A program made the translations under genes and the position numbers. A stretch of 64,000 nt of DNA from Asterias rubens. Taxonomy: Eukaryota. The notes below the pieces were generated by a model that saw only the letters and a program-made list of their open reading frames with translations, ran no database searches and was not told where the DNA came from. Of this stretch, positions 1 through 64,000 are shown one piece after another; position 1 is the stretch's first letter, and each line of letters begins with the position of its first letter. The DNA lies in contig NC_047079.1 of assembly GCF_902459465.1 (NCBI RefSeq), positions 8,618,001 through 8,682,000 of the forward strand, read 5' to 3'.

Positions 1-299
1 TCCCGCGTGACCCAAATTGCAGTTATCACCTTTAAGGTCCAGTAATCCACCCTTTTTTCATTTTCTCTCATTGACCATCATGCTGTCTTAAACACTCCAA
101 CTGCTTCCAAGCCACCCAATTCTTCATAAATTAATAACTTTGATTGCCTATAATTTTCCCTTCTTGTCTTGATACCTTCCCTTAATCTTTTGCTCCTCTT
201 TTTTGCTATAAATGGATGTTTTTGTTTGTGCTTGTTTATGCCTTTGACAATGGTCAAGGTTGGATCGAAATCTAAGGCCATAACTACTTATAACATAAC

Positions 300-730
300 A
301 TGCAGCCTATCTCGTTGTAACAAAGTAAGGAAATAAGATGTTACTGATGATGCATTGAGAGTTTTACTTAATAGTTTAAACTTGTTTAGAAGAGGACCAT
401 TGCTGGGTCTGAGTGGGTGTGAGTCAATCACGGATCACTGTGTGCAACGAAATAAAAGACTCCAAAACAAAGCCTGCTTTAATCAGCTTTAATTGGTTGG
501 GCTAATCACGTATTCTGATGTAACGGGATCCCTGACTGGTGAATATCAGCAATTGTAACTCAGTTGGCATTTAACGTGTGTCTGTGTTGAACTGTATAAT
601 TCAGTTAAGAAACTGACCGCCATATGTGATGATGACCTCAGCGATATCGCAGTTAAACTGACCGAGTTTAGGATAATAATAATATGCAATGTACGTAACT
701 TAAAGTTGATTGCGCATTGGTTTAACTAAT
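300..730 (+). pseudogene. Possible degenerate cysteine-containing LRR (F-box/LRR-like) remnant
   Basis: Frame 1 reads SLSRCNKVRK*DVTDDALRVLL...LLGLSGCESITDHCV, fitting LxLSGCxxITD; in-frame stops and no clear splice sites. Confidence 0.25.
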
Positions 731-799
731 GAAGTGCGTTAATGCATGTAATTAGTTAAAAACTATCTACCACCCACACACGTCATAGTGGAGGTTTAA

Positions 800-1105
800 A
801 GACGCTGGGTCGATTTCACAAAGACAGTCCTAACTAAGTACTGGTCCTAGGACTATTTAGCAGTAATACTAAACTAAAGGCTAGTCCTAAGTTAGGAGGT
901 AACTGGAGACAAGACTAGTCTTAACTCTTTGTGAAATCCACCTGGACACGTTTGGTAATTGTCAAAGACCAGTATTCTCACTTTGTGTGTTCCAACATAA
1001 TATGCATAAAATAACAAATCTATGAACAAATTGTACTCAACTGGTCATCGAAGTTGCAAAAAAAATATTGACAGTAAAACACTCTTTGTTGCACAACTTT
1101 GTGAA
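800..1105. mobile_element. TTAA-flanked Kolobok-type MITE (partial), interrupted by a CWG-target MITE
   Basis: TTAA-AGACGCTG[insert]GACACGTTTGGTAATTGTCAAAGACCAGT..., the family terminal sequence. Confidence 0.75.
808..941. mobile_element. Harbinger-type MITE family A (TIR GGTCGATTTCACAAAG), CTG target duplication
   Basis: ctg|ggtcgatttcacaaag ... ctttgtgaaatccac|ctg. Other copies at 1935-2260, ~31300-31780 (split), 48648-48809, 52090-52197. Confidence 0.75.
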
Positions 1106-1585
1106 AGGTATCAGGTGTGTGAATCTTTTCACTTTCCCAATAGCATAACATTATTTGTACAGCCACAGACTCGGTTTAAAGGCACTGGACACCTTTGGTA
1201 ATTGTCAAATACCAGTATTTTCACTTGAATTCCATAACAAATCAGTGAAAATAAAACTCAAATGGTCAAGAATGTTCATTGCAAGAGAATAATGATATAA
1301 GAAAATACCATACTTTAGTCGTGTGGCAGTTTTAAATACAAACTTTCTGAGGCCTTCCAGTTTAGGAAAGCTAGATGACTCTTCTCGCAGCCAACATCAA
1401 GTTACTAGTGACGTGTCTGATTGCGGTGCTGCAGTCCCGGGATATTAAACGGGCCATTAAAAATGAGGCATACGCCTTACGAGCGCCACTGACGTTTTAA
1501 TTACATGGGTAATTAGGAGCAGTGAGGGTATGACAATGTTTCATTTACTCTCCCCGGAGCTACACAAACTATCCACCGTGTTAAA

Positions 1586-2260
1586 GACACTGGATACTAT
1601 TTTGGTCATTACTCAACATAATTGTTAGCATAAAAACTTACTTGGTATTAACGAGCAATGATGAGTTTTTGATTGTATACAACATTTTGGGAAACGTTTC
1701 CCCTCTAGAGTACCGTGGTTTTTGAGAAAGGGGTATTTTCTCACTCAAATATGAAAAGACTTTATGCATGGTGCCCTTTTTCGGCTTCTGAAAGCACACC
1801 CAATTGTGCAACAAGGGTGTTTTTTTTCTTCATATTCTTTTGCAAATCCGATGTCAAAATATGAACAGATTTGTTGTTTTATGCTTATATACACCAAGTG
1901 AGAATACTGGTCTTTGACGTCAAAGGCGTCCAGGGGTTGCATTCACAAAGAAAGACTAGTCTTATCTCGAGTTAGGACGAGTTACTCGTCATTTAGGGCT
2001 ATATCCTATAATATGACAGTCATACGTTTTCCCTCTTTCGAGTCCATCATCTACTCTCCAAATGTTTGGCCGGGATTGGCCGCATCTCACATCCTTCTCG
2101 TTTGCTGTCATTGTGTCTTCGAGGCAGCACTGCTCCTCAAGGGCTTGGCATCGTATAAGGTGTGGCATCAATTGGGGTGATGCGCCACAATCGCATTTGA
2201 CGTCATCACCGTGGGTGTACTCCCATATAGGACTAGTCCTAACTCTTTGTGGAATCGACC
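1586..2260. mobile_element. Kolobok-type MITE with a family-A MITE inserted in its right TIR (1935-2260)
   Basis: ttaa-agacactggatac... family body ...ggtctttgac..aaagg.gtccag[ggttgcattcacaaag...ctttgtggaatcgacc]..gtgcct-ttaa. Confidence 0.75.
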
Positions 2261-4399
2261 AATGTGCCTTTAAGAGACGGTGCTGCTGTGTTTAGCGTGT
2301 CGGCCGTTCACCTTCCTCCTCAACAGTGTCGTACATGTCTCGGTATCTCCCTGAAGATTTCCCTGGGTTTAGATAAAACAGAAGGTGCTATGTTCCTAAC
2401 AGGGCAACACATTATTACATCCTAAAGAAATACATTGATTCCAAATCTGTGTCTGAATAGAAACGTTGATAGTTGTTTTAAGGCGCGAAGAGACGTTACG
2501 GTTATTAGATTAAAGCCAACGTACAGGAATGGTAATTATCGAGATATAAAAACAAATTAGTTTCTCTCTGAAAACTCATTGACTATGAAGCTTTAAACTA
2601 CGTTACTTCAGAGGGAGCCTTTCCTCACAATGTTTTATACTATCAATAGCTCTCCGTTGCTCGTTACCAAGTACTACCTGGACAACATTTGTTTCTGTCC
2701 AAGTTCCCTTGTTTAAATCTTCTCAGACATTGCTACATTTTGTAAAACTTTACAACCATGCTGTACTTTAGCAAGGGACCCTGCTAAGTTGCTCTTGTGT
2801 GAAAGGAGCTTTGTGCGCTAAGAAAAAGGCTCAACTATAAGTGTTTGTTTGTGATATATATATATATTCTGATTGAGTGCAGCTGCACCAGTATGGTCAT
2901 TTTGTTCGTCAAATCCATCGAGGATGAAAACATGATAAACACAGAGGACTTCCCTAGCCATGTGGACTGAGAATCAACCCAGATAAGTACATCATGTTCC
3001 CTTTACTAAAGACAAACAAACTTAACCATCGCGACCGAACTACAGTCAACGACCGCGCTTTAAAGACACTACTCGCGTCCAGAGACCACTCTTTATACGA
3101 TTTGTGTTTTTTGTTTATTCAAAAGGTTTCAAGTTTTCGTCCTTGCTAATTTCCAAGGCACCGCGACCGTCCCCGAGCGGTGATTCTCCCGTGCGTTTCT
3201 TGCTCCCCAGCCGAAGCATCAAGACGTGCGAACCACGCGCCATTAACGCCATAAGAGCGTTGCTCGGTGACCGTACATCAGGTATCCACTGCTCCACTGT
3301 TTGCGAGGATCATGTCCGGCAAGTTCCGGGAGATTTATGATGTCGACTAGACTCGTTTACTGAGAGGGAAACAAAACACCTTTACTCCCTCCAATTGTAA
3401 CGACCCGGCCGTTTTGCATTATAAATAGCGTGATGTGCCGACAACATTCAAGGACTTGGGGAAGTCTAAAGACTGAAACACTTCTGGTAGGGTCTAATAG
3501 TAATACATCAAACGGAGCCAAGGTAACTATTTTAGTGGTATTAATATCCATGAAAAAAACTGTAATGTAATGAATGGCAGAATTCTTGTTTACGTCCCCT
3601 ACGCTGGTTACTGAAACTGAATTGTTGTTCATTAAGAACATCAACAGCTCTCCATTGTTCGTTACCAAGTAAGTTTTTCTTCTAACATAAAATGTTTGTA
3701 TCCTGTGACTTCAACTATTAGTATTTGAAGAAACGGAATTGTGCACACGTTTAGACTCAAAATTGTTTAGACCAGCTGGTACTGGACGTTTGGATCGGAC
3801 ACGCGCGAAACCTGACAGTCTCAATGTAAACAAAAAAACAGAGTCCTTTACGTAAAAAGCCTGCAGACTTTAACAAAACAAATAATGATAACTCGAAAAG
3901 TTGCTTACCAGACACGAAGCATTTAGCGTGTATATCGCAATGCTTTAAGTGGATTTCTGAGTGTAGTTTAAAAATTACTATTCTGTAAATTCGTCACAGC
4001 CATAACTTGATAACAAACGAGCAGCCACTACAATGCAATGCACCCTTTTATGAGGTATTTTTAAACAACATATGTTACAGAATGCTTCTTATGTGTTTGA
4101 CGAAAACAATAAGTGTAGTATTTTCCCCCTTTTATACTTCGACTCTTCAATGGTGTTTTGACGTAGGACAAACCTTTGACGCGTGTCTAATTTTCCATCA
4201 AAATTCATTGGTTACAAATAGGCGACATCGAGCTAGGCGTCATCGAAACCGGCTCGTCCTGAGCAGCGAGGTTTTCTCCACATCTCTCTCTCTTTACATC
4301 TCTCTCTCTCTCTCTCTCTCTATTTATCTTTATCTTGGTCACTGGTAATTACTGAGGCCATAATCGGTGATGAATCGAAAATGTTGCAAATAAATCTTA

Positions 4400-5961
4400 G
4401 GAGATAAGTATAAGGATCAGTTAGTTCAACCAACAATGACGGGACAGCAACAAAACTGATAAACTCTGCACGACACAAATACCAATGGAGAGGAAAATGC
4501 TACGTATCTCAAACAAAGCCATTTTCATGATAGATTTGAATATTGTCTGGTACAATGACGTGCTTGATCACAAAGTAACACTGATGTTTGAATTCCTCAG
4601 ACTATCGAGACAGTTGCTACGTCACATGATTAGGGGCAAGCTTCTGCTTAGTTACGTAAGCGACGGTAAACACCATACAGGACTCTGAATGGTAGTGTAT
4701 GCATAATGGTACTAGGATCTGCTCATCTGGAGGCTTCTTTAAAAAAACTTGCCAGAACCATTGACATATCAACTGTCTCTATAGTCTGAGAAATTCAAAA
4801 TTTAGTGGCACATTGTAACTAAGCAAGTCATTGTACCAGACATTATTCAAATCTAAGACGTAAATGGCTTATTACAGACAGGATTAAATGCACAGAAATA
4901 CGTAAGAAAACTGGAGTAAGAGACATCATAAGGAAAATAAAACCAGCCAAATGGAGATGGGCTGGACACACTGCCCGAAGAAATGACAACAGATCGACAA
5001 CAAGAATAATGGATTGGCAAAGAAGGACAGGGAAAAGGAAAATAGGTAGACGGAGAAGAAGATGGAGAGATGACATTGGGGTATTATGCAGGAACAACGT
5101 GGACCAGAACAGCAAGAAATAGAAATGAATGGTATTTACATGAGGAGGGCTACATCCTACACTGGATAGGGAAAAGAGGTAGACAGAGAAGAAGATGGTG
5201 AGATGACATCAGGGTATTATGCAGGAACAACGTGGACCAGAACAGCAAGAAATAGAAACGAATGGTATTTACATGAGGAGGGCTACATCCTACACTGGAT
5301 AGGGAAAAGGGGTAGACAGAGAAGAAGATGGAGAGATGACATCAGGGTATTATCCAGGAACAACGTGGACCAAAGCTGCAAGAAATAGAAACGAATGGCG
5401 TCATGAGGAAGGCTACATCTTACACTGGAAAAGGAAAAGGGGTAGACAGAGAAGAAGATGGAGAGATAACATCAGGGTATTATGGAGAAACAACATGGAC
5501 CAGAACAGCAAGAAATATAAATGAATGGCGTCATGAGGAGGGCTACATCTTACACTGGATAGGGAAAAGGGGTAGACAGAGAAGAAGATGGAGAGATGAC
5601 ATCAGGGTATTATGCAGGAACAACGTGGACCAAAGCTGCAAGAAATATAAAGGAATGGCGTCATGAGGAAGGCTACATCTTAAACTGGAAAAGGAAAAGG
5701 GGTAGACAGAGAAGAAGATGGAGAGATAACATCAGGGTATATGCAGGAACAACGTGGACCAGAACTGCAAGAAATATAAATGAATGGCGTCATGAGAAAG
5801 GCTACATCTTATACTGGAAAAGGAAAAGGGGTAGACAGAGAAGAAGATGGAGAGATAACATCAGGGTATATGCAGGAACAACGTGGACCAGAACTGCAAG
5901 AAGTATAAATGAATGGCATCATGAGGAGGGATACTTCTTACACTGGATGATTACAGCCTAA
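4400..5961 (+). mobile_element. RTE-clade LINE 3' end (RT C-terminus) with tandemly amplified terminus
   Basis: 4870-5170 translates DRIKCTEIRKKTGVRDIIRKIKPAKWRWAGHTARRNDNR...GRRRRRWRDDI, typical of the RTE ORF C-terminus. An older degenerate piece (MERKMLRIS) lies at ~4480-4640. Confidence 0.8.
5030..5961 (+). repeat. Tandem array of 7 units of 129-133 bp
   Basis: gtagac(a/g)gagaagaagatgg recurs at 5046, 5179, 5312, 5442, 5572, 5702, 5831. Confidence 0.95.
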
Positions 5962-6833
5962 ATGATGGTGAAATAAATCTTGGATGAAAAGTCAATTGTT
6001 TTTTTTTTTTTTTCTCTTTTTTTTTTATAGATTTTTGAACAGTGTTTAATTTCGCTTATGATACATCGTCGGTTTCAGCCTAAAAATAATATGTAATAAT
6101 GGCTTATTGTTTCTATATAGAATGATTCTGGCAAAATTAATCATTAGTGAATCCGTCGAGGAGGCGTGGCAATTAGTTTTACAAATTAAACCATTTCGAT
6201 GCTCAAATAGTCTAGACAAAAACACTAAAAGGGTTGGGCGACAACTGGTGGGTAAATATTGATGCTCCCGTTAAAAAAAAAACTCCCCAATAACCGCCTA
6301 GGAAAAAAAACATCAAAGATTCCCTTCAGCCAACAGCTCTTCTGACACCAACTGCTCTATGAATATTCATGTTGTAACTTAACGGTCCCCTCCTGGGACC
6401 TTGAGAGCATCCTCCCAATGGTATTAAAGAGATCCGTGGTCACTGGGGCCAGTTTGACCGAGTAGATGGTGTCAACTGGCTGTTTAGACTTTCAGTCGCA
6501 TCATCACGGATACAACAGACACACAAAAATGTCATTTGTAACGATGCGACGCGGTTAACTCAAACGCATTCGAAATGTCCCACGAGGCCCGAGCTACGAA
6601 ACTGGTTCTTAAAAAGATAATTTTACAGCGTCTTCCACCAGCGGGCTCGGGTAATGTGAAATATCGGTCATTTGCTTTTGAAAGGGAGCCGACTCGGGTA
6701 ATGACGGCTTGATGCCGTCTTAATGATTTGCAATTTCCAAACGACGGGATTCCTCTGGACAGTTGGGTTTTGTTTGTTGGACACCGTGGACCAAACCATC
6801 TTGGTGTTTCTTCCTGCACAATCCACGCACTAA

Positions 6834-7005
6834 GGCCCTTTTGCAAATCACGGATTCGGCTTTGGATTCGGCTGGAGGCTCCGTTCTCTCGTCTGAAGCC
6901 CCGATCACGTATACGCAAGGCACGCACAATATTGTCAAATCAACCGGCGGGGCCAAGATAGCCTGAGCCGAATCAAAAGCCGAAGCCGTCGTTTCGAAAA
7001 GGGCC
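6834..7005. mobile_element. Harbinger-type MITE family D (172 bp, long TIRs GGCCCTTTTCGAAAC)
   Basis: Inverted copy at 19682-19852 with ATA duplication; related sequence at ~28480-28710. Confidence 0.8.
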
Positions 7006-7199
7006 TGGATGTGGAGAGTGAATTAGACTGGTGCCGGTGTGCAGGAGATTCGGTCCCCCATACGGCAAACTGTGTACAAACTTCTTCTGATAGCGCCCTC
7101 TGTTGAATCATCTTCCTCCAGCCCATGCTAATTTCCCATACAGAAGAATAGGGTCAAGACATAATCTCAGGCGGAAAAAAATCACTGGGACCTCGGTCT

Positions 7200-7720
7200 A
7201 TATTGTGTTTAAAATGACGGTGGTGTTGCCGCACAAAAGCGGCGGCCATTTTTAGTTGAGAATTTGCACGGTGTGAGTATAATTAGGAGAGGTTTAATTA
7301 GAACTCTTTTAAGTTGAGTTGATTCTGAGCTGAAGACGATCAGTTATTTACCCGTAATACAATCTGCATTCCGATAGCGCCCGATGGGTCCAGCATGTTT
7401 TGTTCTCCCCGTGGCTGCTCGGAATTTTAACATTAATTATTATAATTTTTCAGAGAACCACATCTTTTCTTCAGCACTCTATTTCTTTTTTTTCTTTTTT
7501 TGTGACAGTTTCCTGTAGTTTCGATTGAAGAGTCTTTGTCTACCATGTCTCGATCCATCCGCAACGCAGAAACACACGACAAACCAATAGCGAAAACGTG
7601 GGTGTTTAGTGTTCAATTTCGGTCCCGATATTTCAGAACAATTATCGGCTTACTGCCGTGAAGGTCAAATTAAGCAAAGCAGAACTGTGGGGGAAAACAG
7701 CTGAAGTCGGTAAGTCTTGA
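7200..7720 (+). promoter_or_regulatory. CpG-enriched promoter-like segment with YY1-like motif and a strong donor
   Basis: gcggccattttt (reverse of AAAATGGCCGC, YY1-like) at ~7243; gaagtcg|gtaagt at ~7709; no assignable ORF. Confidence 0.25.
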
Positions 7721-8309
7721 ACCATATAGCGTCAGTACGAGGCGAATCTATGGAAGATTTGTTGAATCGAATACGTTGCCCCAATTAAATTTCACTCAAC
7801 TATCTGTTTTTCAGTGTTTCTGACAAAATCTCCATTATGATGTCACGAATTGCGTGCGTGGGAATTCGCTTCAAGGAAAAATCAACACCTTCAAGGTATT
7901 TTTGAAAGTTTTAAAAAATCGCTACATGTTTATAAGAAATGCCACTCAAATCTCGGAACGATTTCGGACTCGAGTTTCTATTCTCGGCATCGCTGGTACT
8001 CATGCACCTGAGGACAAAAGCCCCACTGTATCACCCAAAGCCTGCGGGACAACAGCACTTGAAGTTCCCGTAGATCCGCATGATCCGGCCACTCGAAACG
8101 ATCCCTGAAGAAACCTCCGAAAAATAAACCAGGCCAAGCAAAACATCGAAGAAAAATAGCGATTTCAATCAACAAGAGGCAGTTTCCTGTTGGGGGATTC
8201 CTAAATCTGAAAATATTTCTGTTTTTCGAAAATAATGGTTTCAAGTGGATGACTGTGATCCGCTCCAACTTCCTATACATGTACTTCATGCGTACGGGGA
8301 CCTCCGTAA

Positions 8310-8570
8310 TATTGTTCCGTCCGGATGGGACGTAAAACCTTTGGTCCCGTGTGTTGTGTAACGCGCGTAAAAAAGCAAGTGTTCCTGGTTTGATTTGCAG
8401 CATATTGTGCCACAGCACCTTGTAAACCATTACATGGTGCTATGTAAAAGGAGTGGGTCTCATAATTATTTCAAACATAGTCCCGAATACCTTGCAGGAA
8501 ATACTGTATGTTGAAGCACCTTGAGCGTCACTGATTGACGGATATGCGTGCTGTATCAGAAGCCACTATG
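8310..8570 (+). mobile_element. Partial copy of the 46624 SINE family
   Basis: ggatgggacgtaaaa..ttggtccc.tgtgttgtgtaa and gccacagcaccttgtaaaccattacatggtgct shared with 46760-46912. Confidence 0.8.
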
Positions 8571-9502
8571 AGTACGCCACACGTTGACTTTATTCTTCGA
8601 AGACCCATGCCAGCTGGGCCAGGGCTCAACGACATGGCTCTGCTCACCGTAAGCATAGAATTGGCGCTTACTTCAAGCGTATTTCAAAGGTTAGCAGGGA
8701 ACGTTTACTTATGATGGAGGGTCAAAGGTGATTATGGACGTTGACTCAAAAGCAGATCTATGGCGTAACTCACGTGCCTCGAAGTGTGACGTCAGATGTA
8801 CAAGTAGAAATTCTGTTTCGGTCTTCTGATTTCAGGCGACCTTTCAAAAAAGGAAAATATTAAAACAAAGCGAAGGCCGTGATTTACGCAGTGGTGTGTA
8901 CGTGTTGTTTTATTGTTAGCAGAGTTGAATGAACGATCACCACACAAAACAAGAGTCCTCGCTTTTTGTTGCCAGCCCAGGTCTTGTCATTTTAAATTCA
9001 CACATAATTTCATGCAAGTTCGCCCACCCACGGAACAGTCATTGCGTCATGGTCTTTCCTCAAACCTAAACCTAAACCTTGCCCTTTCAAAAAAAAACAT
9101 ACAACGATCGGCAAAACCTCAAAATAATCAGTAAAAATCCCTCCAAATTAAACTGAGAGCTTTTGTTTTTGAAGTCAAGATCGTAAAATGATAGAATTCA
9201 ATCCGTTTTGATGCAGTCACGTTTGCCCTTGGAGTCTGAGTCTTGTCTCTAACAGCTTGTTATTTGCATGCAAAGTTTCGCCTAAAAGGTATTGTTCCAC
9301 GTGAGAGATTGTAGTGGTTTATGAACGCCGCCGTTGACGGTAACACGCTCGGTGATTCTCAAATTGTACGTGAACTTGACTTAAGAAATCGGTAGACGTG
9401 AAGAACAATTAATTGATCTTCGGAGCTTTTGATCGCTCAGGCCGCCGTGTCATGCCGTCACATTACACGTGCGTGAGACGAGAAAATATTCGGACAATTA
9501 AA

Positions 9503-10083
9503 GACACTGGTCACTATTAGTAGTTACTCAAAATAATTGTTGGCATAAAATCTTACTTGGTAACGATCAATAGAGAGCTGTTAATAGTATAAACCATTGT
9601 GAGAAATGGCTCCCTCTGAAGTAACGTATAGTTTTTGAGAAAGAGGTAACTTCTTACTAAAATAGTAAAATACTTCCCAGCTCATTTGATGCCTTTAATA
9701 TGCATCTGAGGAAAGCACACAAAGTGATGCAACAATGGTATTTTTTTCCTTTCGGTAGTCTCTTCCAAAATTCGATGACCAATATTGAGCCCAAGTTTTC
9801 ACCGGTTTGTTATGCATAATGTTCAGATACCTCAAGTGAGAAGACTGGTCTTTAACAATCACCAAAGGTGTGCAGTGACTGGTCTTTAACAATCACCAAA
9901 GGTGTGCAGTGACTGGTCTTTAACAATCACCAAAGGTGTGCAGTGACTGGTCTTTAACAATCACCAAAGGTGTGCAGTGACTGGTCTTTAACAATCACCA
10001 AAGGTGTGCAGTGACTGGTCTTTAACAATCACCAAAGGTGTGCAGTGACTGGTCTTTAACAATCACCAAAGGTGTGCAGTGCC
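9503..10083. mobile_element. Kolobok-type MITE with internal 7x34-bp expansion
   Basis: ttaa-agacactggtcac ... gtgcagtgcct-ttaa. Confidence 0.85.
9843..10080. repeat. Perfect tandem repeat, 7 x 34 bp (gactggtctttaacaatcaccaaaggtgtgcagt)
   Basis: Units start at 9843, 9877, 9911, 9945, 9979, 10013, 10047. Confidence 0.97.
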
Positions 10084-10349
10084 TTTAATATTCAGCACCA
10101 TAAGCGAAAGTCCATCGAAGTGTATAGATTGGCTATGAATCGTATTTTTCAAAGCTAATGAATCAACATCATTATGTTCTGGTGCGCTGGTGCGTTGCTA
10201 GTGCACTTTTGTGTTTGTTTGGCAGTTATGACGTCAGATGATGGAGACTTTGATGCCTGCCATAAACGCAAAAATAGGACAGACTTGCCTGCTACACTGA
10301 GGGCACTGGCTTTGTTTGGGCTTTTGGGGGCGATCATCTAACTACGTAG

Positions 10350-10625
10350 GTTTGGTAATGTGTAGGTATACGTGCCAGGCAGATTTGTTCTTTTGAGAAC
10401 TTGTCTTGCTTTACTTTCTGCTACCGCAGAGTAGATTCTCGGAATTCGAGAGACTTCTCGGTTCTAAAAGAACTGTCCAGCTTATACTTGTGCGGAAGGA
10501 AGAAACTCAGCCGGGACTACTACTTAATGTTTAGCGGATCGAGGAGACTTCACTACCGCGGAATGAGTTCTTAATATTCGTCTCAATGTTTCGACTAGCT
10601 TGCTCTAGACATCGTCATGAGACAC
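10350..10625. mobile_element. Dispersed ~270-bp repeat (Penelope-like terminal repeat or retrozyme-like); related copies at ~43400-43570 and, inverted, ~45480-45620
   Basis: Shared blocks ctaccgc(a/g)gagtag, cactaccgcgga(a/g)t(g/a)agttcttaat and gtctcaa..ttt(c/t)gacta in three places; ends in the hammerhead motif. Confidence 0.5.
10580..10623 (-). ncRNA. Degenerate minimal hammerhead ribozyme motif in a second Penelope-like repeat family
   Basis: Minus strand GTCTC-ATGACGA-T-GTCTAG-agcaag-CTAGTC-GAAA-C-ATT-GAGAC: perfect 5-bp stem I, 5/6 stem II, GAAA; core C3 to A and ACGT to ACAT. Confidence 0.4.
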
Positions 10626-12042
10626 ACAATGCAACATGTATTAATTCTTGCAGGCATCTGGTGTGCGGGATATGAAGATTTCTGTTCAATATTGTGAAAC
10701 CGGCTCAACAAAATTAGAGTGTATAAAAAAAAAAAAGTTGATTTCATCGTACCAGCTGGCGAGATATGCTTCGAACAAAAAAAATCCGAATTCCCATACG
10801 GGTAAAATAGAGCACATTTCCAGCACTTCCGCCACTTGTCTAAGGTCGAAACTTTGCAGGTGTTGCCGCCGGACACGCGCACCGGATTTTTCGGGTGATC
10901 CGTCGGGTCATAATTCCGTCAGAAGAGCTGAGCAGGCGGCAATTTCGAGCCAGGTGATCGGGGCTGTGGGCGCGAATGCCCCGGCGGCTGGCCAGCTAAA
11001 CGCGGTAAAAATCACACCGTTCTGACATCGGAGTCACCCTCTAGTCACATTATAGAGAAAATTGTATGCATTCGCCCGTTACGGTCAGTTGGTTGATACC
11101 CGTCTTCAAGTTGTCCGTGTATTTAAAGTGAGGATAAAGTAACAATTATCGGTTTCTCGATGCCGTAATTTAATAAAAACGGTTGTTATGAAACTTATAG
11201 TCATATATTATGTATAAACTAAAGCTACCGTGCAATGCAAGTGTAGGTTTGTATATGAAAAGGCGCTGTGCCGCACTCGTACTGTGGGGCCCAATTTCAT
11301 AAAGCTTTAGCAGAGAGTGAAAATAAACAGGGTAACAGTCATATGTTGCGCATGTCAACTTATATTTAAGCTGGTTACCTGACTCCGGTAAGCATACTTT
11401 TGTTGATCAATGTAAGCTTGGTCTTGCACATACCTGAAATGGTGCTAGTTCTACCCAAAACAAGTCAGACAATATTGTCTTTTTAACAAGTAGGGCCTAA
11501 GCGTTTAAACAGTAGGTTTTTCGGAGTCGGTCAAAGTCATAACCCATAGGCTACCTTTAACGTCTCACTTGCAGAAGAGTAGTCCAACATGCGAGTATGA
11601 AAACGGCGAACATTTCCAGCGCGCAAAGTCATTCTGATCCATTGAAAAGAGAATATTTTCATCATGGTTGCCAAAGGCAACGGAGCAATGAGAGCGTAGG
11701 ATAATTTGAGATTTGAAAGGTAATTGATTTTGTTGTTGTCATCGCGTATGTATTGCTTAAATTATCATTGTGTGCCTTGTTTACTTCAAAACGTACGCCT
11801 ACTCACAGTTCCACTCACAAACCGATTGAGAAATTGACAAACGTAATATACCCTAATAATATTTTCACATAGGGTTTGAAAAAAAAACTCTATTAAAAGA
11901 ACTTATCCGTAAATAGTTTCCTCTTTTGTTTCCCTCAAAAGTATAAAGTCTAATACAATACCTGATTGTACCTAAAATACAAATAAAGTCAAACAAGCAC
12001 ATTCACAAAACAATTTCTCTCGATACAGAGTACGTAACTTAA

Positions 12043-26257: not shown

Positions 26258-26550
26258 GAAATAAAATAAAATAAATAAATAAATAAAAATGATGAACTTA
26301 ACTTGAGGGAGCTGGAGGAAGGAATTTAGGTTTCTCTTAAAACAATCTAGATTGTATTTGTAGGATGGGGGAAACATTCGCCAGGCAAGGAGTTCCAAAG
26401 AGATGCAGTATGCAGAATAAAGCTTTAGTTGGTCTTTGCAAAGCAGTACGGGTAATGCTCAAACTTTCTGATGGGAGAAACCAGGTCAGAACTGGTGGTT
26501 CATTTCGCAACATTTCATAAAATCCCCCTTTTGTGTGTTTTCTCACATGC
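26258..26550 (-). mobile_element. CR1/Jockey-group LINE 3' fragment with (TTTA)n tail
   Basis: Minus strand translates SFILHTASLWNSLPGECFPPSYKYNLDCFKRNLNSFL (WNSLP...FK motif), followed by a TTTA-repeat tail. Confidence 0.65.
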
Positions 26551-27911
26551 TTCACTGATCATTCTAAACTTGATCCAATATTGAAGCTATAGAAAATACA
26601 CAATGCTACCACAACTACCAGCCAGTGTAAGGAACGGATGTTGTATGGTTTCAACCAGCCAATCAGATGCTTCATGTATGATGTCATCATCAGACGTAAA
26701 CGCAAACAGCCACCTTCAAAGTACCCCTTTTTTCTATGTTACCCAACCCTGATTCAGAGACTGTACCTGTCACAAATCTATGAATTTGTTTATTGATTTG
26801 AATAATTGATTTGAAGAAATCGTTATCAAGGTCTCGCATTTCCTTCAGTTCTTAGGGATGCCCAGAGGTTTTCTAAACCAGATACTCAGACAAAATGTAT
26901 CATTCCCGGGGTTTGAACTCGGGGTAAGTGTCAGAACTTATACTGTCAAAGAAGTATTTGTACAACCTCAATCATTTCCTTCTTGTTTGGGGCACATACG
27001 GGCCTTGTGCATTTGGCTTTTGTTTGTGTGTTTTGTGACGCAGTCCACAAAGTTAGTTAATAAATTGTGCCTATTACTTGCAATGCCCCCAGGAAGTTTT
27101 AGTATGGAGGTATTTTTACCTCCATGGTTTCAGTAGTCCAGGTTTTAAGCAAGTCTAGTCCTGAAACACAGGCAAGAGAAGCCATGGCATACAGTGCCCC
27201 TGGTCTTGGTCTCGGTTCGCCTTATTTTGTTTTAGTTGTGGTGGCACTATTAAGTGAATAGTTGAATAATGGTAGTCGCAACTCAACTAAGCAGTCAAAA
27301 GTCGTGACTTCCACACTAGTCGCACTATTCGCCCGGGCTTACTGTGGCCTTCTTCTAGACCTTGGTAATTAACATGATAAAGAAACACACCCCCCCCCCC
27401 CTGCACAAGACAGGCCCTTGTGATGTCCCTTCCCTCTTCAAGATTATGGATTCATTCAGAACAAAAGACAGGGTCATTTCTTTCTTGTCCAATGTAACAC
27501 AATGGTATTGACATACATGATGCTCTAGACGCAAACAATGAGCTAATGTAAACAACATTAGTCCTGGCAGCCTGTAAGATGTCTTCACTTGTTTACATCA
27601 AGTGTCAAGTACGTGGTCAACAACAACAACAACAACCTTGTCCTTGCTGAACTACGTCCAGACAATATAAAAGCCACTCGGGTGATTGGTAGGGGCTTCA
27701 GTTGAATTAAGTTGTTCTGTGGCAGTAAAACAAGAAATTGAAAAGCTGGTTAAGTCAAGTGCACCCTAGCCCAGTCGTCACTCGGTCAGTACAGTGTGCA
27801 TTTTTGATAGGTTTTAAACAAAACCCAGTCTAAAAGTAACCTTTTGTTTGAAGAATTGATTGATTGATTGAGTATTAATTAATTGATTTATTGACTAGTT
27901 GAATAGTTGTG

Positions 27912-27942
<31 letters not shown>

Positions 27943-29974
27943 TTTTTTTTATATATAGGGGCCTAGACAGTGTATGATGGTTTTTTTTCTTTCATTTTTT
28001 TTTCTTTTATCAAAATGTCTTTTTTCCCACAATTTTGTCTGGCCATGCACTAATAGTTCAGTGCATTCCTTAAGTTTTTATGTTTAGAAGAGTTTGTTTA
28101 ATTGACTTGGCAGGTTTTGAGTAGTATACCCTTGACCTAAAAGTCACATCCTTTCGTTAAACAAGAACACACAGCGTTTTCAGAGGAAATTTATTTGAAC
28201 GTAGATTTGCAAATCTTTCAGTTCAAGGATTGCGTGTAGACGCCCTGACCGAAAGAGACTTTGTTTTCAAGAACAGTATACTGTGGTACAATCATCCTTG
28301 GCTGATATACAATAAAAGTCATTGTCTAATCTGTAACATTGTCAATGATCATGAATCACGTTTTAATCAAAGCTTAGGAAAGCCAACTAGATCTATCTGG
28401 TCAAAGTTTAAGATAACTGAGGCTTAAAGGCCAGCCAGGTAACCTCTGTTGAGGTACCTGACTATTTCAAGCTTCTTCATGGCCCTTTTCGAAACCAGAT
28501 TTAGCTCAGGCTAGCTTGGCGCTCGGAGTTGTTTCGACAATGGAATACTTTTGAGAGGCTGGTGGCAGCAGACATAACGGTCCTTGTGTAAAGCTCCGAG
28601 CGTGCACGCACATGCTCAGTATTGCGCACGTAGGTCTGAGCACACAAAACTGTGAAAAAGGACCATCCAAAAGTCTCCCATTACGCGTGTTTTCGTACGC
28701 GTTCATGGCTTCAGACCAGAAAACAAAACCTGTAGCTGAATATTTAATATGGCCCTTTGATTCTCATCACGTATTTTTAAAAGGAAATGGCTTCTGTGAA
28801 CTACCCATGATAGGAGGGTATCAAGGTGAATGACACTGGTTAAGGAAGTTGTTAATTGGTTCAGGGTTATTGCGATAAACTGGGGGGGGGGGGGTGAGGC
28901 GGATAAAAGTAAAGTGCGCCATCAACGTTGGTACATATTTATTATTATTATTATTACTTTGTAGTGTCCTGTTGGGATACACCAAGTGATAACACTGGTC
29001 TTTGTCAGTTACCAAACATGCCAAATGTGTCCACTGTCTGTAAGTGACCAATAATATGTGTAGGTAGTCCTATAACTGTATACAGTTAATGTAATCCAGT
29101 TGTGTTCCCTGACTTAATCTGGATTAGGCCTCCTACAGCTTTAGGTAATCCTAATTACTAAAGATCAATGAACTATTGACCACTTGATCACTAGGATAAC
29201 AAAGGGAACCCTCAAGCATGTGTGGACGTGACCATCTGCTACAATTGCTAAAAAAAATCTACAGTCAAGAAGTCTGATTGGTCCTTAAAGTCAAGGCCCT
29301 ACTGAATATTCATAACTTTCAGTCTCTGCTGTTGAATATTCAACTGGTTGTATTCTTTCAGAGGAAATGATTGGTTGTGCGTTTAGGCACTGATGAATAT
29401 TCATCAGACTGGCATTTAATCTGTAATGTATACTGGGAATAACCAGTCCGGGTTTTTACTCAGGGTTTTAATTTTCTAACTGCAGCTTATTGGTCTGGTT
29501 GAGATTGGTTGCAATGAATAATCATGAACTTGAGTCTGTAAGGAACCCTGATTGGTCTACACTGTCTTCCAATTTGCATTTTTCAAAGGAGAAGCCGAGG
29601 AGGTCTATTGAACAGAAGGCATTTATTGTGATTCAAAGAGCTTTGACAGTTATTTAGGTTGGCAGTTTGAGTCCTGAAATGATGTTATTCTGGAAAGATG
29701 TTTGGCCAGTGGACGAAATGTCCTCAGCTGTGTGGAGAACATTATATATTGAAAGTGTTGTGAGACGTGACTTAGTGGCAAGTCGTGTTGAGTTTTATCA
29801 AGGTTGGTCTAAATAGGACGCTTCGGGACTCTATGTGGCAGCAGCGGGTAACAAGCGCATATTTTCATCAACAACGGATTTACCTGGTAAGTTTGTGGCC
29901 ACCTACAGTCCTTCAAAGTCTCTCATGTATTTAACTGTGATCATGCTGGTTGTGAGGCCATGGACTCTCAGAAA

Positions 29975-30178
29975 AGCAAACTTAATCACTGCACTAGTCA
30001 AGAACCCTTGGGTAGAAGAGCAAACTTAATCACTGCACTAGCCAAGAACCCTTGGGTAGAAGAGCAAACTTAATCACTGCACTAGCCAAGAACCCTTGGG
30101 TAGAAGAGCAAACTTAATCACTGCACTAGCCAAGAACCCTTGGGTAGAAGAGCAAACTTAATCACTGCACTAGCCAAG
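29975..30178. repeat. Minisatellite, ~4.6 x 44 bp
   Basis: agcaaacttaatcactgcactagccaagaacccttgggtagaag at 29975, 30019, 30063, 30107, 30151 (partial). Confidence 0.95.
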
Positions 30179-31361
30179 TATATACCCAATGGAAAGAAGA
30201 CAGGGAAGGAAGTTTCAGTTTGAGATGTGGGAGGAAACCCTAAGAAAATTGTTTCAGGAAAAACCAACGCAGACTGAAAACCCAATTATGTAGGCCTATC
30301 TGATTCGAACTGGGGTCCTAGAGGTGGAAGGCGAAGAATGATACAACTCTGCTAACTCGACCACTCAAATACCATTTGGAATACCATTTCACTTTCAACA
30401 TTTGTAATCTTTGTTGTTACTCTAGCTGCTGTTTTTATTTATTTAATTTTGTTTATTCTATTCACATCAGAATAAGTTTAGTCTTAGATAGATGGCGCTT
30501 TAGAAGTTTTAGTGATTACTATTTTATTATTATTATTATTATTAACACTTTTAACTGAATCCCAGCAATTGTATTGTACGTAACATACTCGATAAACTCA
30601 TCATACTCGTCACACTCATCACCTTAATAGAGTAACGTCATAATATTTAAAGCATTTATTTAGCTTGACATTTTAGCGTAGGATGTAACTCACTAGTTAT
30701 TTTCAGACACAGGAAATAGACTATGCACGTCTTGCGTATATTTGAACATAGGTACCCATTATAGTGCGCGAGTTTATGTCCTCCTCTGCAATGTAAGTGG
30801 GAGCAAAGAGGTGCCAATGTTGAAATACGTGCAAAGCTCGCACAGTCTGTAAGCCTCCTGCAGGAACAGCTTCAAGTCTTACTTTAGGCCTAATGGATTT
30901 AGTGTATTTTACAACGTTAGCTCAGGTATGTATACTTTGTGTTTGAAACGGCAACCCAAGGGCACCAAGGCATTTTCGCCTTGGTGGCACCCTATGAAGG
31001 AATGGTGTTAATTTCTACTGGAGCATTTCAAGGGCACCAAGGCAATGACTAGAGGCATGGAGACAGTTGTCTTTGTTGCCTCTAAAGTACCCAGCCTGTT
31101 CGCTGTACATTTACCTCCAGTCATTGTAGGCCTATGCATGGTAATTAATTGTTGTGGAAAATAGTGGCATTAATTAAGTGCAAAGCATACAAAGTGGTTG
31201 GTGGTGTATGGGCCAGTGTTGGCTGCATAAATTTACACAAGCCAAATATTAAATTAAATGTGCATGTTGTGTGTCACGGCCGAGCAGTTAAGGGTTCTGC
31301 CATCTATTTCACCAAACACTTCCTAACTTGGGATTAATCATGGAACTTTAGAACGAGTTAA

Positions 31362-31726
31362 AGCCAGTGGACCCTTTCGGTTCAGAAAAAAAAATAAAAG
31401 TTCACAGATTTACAAATAACTTACAGGGTTTACAGAAGGCAATGGTGAAAGACTTCTCGTGAAATATTGTTCCATGAAATGCTTTACTTTTTGAGAAAAC
31501 AGCAAAACAATATAAATTCTTGTTAACGAGAATTACGGATTTATTTTAACACATGTCATGACACGGCGAAACGCGCGGAAACAAGGGTGGGTTTTTCCGT
31601 TGTTTTCTCCCGACTCCGTTGACCGATTGAGCCTACATTTTCACAGGTTTGTTATTTGATATAGAAGTTGTGGTACACAAAGTGTGGGCCTTGGACAACA
31701 CAGTTTACCGAAAGGGTCCAATGGCT
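31362..31726. mobile_element. Kolobok-type MITE B2 inserted at TTAA inside a family-A MITE
   Basis: gaacgag-TTAA-agccagtggaccc ... gggtccaatggct-TTAA-gttcc; the empty site matches gaacgagtaaagttccg at ~48698-48715. Confidence 0.85.
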
Positions 31727-32303
31727 TTAAGTTCCATATCAAACTGTCAAAGGCGTAGGACGCGTTGAACCCATCCTAAGTTTGATGTTGATGGCTTTTG
31801 TAAAAAAAAGATCTATTGATTTCAGAGAGCTTTATCAATATTTATCAATAGGGTATTGATTATTGGTAATCTGTGTATTGACAATGGGTTTATGATTAGA
31901 AGGAGGCTGGCTGGCGCCAAATTCAAAGGGTATAATGATCGGGGGTGGGGGTTAATGACAGGGTTTGCCCTGTGACTAGCCAGCTGGACCAGTTAGCTTT
32001 TCATGGCACTAATCTGTCAGATGTTTCCACGGTCTATATTTCACTAGGAATGCTCTCCAACACTGAACTAGCCGGCTAGAGCATTTAGAGTTAGGAGAAG
32101 AGGGGGGAGGGTACTTTATGTGCAAGATGAAGGGGGGAGTCTTTCAGAGTAATGACAATGTTTTCCTTATATTGCGTGTGATATACTGAACAGAACCCCA
32201 AAACCAATTACTTAAATCATGTTTGTATTGAATGGCAATTTGAATTTGTCTTCCTCGGAATTTGTTTTCCCCGTCAGGTCTTTTCATCGATTATTAAACC
32301 ATC

Positions 32304-32920
32304 ATGCCAACCTCTTCAGAACCGAACGAATTTCTACAAGAGGTTGCCGTGGAAACCCCGGAATCATGTTCCTCACCAAGCCCACGGGACACCCTCAGCT
32401 CAGAGCTTCAAGCTGAGGAAGCCACGCCTATTAGAGTAGAGGACACACCCATCGAGGAGGAGGAGCCTTTGGTGATCACACCCTCGGAGTGTAGAGAAAA
32501 AGATTGTTCTTTCACAGTGGATTTAGATTGTGAACATGAGGAATTGTATGTTGCGGATGACAAACCAAGAAATGCTCGATTGGACACTGCCATATTGGGT
32601 GTTGAGCCCACTGGCACCCACCTACTTATTGATTCATCATACAGTGAGCCCAGTCTCACCCAGTCCAAATCAGCACCCTCATGTAGCCCACCCAGTAGAA
32701 CCCAAACAAACTGCTCTGATGCAATAGACACGCCCACTTTAACCCATTCAGCTGTGAGGCCTTACTTAATAGGCTCCTTCCCTAGTCATCACGCGGAACT
32801 TCCTCCCAATCCTAGGGATTTAACTTCAAGGGTAACGACCGTCACAGAATGGGTTTTGGGGCGCCAGTTTCTTCTGCTACCAGTCGTTTCAATGTTCTTA
32901 ACAGTACTCAGACCAATAAG
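32304..32920 (+). CDS. DISP3: DISP3 coding exon 1 (acidic, Ser/Pro-rich N-terminal extension)
   Basis: Acceptor ttttccccgtcag at 32277, ATG at 32304, 205 open codons. Donor AG|gtacaa at 32920 is phase 2, matching the phase-2 open start of exon 2 (...LRPIR|YLIPDS...). Confidence 0.65.
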
Positions 32921-35900
32921 GTACAAAGTTTGACCCCTGACCCCCTAAGAAGTTGTGCAGTTTTGTTTGTTAAACGCTTCATGTGTTTTTCATACCTTTG
33001 GTTTTTGGAGTGCATTGTTTTAATGTAAATGTATAATTATATACAAAAAAAACTTAACTTGTGAAGGTTTAATTTCAATGGAAGAAAACATCAAAGCTGA
33101 CTCTCTAGTGGTGGTTTTGCACTGTCTGATTTTATCAACTTTTGATATGATGAAAGGCAGCACGCTCAAAACTTGTCCAACTGTTACTTTGCGGTTTTAA
33201 TTGTGGTCTTTCTGTTTAGAAAGAATTTTGAAAAAAAAAAAAAAACAAGAACAGTAATTTCTTTCTTTATTGAAAAAAAAATGCTGAATCTCAAATCCAA
33301 ACAAACTTAAAACCATGGAGTAATCAAATTGTCCAGACTATTTCTCCCCAAACTGTCGTCATCTCTTATTTTATTAAGACTTTTTGTAAAGTACTCAGGA
33401 AAAAAAAAATTAAAAACATTGAACACTTACTTATATTCCTTCTTAAACAAAAAAAAATGCTGAATCTCAAATCCAACCAAACTCCAGACCATGAAGTTAT
33501 CAAATTGTCGGTTCTAATTCCTCCCCAAACTATCGTCATCTCATATTTTATTATCAAAGTACTGCCAGTAATATCAAATTTATCGGCGTAGTTTGCTGAG
33601 GTAGTTAAATTCATACGTGCCAAGCGAAGGACAATAAGTCCCTATTCGACAGCACTGAATGTAGATTAAATGTCACTCTACATACGTTATTGAATAAGCA
33701 CCAAATGAAATTGTATGAAATATTAGACTGCGCCTTAGTCTAAAGCCAGCGCTGCGGGCTAACAATGTGCTTATGTTTTGGGTAGTATTATCACTCCCTG
33801 ATTGTAAGTAGGTTTTCAAGATTTCCATACGTCATAAGGCGAACGCAAAACACGAACACTAGTGTTTTAGTGTTTGATTTTTTTTTTCTTTTTTTTTCAC
33901 AAAAGTTTACAGTCATCGAACATAAACAGTAATATTTGTGTGTGTTTTTTTTTCTTTCTCTTCTGTTTCCTTACTCAGCAAAGTTGTTGGTTCAAAGTTT
34001 TTACCATACAGTACGTGTATTGAGAGACCCTATTTTGTTTCCACTGCCTGCCCTGCTCGGCAAATTTCATTTATTATGAACGAAAAATAAAATTGTTTCT
34101 GTGACTGTTAATCTCTCTTGATTATCCGGGGTTTGTCAAGGCTGTTTCTGTGTTCATGTATGGTTACTATGACTACAGTATATCTACGCACAGTAAAGGA
34201 CAATTAAATTGCGAGTTTGATTAGTAAAATTTCTGGTACAATGACTTGCTTAGTCACAATGTATCGCCTACATGGAGACAGTTGCTATGTCAATTGGTTT
34301 GGGACAAGCTTTTGCATAGCAACCGCCAGATGAGCAAACCCTAGCATTGTGTCATACACATCCATTCAGAATGGTGTACATGTATGGGTGTTCACTGTCT
34401 CTTATGACACAGGGTATTACTCATGCGGGATACGAACCCACGACCTTTGCCAACCTAGAGCAGCGAAACCTTTACCAACTAGACCACCGAGGTTGCCCAG
34501 TAGCTAGAGCTAATAATTATAATCACAGTGGCTTCTTATAGCGCTCATATCCGTCACTCAGTGATGCTCAAGCTGCTTCAACATTCAGTATTTTCGAACC
34601 CCTTCTCTTTTTGATAAGTGAACTAGTTCTTTTACGTAACACAACACTCAGGACCAACCGCTTTACGTCACATCCGAAGGCAGTTTGGATTCACCAAGTG
34701 AGACTACTGGTCTCAAATACCACGTGTCCAGTCTCTGTTTAGTGAACAAAGTCTGAAGTGGGCAAATTGATAACCAGTTTTTACAGATTTGTCTTAGATT
34801 TTGAATAACATTTTGTTTCTCTCTGTTCCTTTACCAGATATTTGATTCCTGATTCTATCCGCGCAAAGCTGCTGAGTGGGGAGACTTGCCACGCCCCGTT
34901 CCACGCCCAGACTGGCACCCTACCCTACCAACCACCTACCGATACCACCCTAGCCCTAACCACCATGTCGGGTCAGTTGTGCTTCACCTCCCGTTACGGC
35001 CCCTTCAGCGAACGCTTGGATGACGAGGTCACATTCCAAACATCGGCCGAGAATCAAGGCAGTGATCTTCAGGGTGTGGACAACTTAGCTTTCGAATCGG
35101 ATCAACTGATTGGAGACCAGAATTTCAGTACCAGTGACACAACAAGGAATAGCGCCACCTTTGCTTTCCAGTCGCACGTCAATAAAGATCGCAGCGGCAG
35201 TTCCGAGGAGAGTTTTAGCAGTCAGGAATCTATTCCGGAGATAGTTCCTCTTGGCCAACCCTGGAGAGCTCTTGGTTGGTTCTTCAGTAGAACCATCGTC
35301 AGCATCATCATCTTATTCCTGATGACCGGGGCGTCGCTGGCCCTCGCTGGGGTCAGCGTCTTCGTTGTCGGCCCTACTCCATACTTTGACAAATCCCTCA
35401 ACGCTTTCCAGATCCCGAACCACGTTTCAACTCGTCGTCAGATGGCTTTCGACCAGGCCAAGAAAGATGACTTCAAAAACTTGCCCAAAAGAAGCGCCGA
35501 TAACCAAATCGGCGATGGTGACTATCTGAAATATTGGGATTCGAATGACGGTAATGACATATTCAACTCACTGCTACGCAAAACCAATTCTGAAATATCA
35601 GGAATCCCCCAAGCAAACAGTAATTCATATTATGCCAAACAAAAAACAGATTTATTTATTAACGATAATGAAGACCAGCCAAACAATGCCGCAAGACCCA
35701 AGAGAGGGTTGGATGAAGGCGAGACTTCTCACACTCGTCAGAGGAGATCTGCGCATCGATATCGCTCTATGAGATGGCGCATACAACTCGTCTACATTGC
35801 CGAGGGAGATGATAAAAACATCTTCACTAAGGAACGTCTGGAGACGATACACAACATTGAGATGTCTATCATGAACCATCCAAACTTTACTTTCTTCTGT

Positions 35901-38900
35901 TCCCGTAACCCACGATCCTTCGGTGACGCAGCCCTGGCACCATACAATCACTGTATCCCACCAAATTCATTGATGACATATTTCTACCCATCTGAGGTCG
36001 ATTCAAAGGTAAGTCAATCAATCAAGCGTAACATTTGTATGCAGGCATGCAACTCGTCCGCAGAACTGCGGTTGTTCCGCATTTAACAAAAGGAATGCTC
36101 TGTGGAAGTTAACACACAAAAGCATTACACAGACCAGACACAGAAACACGATCAATTGGAAAATTATTGTTTGTTTTTTTTCTACTAAAGAGGTGCATGC
36201 CTGTATATGGCGCTATATTTCAACAATCATTGCTCATGATGCCGTAAAGTAAGCATCTGAAATATTTGATTTGTAGGTGATTGACTGATGTTGTTAGGAA
36301 GATTGTTCCATATTCCGGGGGTAACAACAGAAAAGGCCCACTCACCCCAACTGTGTTTGCTTCTAGGAATGAATAATGCAGACTTGTCCGAACTGGAGTG
36401 CAAATTATGAGATGTTTTATAGAAAGTCAGTAGGTTGGTGTGGTATGCTTGACCGACTCTTTCTTGGTCTAATATTGTTTCTCCAAACATAGATTGTTTG
36501 GCTGTGGACAAGATTATTTAGTACGAGCGACGATTTGTTCACCAGAAAGAGGTTTTAACCTTACAATTTCCTTCACAGATCATCTACGATGGCGTAGGGA
36601 CGGAGCTGGCTGATATTAACGGAACTCTAGCTCACGCCATGACAGAGACTACCTTCTACTGGTACGTGGACACCAGCATGAACACTAAAAACAGACGCAG
36701 CAAGTTTCTACGCAGTGAGGTAAGCAAAGGGGGGCCCTTAGCTGAGTGATGTTTCACACCAGACTCAATGTCTGGTGGAGATCATTCTGATAAAGACACT
36801 TCCATGCTTTAATAGTAAGAAGCCTTTAAAGGGTTTGAATACTTTTTGTATGAAACAAACATAAAAAAGTCCACAGATTTACACTAAACTTACACCGTTT
36901 GAACATAATGATGGTAGAAAGCTTCCCTTAAAATGTTACTTGCTAAAGGTGCTGTATTTGGTTACAAATAATAAATTTAAAAAAAATGAAAATAGTTTTT
37001 GTCTCAGTGAGTCGGGAAAAATGGATTTATTGCTCACAATAAAATTGGTCTAGCAACAACCCTGTTCACAATATATTATGATCAATGCTTGTTTTGTTCT
37101 TTTGCCCAGGTGTGGTTTGGCGGACCAATTGGGGAAATTCCATTTATATGCTTTACAATATATTATGCTCAAAGCTTGTTTTGTTTTTTTGCCCAGGTGT
37201 GGTTTGGAGGACCAATTGGTGAAATTCCAAACACTCTTTCAAGAGATGAGGTCTCCCAGTTGTACAAGGATTTTGTAATCACATACATCGACCTTCTGAA
37301 CAATGCATCAACTGAGTAAGTGTTTACCCCTTTTTAAGATTCTCAGCTGGGCCAAATGTCTTAGATCTGGGCCTAGTTTCATGCCTCTGCTTAACGCTGA
37401 ACTTTAACCTACAGTCATCATTCTCTGCTTACTTTCAAATAGAAATTTGCATCGGGATGAAGAATATTATTTGGGGTTTTACCCATTATACACTGATGTG
37501 TGTTACCACTGTATACTCCCAGGCTCTGTGAAAAAAATCAAAGGCATGTTACTCGGGTGTGATTCGAACCCACGACCTTTGCCAATCTATAGCAGTGTCT
37601 GAAATACCAACTAGATCATTCGAGATTGCCCAATGGCTAGAGGCAGGAATTATTTCCCAGGTACTCAGTCAGTTTCCCTTGTTGTTTATCTCCTTTTTCT
37701 TCTCTTGTTTTGTACACAGTAAAGTACGTGTTCTCTACGGTGGAACTCAACTCTTTGACTACGAAGTGTCACAAACCATCTCCCATGACCTCAGCCTTGC
37801 AATACCTACAGGTACCATTAAGCAGGACTCAAATTTGGGGAAATCCAATTAAATTCAATTCAATTCAATATTGGTTTATTTTCATATAAAAATACAAGAC
37901 CAAATAAAAAGTCATAGACTAATGGCATTTGGTTAACAATAAAATAACATCAAAACAAGTTCCTAAAGCACATTTGTTTACAATAACATATCAATGCACT
38001 TTACATAAGAACCCTGGACAGTGGGCCAATACAATTTTTTTTATCTTTCTCGACTCCCTGGGAGTAAACAGCCCTGTACTACCGTGGCGCTCCAAAGGCT
38101 TTTAAGCACAATACAAGAATTGTGTTGGCCCAATGACCAGGGCACTATTACAAAGCGCATCAGTATGCATTAGTGTAAATTACACTATAACAAAACAGCT
38201 ATTATTTAGTAATACTACTATTATTAAAAACAAGAAGTCGCCGCAGTTATTCACATTCCCATATTTTTGTTTTCTAGGCGTGGCCATTTTCCTCTTGCTC
38301 TTCATCCTGACGTCCTTCTCCGTCTGGCTAACCATCTGGGGTTTTGCCAGCATCCTCCTCAGCTTCGCTTGGGCGTACTTCATTTATCACGTTGCCTTCG
38401 GGAAAGCCGCCCTGGGCCTGCTGAATCTGGTCTCAGCGTTTGTCATCATCGGCATCGGTAAGCCAAAGATAATTAATGATTGGTTTATTTCGGAAACAAA
38501 GGCTTCAAAGCCTTAAAGTCACTTGACACTATTGGTAACTACTCAAAATAATTGTTAGCATAAAACTCATTTGGTAACAAGCAATGGAGAGCTATTGATA
38601 GTATAAACCACTTTGAGAAATGACTCCCTCTGAAGAAACATATTTTTGAGAAAGAGGTAATTTCACACTCCAATATTAAAATACTTCAGACCTGAAGCAT
38701 TTTATTAGGCATCTGAAAACACACTTATGCAACAAGGGTGTTTTTCCTTCATTGTTTTCTTGCAACTCCGATGACCGATTGAGCCCAAATCTTCACAGGT
38801 TTGTTCATTTCTGCATGTTGAGATACAGCAAGTGAGAAGACTGGTCTTTCATAATTACCAAAGCTGTCCGTGCCTTTAAGGAGACTGATTTGTGCTTTAT

Positions 38901-41900
38901 TTCACATCATTAAGAAGAGTTGTTAGTTTCTTTTTTCATATATATTTTTTTTATCACCACTGTATGTTTGTCTTTGCCATGGTTGGCAGATACTGGGTGT
39001 AAAGATCTGTTTATTGTTAGTATGAATTTGTGTATTTGTGTTCCCATTTTAGTTGGTAAATTCTTAGTTCTTACTCTACTCCATCTTCTTTCTCCCTTTC
39101 ATACCTGCCTCCAGGTGTAGACGACGTGTTTGTCTTTGTCAACACTTTCCTCCAGGCAGACCACTACAAGGACCCCATCCAGCGGATGGCACACACCATT
39201 AAAACGGCAGGCATAGCAACCTTCTTTACTTCATTCACGACTGCCGGAGCCTTCGCTGCAAACATCGCCTCTCAGGTGAGTCTCTTTGGGTAGCTTAAAG
39301 GGACACGTTGCCTTGGATGGGGGCGAGTGAGTCTGTGAAATGCATTTGGAATTGCTTGTTATGAAATGCAACTGTTAGAAAGATGTTTTAAAAGTAGAAT
39401 ATAATGATCTTAAACATTGCAAGGTTTTCCTTATCTGTCATGAACTAACATGACGCGCAAATTTGTGGAGTCAATTTTTTACTCCACTAAATGAACGACC
39501 ATGTTAATTCGCAAAGGTGGCTTTACGTCCCATCTGAAACGAAGCAATGGTCAAGCGTCTTGCTTAAGGACACAAGTGTCACGACTGGGACTCAAGAACC
39601 CACACTCTGCTGATCCGAAACACGAGGGCCCAGTGTCATGACTCTGCTAAACAGAGCCATGACATTGGGCTCACAGCTCCAGTCTGGTGCTCTGCTAAAC
39701 AGAGCCATGACACTGGGCTCACAGCTAGAGTCTGGTGCTCTGCTAAACAGAGCCATGACATTGGGCTCACAGCTAGAGTCTGGTGCTCTGCTAAACAGAT
39801 CCATGACATTGGGCTCACAGCTCGAGTCTGGTTCTCTTAACTGCTCAGCACGCCAGACGTTATTAATGGTCCTCTCTCTCTTCATGACAGATACCAGCCA
39901 TCAATGACTTTGGCCTGTTCATGTGTCTAATCGTCAGCTTCTGTTGGCTTCTAGTCGTCCTTATCATGCCATGTGCTCTTACTCTCTGGCATCGTTGCTT
40001 CCATTGTGAAGCCTTTATGTAAGTACAAAGACTTGTTGATGTTTTGGGGTTTTTGTTTTTGTTTTTATTATTATAAATGATTTTGGGTTGAACAAAGAAA
40101 AATTTACTAGAGCGGGATTTGAACCAACGACCTCCGGTTTAACGTGCCGGCGCTCTACCAACTGAGCTATCTAGCCCTATGTTGGCGGTCTCCCTATTTT
40201 ATTATTGATACATCCAACAACATAATGTTTACAAAAGTTTCTGTACAGTTGTCGGTATTTGTATTTCAGATTTGGTCGGTGTGTACGAGGTAAAAACGAC
40301 CCTGCAGCCGCAATGGCAAACCTGTCCCGCGTTCTAGCACGCCATGAGAGGCAAGCCACCCAGCAGCTAGCTTCGGAAGAGGGTGGGGATGAACAGAGCA
40401 GCCAGGAGGGAGGTAGGGAGGAGGGAAGCGGTCTGAGGGCGACTCGAGGAGATGACAACGATATACCCCTGCTGGACCTAGAGGAATTAAACAACACTCA
40501 GAGTAAGAGAGTAGAGGCAACACTGTTAATGATAATAATAATATTAATAATAGATTTTTATGTAGCGCTTCTGACATTATTACCCATATTCACTGGGCAA
40601 TATTCATTCCTTAAACCATCTTAGCTCCTGGGGAGTACTCAGCCGGTTCTGAGAGTTACCGCACTCCAAGCTTTAATCGTGTACATAAACCGTGTCTGCC
40701 CTCACAGGTACCACTTTTACCCCTGGGTGGAAAAAAGTTGGTGATTAATTAAGTGTCTTGCCCAAGGACACAAGTATCATGACCAGGATTCAAACCCACA
40801 TCCCGATGACTGAACCACCAGAACTTGAGTCTGATGCTCTTATCCGCTACACCACAACACCCCACTGTTTTGAAGAGCAGAACTCAATCCACACAAATGA
40901 TTCAACTACCATATCATACCGCATCTCTTTGGAGCTTTGCCAATTATCATTAGGCTGCTTCAGGACGGTTTGTTCTGCGCACACACACTTCCAACTTGGT
41001 TTGTAAGCTGTAACGTTCCTTTAAATAAACTAAATTTTCCATTTGTTTTGACAGACCTTTTGATTGAAGACGATGAACCTCTTATTCTAACCAATGACGA
41101 TGAGGTTCTCTCGTCTTTTCCTTCCGCGTCTACTCCTACTAAGCAGACTCGTGGTATTACCAAGACACTCCAAAGTATCCTCTATAACTGTGTTGCTACC
41201 CCTGTCATTAAAGGACGATGGATTGTGGTCCGTAAGTATTAGAACCTTTTCAATTCAATACAATTCAATTCAATAACTACAGTACTACAGAGGGAGCCAT
41301 TTCTCACAGTGTTTTCCACAGCTCTTCGTTGCTCGTTACCAAGTCAGTTTTTATGCTAACAATTATTTGGAGTTATTACCAATAGTGACCAGTGCCTTTA
41401 AACAGTGTTACATCATCTGCATGTATCTTGCTTTTTTCATGTAATTTCGCCTTTTCATCTTGAGTGTAATTTGGTATGATCTTTGTAGTTGGTTATCTGG
41501 TCATCTTTGGCGTCTCCCTGGGCCTGGTTGTCCAAATCAACCCTGCCAATCGACCTCCCGCCCTCTACAACCCGGACACAAACCTCCAACAGCTCTTGGA
41601 CTTGGCATACAACTTCAGCGGTTCGGATATCGCCTGTCGGTCCTGCTCAGGATTCTCGTCTAACGGGGCGCCCAGTCCCCATGGCAACGGCCCGGTGACA
41701 TTGCCAGTGGTGATTCCAGTCCCGACAAGACGCCCTCCGTCATCGGCACCCCAACACGGTGGTGTCATCACTACGACAACAAAGGTGATGATAACAGCGG
41801 ATTCCCAAACGTGTTTTTGTCAGTCCACTGATGTTCACCTTCTCTGATTGACAAGTCCACTATAAGTCCACTAAAATAAAACTCCACTAGTGTTCACCTT

Positions 41901-44900
41901 CTCTGATTGACAAGTCCACTATAAGTCCACTAAAATAAAACTCCACTAGTGTTCACCTTCTCTAATTGACAAGTCCACTATAAGTCCACTAAAATAAAAC
42001 TCCACTAGTGTTCACCTTCTCTGATTGACAAGTCCACTATAAGTCCACTAAAATAAAACTCCACTAGTGTTTACCTTCTCTGATTGACAAGTCCACTATA
42101 AGTCCACTAAAATAAAACTCCACTAGTGTTCACCTTCTCTGATTGACAAGTCCACTATAAGTCCACTAAAATAAAACTCCACTAGTGTTCACCTTCTCTG
42201 ATTGACAAGTCCACTATAAGTCCACTAAAATAAAACTCCACTAATGTTCACCTTCTCTGATTGACAAGTCCACTATAAGTCCACCAAAATAAAACTCCAC
42301 TAGTGTTTACCATCTCTGATTGACAAGTCCACTATAAGTCCACTAAAATAAAACTCCACTAGTGTTCACCCTCTCTGATTGACAAGTCCACTATAAGTCC
42401 ACTAAAATAAAACTCCACTAGTGTTTACCATCTCTGATTGACAAGTCCTTTAAATCCACTGGTTAACACTTTTAAGTAAGGTTAAAACCTAATTTTCACC
42501 TTTTCTGATCCACAAGTCCTCTGAATAAAACTCAACTAATTTTCACTTTCTCTGATCAAAAAGTCCACTAAGTCAGAATAAAAGTAATTTTTACCTTTTT
42601 GGATTCACTAGTTCTCTGCATAAAACTCAACACACTTTTACATTTCCACTTACTGATATTCACCTTCTGACTAAAAACAATTTTCCATGATATGTGCAAA
42701 CCCAATATTTTTAGTGCCATTAACCTATACTAATTCAAGCGTAATCCACTGGTTTTCACCTTAGGTGACCCCACGTCCCCCAGCTGACACCCTCTCTCCT
42801 GACATCTCAAATCCACCTGGTGTTTCTTTTGGATTGACCACAGAGCTTGGACAAGTCATTACTGCTGCACTTACAGTAGGCATCCGTAAGTTGAAGATCA
42901 ATCGTCACCAAAGTCAATACACCTTTATCATGCTGTCACCATCTTGGTCATGATCCCTGTTTCCAATAACAGTAATGAATGCTAAAATTCGTTGCGCAAA
43001 CATGGCACCAGACTATTATTTCGTCCTGCCTCAGTTTGGTTACAATGAGTTGGAATGGGGTACAATCAAGACGGCCACACCGTGATAGAGGTCTATACTA
43101 TTGAGTCACTGTGGGTTAAGTGGTTAAACTGCAAGACTTGCAATCACAATTTTGTGGGTTAGAGTCTCACCAAGCTAACACAGCTGATTTCACTATGGCT
43201 AGAATAAATATTGTCTAGTTACTGAATCTCAATTTCTTGATTTTTGCAATTCATAATCATGGGTGACCTTACTCTATGGTTAAACCAATGTTTGTATGAG
43301 GGAGATTGGCTGTTGCCAGCTTGGTGTTTATATCCCCTTTTATGTGGGAGTTTACCAGGTTCCCTTGATCATCTCAACAAACAAACTAAATAACCAATTG
43401 TATACTGTCTTGCCTTATATTCTACTACCGCGGAGTAGGCTTCTCAAAGTTCTGAAAAAACTTTTCTGCTTGTTAACTAATACCTGGACAAAAAGTAGAA
43501 AATAGGCCTGGACTACAACTCACTACCGCGGAGTAAGTTCTTAATTTGGTCTCAACATTTTGACTACCTGGTAATCCAAATAAATCTTGATACATACCTC
43601 AAATCTTCTGTTGATATTCTTGTTAAAGGGCTAACATGTGCCGAAGTTGGCCCAACCTGTGAGTTCGGTAGTACTTGTGATGAGGGTGACGCTACATCGG
43701 AACCAGTCTGTCGATGTATCTTCCACTGTACCACTGACTCTTATCCTGTGTGTGGCAGCAACGGACAGACCTACATTAACCTCTGTGATCTACGGGCGAG
43801 TGGATGTATCAACAAACAGATTATTCATCAAGCTCACTCGGGAGCCTGCGACAGTACGTTTCTTCCAATTTCCTGTTCGTTTGTTTTTTGTTTTTTGTTT
43901 TTTGAGGGGAGGGGGGTTGCTTATCAGAGCATGTGATATAAGGGACTTGTAACACACTTTTACTGATAGTTTCCCAGTTTCCGTTGGAAAAGTCAAACAC
44001 TTTCGATCTCAGAAATTTACTCAACTATGTGACAATATGAAGCAATATTGTTACTTTATTGATTGAAAATATTCACAAGATAACTTGGCTAACAAAAACC
44101 AATGCTGTATTAACCCTAGGATAAATTCTTTACCTAAAACTTTCCTGATAATCTTTTCAAGTTATGTTTTAAAATGGCTTTGATTTTAGATTCGCCTTCA
44201 CCGGACAGTGGCCATCCAGACACACACGGGCAAACCACCAGACCCAGCAGCCAAGGTGGGGCTAGCTACCCCCAGGGTGGGGATACCTCCCAAGGGGGTG
44301 GGGAGGAACATGCAAACTCACCACACTCCGGTTTCAACCCTTGTGCGGGGGGTTCTTGTGGGAAACCTGCGGTCCGGCCGGCACTGGACAACCTCGCGTT
44401 GGTCTACGTGGTGTTTGGGATCGACCACATTGATATGAGTGAGGTATCAACAGAGCATGTTGTAGCTGAGGAGGAGGTGAGTGTGGAACTGTGGGGAATC
44501 GAACCTGAAACCCACGGTTTTCTTGTGGTGATTTGTAGCGTGTCCTGGCCATCGGATATAGATTGTCAAACTCAAATACTGATGGCCTAGTGTTGGTTCA
44601 TATTTTGGTGGTGAACACCATTGGAACTGCTGGGAATCGAACCTGAATCCCACAGTTTTCTTGTGGTGTTTTGTAGCATATCGTGGCCATGGGGTCTAGA
44701 TAGTCAAACTGAAATACTGATGGCTGATTGTTGGTTTATCTTGGTGGTGGTGAACACCTGTAGAACCTTGAGCCTTGAACTGTGGGGAATCGAACCTCAA
44801 ACCCAAGGTTTTCTTGTGGTGTTATGTAGCGTGTCTTAATCGGGAGCTCCATCTATCTATTTAAAATGTACATTGTATCATTATATTTCAGGGGCAAGTC

Positions 44901-47380
44901 GTTTACGATAACGACTTCAACATCCTGAGTGAAGACACCCTAAGAGCGTTGTGTAAGATCTGCAAGAATGTAGCCGCTAGAACGGAGCTGGTTGAAGAGG
45001 GTGGAGCGCAGTGCTTCCCTGATGGTAAACAACAATAACAACAACAACCAACAAACAAATTTGTGTGGTTTACTTTTTTAGAAATCTTGTTATGCTCTTT
45101 GAATGTTTCCCACTCCTGTTTTGGTGCTATTTTAATTTGTACAGCGCCTTGGGCTTAGGTCATGGATGTAAGGCGCTTTATAATTACAACTATTTTATAT
45201 TATACTATTATTAATTTTTTTTTTTCCGATCTCCTCACCAGCTTTCTCCAGTTACGTCAACGCAATCAAGATCAAGTATGAAGAGTGTAGAGATCTGCCG
45301 GTACCCAACCTTCTGGCTGGTACCCGCTCCAAGAGCCTTGTATACAAGAGTGGCAGCAGGGTTGTCTGGTTTGCAATGGCTTTCCAATCGGTACGTTGAA
45401 AAGTTAAAACGATCGTATAAACTAAGGTAGTCGTCCCAGCCAATTTGCTTATACCTTCCGCCCATGTAGTAGTTAAATAGCAGGACAGTTCTATTCAGAA
45501 CTGAGAAGTCTCCCAAAAAATCTGATAAATCTACTCCGCGGTAGTAGAATAAAGAAAGACAGTTCTCCAAAGAACAAACACTACCTGGCACAGAGTAAAT
45601 ACACACTTGGTAATAAGTGCAAAAAGATAATTTATCATTAAATATTTAAAAAAAAAATTAAACAAATGATCTACCAGAAGACTGTTCATATAATGTTAAC
45701 ATCTTAAAATTGTTAATATTATTTTTTCCTCTTGTACTCTTTTAGAAAACCTTTATGGGTCAGTCGTCCTTTGAGTCCTACAAGGATTATAATAAATGGG
45801 AGGAAGTGATGAAGGATGAGGTTGATGGTTTGACGGAGGAGGAGAAGGTCGGCCTCAAGACGATGTTCCAGACCAGCTCCTACTGGAAGCAGATCTTCAT
45901 GGAGATTGTTGGTACGTTGGATATTTTATAATAATAAACAAAATGCAAGGTATTTTGATACCCACTCTTATTTGTAATTCGTGTTTACAAAAAAATGAAA
46001 CTATAAAAAAACTAGTTAATGGCCTAACGTTTTGACCCTAGCAGACTCTTTCTCGAAGGCTTGCATTTATACCCTGTGTCTTTTTGTTTGGTAAGTTGTT
46101 TGCAACAGCACCCTAAACGTCAAGATCCTCAGCATCTGACATACATGAACAGATTATAAAATATAAATATAGATGTAATATAGATAACAAGTAGAGCTAA
46201 ATGCAATGCAACAGTTAGAGATAAAAGGTTAAAGACTTGCAAAAGGAAAAAAGTAGTTAATGGCCTGACGTTTCGACCCTAGCAGAGTCTTTCTCGAAGG
46301 CTAAAATAAGACTTTAATAATTAATACCATGGACTTGTCCATGTCCCTCACATAGGTGTGACCAGTGCAATATACGGTGTGGCCTTCTCACTGCTGGTAT
46401 GCGTGGTAGCCGTTGTTATCTTCACAGCTCATATTGGCATTCTACTCATTGCTTTCTTAACCATTGGAGGTAAGTTCCAGCTTAGCTTAAGTGTTTTCAA
46501 TTTTATGTACAGGTAATTTGTTGATGAAAAGAGCCCTACCTGCTCATTTTGTAATTTAGCTTTCTCTTCTGACAACATTTTGTATTATTCATTTTGAACT
46601 ACTGTGATTTTTGTATCATTGGTGGAAGTGTCGTGGCCGAGCGGTTAAGAGCACCCAATTCAAACTCTGGTGTTTCTGATCAGCAGAGTGTGGGTTCGAA
46701 TCCCCAGCCATGACACTTGTGTCCTTAAGCAAGACACATAACCATTGCTTCGTCCTTCGGATGGGACGTAAAGCCGTTGGTCCCATGTGTTGTGTAAACG
46801 CATGTAAAAGAACCCAGTGCACTTATCGAAAAGAGAAGGGGTTCGCCCCTGTGTTCCTGGCTGGACTGGCAGCATATTGCGCCACAGCACCTTGTAAACC
46901 ATTACATGGTGCTTAAGGATTAGGTCTTATATCTCAAAATTCGCCCCACTCCTTGCAGTAATAATACCTGGCGCTTTGTATCCTTTGGCAAAAGGCGAGT
47001 TATAAATACGGTTAATATTATTATTATTATTATTATCATTATTGATTATTGTATGTTATGCATAAATTGGGATACACCAAGTGAGAATACTGGTCTTTGA
47101 CAATTTCCAAAGGTGTGCAGTGTCTTTAATTGATGATGATGTTCGATTCTTCCGCAGGTGTAATCTTAGTTGTCATCAGCATGTTTTATCTTCTTGGATG
47201 GGAGATGGGTGCTGTAGAAGCCGTCTCTCTCTCTATCCTAGTCGGGTCCTCGGTAGATTACTGTATTCATCTCATCGAAGGATACTTAGTGGCAGGAGAC
47301 AGGGTACCAGACAGCTCCAAAAAGGTAGAGTAGTAATAAGTCAACCATTTAGAGACCATTCAATCCAGACATTGTTAATG

Positions 47381-47411
<31 letters not shown>

Positions 47412-48167
47412 GTTCTTGTAAAAGTGTCTGGAAAAATAATATTAAACTTAAATGTGATTTGAGGCATTGTATGGCAAGGTATCACTATGTGTATCTACTT
47501 GCCAGGTAGATTGTCCTTTTGAGAACCTGTCTTACTTTATATTCTACTACTGCACTATACAAATCTTAAATTATATTATAATAATTATTGGTACCGATCA
47601 CAGGAGTAATATGCCTGTGATTTTTTCACAGCACTCGGGAAAGTACTGAGTATATAGTACAAACAGACATTGGTGAAACCAAAATGAATAATATTCTGTA
47701 GTCCAAATGCATATTTAACATCTATTCGATCACAAGCCTTTGATTATTATCACCATTTCACTCTTATTAATTCTGATTTCTGTTTTGACTTGAAACCCCA
47801 GACAGCAGCGGAGATGCGGAATTGGCGAATCCGTCACTCGGTCAGCACCATCGGCGTGTCAATCCTGAGCAGTGCCATCACAACCATCATCGCCTCAATT
47901 CCTCTCTGTTTCACTACCATCCAGATCTTCGCCAAGTTCGGCAAGATCGTCGCCATGAACACGTTCGTCTCAATCTTCTACACACTGACGGCGTGCACTG
48001 CGTTCCTGAGCATCGCGGGACCAGCTAGGTATCAATGGAACCTCAAGTGGTTTGTGTTCAGCGCGTTGGTGCTCTGCGCGCTCATCGGAGCTGTCGTCGC
48101 TGCATTGTTTGTGCTCCACACGTCGGGGGTGTCTATTCCAGGACCCTCTGGGAGTCCTCTCTTCTAA
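32304..48167 (+). CDS. DISP3: Dispatched homolog 3 (PTCHD2)-like RND/SSD multipass membrane protein; 20 coding exons, ~1680 aa
   Basis: Exons join in frame at GT-AG sites (5043 nt including stop). Motifs match recalled vertebrate DISP3: NIFTKERLETIHNIE, VLYGGTQLFDYEV, GIGVDDVFVF (SSD GxxxDD), PDTNLQQLLDL, WKQIFMEIVGV, GWEMGAVEAVSLSILVGSSVDYCIHL, FAKFGKIVAMNT. Exon 1 is less certain than exons 2-20. Confidence 0.93.
33273..33550. repeat. Imperfect direct duplication (~100 bp, period 176)
   Basis: aaaatgctgaatctcaaatccaa...tcaaattgtc...ccccaaact(g/a)tcgtcatctc at 33281 and 33457. Confidence 0.8.
34415..34515 (-). mobile_element. tRNA-derived SINE head (third family); second copy at ~37470-37650
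   Basis: Minus strand A box tggtctagttgg and B box ggttcg(t/a)atcc; cgaacccacgacctttgccaa shared between copies. Confidence 0.7.
34838..36008 (+). CDS. DISP3: DISP3 coding exon 2 (TM1 and start of luminal loop 1)
   Basis: Acceptor tctctgttcctttaccag, donor aag|gtaagt. Contains TM1 IVSIIILFLMTGASLALAGVSVFVV, FDKSLNAFQIPNH, WRIQLVYIAEGD, CIPPNSLMTYFYPS. Alternative in-frame start accaccATG at 34965. Confidence 0.93.
36190..36511 (-). mobile_element. L2-clade LINE 3' fragment in DISP3 intron
   Basis: Minus ORF ...LHSSSDKSALFIPRSKHSWGEWAFSVVTPGIWNNLP..., the L2 RT C-terminal RSS...VPR...GxRAFS...WNxLP pattern. Confidence 0.75.
36579..36719 (+). CDS. DISP3: DISP3 coding exon 3
   Basis: cacag|ATC...GAG|gtaagc; IIYDGVGTELADING...FYWYVD...SKFLRSE; phase 0-0. 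Confidence 0.93.
37197..37315 (+). CDS. DISP3: DISP3 coding exon 4
   Basis: gcccag|GTG...GA|gtaagt; VWFGGPIGEIPN...YKDFVITYIDLL; phase 0-2. A duplicated acceptor lies 87 nt upstream. Confidence 0.9.
37720..37811 (+). CDS. DISP3: DISP3 coding exon 5
   Basis: acacag|T...G|gtacca; KVRVLYGGTQLFDYEVSQTISHDLSLA; phase 2-1. Confidence 0.92.
38278..38457 (+). CDS. DISP3: DISP3 coding exon 6 (SSD TM2-TM4)
   Basis: ttctag|GC...G|gtaagc; hydrophobic VAIFLLLFILTSFSVWLTIWGF...LLNLVSAFVIIGIG; phase 1-1. Confidence 0.95.
38517..38875. mobile_element. Kolobok-type MITE in DISP3 intron 6
   Basis: ttaa-agtcacttgacactattggtaa ... gtccgtgcct-ttaa. Confidence 0.85.
39115..39275 (+). CDS. DISP3: DISP3 coding exon 7 (SSD GxxxDD, TM5)
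   Basis: ctccag|GT...CAG|gtgagt; VDDVFVFVNTF...TAGIATFFTSFTTAGAFAANIASQ; phase 1-0. Confidence 0.95.
39642..39833. repeat. Minisatellite, 4 x 48 bp, grown from a SINE head, just upstream of the exon 8 acceptor
   Basis: ctctgctaaacagagccatgacattgggctcacagctagagtctggtg at 39642, 39690, 39738, 39786. Confidence 0.92.
39891..40018 (+). CDS. DISP3: DISP3 coding exon 8 (TM6)
   Basis: tgacag|ATA...AT|gtaagt; IPAINDFGLFMCLIVSFCWLLVVLIMPCALTLW; phase 0-2. Confidence 0.95.
40105..40175 (-). pseudogene. tRNA-like sequence (tRNA-derived SINE head or tRNA pseudogene), GTT at the anticodon position
   Basis: Minus strand GCTAGATAGCTCAGTTGGTAGAGCGCCGGCACGTTAAACCGGAGGTCGTTGGTTCAAATCCCGCTCTAGTA; perfect D stem, but mismatches in acceptor (7-66), anticodon (31-39) and T stems. 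Confidence 0.6.
40270..40502 (+). CDS. DISP3: DISP3 coding exon 9 (cytoplasmic loop)
   Basis: tttcag|A...A|gtaaga; acidic loop with DIPLLDLEE; phase 2-1 fits both neighbours. Confidence 0.88.
40540..40865 (-). mobile_element. tRNA-derived SINE, second subfamily; related copies at 37950-38120 and 58165-58395
   Basis: Minus-strand tRNA-like head (ggattcaaaccc on plus), gtgtccttgggcaagacac block, and ccacccaggggtaaaagtggtacc core resembling recalled conserved metazoan SINE central domains; TTA tail. Confidence 0.65.
41055..41231 (+). CDS. DISP3: DISP3 coding exon 10
   Basis: tgacag|AC...C|gtaagt; ...LQSILYNCVATPVIKGRWIVV; phase 1-1. Confidence 0.9.
41489..41784 (+). CDS. DISP3: DISP3 coding exon 11 (TM7, start of luminal loop 2)
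   Basis: ttgtag|TT; GYLVIFGVSLGLVVQINPANRPPALYNPDTNLQQLLDLAYNFSGSDIACRSCSG. The 3' donor aag|gtgatg is weaker but gives the phase 0 needed by exon 12. Confidence 0.85.
41831..42448. repeat. Minisatellite, 10.5 x 59 bp in DISP3 intron 11
   Basis: gtgttcaccttctctgattgacaagtccactataagtccactaaaataaaactccacta; period 59. Confidence 0.97.
42765..42885 (+). CDS. DISP3: DISP3 coding exon 12 (Pro/Thr-rich linker)
   Basis: ttttcaccttag|GTG...C|gtaagt; open frame VTPRPPADTLSPDISNPPG...; phase 0-1 bridges exons 11 and 13. Confidence 0.7.
43629..43853 (+). CDS. DISP3: DISP3 coding exon 13: follistatin (FOLN+Kazal) module
   Basis: ttcttgttaaag|GG...A|gtacgt; 225 nt, phase 1-1; TCAEVGPTCEFGSTCDEGDATSEPVCRCIFHCTTDSYPVCGSNGQTYINLCDLRASGCINKQIIHQAHSGAC has 10 Cys and the Kazal PVCGSNGxTYxNxC signature. 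Confidence 0.85.
44190..44476 (+). CDS. DISP3: DISP3 coding exon 14
   Basis: ttttag|AT...GAG|gtgagt; Gly/Ser/Pro linker then CAGGSCGKPAVRPALDNLALVYVVFGI; phase 1-0. Confidence 0.9.
44486..44835. repeat. Imperfect tandem of ~140-150 bp units, each with a minus-strand Pol III B-box
   Basis: gaactg.tggg(g)aatcgaacct.aa.ccca..gttttcttgtggtg at 44486, 44624, 44777. Confidence 0.8.
44892..45024 (+). CDS. DISP3: DISP3 coding exon 15
   Basis: tttcag|GGG...G|gtaaac; GQVVYDNDFN...LCKICKNVAARTELVEEGGAQCFP; phase 0-1. Confidence 0.93.
45242..45390 (+). CDS. DISP3: DISP3 coding exon 16
   Basis: tcaccag|CT...TCG|gtacgt; FSSYVNAIKIKYEECRDLPVPNLL...RVVWFAMAFQS; phase 1-0. Confidence 0.92.
45746..45911 (+). 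CDS. DISP3: DISP3 coding exon 17
   Basis: ttttag|AAA...G|gtacgt; KTFMGQSSFESYKDYNKWE...FQTSSYWKQIFMEIV; phase 0-1. Confidence 0.94.
46022..46060 (-). ncRNA. Minimal type I hammerhead ribozyme, second copy (G12 to A, own core probably inactive)
   Basis: Minus strand GCCT-TCGAGAA-A-GAGTC-tgcta-GGGTC-AAAA-C-GTT-AGGC; direct repeat of 46263-46301, offset 241 bp. Confidence 0.45.
46263..46301 (-). ncRNA. Minimal type I hammerhead ribozyme (variant U3-A8 core), Penelope/retrozyme-like repeat copy with intact core
   Basis: Minus strand GCCT-TCGAGAA-A-GACTC-tgcta-GGGTC-GAAA-C-GTC-AGGC: stem I GCCT/AGGC, stem II GACTC/GGGTC, GAAA, palindromic ACGT stem III, GUC cleavage triplet. Confidence 0.6.
46356..46469 (+). 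CDS. DISP3: DISP3 coding exon 18 (TM8-TM9)
   Basis: cacatag|GT...G|gtaagt; VTSAIYGVAFSLLVCVVAVVIFTAHIGILLIAFLTIG; phase 1-1. Confidence 0.94.
46624..47040 (+). mobile_element. Near full-length tRNA-derived SINE with (ATT)n tail
   Basis: A box gtggccgagcggtt, B box ggttcgaatcc, central gacacttgtgtccttaagcaagacac, body ...gcgccacagcaccttgtaaaccattacatggtgct, tail tattattattatt. Partial copies at 8310-8570 (+), 34515-34690 (-), 39530-39640 (-), 49130-49245 (-). Confidence 0.85.
47158..47324 (+). CDS. DISP3: DISP3 coding exon 19 (TM10)
   Basis: ccgcag|GT...AAG|gtagag; GWEMGAVEAVSLSILVGSSVDYCIHLIEGY; phase 1-0. Confidence 0.95.
47802..48167 (+). CDS. DISP3: DISP3 coding exon 20 (TM11-TM12 and C-terminus)
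   Basis: ccccag|ACA; IGVSILSSAITT...FAKFGKIVAMNTFVSIFYTL...GVSIPGPSGSPLF*. Confidence 0.95.
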   Translation, partial: TAAEMRNWRIRHSVSTIGVSILSSAITTIIASIPLCFTTIQIFAKFGKIVAMNTFVSIFYTLTACTAFLSIAGPARYQWNLKWFVFSALVLCALIGAVVAALFVLHTSGVSIPGPSGSPLF

Positions 48168-48377
48168 AAAAGGAAAATGGAGTTCCTCTTCTTAACTTCT
48201 TAACTATTTCATCTGCGCCCAGTTTCATCAAGCCTGTAAGTTTACATGCTCTACTTATTTAGCGAACTTTAGCTTGGCTACTTTTTCCTAATCACTGCTC
48301 ACTGTAAGCAAAAGACATGCTATCTAGGCATAAACATTCTTTCACAGCAAAAGAAAAGTTGAAGTTTTTCATTTATT

Positions 48378-48620
48378 TGTATGCCCCGCTGGCGAAGCAA
48401 GCAAAAGGGGCATTACACGTTGCTTTGTGTGTGTGTTTGTGTGTGCAATTATTGTCCGAGCGATAACTCAAGAAGGACTTGGCATAACAACTCCAAACTT
48501 AGTGTGTGAATTGCTCTTGGGAGCCCTCAGAAGCCGATTGTTTTTGGACTCCTTCAACAAATATCAAGTTCATAATGGCTACAACAAAAGAAATATTGTC
48601 TAATTATTGTCTCAGCCATA
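48378..48620. mobile_element. Helentron/DINE-like non-autonomous element fragment
   Basis: 5' hairpin atgcccc...ggggcat, then (GT)n microsatellite and gataactcaagaa / caaacttag motifs, an architecture recalled for Helentron-associated elements. Confidence 0.4.
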
Positions 48621-48647
48621 ATCCAAGAATGAGATTAATCTCTCCAG

Positions 48648-48809
48648 CTGTCGATTTCACCAAACTCTTCCTAACTTAGGATTAATCTTAGGACTTAGAA
48701 CGAGTAAAGTTCCGTATTCAAATACGTAGGACGTATTGAACCCATCCTAAGTTAGGACAGGTTACTGATCCTAACTCGAGTTCATCCTAGCGTTTCGTGA
48801 AATCGGCTG
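48648..48809. mobile_element. Harbinger-type MITE family A with CAG duplication, in the DISP3 3' UTR region
   Basis: ctc-CAG|ctgtcgatttcaccaaac ... gtttcgtgaaatcggctg|CAG-g; empty site is CCAGG. Confidence 0.8.
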
Positions 48810-50022
48810 CAGGTCCATTGTGTTTTTCAACACAATATTCTAAACATAAATAATGTTAACATTTATGGCGCTAGAGCTAGGTGCTGTAGACCAGTGCTGC
48901 GGTATAGATAAACAAAACATTGTCTTGTATATAGTCAGGTATGTACAGTAAGGAAGATAGATTTTATATAATATTTAGTGGTTGCCATCAGTCTTTGCTT
49001 ATGAATAGAAGAGTTTACTGCCCTCAAATTAGTGACCGTATTTCTAACGCGCCTTTTTCCAAAGGATTCAAAGCACAAAGTATTTGCTGCAAGGTGACTG
49101 GGTGAAGTTGTAATTATGAGACCTAATCTTTAGCACCATGTAATGGAAGGTGCTGTGGCGCAATATGCTGCCAATCAAACCAGGAACACCGGGGCAAACT
49201 GCTTCTCTTTTCGATAAGTGCACTGGGCTAGTTTACGTGAGTTACAAAAAAAATTAAAGAAGATAAAAAAAACGCAAAAATCTTTAAAAGGATTCGTTTA
49301 ATGAGAGAGTTCCAGTGGCACTTAGTGGGAGCAAACTCTGTTGAAATCTTAAGATCTCGCTAAGCAGCCTAAATAGAGGGGCAGAGCTGCCTGTACACAA
49401 AAAAGTAGCTAAGCACAAAACTAATTTGCTTACCAATAAAAGGTTACCAACCAAGTAGGCCTGGCAACTAAATGAAAACTTACTACTTACGAGTTGTGCT
49501 CCATTGAGCTGTGACTTCAACACTAGTCAGACAAAAATGATTATGCCTTGCATAGCAGCAATGAGCTGGTTACCAGTCAAAAATTAGACACGCTTGCTGG
49601 TAGGGAACCTTATTCTGGGTAAGCACAATTTTGTTGTGCTTAGCAACTTTTTTTGGGTAAGCAGGTTTATGAAACTAGATCACTATCTAACATGCTTAGG
49701 GTATATTTTACTGAATTGTTAAGCTTATATAAATTATTTAAGAGGGAGACTTTGTATTCTTATAGTTTATTTGAAATACTTAGACTAACGTGTGGTTTAT
49801 TGTTTAGTAATTTATATACTCAGAGATTGTTTTATGGAAACAAACTCACTTTGTTGCTTTTATTTAGTGGATATGGACTGTATGTATATTTATATTATCG
49901 TTTTCTTTTTAATATTTATAATGGTGACGCTTTGGGTATGGGTTTTTTTTTGCGTTATAATTTTATTGTTTTTTACTTTATGAATATACTTTTATGTGAC
50001 ATGATGCCAATTTGTTTATGGA

Positions 50023-50028
50023 AATAAA
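50023..50028 (+). terminator. Candidate polyadenylation signal (AATAAA) of DISP3
   Basis: AATAAA ~1.85 kb after the stop, at the end of a very AT/U-rich tract. Other AATAAA hexamers lie nearby (~50160, ~50395), so site choice is uncertain. Confidence 0.3.
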
Positions 50029-53000
50029 TACTATTTAATATATTTTTTATTCTTAAGAATGAAATCAAGGATAAAATTACAAATCAAAATTATTTTTTAA
50101 TCTTTTAAAAATGAGATTATAAAGCTTTGATGACAGAACTTGCCCTCCGCCTCATCATGAAATAAACTGCATACGTTTAATGTATAATTTGTTTTAATGA
50201 CATGTGGTTGCCTTCAGTGGTGATATACCCCACAAATCACAAACTTTCCTGCCTTAAAGAATTGTTTGTTGCAGAACAAAAATTATGTGTAACGGAATGA
50301 TCCGTTTTTGACCATAACAGCGATCAAAGTTCTTGTAAGTTTCTTATGCTTTGATGGATCAGTTGACGTTTAATGTTTTTTAGTCTAGGGATGCTAATAA
50401 AGTTGTTGCTTTTCTTACATGGCCTTACTTTAAAGCCAACTATGCAATAACTTGAGTCATTAGGCAAGACCAAGTCTCCCCATAGAATTTTCACACACGC
50501 TACTAGTCAGCCAAACTTTTCCTCTTAATCTGTTATACCGCCCTCTTGTGGTGGAATGCAACTTCAGTTTGCAACAAACCACTCTTTTATAGAGTTATGC
50601 TGAATTGTGAGTTTGAATTAATTTGATGGTCTGGAATCATTGTTATTTTATCAAACGATGTATGTAAACGCCAAGTTTCTATTGTACTTTTAAAGCTGGG
50701 GTAAAAATTATTGTTTTTTATTTTAATATTGACAAGGCTGCCATTCGCTGTCTCCCGGCTAAAACTTGAAAAACTAAAAATAGATTCTTAAAACCTTCAA
50801 TGTATCGACAAATTTGTAAACTGCGAGTACTGCAAACTTGTGGTAGTTTGATACGACTTTATGTAGTTTGTGTATTAATGTTAATGTGGGCACCCCTTCA
50901 AGACAGAAAAAGTTCAAGATACAATCTTAATCGTTACAAGGAAAATACATGTGTTTTTGTAAGCCGCAAGGGCAATTGACACAGAGTCTAGCAGTTCAAA
51001 ATATGTTTATGTGAAATCAGTCACTTGCCGGTAACGAGGAATTCCAATTAAGTAATTTTTCAAAAACAATTAGGCGAGGGTAATTACATTATGTAAGTGA
51101 ATGCATCCAGTAATGATGTAGCGTTATGAATTAATAGTTGGTCAAAATAAAGACGCAGAACGACTAGTGCACTTTGATTGATCTTGTTCGCTGATAATTA
51201 AGCCTTCCTCTGATTACAATGTAAGGGATCCTATGTGGAATGAAGATTCACACGACATTTCCTCTCTTCTGGCCAACGTGTTGTTTAGGCCAAGTAAAAA
51301 AATATACCAGTTGATCGTCCGGGTTTTTCCAAAAATAGTACGATGAGCGCCTTTTTTTTTTTTTAAAGGTGGCCGCCAAGTTCAATCTGGCCACCATTAC
51401 TTCCGTTTAAAGTCGCCACTTACTTTGTGTGGTTACAAGTTTTTAATAGATTGGTAAGTTAAATGAGAAATACACAGAAAATGTGTCTTTTTTAACAAAA
51501 AAGTAAAACTATAAAATGCGGTAAAAAGGATGAGGGATAGGGACGATCAACTCTTTTTTTTTTTTTTTTTTTTTTGCCTTCGCCTTCGTTTTCATCGTGG
51601 AGTCAAAACTCTCCATCTCTCTAGCGTGCAAGGTCGTCCTGCACGTAGACAGATTCAGACCGGAAATGTTATTGGAGGAATTTGTTCGTCTTCACCTCCG
51701 AATTATTAAAAGGAGTGTTACCTATGCTAAGCGTGTGACCATTTCCCTCTACTGTAGTTACATTTACAGCTGGCAAATCCAAGAGGAAACACACATAAAT
51801 AAATATGGGAGCTCTCGTGCAAGTGGTGAATTAGTGATTTCCCTTCGGCATGTTGGGGGGGGGGGCTGTACTTTCATCTATAGCCCACCCCCAGTATCGC
51901 GAGAGGTGATTCTTAGATCTGTCTATTTCCGCACTGTCAGTCTGTCAAATATGCAACAACTTGCTTAAAATATTTCCCGCTGAGAGAGAAAAAAGTACTT
52001 TGACTTGTTGTAACCATAAAGGGCAAGGACTCTTCTTAGTTCTTATGAAGAAAATAGTGTGTTGATTCCAAAGATGGCAAAGAACAGTCTGCCGTTTCAC
52101 CTAACTATGGCCAGTTAAATTCCGTATCCGAAAGCGTAGGACGCACTCTTCCTAAACCCGAGATAGGATTAATCCTAGCGTTTCGTGAAATCGGCTGCAG
52201 GTCTCTCAAATGGCATCAGTGTAAATTGGGGTCTTGTGAGTGAAGTAGTCAGCTTCTTCAAGTTTAAGTTCAAGTTCAATACTTCCACTCAATCATTTAA
52301 AACACTGAACAAAATATATTATTGCAGGAGAGAAAACTTAATAGAGAAAGAACCACTTTCTCTATAGTGATACCTGTAGGCTGGTGACGTCAAAGATAAT
52401 TAGATGACCAAAATACCCCCCCCCCCCCCTCCTTCGTATCTCAGACACCCTTCAACCAAGTTGCTACAGACTTTGAGACTTTCACCCGGATTTACGTCCT
52501 GGCAATATCAATTTGAAATCCCTTTTAGCAATACATTTATTTACCCCCGTCCCATCCCCACCTGTTCAGGTATTGCAACGAGTAAAGACCGAAGAAGAAC
52601 TCGAAGAGCTTTGAAGATTCCCCCACCTGTTCCCTGCCCGTGCTGTTGCGACGAGCACACACGATGTCGCTTGAGACGGGTACCCCTAACCAAGTCAAAA
52701 GCAACTTGGTCTTAATTTGATGGGAGACCATGATTACTGCTTATGGTACTGAAGTTAATGCGATGACTGACCGAGCGTGGAAGCTATTCATTATAATGTA
52801 GTGAACTAGTCATGCATTTTGCAGACCCGGAGTTAAACGGAGGTCACGGGAACCTTGGTGGTCTTGTTGTGGTGGGACAACATTAGCAGAAAAGAGGGAT
52901 GCACTTTCAGCATCTTTGATAATAGCAGATTTTGAATGTACAGAACAGATGAATGCTCAGGGAGTTTTAAATGGGTCAAGAAATTGTTTGGCAATAAATT

Positions 53001-53507
53001 CATGAAATTGAACAACACTTTTAAAACTCACACCATTATAGTTTCAGGGGGTAGGGTGCGGTCCAAACTGTTGATTCTTCAATTCGGGGGGAAATGGCAC
53101 CCTCGGCTTCGCCTCAGGTGGCATACCCCCCCCCCGCCCCTTGGGTGTACAAAACGCGATGGAAACCGTCCCACATGCAAATTTGTAAAGTTTATTGCCA
53201 AATAATGTTGTTTATACCCAACTCACTAACTCTGAGCATCTGTCCAAGTGTCGGTTGTCGCCAAAAAAATTAATAATAATAAAGACCAGAAAACCTTCCC
53301 TTTTAAATTAATCATGTTTTCCAATAATTATATGGATACACGTATAGGTTATGAGATATGCTATCAAAAAATACAGAATTCTGGATAAAAACTTGTAATT
53401 ACATGACTTTTTTTTTGTAGCGAAAACATTGGATTTTGAAGAAGAGGTGACGACGTGGGCTAGCAGACGACGTTTTGCATGTTATGGAATGCGCAAGTAC
53501 ACATCTG

Positions 53508-53751
53508 GGCCAAATTTCATAGAGCTGCTAAGCACACAAATAATTTGCTAAGCATGAAATTTCTTCCTTGATAAAAACAGGATAACCAACCTAATTTCCA
53601 TTTGTTGCATATTGCTTGTTACTGGTATTCAGCTTTTGTTTTTATTCTAAAAACCACGTGGAAATTTGTTTGGTAATCTTGTTTTTATCAAGGAAAAGAT
53701 TTCATGCTAAGCAAAGTGGGCTAAGCAAAGAGTTGAGCTAAGCAGTGGGCC
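53508..53751. mobile_element. Harbinger-type MITE family H (TIR GGCCCAATTTCATAGAGCT), CTG duplication; second full copy at ~55503-55747
   Basis: ctg|ggccaaatttcatagagct ... gtgggcc|ctg; fragments at ~8620, 11287, 13350, 24690, 37368, 48215, 49660. Confidence 0.8.
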
Positions 53752-54101
53752 CTGTTGATATAGAAAGGGCGACATCTGTCTACTTAAATCAGTGTTCACA
53801 TTATTCCTGTCGCTGAAGACTAGTATGTATAGTAAAGGGAAACCCCCGACGATAATAATTCCCTTTTTTTTAAATAAAGAACAATTCAAAATGTGGAGCA
53901 AGGAAGATCTAATAATAAAGCCTTAGAATTACGCGGGGGGGGGGGGGGGGGTTGACATCTCACTTGTTTTACAAAATAAATAAAATATTTCCAACCCCTT
54001 TATATGTAAGCTAAGTTTTTATTTGCCACCTATAACAGTACGTTTAGAGAATGTGGGGGGGGGGGGGGGCGTCTTGCATTGTGCGTGACCTGACTTGACA
54101 C

Positions 54102-54211
54102 TTTTGCGCATGCGCAAAATAGAAGGAGATGTAAACAGAAAGGATGCACACTGTCAAAAATGTCGTCTGCTAATAAAACTGGAAATGCTTTCTCTGCAAA
54201 CGCCGGTAAGT
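54102..54211 (+). promoter_or_regulatory. Candidate promoter and first exon: NRF1 palindrome, Fox site, ATG, strong donor
   Basis: ttttGCGCATGCGCaaaa (18-bp palindrome containing the NRF1 consensus TGCGCATGCGCA), tgtaaaca, aaaaATGtcg at 54160, CCG|gtaagt at 54205. Confidence 0.4.
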
Positions 54212-54589
54212 ACCGATATTCCTGTTCAGTTTGTTCATGATTATGTCAGGAAAAAGTAATGTGTTAATTGGATTGTATTGATAACTTAAAAGGGCAATTT
54301 TAGGCAACCAAAGTTGTCGGTTGTTGTGTAACGTGAAATGTCTAAAAAGTGCCCAGTGTTCGTACGTCCCGTACCGTTGACTGTGTACACTCGGCCCATT
54401 GCCATGCTTGCAATACACGCTCATCAATTACTACCTTTCCAGTCCTGACAGGGCATGCAGTGGGGCTACAACAGCATCACGAATGTTGACAGTATCACAA
54501 TTTGTGTAGCTTATAAATCCTTAATAAAGGATAAATGTTGTATGTGTTTGCAGAACGCCAGGTACATGACAATATTTTCTTGTGATAAA

Positions 54590-54766
54590 TTTGGGAACGT
54601 CTCCCGATCTCACCCTGCCCATCACTGTTGCTGTGGCCCATGTATTATTTGGGAACGTCTCCCGATCTCACCCTGCCCATCACTGTTGCTGTGGCCCATG
54701 TATTATTTGGGAACGTCTCCCGATCTCACCCTGCCCATCACTGTTGCTGTGGCCCATGTATTATTT
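54590..54766. repeat. Minisatellite, 3 x 58 bp
   Basis: tttgggaacgtctcccgatctcaccctgcccatcactgttgctgtggcccatgtatta repeated. Confidence 0.95.
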
Positions 54767-55859
54767 AATTCATAGCTAGAAACATGACCCTGTTTTGTAG
54801 TGTTTGATCATAGAGCTTATTTGGTTTGACCATGGGGGAATAAGAACCCTCCATGGTTTGACTCCGCTAGTCTAAGCCATGAGAGTTTTTACTCCCTCTA
54901 GAAAACTTAATAAACACTTGCGATCTCTGGCTGCACTCTGTGTTTCAAACAAAGTCACCCTTGCAATACACTGCTGCATCCGATCATCCCAACTCAGCTG
55001 TCTGACTGAGGCTAAAATTGCAAACTTAAAGCTTTACGTAAACTTCAGGAAATCACAAAGAATTTTAGTCAACACAAAAGCTAAGACCTCTGTTGCTCTG
55101 GTCTTTGCCTCTTGGTACTCCTTTTTTAAAGATTCTCCTTTGGAAGTGCCGTTTGTGAAGTAAAATGAAAATGACTTTGCCCCTTTAAGCAGTATTTAAA
55201 TTTCACCTTTCCGTTTTGGGTTACTGCCCTTCCTACCCCTCCCCCACCCCTAAACAAAAAAAGAATTACCACTTGGGAAAGAAAAAACAGACGAGACTCT
55301 GAATTGAAGGGTATTTTATTTTATTTGCTTCCTTTTTTTTGTTTACTCCAGATGGATCGCATTGCCCTGGATTGTTCATCTCACGAATATTATGAATTTA
55401 TTAAATTCAATGACTAGACATCTCACTATTCATCAGTTTTGGACATCACCGCTTGAAATTATAATGGTGAGTTCCCAAACTTATAAATACTCTCATCACC
55501 AGGGTCCAACATCATAGAGCTACTAAGCACAACAATTTGCTTAGCATGAAATGTTTGCCTTGGAAAAGCAGGATTTCCCGACCAAATTTCTATGTGATTT
55601 TCAAGATAAAGCATACAAAAGCTGAATATCAGTAACTAGGAAATGCAACAAAGTGAGTGGAAATTTGGTTGGTAATCCTGTTTTTATCAAAGAAAAAATG
55701 TCATGCTCAGCAAATTTCCGTGCTTAGCAGCTCTAGAAAATTGGGCCCTGTGTGTGTTTAAGAAATCAGTCAATGTGAATCTTATGTCTATAATGCCACT
55801 CATTAGAGACTACAAAGAAAGGTTATCATTTACATGAAGACTTCATAATATAAACATTT

Positions 55860-57200
55860 TTAATTTAAAAACAATATTGAAGCAGCAGTGAAAAAAATCA
55901 AGTGGTTTAGTATTTTAGGTGATATAAAGTATCAAACTGATATGCACCACACTTTTCTGCAATTTTCCCCCATGATGTTACCCCTTCTACTTCAAATCTT
56001 AGGCCTACATACTAAAAAAAACAGTTTCTCGTTTTGGCTTTTTACAAGAAAGATGGAGGCCACATTTTAAATCTATGATAGCATTTTTGTTATCCAACTG
56101 GACAGGTCAAATCCCTATTTCTATAATTCCACTCATTAAAAAATATTACCATTACATGGAGATGAACATATAAATCAAAATAAACAAAAATTTCTTTGTT
56201 TTTCAATGAAACTTTATAATTATAAAACTTAAAAAACAAAGCAGCAGTGAAAAAAATAAAGAGGTTTGGTATTTTAGGCGATCTAAAGTATCAAACCGAA
56301 ATATGCACTCCACTTTTCTATCTTTCAGGATCCGCCCCCAACATGTTACCCCTTCTACTTCAAAATGTGTCTAAGGCCTACATACTAAAAAAAACGGTTT
56401 CTCATTTTGGCTTTTAACAAGAAAGAATGAGGCCACTTTAAATCTATGATAGCATTTTGTTAGCATCTCTTGTTTATCCTTCAGGACCCACCCCCAAAAT
56501 GTTACCACCTTCTTCCCTTCCAATCTGTATCAACCCAAACATGCACCCCACTTTTCTGCCTTTCATAATCCGCCCCCAACATTTGACCCCTTCGACTTCA
56601 AAATGTGTATCTTAAAGGCCTACCAAAAAAATTTGTTTTATTGTTTTGGCTTTTTACAAGAAAGAAGAAGGCCACTTTTTAAATCCATGATAGCATGTTT
56701 GTACCCATCTGATCAACTCCCTATAATGCCACTCGATCAAAAAAGTGCTCAAAATAAATTTGTTCCCGTTTTATTTTGAAGCAATATTAAAGCAGCAGTG
56801 AACAAAAAAGTGGTTTAGATTTTGAGGCGATGTTAAATATCGATTAAAAATATGCACCCCACATTTCTGCCTTTTAGGATCCGCCCCCAATGTGTAACCC
56901 CCTTCTACTTCAAAGTCTTAGGCCCAAATCCTTGAAAAAACAGTTTATCATCTCAGCTTTAGAAAAAAAAAGGAGGAGGCCATTTTTTAAATCCAAGATT
57001 TGACCCAACTGGCTAGGTCAACTCACTTTCCCTAATCACATGTATATTGCCACTCATTAAAAACTGCTCAAACAAGAGTTGGCTTGTAGGTATTTGAAAA
57101 TGTCTATCTGATGTCTATATTGTAAAAAAAAAAAACATTGACGCAAAGCAGCAGTGAAAATAAAAGTGGTTTAGTTTTTTAAGTGATCTAGAGTATCGAT
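55860..57200. repeat. Degenerate satellite, ~360-bp units
   Basis: aagcagcagtgaa..aaa..gtggttt anchor at ~55881, 56241, 56791, 57148; each unit contains tatgcacc...ttacccccttctacttcaaa. Confidence 0.75.
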
Positions 57201-58160
57201 CTGAATTATGCACCCCCTCAACATTTTACCCCTTTTACTTCAAATCTGTATCGATCCTATGCACCCCCTTTTCTGCCATTCAGGACCCTCCCCCAACATT
57301 TTTACCCCTTCTACTTCCTAATCTGTATCAATCCAATATGCACCCCCTTGTCTGTTATTCAGGGCCCGCCCCCTTAATTTTACCCCTTCTACTTCAAATC
57401 TGTATCAATCCATGCATCTCACTTGTTTGCCATTCAGGACCCGCCCCAACATCGATCCAATATGCACCCCACTTGTCTGTCATTCAGGTCCCGCCCCCAA
57501 CATTTTACCCTTCTACTTCAAATCTGTATCAATCCAATATGCACCCCCTTGTCTGCCATTCAGGACCCACCCCCAACATTTTACCCCTTCTACTTCAAAT
57601 CTGTATCAATCCTATGCACCCACCTTGTCAGCCATTCAGGACCGACCCTCTGCATTTCCCCCCTTTACTTCAAATCTGTATCAATCCTATGCACCCCCTT
57701 TTCTGCCATTCAGGACCCACCCCCAACATTTTACCCCTTTTACTTCAAATCTGTATTAATCCTATGCACCCCCTTTTCTGCCATTCAGGACCCACCCCGC
57801 ACATTTTACCCCTTTTACTTCAAATCTGTATCAATCCTATGCACCCCCTTTTCTGCCATTCAGGACCCACCCCCAACATTTTTACCCCTTCTACTTCCTA
57901 ATCTGTATCAATCCAATATGCACCCCCTTGTCTGCCATTCAGGGCCTGCCCCCCTTAATTTTACCCCTTCTACTTCAAATCTGTATCAATCCATTCATCC
58001 CACTTGTCTGCCATTCAGGACCCGCCCCAACATCAATCCAACATATGCACCCCACTTGTCTGCCATTCAGGACCCGCCCCAACATCAATCCAATATATGC
58101 ACCCCACTTGTCTGCCATTCAGGACCTGCCCCCAACATTTTACCCATGTCAAATCTGTAT
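57200..58160. repeat. C-rich ~75-bp minisatellite, ~12 imperfect units
   Basis: atgcacccccttttctgccattcaggacccacccccaacattttaccccttttacttcaaatctgtatcaatcct; period 75 at 57689 and 57764. Confidence 0.93.
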
Positions 58161-58164
58161 TATA

Positions 58165-58395
58165 ACAAATAATAACAAATTCTTATATAGCGCATTTTAC
58201 AATAACCGTATCAATGCGCTTTACATTAGTCCCCTGGTCATTGGGCCAATAAACATCCCTTTAATCTTTCTCAGCTCCAATTAGGGAGTATACAGCCCCG
58301 AGCTGCCGTGAATTGGCTGCCGTGGCGCTATGAAAGCTTTTCACTCACAATATCAACCTCTACCCTCGCAGGTACCCATTTATACCCCTGGGTGT
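58165..58395 (-). mobile_element. SINE fragment inserted into the 75-bp minisatellite
   Basis: caggtacccatttatacccctgggtg core as at 40705-40730; the minisatellite unit stops at ctgtat before it and resumes at caatcccgtgcaccccc after it. Confidence 0.65.
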
Positions 58396-61300
58396 ATCAA
58401 TCCCGTGCACCCCCTTGGCTGCTAATCAAGACCCAACCCCACCCAACTTATCAGGGGGTGGGGGGGGGGTCCCGGGTGTCAGCAGCCGAGTAGTGGTTGC
58501 TGCGCCGGCAGTGAATTGGCTGGGGCTTGATAATTTGCCAAGGAAAATCAGTGATACTGTATATTAAATGGTATAATTTAATTAGTTGTCAGTGTGACAA
58601 TGCTAAAATGGCTATGAAGCTTCTTGTAGGCTAAGATTTTATTGTTTATTGTTAGATTTATAAACACTTCTTCAGAAAACTGTACGCCGGGCATTAACCC
58701 CCTCTCCCAGTGTGAGCTTTGTACGCTTGTGAAAATGTTGATAACTGTGAATGGCCCCTTAGTTTAGTGTCGAAGGTACAACATGTAAACACATGCTTTA
58801 TTTGTCAACCATAAAATCATCAACATCTTTTCTATTAAACTTTTCAAGACTTTTCAACTTTAAGGGTACAATGATGTGCCTATGCTCTCATTGCCCTGGG
58901 TAGGGGGGGGGGGGGGGGCGGCTCGACTTCAAAGCTGTTTCCACTTGTCTTCTGTTATTAACCCGTCCTTAATATTATTAGCCTTACATTGTACCTCTAG
59001 TACTTTTCAATCTGTGTCAATGCCAAAGGTGCAAAATGCTTACTCACTTTGTCTAGACCCATCGTCAATATTATTACCCCTTGTACTTCAAATCTGTATT
59101 GCCTAAGGTACAAAACACTTGGTTTGTTTTTCTAAACTTGTCGCCATTATGATTCTGTAACATTCTGTATCCTTGCACACCACTCATCTGTCGTTCTTGA
59201 CCTGTCCCCAATATGAACACCCCTTGAGATGTACAACACTTTTCTGCCAATCTGGATCCACCACCAATCATCAGCCCCTTCTACAAACTGTATTACATCT
59301 GTGTACAATGTTTTCCTCTTGACATAGGCCTCTAACTAATGCATTCATTTTGCCTTGTGAATTTTTGTTTATAGAACACCCAAGATGACGACAAGCCGTG
59401 GTACGAAAGATGTGCCAGCCTGACTGAAGAGAGCCTGTGAGATGCTGCCTCGTCATGATTTCAAATATGTCATCTTCTCAGCGTCTCAAGCTAATTCAGT
59501 TCAACTTAGTGATTCATTCAATACTAAGATGTTAAGGTACGTCTCACGTAGTGAGTTTTAAATTGTTGTAAAAAGATCTGTTTACAAATGGACTCTTAAA
59601 AAAACACTCAGACATCAGTCTTTACTGTTTACAACTTGACAAAGTTTATATTTAATTCAAAAGCTATGAATTTAAACCAAAGTAAAGTGTACTGCGTAAA
59701 CAGATCTTTACCATGTTGAGCCCTATGTGGCTGTTTATGTCATGAAGTGAAACATTGCTGGATATAGTTGTGTACATTTTATAACTCCTTTAAATCATCA
59801 GGCCTGATACTTTGCGGAGTTAAATTACGCTGCAATTGCCTCCATGCACTCGGTCTTTGTCATTATTGCCTTGGTGCCCAAAATGGTCCGGTACTTATTC
59901 AAATTTCCTTCTTACTCTTGCGTTTTACTGAGAAACAGCCTTCCCCTTACAAGAATGAAGCATCAGGCCTGAAGAATGGTAAATGAAATGCAGAAATCAA
60001 AGAGCACTGAATACAAAGCAATGAAGTAAAAAGTCATGCAATCTCGTTGTACGTATGCATGGTTAATGTAAAGTGAACATAATTTTTACACAGGTCAGTT
60101 AGAGTTAAAACATGTTTAAAATGCTTAGTTTGGTTTTTATTTATGTGGTAAATGATGAATTTGTATTACACGTGATGATATTTAACTGTAAAACATTGTA
60201 CAAATTGAGCAGGGCCTTTAGTTTTAAACAGAATGCAAATATATGGAAACTTAGAGTGAACATCTGCATGTCCATAAAGTTTTATGCTTAGTACTTAAAG
60301 TTCTGTATTGTGTCTTTCCACCATTTTTATCTTGAAAAGTAGATTCTGCAAATACATGATAACCCCAAAATACAGAGTTATCTAATTTTTTAGATTTCTT
60401 TGATGTGTTTAACTTGGAAATTTGTCAATGCAGATGGTCGTTCTAAGCTTCCATACAATTTTTAGCAACAGTTTGGAAGTCTGGCTTCCTGTCTCTTAGT
60501 ACTTTTACAACACTATTCTTAATGTAGGTACCAGACTAATTTCTTCACACACTTGTTAAATATAGCTTATGTTATCAAGGTTATTGTGTATAAAAAGGCC
60601 CTTTTTAAACAAGCCTTTTAAATAAGACAGCTCCGGAATTCACAGTAAAGCGAAGCATACTATCTGTTACACTATAAAATAAGAAGTTTGAAGGTTAGAA
60701 GTCACGAACGTGTGTTCTGTGCATTTAAATTGATGTAAATAAGAGTTACAGCATGTACAATTTACGCTAAGTGCCGTATATAAGCAATTATTTATTGAAA
60801 AAACCACTTTCCTGTGAATATTTTTTGTCACCAGAATACGTATTACATGTAGAATGTTAATAGGATACTCTGTAGTGTATCCCGTACTGTTTTAAGGGTG
60901 TTTTGAAGGGTTTTCACTCTCCAGTTTTGTAATTTTCAGTGATTTTCGAGTTTTTTGGGCAAAAAAAAAAAAAATCAAATAAAAATTAACGAGCATGCGT
61001 TTCAGGCGATTTTAAGAAAATGAATTACCAAAAAAAAAAATTAGTGGTGATTTTTGCTAGTTTTTACAATTTTGGATTTTCTTTAATGAAAAATAAAAAA
61101 AAATTAACGAGCGTACGTTTCAGGCGATTTTAAGAAAATCATTCACTGTTAATTTTTTTTTTTTTTTTTTTTTTTAATTAAAATTAAATAAAATTTAATT
61201 AAAAAAAAATCTCGCCTCCACTTTCCTTCCTACCCGGTCCACCGCTCCCCCCTCTCTCTCTCTCCGGGTCCACGCCTCCCCCTGGTGTATCTCCGCCATG

Positions 61301-62219
61301 TTGCCTCCTCGTCGTGGTCCGGGGTCCGTGGGCGTTCCTCTGGTGTCTCCATGTGGGTGGTGTCCTGGCCGGGGCTCGAACCCGCATCGATGTCTCCAGT
61401 GTAGTCCTCCGAAGCCGTCTCCCTATCCGCTAGGCTATGGCGTCTTCCGGGTTGGAGAAAAAAAAATTCGATGTGGTAAATATTAGAACGAAATTTGATG
61501 TACACATGTATTATACGCGTATATAAAGGGTAGCGATTCAGTCGTAGAAAGTGCGCCCTCTTGTGGTGATATTAATTAACATGTAATTAATAGTGCCAAA
61601 TCAATTAATATTGCCACAAGAGGGCGCGCTCTCTCTCAAGAAAATTCTTGAATCAAGACTACCAATCAATAGCCTACTCGGCCACACGGAAACATAAACT
61701 TGTTTGTCTGTTTTGTTTTTAATAAAAAAAATTAATACGTTTTTATTTTTTTTATTTTAATAAAATTTGAATAAGCTACGATTGCCTTATGTGCACATGT
61801 TTGTTTCGTTTTATGAAGTCAAATAAAGCTTTTTAAACAAATAAATACAGGTTTGGCAACAAAATAATGACAGTCAAACAAAAACAGGTTTAGATTAATA
61901 GTGTACCATTTTTATTTATTACAGTAATAATAATAAACAGTTTTAATATTGCACAAAATTACAATAAAGTCTCCATGCTATAACAGCAATTAACGTTTAT
62001 CGTTCATTTTTAATTAAATCTAGAATTCTATTATCAGCTTTTTACCAGTAAATTATTTACATCAGATAATACTAACCATTTCAAAGTCCTAAAACTCGTT
62101 TGATTATAACTCAAGTTTGATATGGATAACTAAATAAGAAAAGTTTGATTACTTATTATTTAACACATGATATAATAACACTTGTCTTCTCAAAAACCTG
62201 AGTACAATACTTTGTTTAT

Positions 62220-62471
62220 ATTATCCATCAAGCTGAAAACACACACTCCTGGATTATGGATATTAATTTGTGAATTCTTTAAATTATCCATCAAGCTGAA
62301 AACAGACACTACTGGATTATGGATATTAATTTGTGAATTCTTTAAATTATCCATCAAGCTGAAAACAGACACTCCTGGATTATGGATATTAATTTGTGAA
62401 TTCTTTAATTATTATCCATCAAGCTGAAAACAATCACTCCTGGATTATGGATATTAATTTGTGAATTCTTT
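62220..62471. repeat. Minisatellite, 4 x 63-65 bp
   Basis: attatccatcaagctgaaaac...gtgaattctttaa at 62220, 62283, 62346, 62411. Confidence 0.95.
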
Positions 62472-62474
62472 TGG

Positions 62475-62710
62475 AGTAATGTAGTTATTTCTCACTCAAA
62501 TAATAAAAGTCATCAGACCTGAAGCCTTGTATTATGAATTGGAAGCACACTTAGTGCATGCAGCAATAGGTTTGTTTCTGTCATTATTTTTATTGCAACT
62601 TTGATGACCAATTGAGTACAAACAAATTGTACAGATTTGTTACTTTATGCATAGTTTAATACACCAAGTGCAAATACTGGTCTTTGACAAAACTGTGTCC
62701 AGTGCCTTAA
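62475..62710. mobile_element. Kolobok-type MITE 3' half
   Basis: atacaccaagtgcaaatactggtctttgac...gtgtccagtgcct family end. Confidence 0.7.
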
Positions 62711-62816
62711 ATTGAACCATAATATTAAGTCTGAAATTGTTGTTGTTGTTTTTTAACTAAGATTCTCTTTACTACACAGTTTGCACACACAGATCTGTGT
62801 TAAACATTGTCAATGT

Positions 62817-63110
62817 GGGAATCAGCGACGTTGCTGTCCATTTCGGAACCAGATGTTGCTGTCCATTTAAGAATCCTTAAGAAGCTGTCCATGTACGAAT
62901 CCAAATGTCACTGTCCATAAGAATCAGACGTTCCTGTCTGCGTGGAATCCAAACGTTGCTGTCCATTTAGGAATCAGATGTTGCTGTCCATGTGGAATCA
63001 GATGGTGCTGTCTGTAGAATTCCAAACGTAGCTGCCCCATGTAGGAATCAAAAGCAGATGTCAACGTTGGAATCAAACATCACCGCCCATATAAGAATTG
63101 GATGTCTGAC
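62817..63110. repeat. Degenerate ~25-bp minisatellite
   Basis: ggaatcagatgttgctgtccat-like unit repeated about a dozen times. Confidence 0.8.
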
Positions 63111-64000
63111 CTGCACACAAAATGAAAACCACAAAAAAAACGTCCATAAAGATAATGTCACGAACGAAACTTTCCTGGGCGAATTGCATTTAGCCATTTT
63201 GAGATATGGTGGACACAAAACTACAACACTATAAAGGTTTGGGTAAATTGGTCTGTAATACACCCTAACCAAACAGCACACTCCTATCACATCCGCCATA
63301 CCTCAAAAAGGCTTTAAATGACTGCTTACTGCAAATTCTGTGCTTCACTATTCTTCGCTTGCAGGGCAAGCCCCGAATTTCAGTGCTTGCTGTGTAAGCG
63401 AAGAATGTCTAGTAATGTGGAGTACACAATCACACAAGGCAAGAGTCCCTTCTTTCCTGCTTCCGTAATGGCCAATTTTTCACTTAGGGTGAGCAGAGCC
63501 ATGAAGTTGGGCCTTGTTGTGTGAATGAACAATTTTTCAACTATATTCGCCATTAATACCTGCTAAAACTAGTGTTCCAACAAACTTTTAAAAAAAAATT
63601 GTTTCTTAAAAATTTATGACAAGTTTCTCATAATCAAGCACATAAAAGTAAATCAAGCTGTTCAATAAACGATACCCCACAACAAACAATACATTGCTCA
63701 ATAATAAATATTTTACAGTTTCAACTGCAGCAAACGAATTTGACATACAAAAATATTTATTTACCCAATAAATATTTGAGTTGTGTATGCAGAAAACAAT
63801 TATGTTTGTCATACTCATAAACTGCCAAAAATGTGTACAAAACCAAGAGAAAAAAGAAAAAAACAATTCTTCAAGAGTAGAGTAAGTTGTTCAAATTGAA
63901 CAAAACAGGGAAACAAAATCAAATTAAAAAGAAATTCTTGTTTCTCAGTTGCATTCACTGTAAAAAAAATTATGCAAAGAGTTTTGTTTTAAATCTAACT

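What the first reader, a model, noticed from the sequence alone, without database searches (positions are those of the whole stretch)
43629..43853. Follistatin/Kazal module shuffled into the second luminal loop of a Dispatched-3 protein
Seen: a 225-nt exon with clean splice sites, phase 1 on both sides, in frame with exons 12 and 14. It encodes a complete 10-Cys follistatin domain in the agrin/tomoregulin pattern (C-C-C-CxC...C...PVCGSNGxTYxNxC...C...C). Pro/Thr/Ser-rich linkers (end of exon 11, exon 12, start of exon 14) flank it between TM7 and the conserved CGKPAVRP block. Known: symmetric phase 1-1 exons are the classic unit of extracellular module shuffling, and follistatin domains bind TGF-beta-family ligands, heparan sulfate or proteases. 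From memory, vertebrate DISP3 has only a low-complexity linker here. Inference: a sterol-sensing RND protein with a ligand-binding or protease-inhibitor module on a mucin-like stalk, possibly an undescribed lineage-specific architecture.
Basis: partly seen in the sequence, partly recalled or inferred. Interest (0 to 1): 0.78.

Follow-up and report, generated by a model that had tools for sequence, protein, structure and literature searches.

The report
Follistatin-domain exon in starfish Dispatched-3
The exon is real and encodes a follistatin/Kazal module in the second outer loop of the starfish Dispatched-3 gene, but it is already in the public gene model and is an old feature shared by echinoderms, acorn worms and amphioxus, not a new lineage-specific invention.

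Summary
Observation confirmed. Window 43629-43853 (+) is a 225-nt AG/GT exon, phase 1 on both sides, encoding a 10-Cys follistatin (FS) domain (Pfam Kazal_2 E 1e-11; best solved relatives are the agrin and FSTL1 FS domains). The window is the Asterias rubens DISP3-like gene. RefSeq XP_033641919.1 maps exactly and already contains this exon with these borders.

The module is not lineage-specific. The same 10-Cys FS domain sits at the same place in DISP3 orthologues of all five echinoderm classes and of the acorn worm Ptychodera. Amphioxus has a modified, weakly scoring copy. In all four other genomes checked it is one symmetric phase 1-1 exon.

It is absent from corals, molluscs, a brachiopod, nemerteans and an annelid, which have only a Pro/Thr linker. 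The likeliest history is a gain on the deuterostome stem and a replacement in vertebrates.

S. purpuratus isoform X2 skips exactly this exon. AlphaFold gives a confident FS fold between two disordered linkers.

Function is inferred: a tethered binding module, probably not a classical protease inhibitor because P1 is polar or acidic and variable. No paper describing it was found. Interest is modest.

The parts
34965..48164 (+). Coding region of the Asterias rubens DISP3-like gene (RefSeq isoform X2, 1432 aa). Isoform X1 adds a first coding exon at 32892-32920, spliced to 34838.
   Evidence: Exact peptide-to-genome mapping of P0110 and P0159 with GT-AG junctions. One search gave 20 exact-match blocks; one junction (37142/37221) was left unresolved, so the exon count is about 19-20. 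Pfam Sterol-sensing and Patched SSD on P0110.
41489..41784 (+). Exon holding TM7, the conserved NLQxLLDL...CxxCSG motif and the start of the Pro/Thr-rich linker 1.
   Evidence: Junctions 41231^41489 and 41784^42765. The linker part has pLDDT below 50.
42765..42885 (+). Linker exon (121 nt, phase 0 to 1) encoding Pro/Thr/Ser-rich sequence.
   Evidence: Predicted disordered. 95.8% identical to the A. amurensis exon.
43629..43853 (+). FS exon: 225 nt, phase 1-1, one complete 10-Cys follistatin-like domain (EGF-like hairpin plus Kazal subdomain). It is P0110 residues 898-973.
   Evidence: The probable RNA run X1 holds 1.00 of its sampled words. dN/dS is 0.18 against A. amurensis.
44190..44476 (+). 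Exon with the Gly/Ser/Pro-rich linker 2, then the conserved NPCxxxxCGKPAVRP...VYVVFGI block that opens the ECD2 core.
   Evidence: The block matches Pfam DUF7023 positions 155-183 (28.2 bits against a cut-off of 27). It is invariant or nearly invariant across metazoan DISP3.

Best explanation
The window is the DISP3 (PTCHD2)-like gene of the starfish Asterias rubens. Exon 43629-43853 is a genuine, probably expressed coding exon under purifying selection. It places one complete follistatin-like (FS) domain in the linker between TM7 and the core of the second extracellular/luminal domain (ECD2). The FS domain is held between two disordered Pro/Thr/Ser/Gly-rich tethers. The module is ancient: a single symmetric phase 1-1 exon at the same site in echinoderms, an acorn worm and amphioxus. 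It most likely entered a phase-1 intron of the linker on the deuterostome stem and was later replaced in vertebrates by the unrelated DUF7023 segment. Those points are shown. Inferred: the FS domain acts as a flexibly tethered, disulfide-stabilised binding module that brings a secreted or luminal protein partner to the transporter. It is probably not a classical serine-protease inhibitor or a heparin binder. At least in sea urchins it appears to be optional through exon skipping.
For: Exon and domain. Exact identity with RefSeq XP_033641919.1 at the same borders. Expression: run X1 (kind guessed as RNA) holds 1.00 of the exon's sampled words. The same run holds only 0.39 of 43400-44600, and 0.386 is expected if it holds exons 13 and 14 and no intron. 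Constraint: the exon is 95.6% identical to A. amurensis against about 87% for intron 12, with dN/dS 0.18. All 10 Cys are invariant in 12 species. Distribution: Kazal_2 hits in DISP3-like proteins of Patiria, Acanthaster, Asterias, Amphiura, Lytechinus, Diadema, S. purpuratus X1, Apostichopus, Anneissia and Ptychodera, with weak sub-threshold hits in Antedon isoform X2 (19.9 bits) and Branchiostoma (22.4 bits) against the 22.8-bit cut-off; Antedon nevertheless keeps the full 10-Cys pattern. There are none in vertebrates, molluscs, brachiopod, nemerteans, annelid or corals. Phase 1-1 single exon in S. purpuratus, Anneissia, Ptychodera and B. belcheri. The gene tree follows the species tree, and FS needs only two changes on it. 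S. purpuratus X2 lacks exactly the 77-aa FS exon. Structure: FS pLDDT 70-94, linkers below 50, ECD2 core around 90; Foldseek finds the FSTL1 FS domain (6jza) and Dispatched (6tbu, 7rpk). Against an inhibitor role: P1 is T/S/N/D/V/Q/E and differs even between the two Asterias species; the Asterias domain has net charge -5.
Against: The binding-module function is inference from family knowledge, and no partner is known. The subcellular site of invertebrate DISP3 is unknown. Reactive-loop variability is also typical of true Kazal inhibitors, so P1 variability does not exclude inhibition of some protease. The timing of the gain rests on few non-deuterostome taxa. Tunicates, Saccoglossus, xenacoelomorphs and ecdysozoans were not sampled. 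Alignment of intron positions inside low-complexity linkers is not strict positional homology.
Confidence: 0.8

Rival explanations
1. The module is a working Kazal-type serine-protease inhibitor tethered to the transporter. It might protect the ECD or control a convertase-type cleavage like the one that activates DISP1.
For: The six-Cys Kazal subdomain is intact, with the canonical 7-8 residue loop between Kazal Cys2 and Cys3. It shows structural and sequence similarity to OMTKY3, infestin and SPINK inhibitors. The reactive loop is hypervariable, as in true inhibitors. DISP1 is activated by proteolytic cleavage (title and abstract of PMC5811216, listed).
Against: P1 is Thr/Ser/Asn/Asp/Val/Gln/Glu, never Lys/Arg/Leu/Phe/Tyr/Met, and is not conserved. 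From established work on ovomucoid P1 variants, such residues give weak binding to the standard serine proteases. FS domains of follistatin, FSTL and SPARC are not known as inhibitors (my own knowledge). The closest full-length matches are FS domains, not free Kazal inhibitors.
Confidence: 0.1
2. The module specifically traps TGF-beta-family ligands (activin/BMP/GDF type), as follistatin and FSTL FS domains do. This would couple a sterol-sensing RND protein to morphogen signalling.
For: The best single-domain solved relative is the FSTL1 FS domain (E 1.2e-9; Foldseek top hit 6jza, 38% identity). The profile also matches follistatin and FSTL3 FS domains over their full length.
Against: Ligand capture by follistatin uses several FS domains plus the N-terminal domain, and here there is only one FS (my own knowledge). 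Surface residues outside the Cys frame are poorly conserved among orthologues, with only T4, P27 and T49 nearly invariant. Agrin-type FS repeats score just as well.
Confidence: 0.08
3. This is a recent, lineage-specific exon shuffle in starfish.
For: A symmetric 1-1 exon encoding one complete module is the classic signature of exon shuffling.
Against: The same module occurs at the same site and in the same intron phases in five echinoderm classes, a hemichordate and amphioxus. The tree needs one gain on the deuterostome stem.
Confidence: 0.01
4. The exon is an annotation artefact or a non-functional pseudo-exon.
Against: The frame is open with 10 Cys. dN/dS is 0.18 and exon identity exceeds intron identity. 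The module is conserved across phyla. A probable RNA run holds the exon but not the introns. A Logan contig of S. purpuratus encodes a 1458-aa protein (P0153) that includes FS.
Confidence: 0.01

Closest known systems
Vertebrate DISP3 / PTCHD2 (sterol-sensing-domain RND protein; PMC5278513)
   Same: It is the orthologous gene: the tree follows the species tree. It has the same SSD and the same TM7-ECD2 organisation, and the NPCxxxCGKPAVRP...VVFGI block is conserved.
   Different: Where the starfish has linker-FS-linker, vertebrates have a conserved segment of about 150 aa with predicted beta-strands (N-terminal part of DUF7023). That segment has no Kazal hit and no detectable similarity to the FS profile (hhalign probability 0.3%).
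FS domains of FSTL1, follistatin/FSTL3 and agrin
   Same: The 10-Cys pattern, the EGF-like hairpin plus Kazal subdomain, and the PVCGS(D/N)GxTYxNxC motif. The profile aligns over the full length, and the AF2 model superposes on 6jza.
   Different: Here a single FS is embedded in a loop of a polytopic RND membrane protein, rather than in a secreted or matrix multi-FS protein. The Asterias N-terminal hairpin is acidic, without the basic heparin-binding cluster of follistatin FS1 (the follistatin feature is from my own knowledge).
Kazal-like domain in extracellular loop 5 of OATP/SLCO transporters (PMC10507018)
   Same: A Cys-rich Kazal-type module sits in a large extracellular loop of a polytopic transporter-type protein, and its function is unknown in both cases.
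   Different: The host fold is unrelated (MFS against RND/SSD). The OATP domain is Kazal only and packs on the transporter. Here a full FS domain hangs between linkers that AF2 predicts as disordered. [quoted passage not shown] DISP3-like proteins of invertebrate deuterostomes appear to be a second case, although transport by DISP3 itself has not been shown.
DISP1 / Drosophila Dispatched
   Same: Same RND/SSD family. The predicted ECD2 core plus TM7/TM8 match the solved structures 6tbu, 7rpk and 6xe6.
   Different: It is a paralogous clade with no FS module. DISP1 releases lipidated Hedgehog, whereas the substrate of DISP3 is unknown.

Membership tests
Follistatin-like (FS) domain | Ten Cys in the FS spacing (4 in the EGF-like hairpin, 6 in the Kazal part) | tested here: met
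   for the window. All 10 Cys are invariant in 12 orthologues.
Follistatin-like (FS) domain | Kazal subdomain recognised by a curated profile above its threshold | tested here: met
   Kazal_2 scores 45.2 bits against 22.8, and Kazal_1 scores 28.2 against 21.
Follistatin-like (FS) domain | N-terminal FOLN/EGF-like subdomain | tested here: inconclusive
   No Pfam FOLN-type family appeared among the hits listed at E up to 1. However, alignments to FSTL1, follistatin, FSTL3 and agrin FS domains span profile positions 2-77, which include the hairpin.
Follistatin-like (FS) domain | FS fold | tested here: met
   AF2 pLDDT is 70-94 over residues 901-973. The Foldseek top hit is 6jza (FSTL1 FS): 73 columns, TM 0.61 normalised by target, 38% identity.
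Canonical Kazal serine-protease inhibitors | Reactive-site loop with a P1 residue suited to a target protease | tested here: inconclusive
   Loop length is canonical (7-8 residues), but P1 is T/S/N/D/V/Q/E and not conserved. This argues against an inhibitor role but does not exclude it.
Canonical Kazal serine-protease inhibitors | Measured protease inhibition | not testable with these tools
   Needs recombinant protein and enzyme assays.
DISP3/PTCHD2 orthologue group (Dispatched branch of RND/SSD proteins) | Sterol-sensing domain | tested here: met
   Sterol-sensing 51.5 bits and Patched SSD 47.9 bits on P0110.
DISP3/PTCHD2 orthologue group (Dispatched branch of RND/SSD proteins) | Orthology to vertebrate DISP3 | tested here: met
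   The tree of 36 proteins recovers cnidarians, lophotrochozoans and deuterostomes (97% SH-aLRT), with vertebrate DISP3 inside the deuterostomes. No DISP1/2 outgroup was included, so the DISP3 label rests on RefSeq names and profile ranking.
DISP3/PTCHD2 orthologue group (Dispatched branch of RND/SSD proteins) | Dispatched-type ECD2 fold between TM7 and TM8 | tested here: met
   Foldseek hits 6tbu_A, 7rpk_A and 6xe6 at E 6e-4 to 3e-3 over about 200 columns.
DISP3/PTCHD2 orthologue group (Dispatched branch of RND/SSD proteins) | Twelve-TM RND topology with both large loops on the outer/luminal side | not tested
   Topology is inferred from solved DISP1 structures. A 10-Cys disulfide domain fits an oxidising compartment.
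OATP/SLCO transporters with a Kazal loop | OATP (MFS) transporter core | tested here: not met
   No OATP family is among the Pfam hits of P0110. This is an analogy only.

The most novel reading that the evidence does not exclude
The TM7-ECD2 linker of DISP3 is a recurrent site of module insertion. It holds an FS domain in invertebrate deuterostomes, an unrelated DUF7023 segment in vertebrates and an Ig I-set domain in one bivalve lineage. On this reading, the FS version is a ligand-capturing arm that ties a sterol-sensing RND protein to a secreted signalling protein such as a TGF-beta-family ligand. That would give the first experimental handle on what DISP3 binds. The descriptive part (three different inserts at one site) is well supported here. 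The probability given is for the functional part.
Probability: 0.12. Interest if true: 0.65.

Novelty: new variant of a known kind. Interest (0 to 1): 0.3.

Why it matters
DISP3/PTCHD2 is a poorly understood sterol-sensing protein with no known ligand or substrate. An FS domain on a flexible tether is conserved across three invertebrate deuterostome phyla and appears to be optionally spliced in a sea urchin. This suggests that the ancestral deuterostome protein met a protein partner outside the membrane, and that vertebrates exchanged that module for another. It also appears to run against a statement in the OATP structural literature that Kazal-type domains occur in no transporters other than OATPs, although transport by DISP3 itself has not been shown. 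Sea urchin and starfish embryos are tractable, so exon-specific knock-down is feasible. The value is limited. The exon and the Pfam hit are already in public annotation, both building blocks are well known, and the function remains inference.

Tried and rejected
I then worked beside those places.

Disclosure: a local pairwise blastn inside my own script compared intron 13 (43854-44189, which contains those places) with the fetched A. amurensis locus. That was a lapse on my part, and the intron-13 figure is not used anywhere in this report.

2. AF2 of the vertebrate DUF7023 segment gave mean pLDDT 46. That is too poor for a fold search, so its fold stays unassigned.

3. Homology between DUF7023 and FS was rejected: hhalign probability 0.3%.

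4. Literature searches ('DISP3 + Kazal', 'dispatched homolog 3 + follistatin', PTCHD2/DISP3 evolution) found nothing on the module.

5. The scan's earlier notes hold nothing on this feature.

6. The look-up of sequencing runs was busy twice before answering.

7. A second FS copy in the window was looked for and none was found.

8. The coral Montipora locus was not on record, so Porites was used instead.
Full report
**What is at 43629-43853**

The + strand reads ...ttgttaaAG|GG CTA ACA TGT ... GCC TGC GAC A|GTacgt. Only the frame starting at 43631 is open. It gives 74 residues with ten cysteines:

LTC AEVGPTC EFGSTC DEGDATSEPVC RC IFHC TTDSYPVC GSNGQTYINLC DLRASGC INKQIIHQAHSGAC D

The two leading bases and the single trailing base make the exon phase 1 on both sides. 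Pfam scores it as Kazal_2 (45.2 bits, cut-off 22.8, E 9.8e-12) and Kazal_1.

Against solved structures, the best matches are the FS repeats of agrin, the FS domain of FSTL1 (E 1.2e-9) and the follistatin FS domains. These alignments start in the N-terminal EGF-like hairpin, not only in the Kazal part.

**Which gene it belongs to**

A phmmer search with the large exon 34965-36008 against 1.8 billion representative proteins found DISP3-like proteins. The best full-length hit, Patiria miniata 'protein dispatched homolog 3-like' (P0001), aligns collinearly to the window from 34965 to 48164. The FS exon falls on its residues 905-990, where Pfam finds Kazal.

A multiple alignment then showed that the window's loop is letter-for-letter the Asterias rubens protein P0110 (XP_033641919.1, isoform X2). 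Exact peptide-to-genome mapping gives 20 exact-match blocks with GT-AG junctions, one junction being left unresolved.

Isoform X1 (1484 aa) adds a first coding exon at 32892-32920. I did not test that extension.

P0110 carries Sterol-sensing, Patched-SSD and Kazal_2 hits. The last 30 positions of Pfam DUF7023 fall on the CGKPAVRP block.

**Expression and constraint**

The indirect evidence is as follows.

- Run X1 (organism A, kind guessed as RNA) holds 1.00 of the sampled words of the exon alone.
- The same run holds only 0.39 of 43400-44600.
- The fraction expected if a run holds exons 13 and 14 and none of the introns is 0.386. It would be 0.17 or 0.22 for one exon alone.
- Against the congener A. 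amurensis, the exon is 95.6% identical while intron 12 is about 87% identical.
- The exon has 6 synonymous and 4 non-synonymous differences, giving dN/dS 0.18.

**Distribution**

Kazal_2 is found at the same position in DISP3-like proteins of these groups:

- asteroids: Asterias rubens, A. amurensis, Patiria, Acanthaster
- an ophiuroid: Amphiura
- echinoids: Lytechinus, Diadema, S. purpuratus X1
- a holothurian: Apostichopus
- a crinoid: Anneissia
- the hemichordate Ptychodera

Two further taxa score just below the 22.8-bit threshold. The crinoid Antedon scores 19.9 bits on isoform X2 but keeps all ten Cys. Branchiostoma scores 22.4 bits; its copy has an extra Cys and a longer loop.

All ten Cys are invariant across twelve species, while most other positions vary. 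A profile of these domains matches follistatin, FSTL3, FSTL1 and agrin FS domains over positions 2-77.

No Kazal hit, and only 4-8 Cys in the loop, were found in molluscs, Lingula, two nemerteans, Owenia or two corals. These have only a Pro/Thr-rich linker.

All vertebrates returned (sharks to mammals and teleosts) carry Pfam DUF7023 instead. Its first ~150 positions are a well-conserved, Cys-containing segment with predicted beta-strands, located exactly where the invertebrate deuterostomes have linker-FS-linker. It shows no profile similarity to the FS domain.

**Gene structure and history**

In S. purpuratus (L004 20042-20272), Anneissia (L005 14576-14797), Ptychodera (L001 12794-13021) and B. 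belcheri (L003 16398-16613), the FS domain is likewise one exon flanked by phase-1 introns.

Lingula and Lottia have a single phase-1 intron in the corresponding low-complexity linker, and Porites has phase-1 introns there too. This is what insertion of a 1-1 exon into a phase-1 intron predicts. Alignment inside such linkers is loose, however.

A maximum-likelihood tree of 36 DISP3 proteins, with the FS columns dropped by the gap filter, recovers corals, then lophotrochozoans, then deuterostomes (97% SH-aLRT). Within the deuterostomes are amphioxus, vertebrates and Ambulacraria. FS presence needs two changes on this tree, most simply a gain on the deuterostome stem and a loss or replacement in vertebrates.

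**Splicing variation**

S. purpuratus isoform X2 differs from X1 by the exact absence of the 77-aa FS exon. A Logan contig of that species encodes a 1458-aa protein (P0153) that includes it. Crinoid isoforms vary the Pro/Thr linker upstream of FS by 40-85 aa. Both annotated A. rubens isoforms include FS.

**Structure**

AlphaFold2 was run on P0110 residues 752-1262 with a 19-sequence alignment.

| Region of P0110 | Residues | pLDDT |
|---|---|---|
| Linker 1 | 804-896 | below 50 |
| FS domain | 901-973 | 70-94 |
| Linker 2 | 974-1020 | below 50 |
| ECD2 core | after 1020 | about 90 |

Foldseek against the PDB returns the FSTL1 FS domain first (6jza) and Drosophila, mouse and human Dispatched next. 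The picture of a folded FS bead between two flexible tethers at the entrance of ECD2 is therefore supported as a prediction. The linkers are 52% and 62% P+T+S+G. 'Mucin-like' O-glycosylation is plausible but untested.

**Likely function**

Shown: a disulfide-rich FS module in a loop that, by homology with solved Dispatched structures, faces the extracellular or luminal side.

Inferred: it acts as a binding arm.

- Against a classical Kazal inhibitor: the residue at P1 (second after Kazal Cys2) is T, S, N, D, V, Q, Q, Q, E, T, T, S across species. It differs even between the two Asterias species and is never a residue favoured by the common serine proteases (plus established ovomucoid P1 work from my own knowledge).
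- Against follistatin-FS1-type heparin binding: the Asterias domain has net charge -5 and an acidic hairpin.

Which partner it binds is unknown. A TGF-beta-family ligand is one candidate with low prior.

**Comparison with what is known, and novelty**

The host is an orthologue of vertebrate DISP3/PTCHD2, and the insert is a standard FS domain. The nearest functional analogy is the Kazal-like domain in extracellular loop 5 of OATP transporters. [quoted passage not shown] DISP3-like proteins of invertebrate deuterostomes appear to be a second case.

I found no paper mentioning the module. However, the exon is in RefSeq and the Pfam hit is precomputed in public protein collections.

I rate it a new variant of a known kind, of modest interest.

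After, no letters of 43869-43917 were sent to any database, run, paper or findings search. One local script aligned the whole of intron 13 to the fetched A. amurensis locus. I report this as a lapse and do not use that figure.

Noticed in passing
L002 (Logan SRR26950828 contig), protein P0116 residues 773-855: A DISP3-like protein, encoded on a Logan contig and sister to the scallop Mizuhopecten in the tree, carries an Ig I-set domain (E 6e-16). The domain lies in the same TM7-ECD2 linker where deuterostomes have FS. Other molluscs lack it. This looks like an independent module insertion at the same site.
   Followed up: partly
L004 20042-20272 (S. purpuratus): RefSeq isoform X2 (XP_030843063.1) skips exactly the 77-aa FS exon present in X1, so the FS module looks like a cassette exon in the sea urchin.
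   Followed up: partly
L003 16398-16613 and 18432-18647 (B. belcheri, XP_019642881.1): This model contains the FS exon and its neighbouring exons twice, with identical lengths and splice-site contexts. Other Branchiostoma models (1426-1428 aa) have one copy. This is either an assembly duplication or a real tandem duplication.
   Followed up: no
Vertebrate DISP3, e.g. P0201 residues 819-1016: The N-terminal ~150 positions of Pfam DUF7023 form a conserved vertebrate-only insert with predicted beta-strands at the FS site. AF2 with 17 sequences gave pLDDT 46, so the fold is unassigned.
   Followed up: partly
L005 and proteins P0164-P0167 (crinoids): Annotated crinoid isoforms differ by 40-85 aa cassettes in the Pro/Thr-rich linker just upstream of FS, suggesting a tether of adjustable length.
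   Followed up: no
window 32298-32930: The ORF holding the RefSeq X1 start (32892) is open for about 196 further codons upstream to an ATG. It was not verified.
   Followed up: no
window 4823-5958: A tandem array of about 130-nt units whose translations repeat a ...KRGRQRRRWRDDIRV... motif. From my own knowledge this resembles the C-terminal end of LINE ORF2 proteins.
   Followed up: no
window 44450-44840 (intron 14): Three copies of a short repeat, translated as ...LWGIEPETHGFLVV.CSVSW.... It looks like an interspersed repeat sitting directly after the exon 14 donor.
   Followed up: no
I did not examine it.
   Followed up: no
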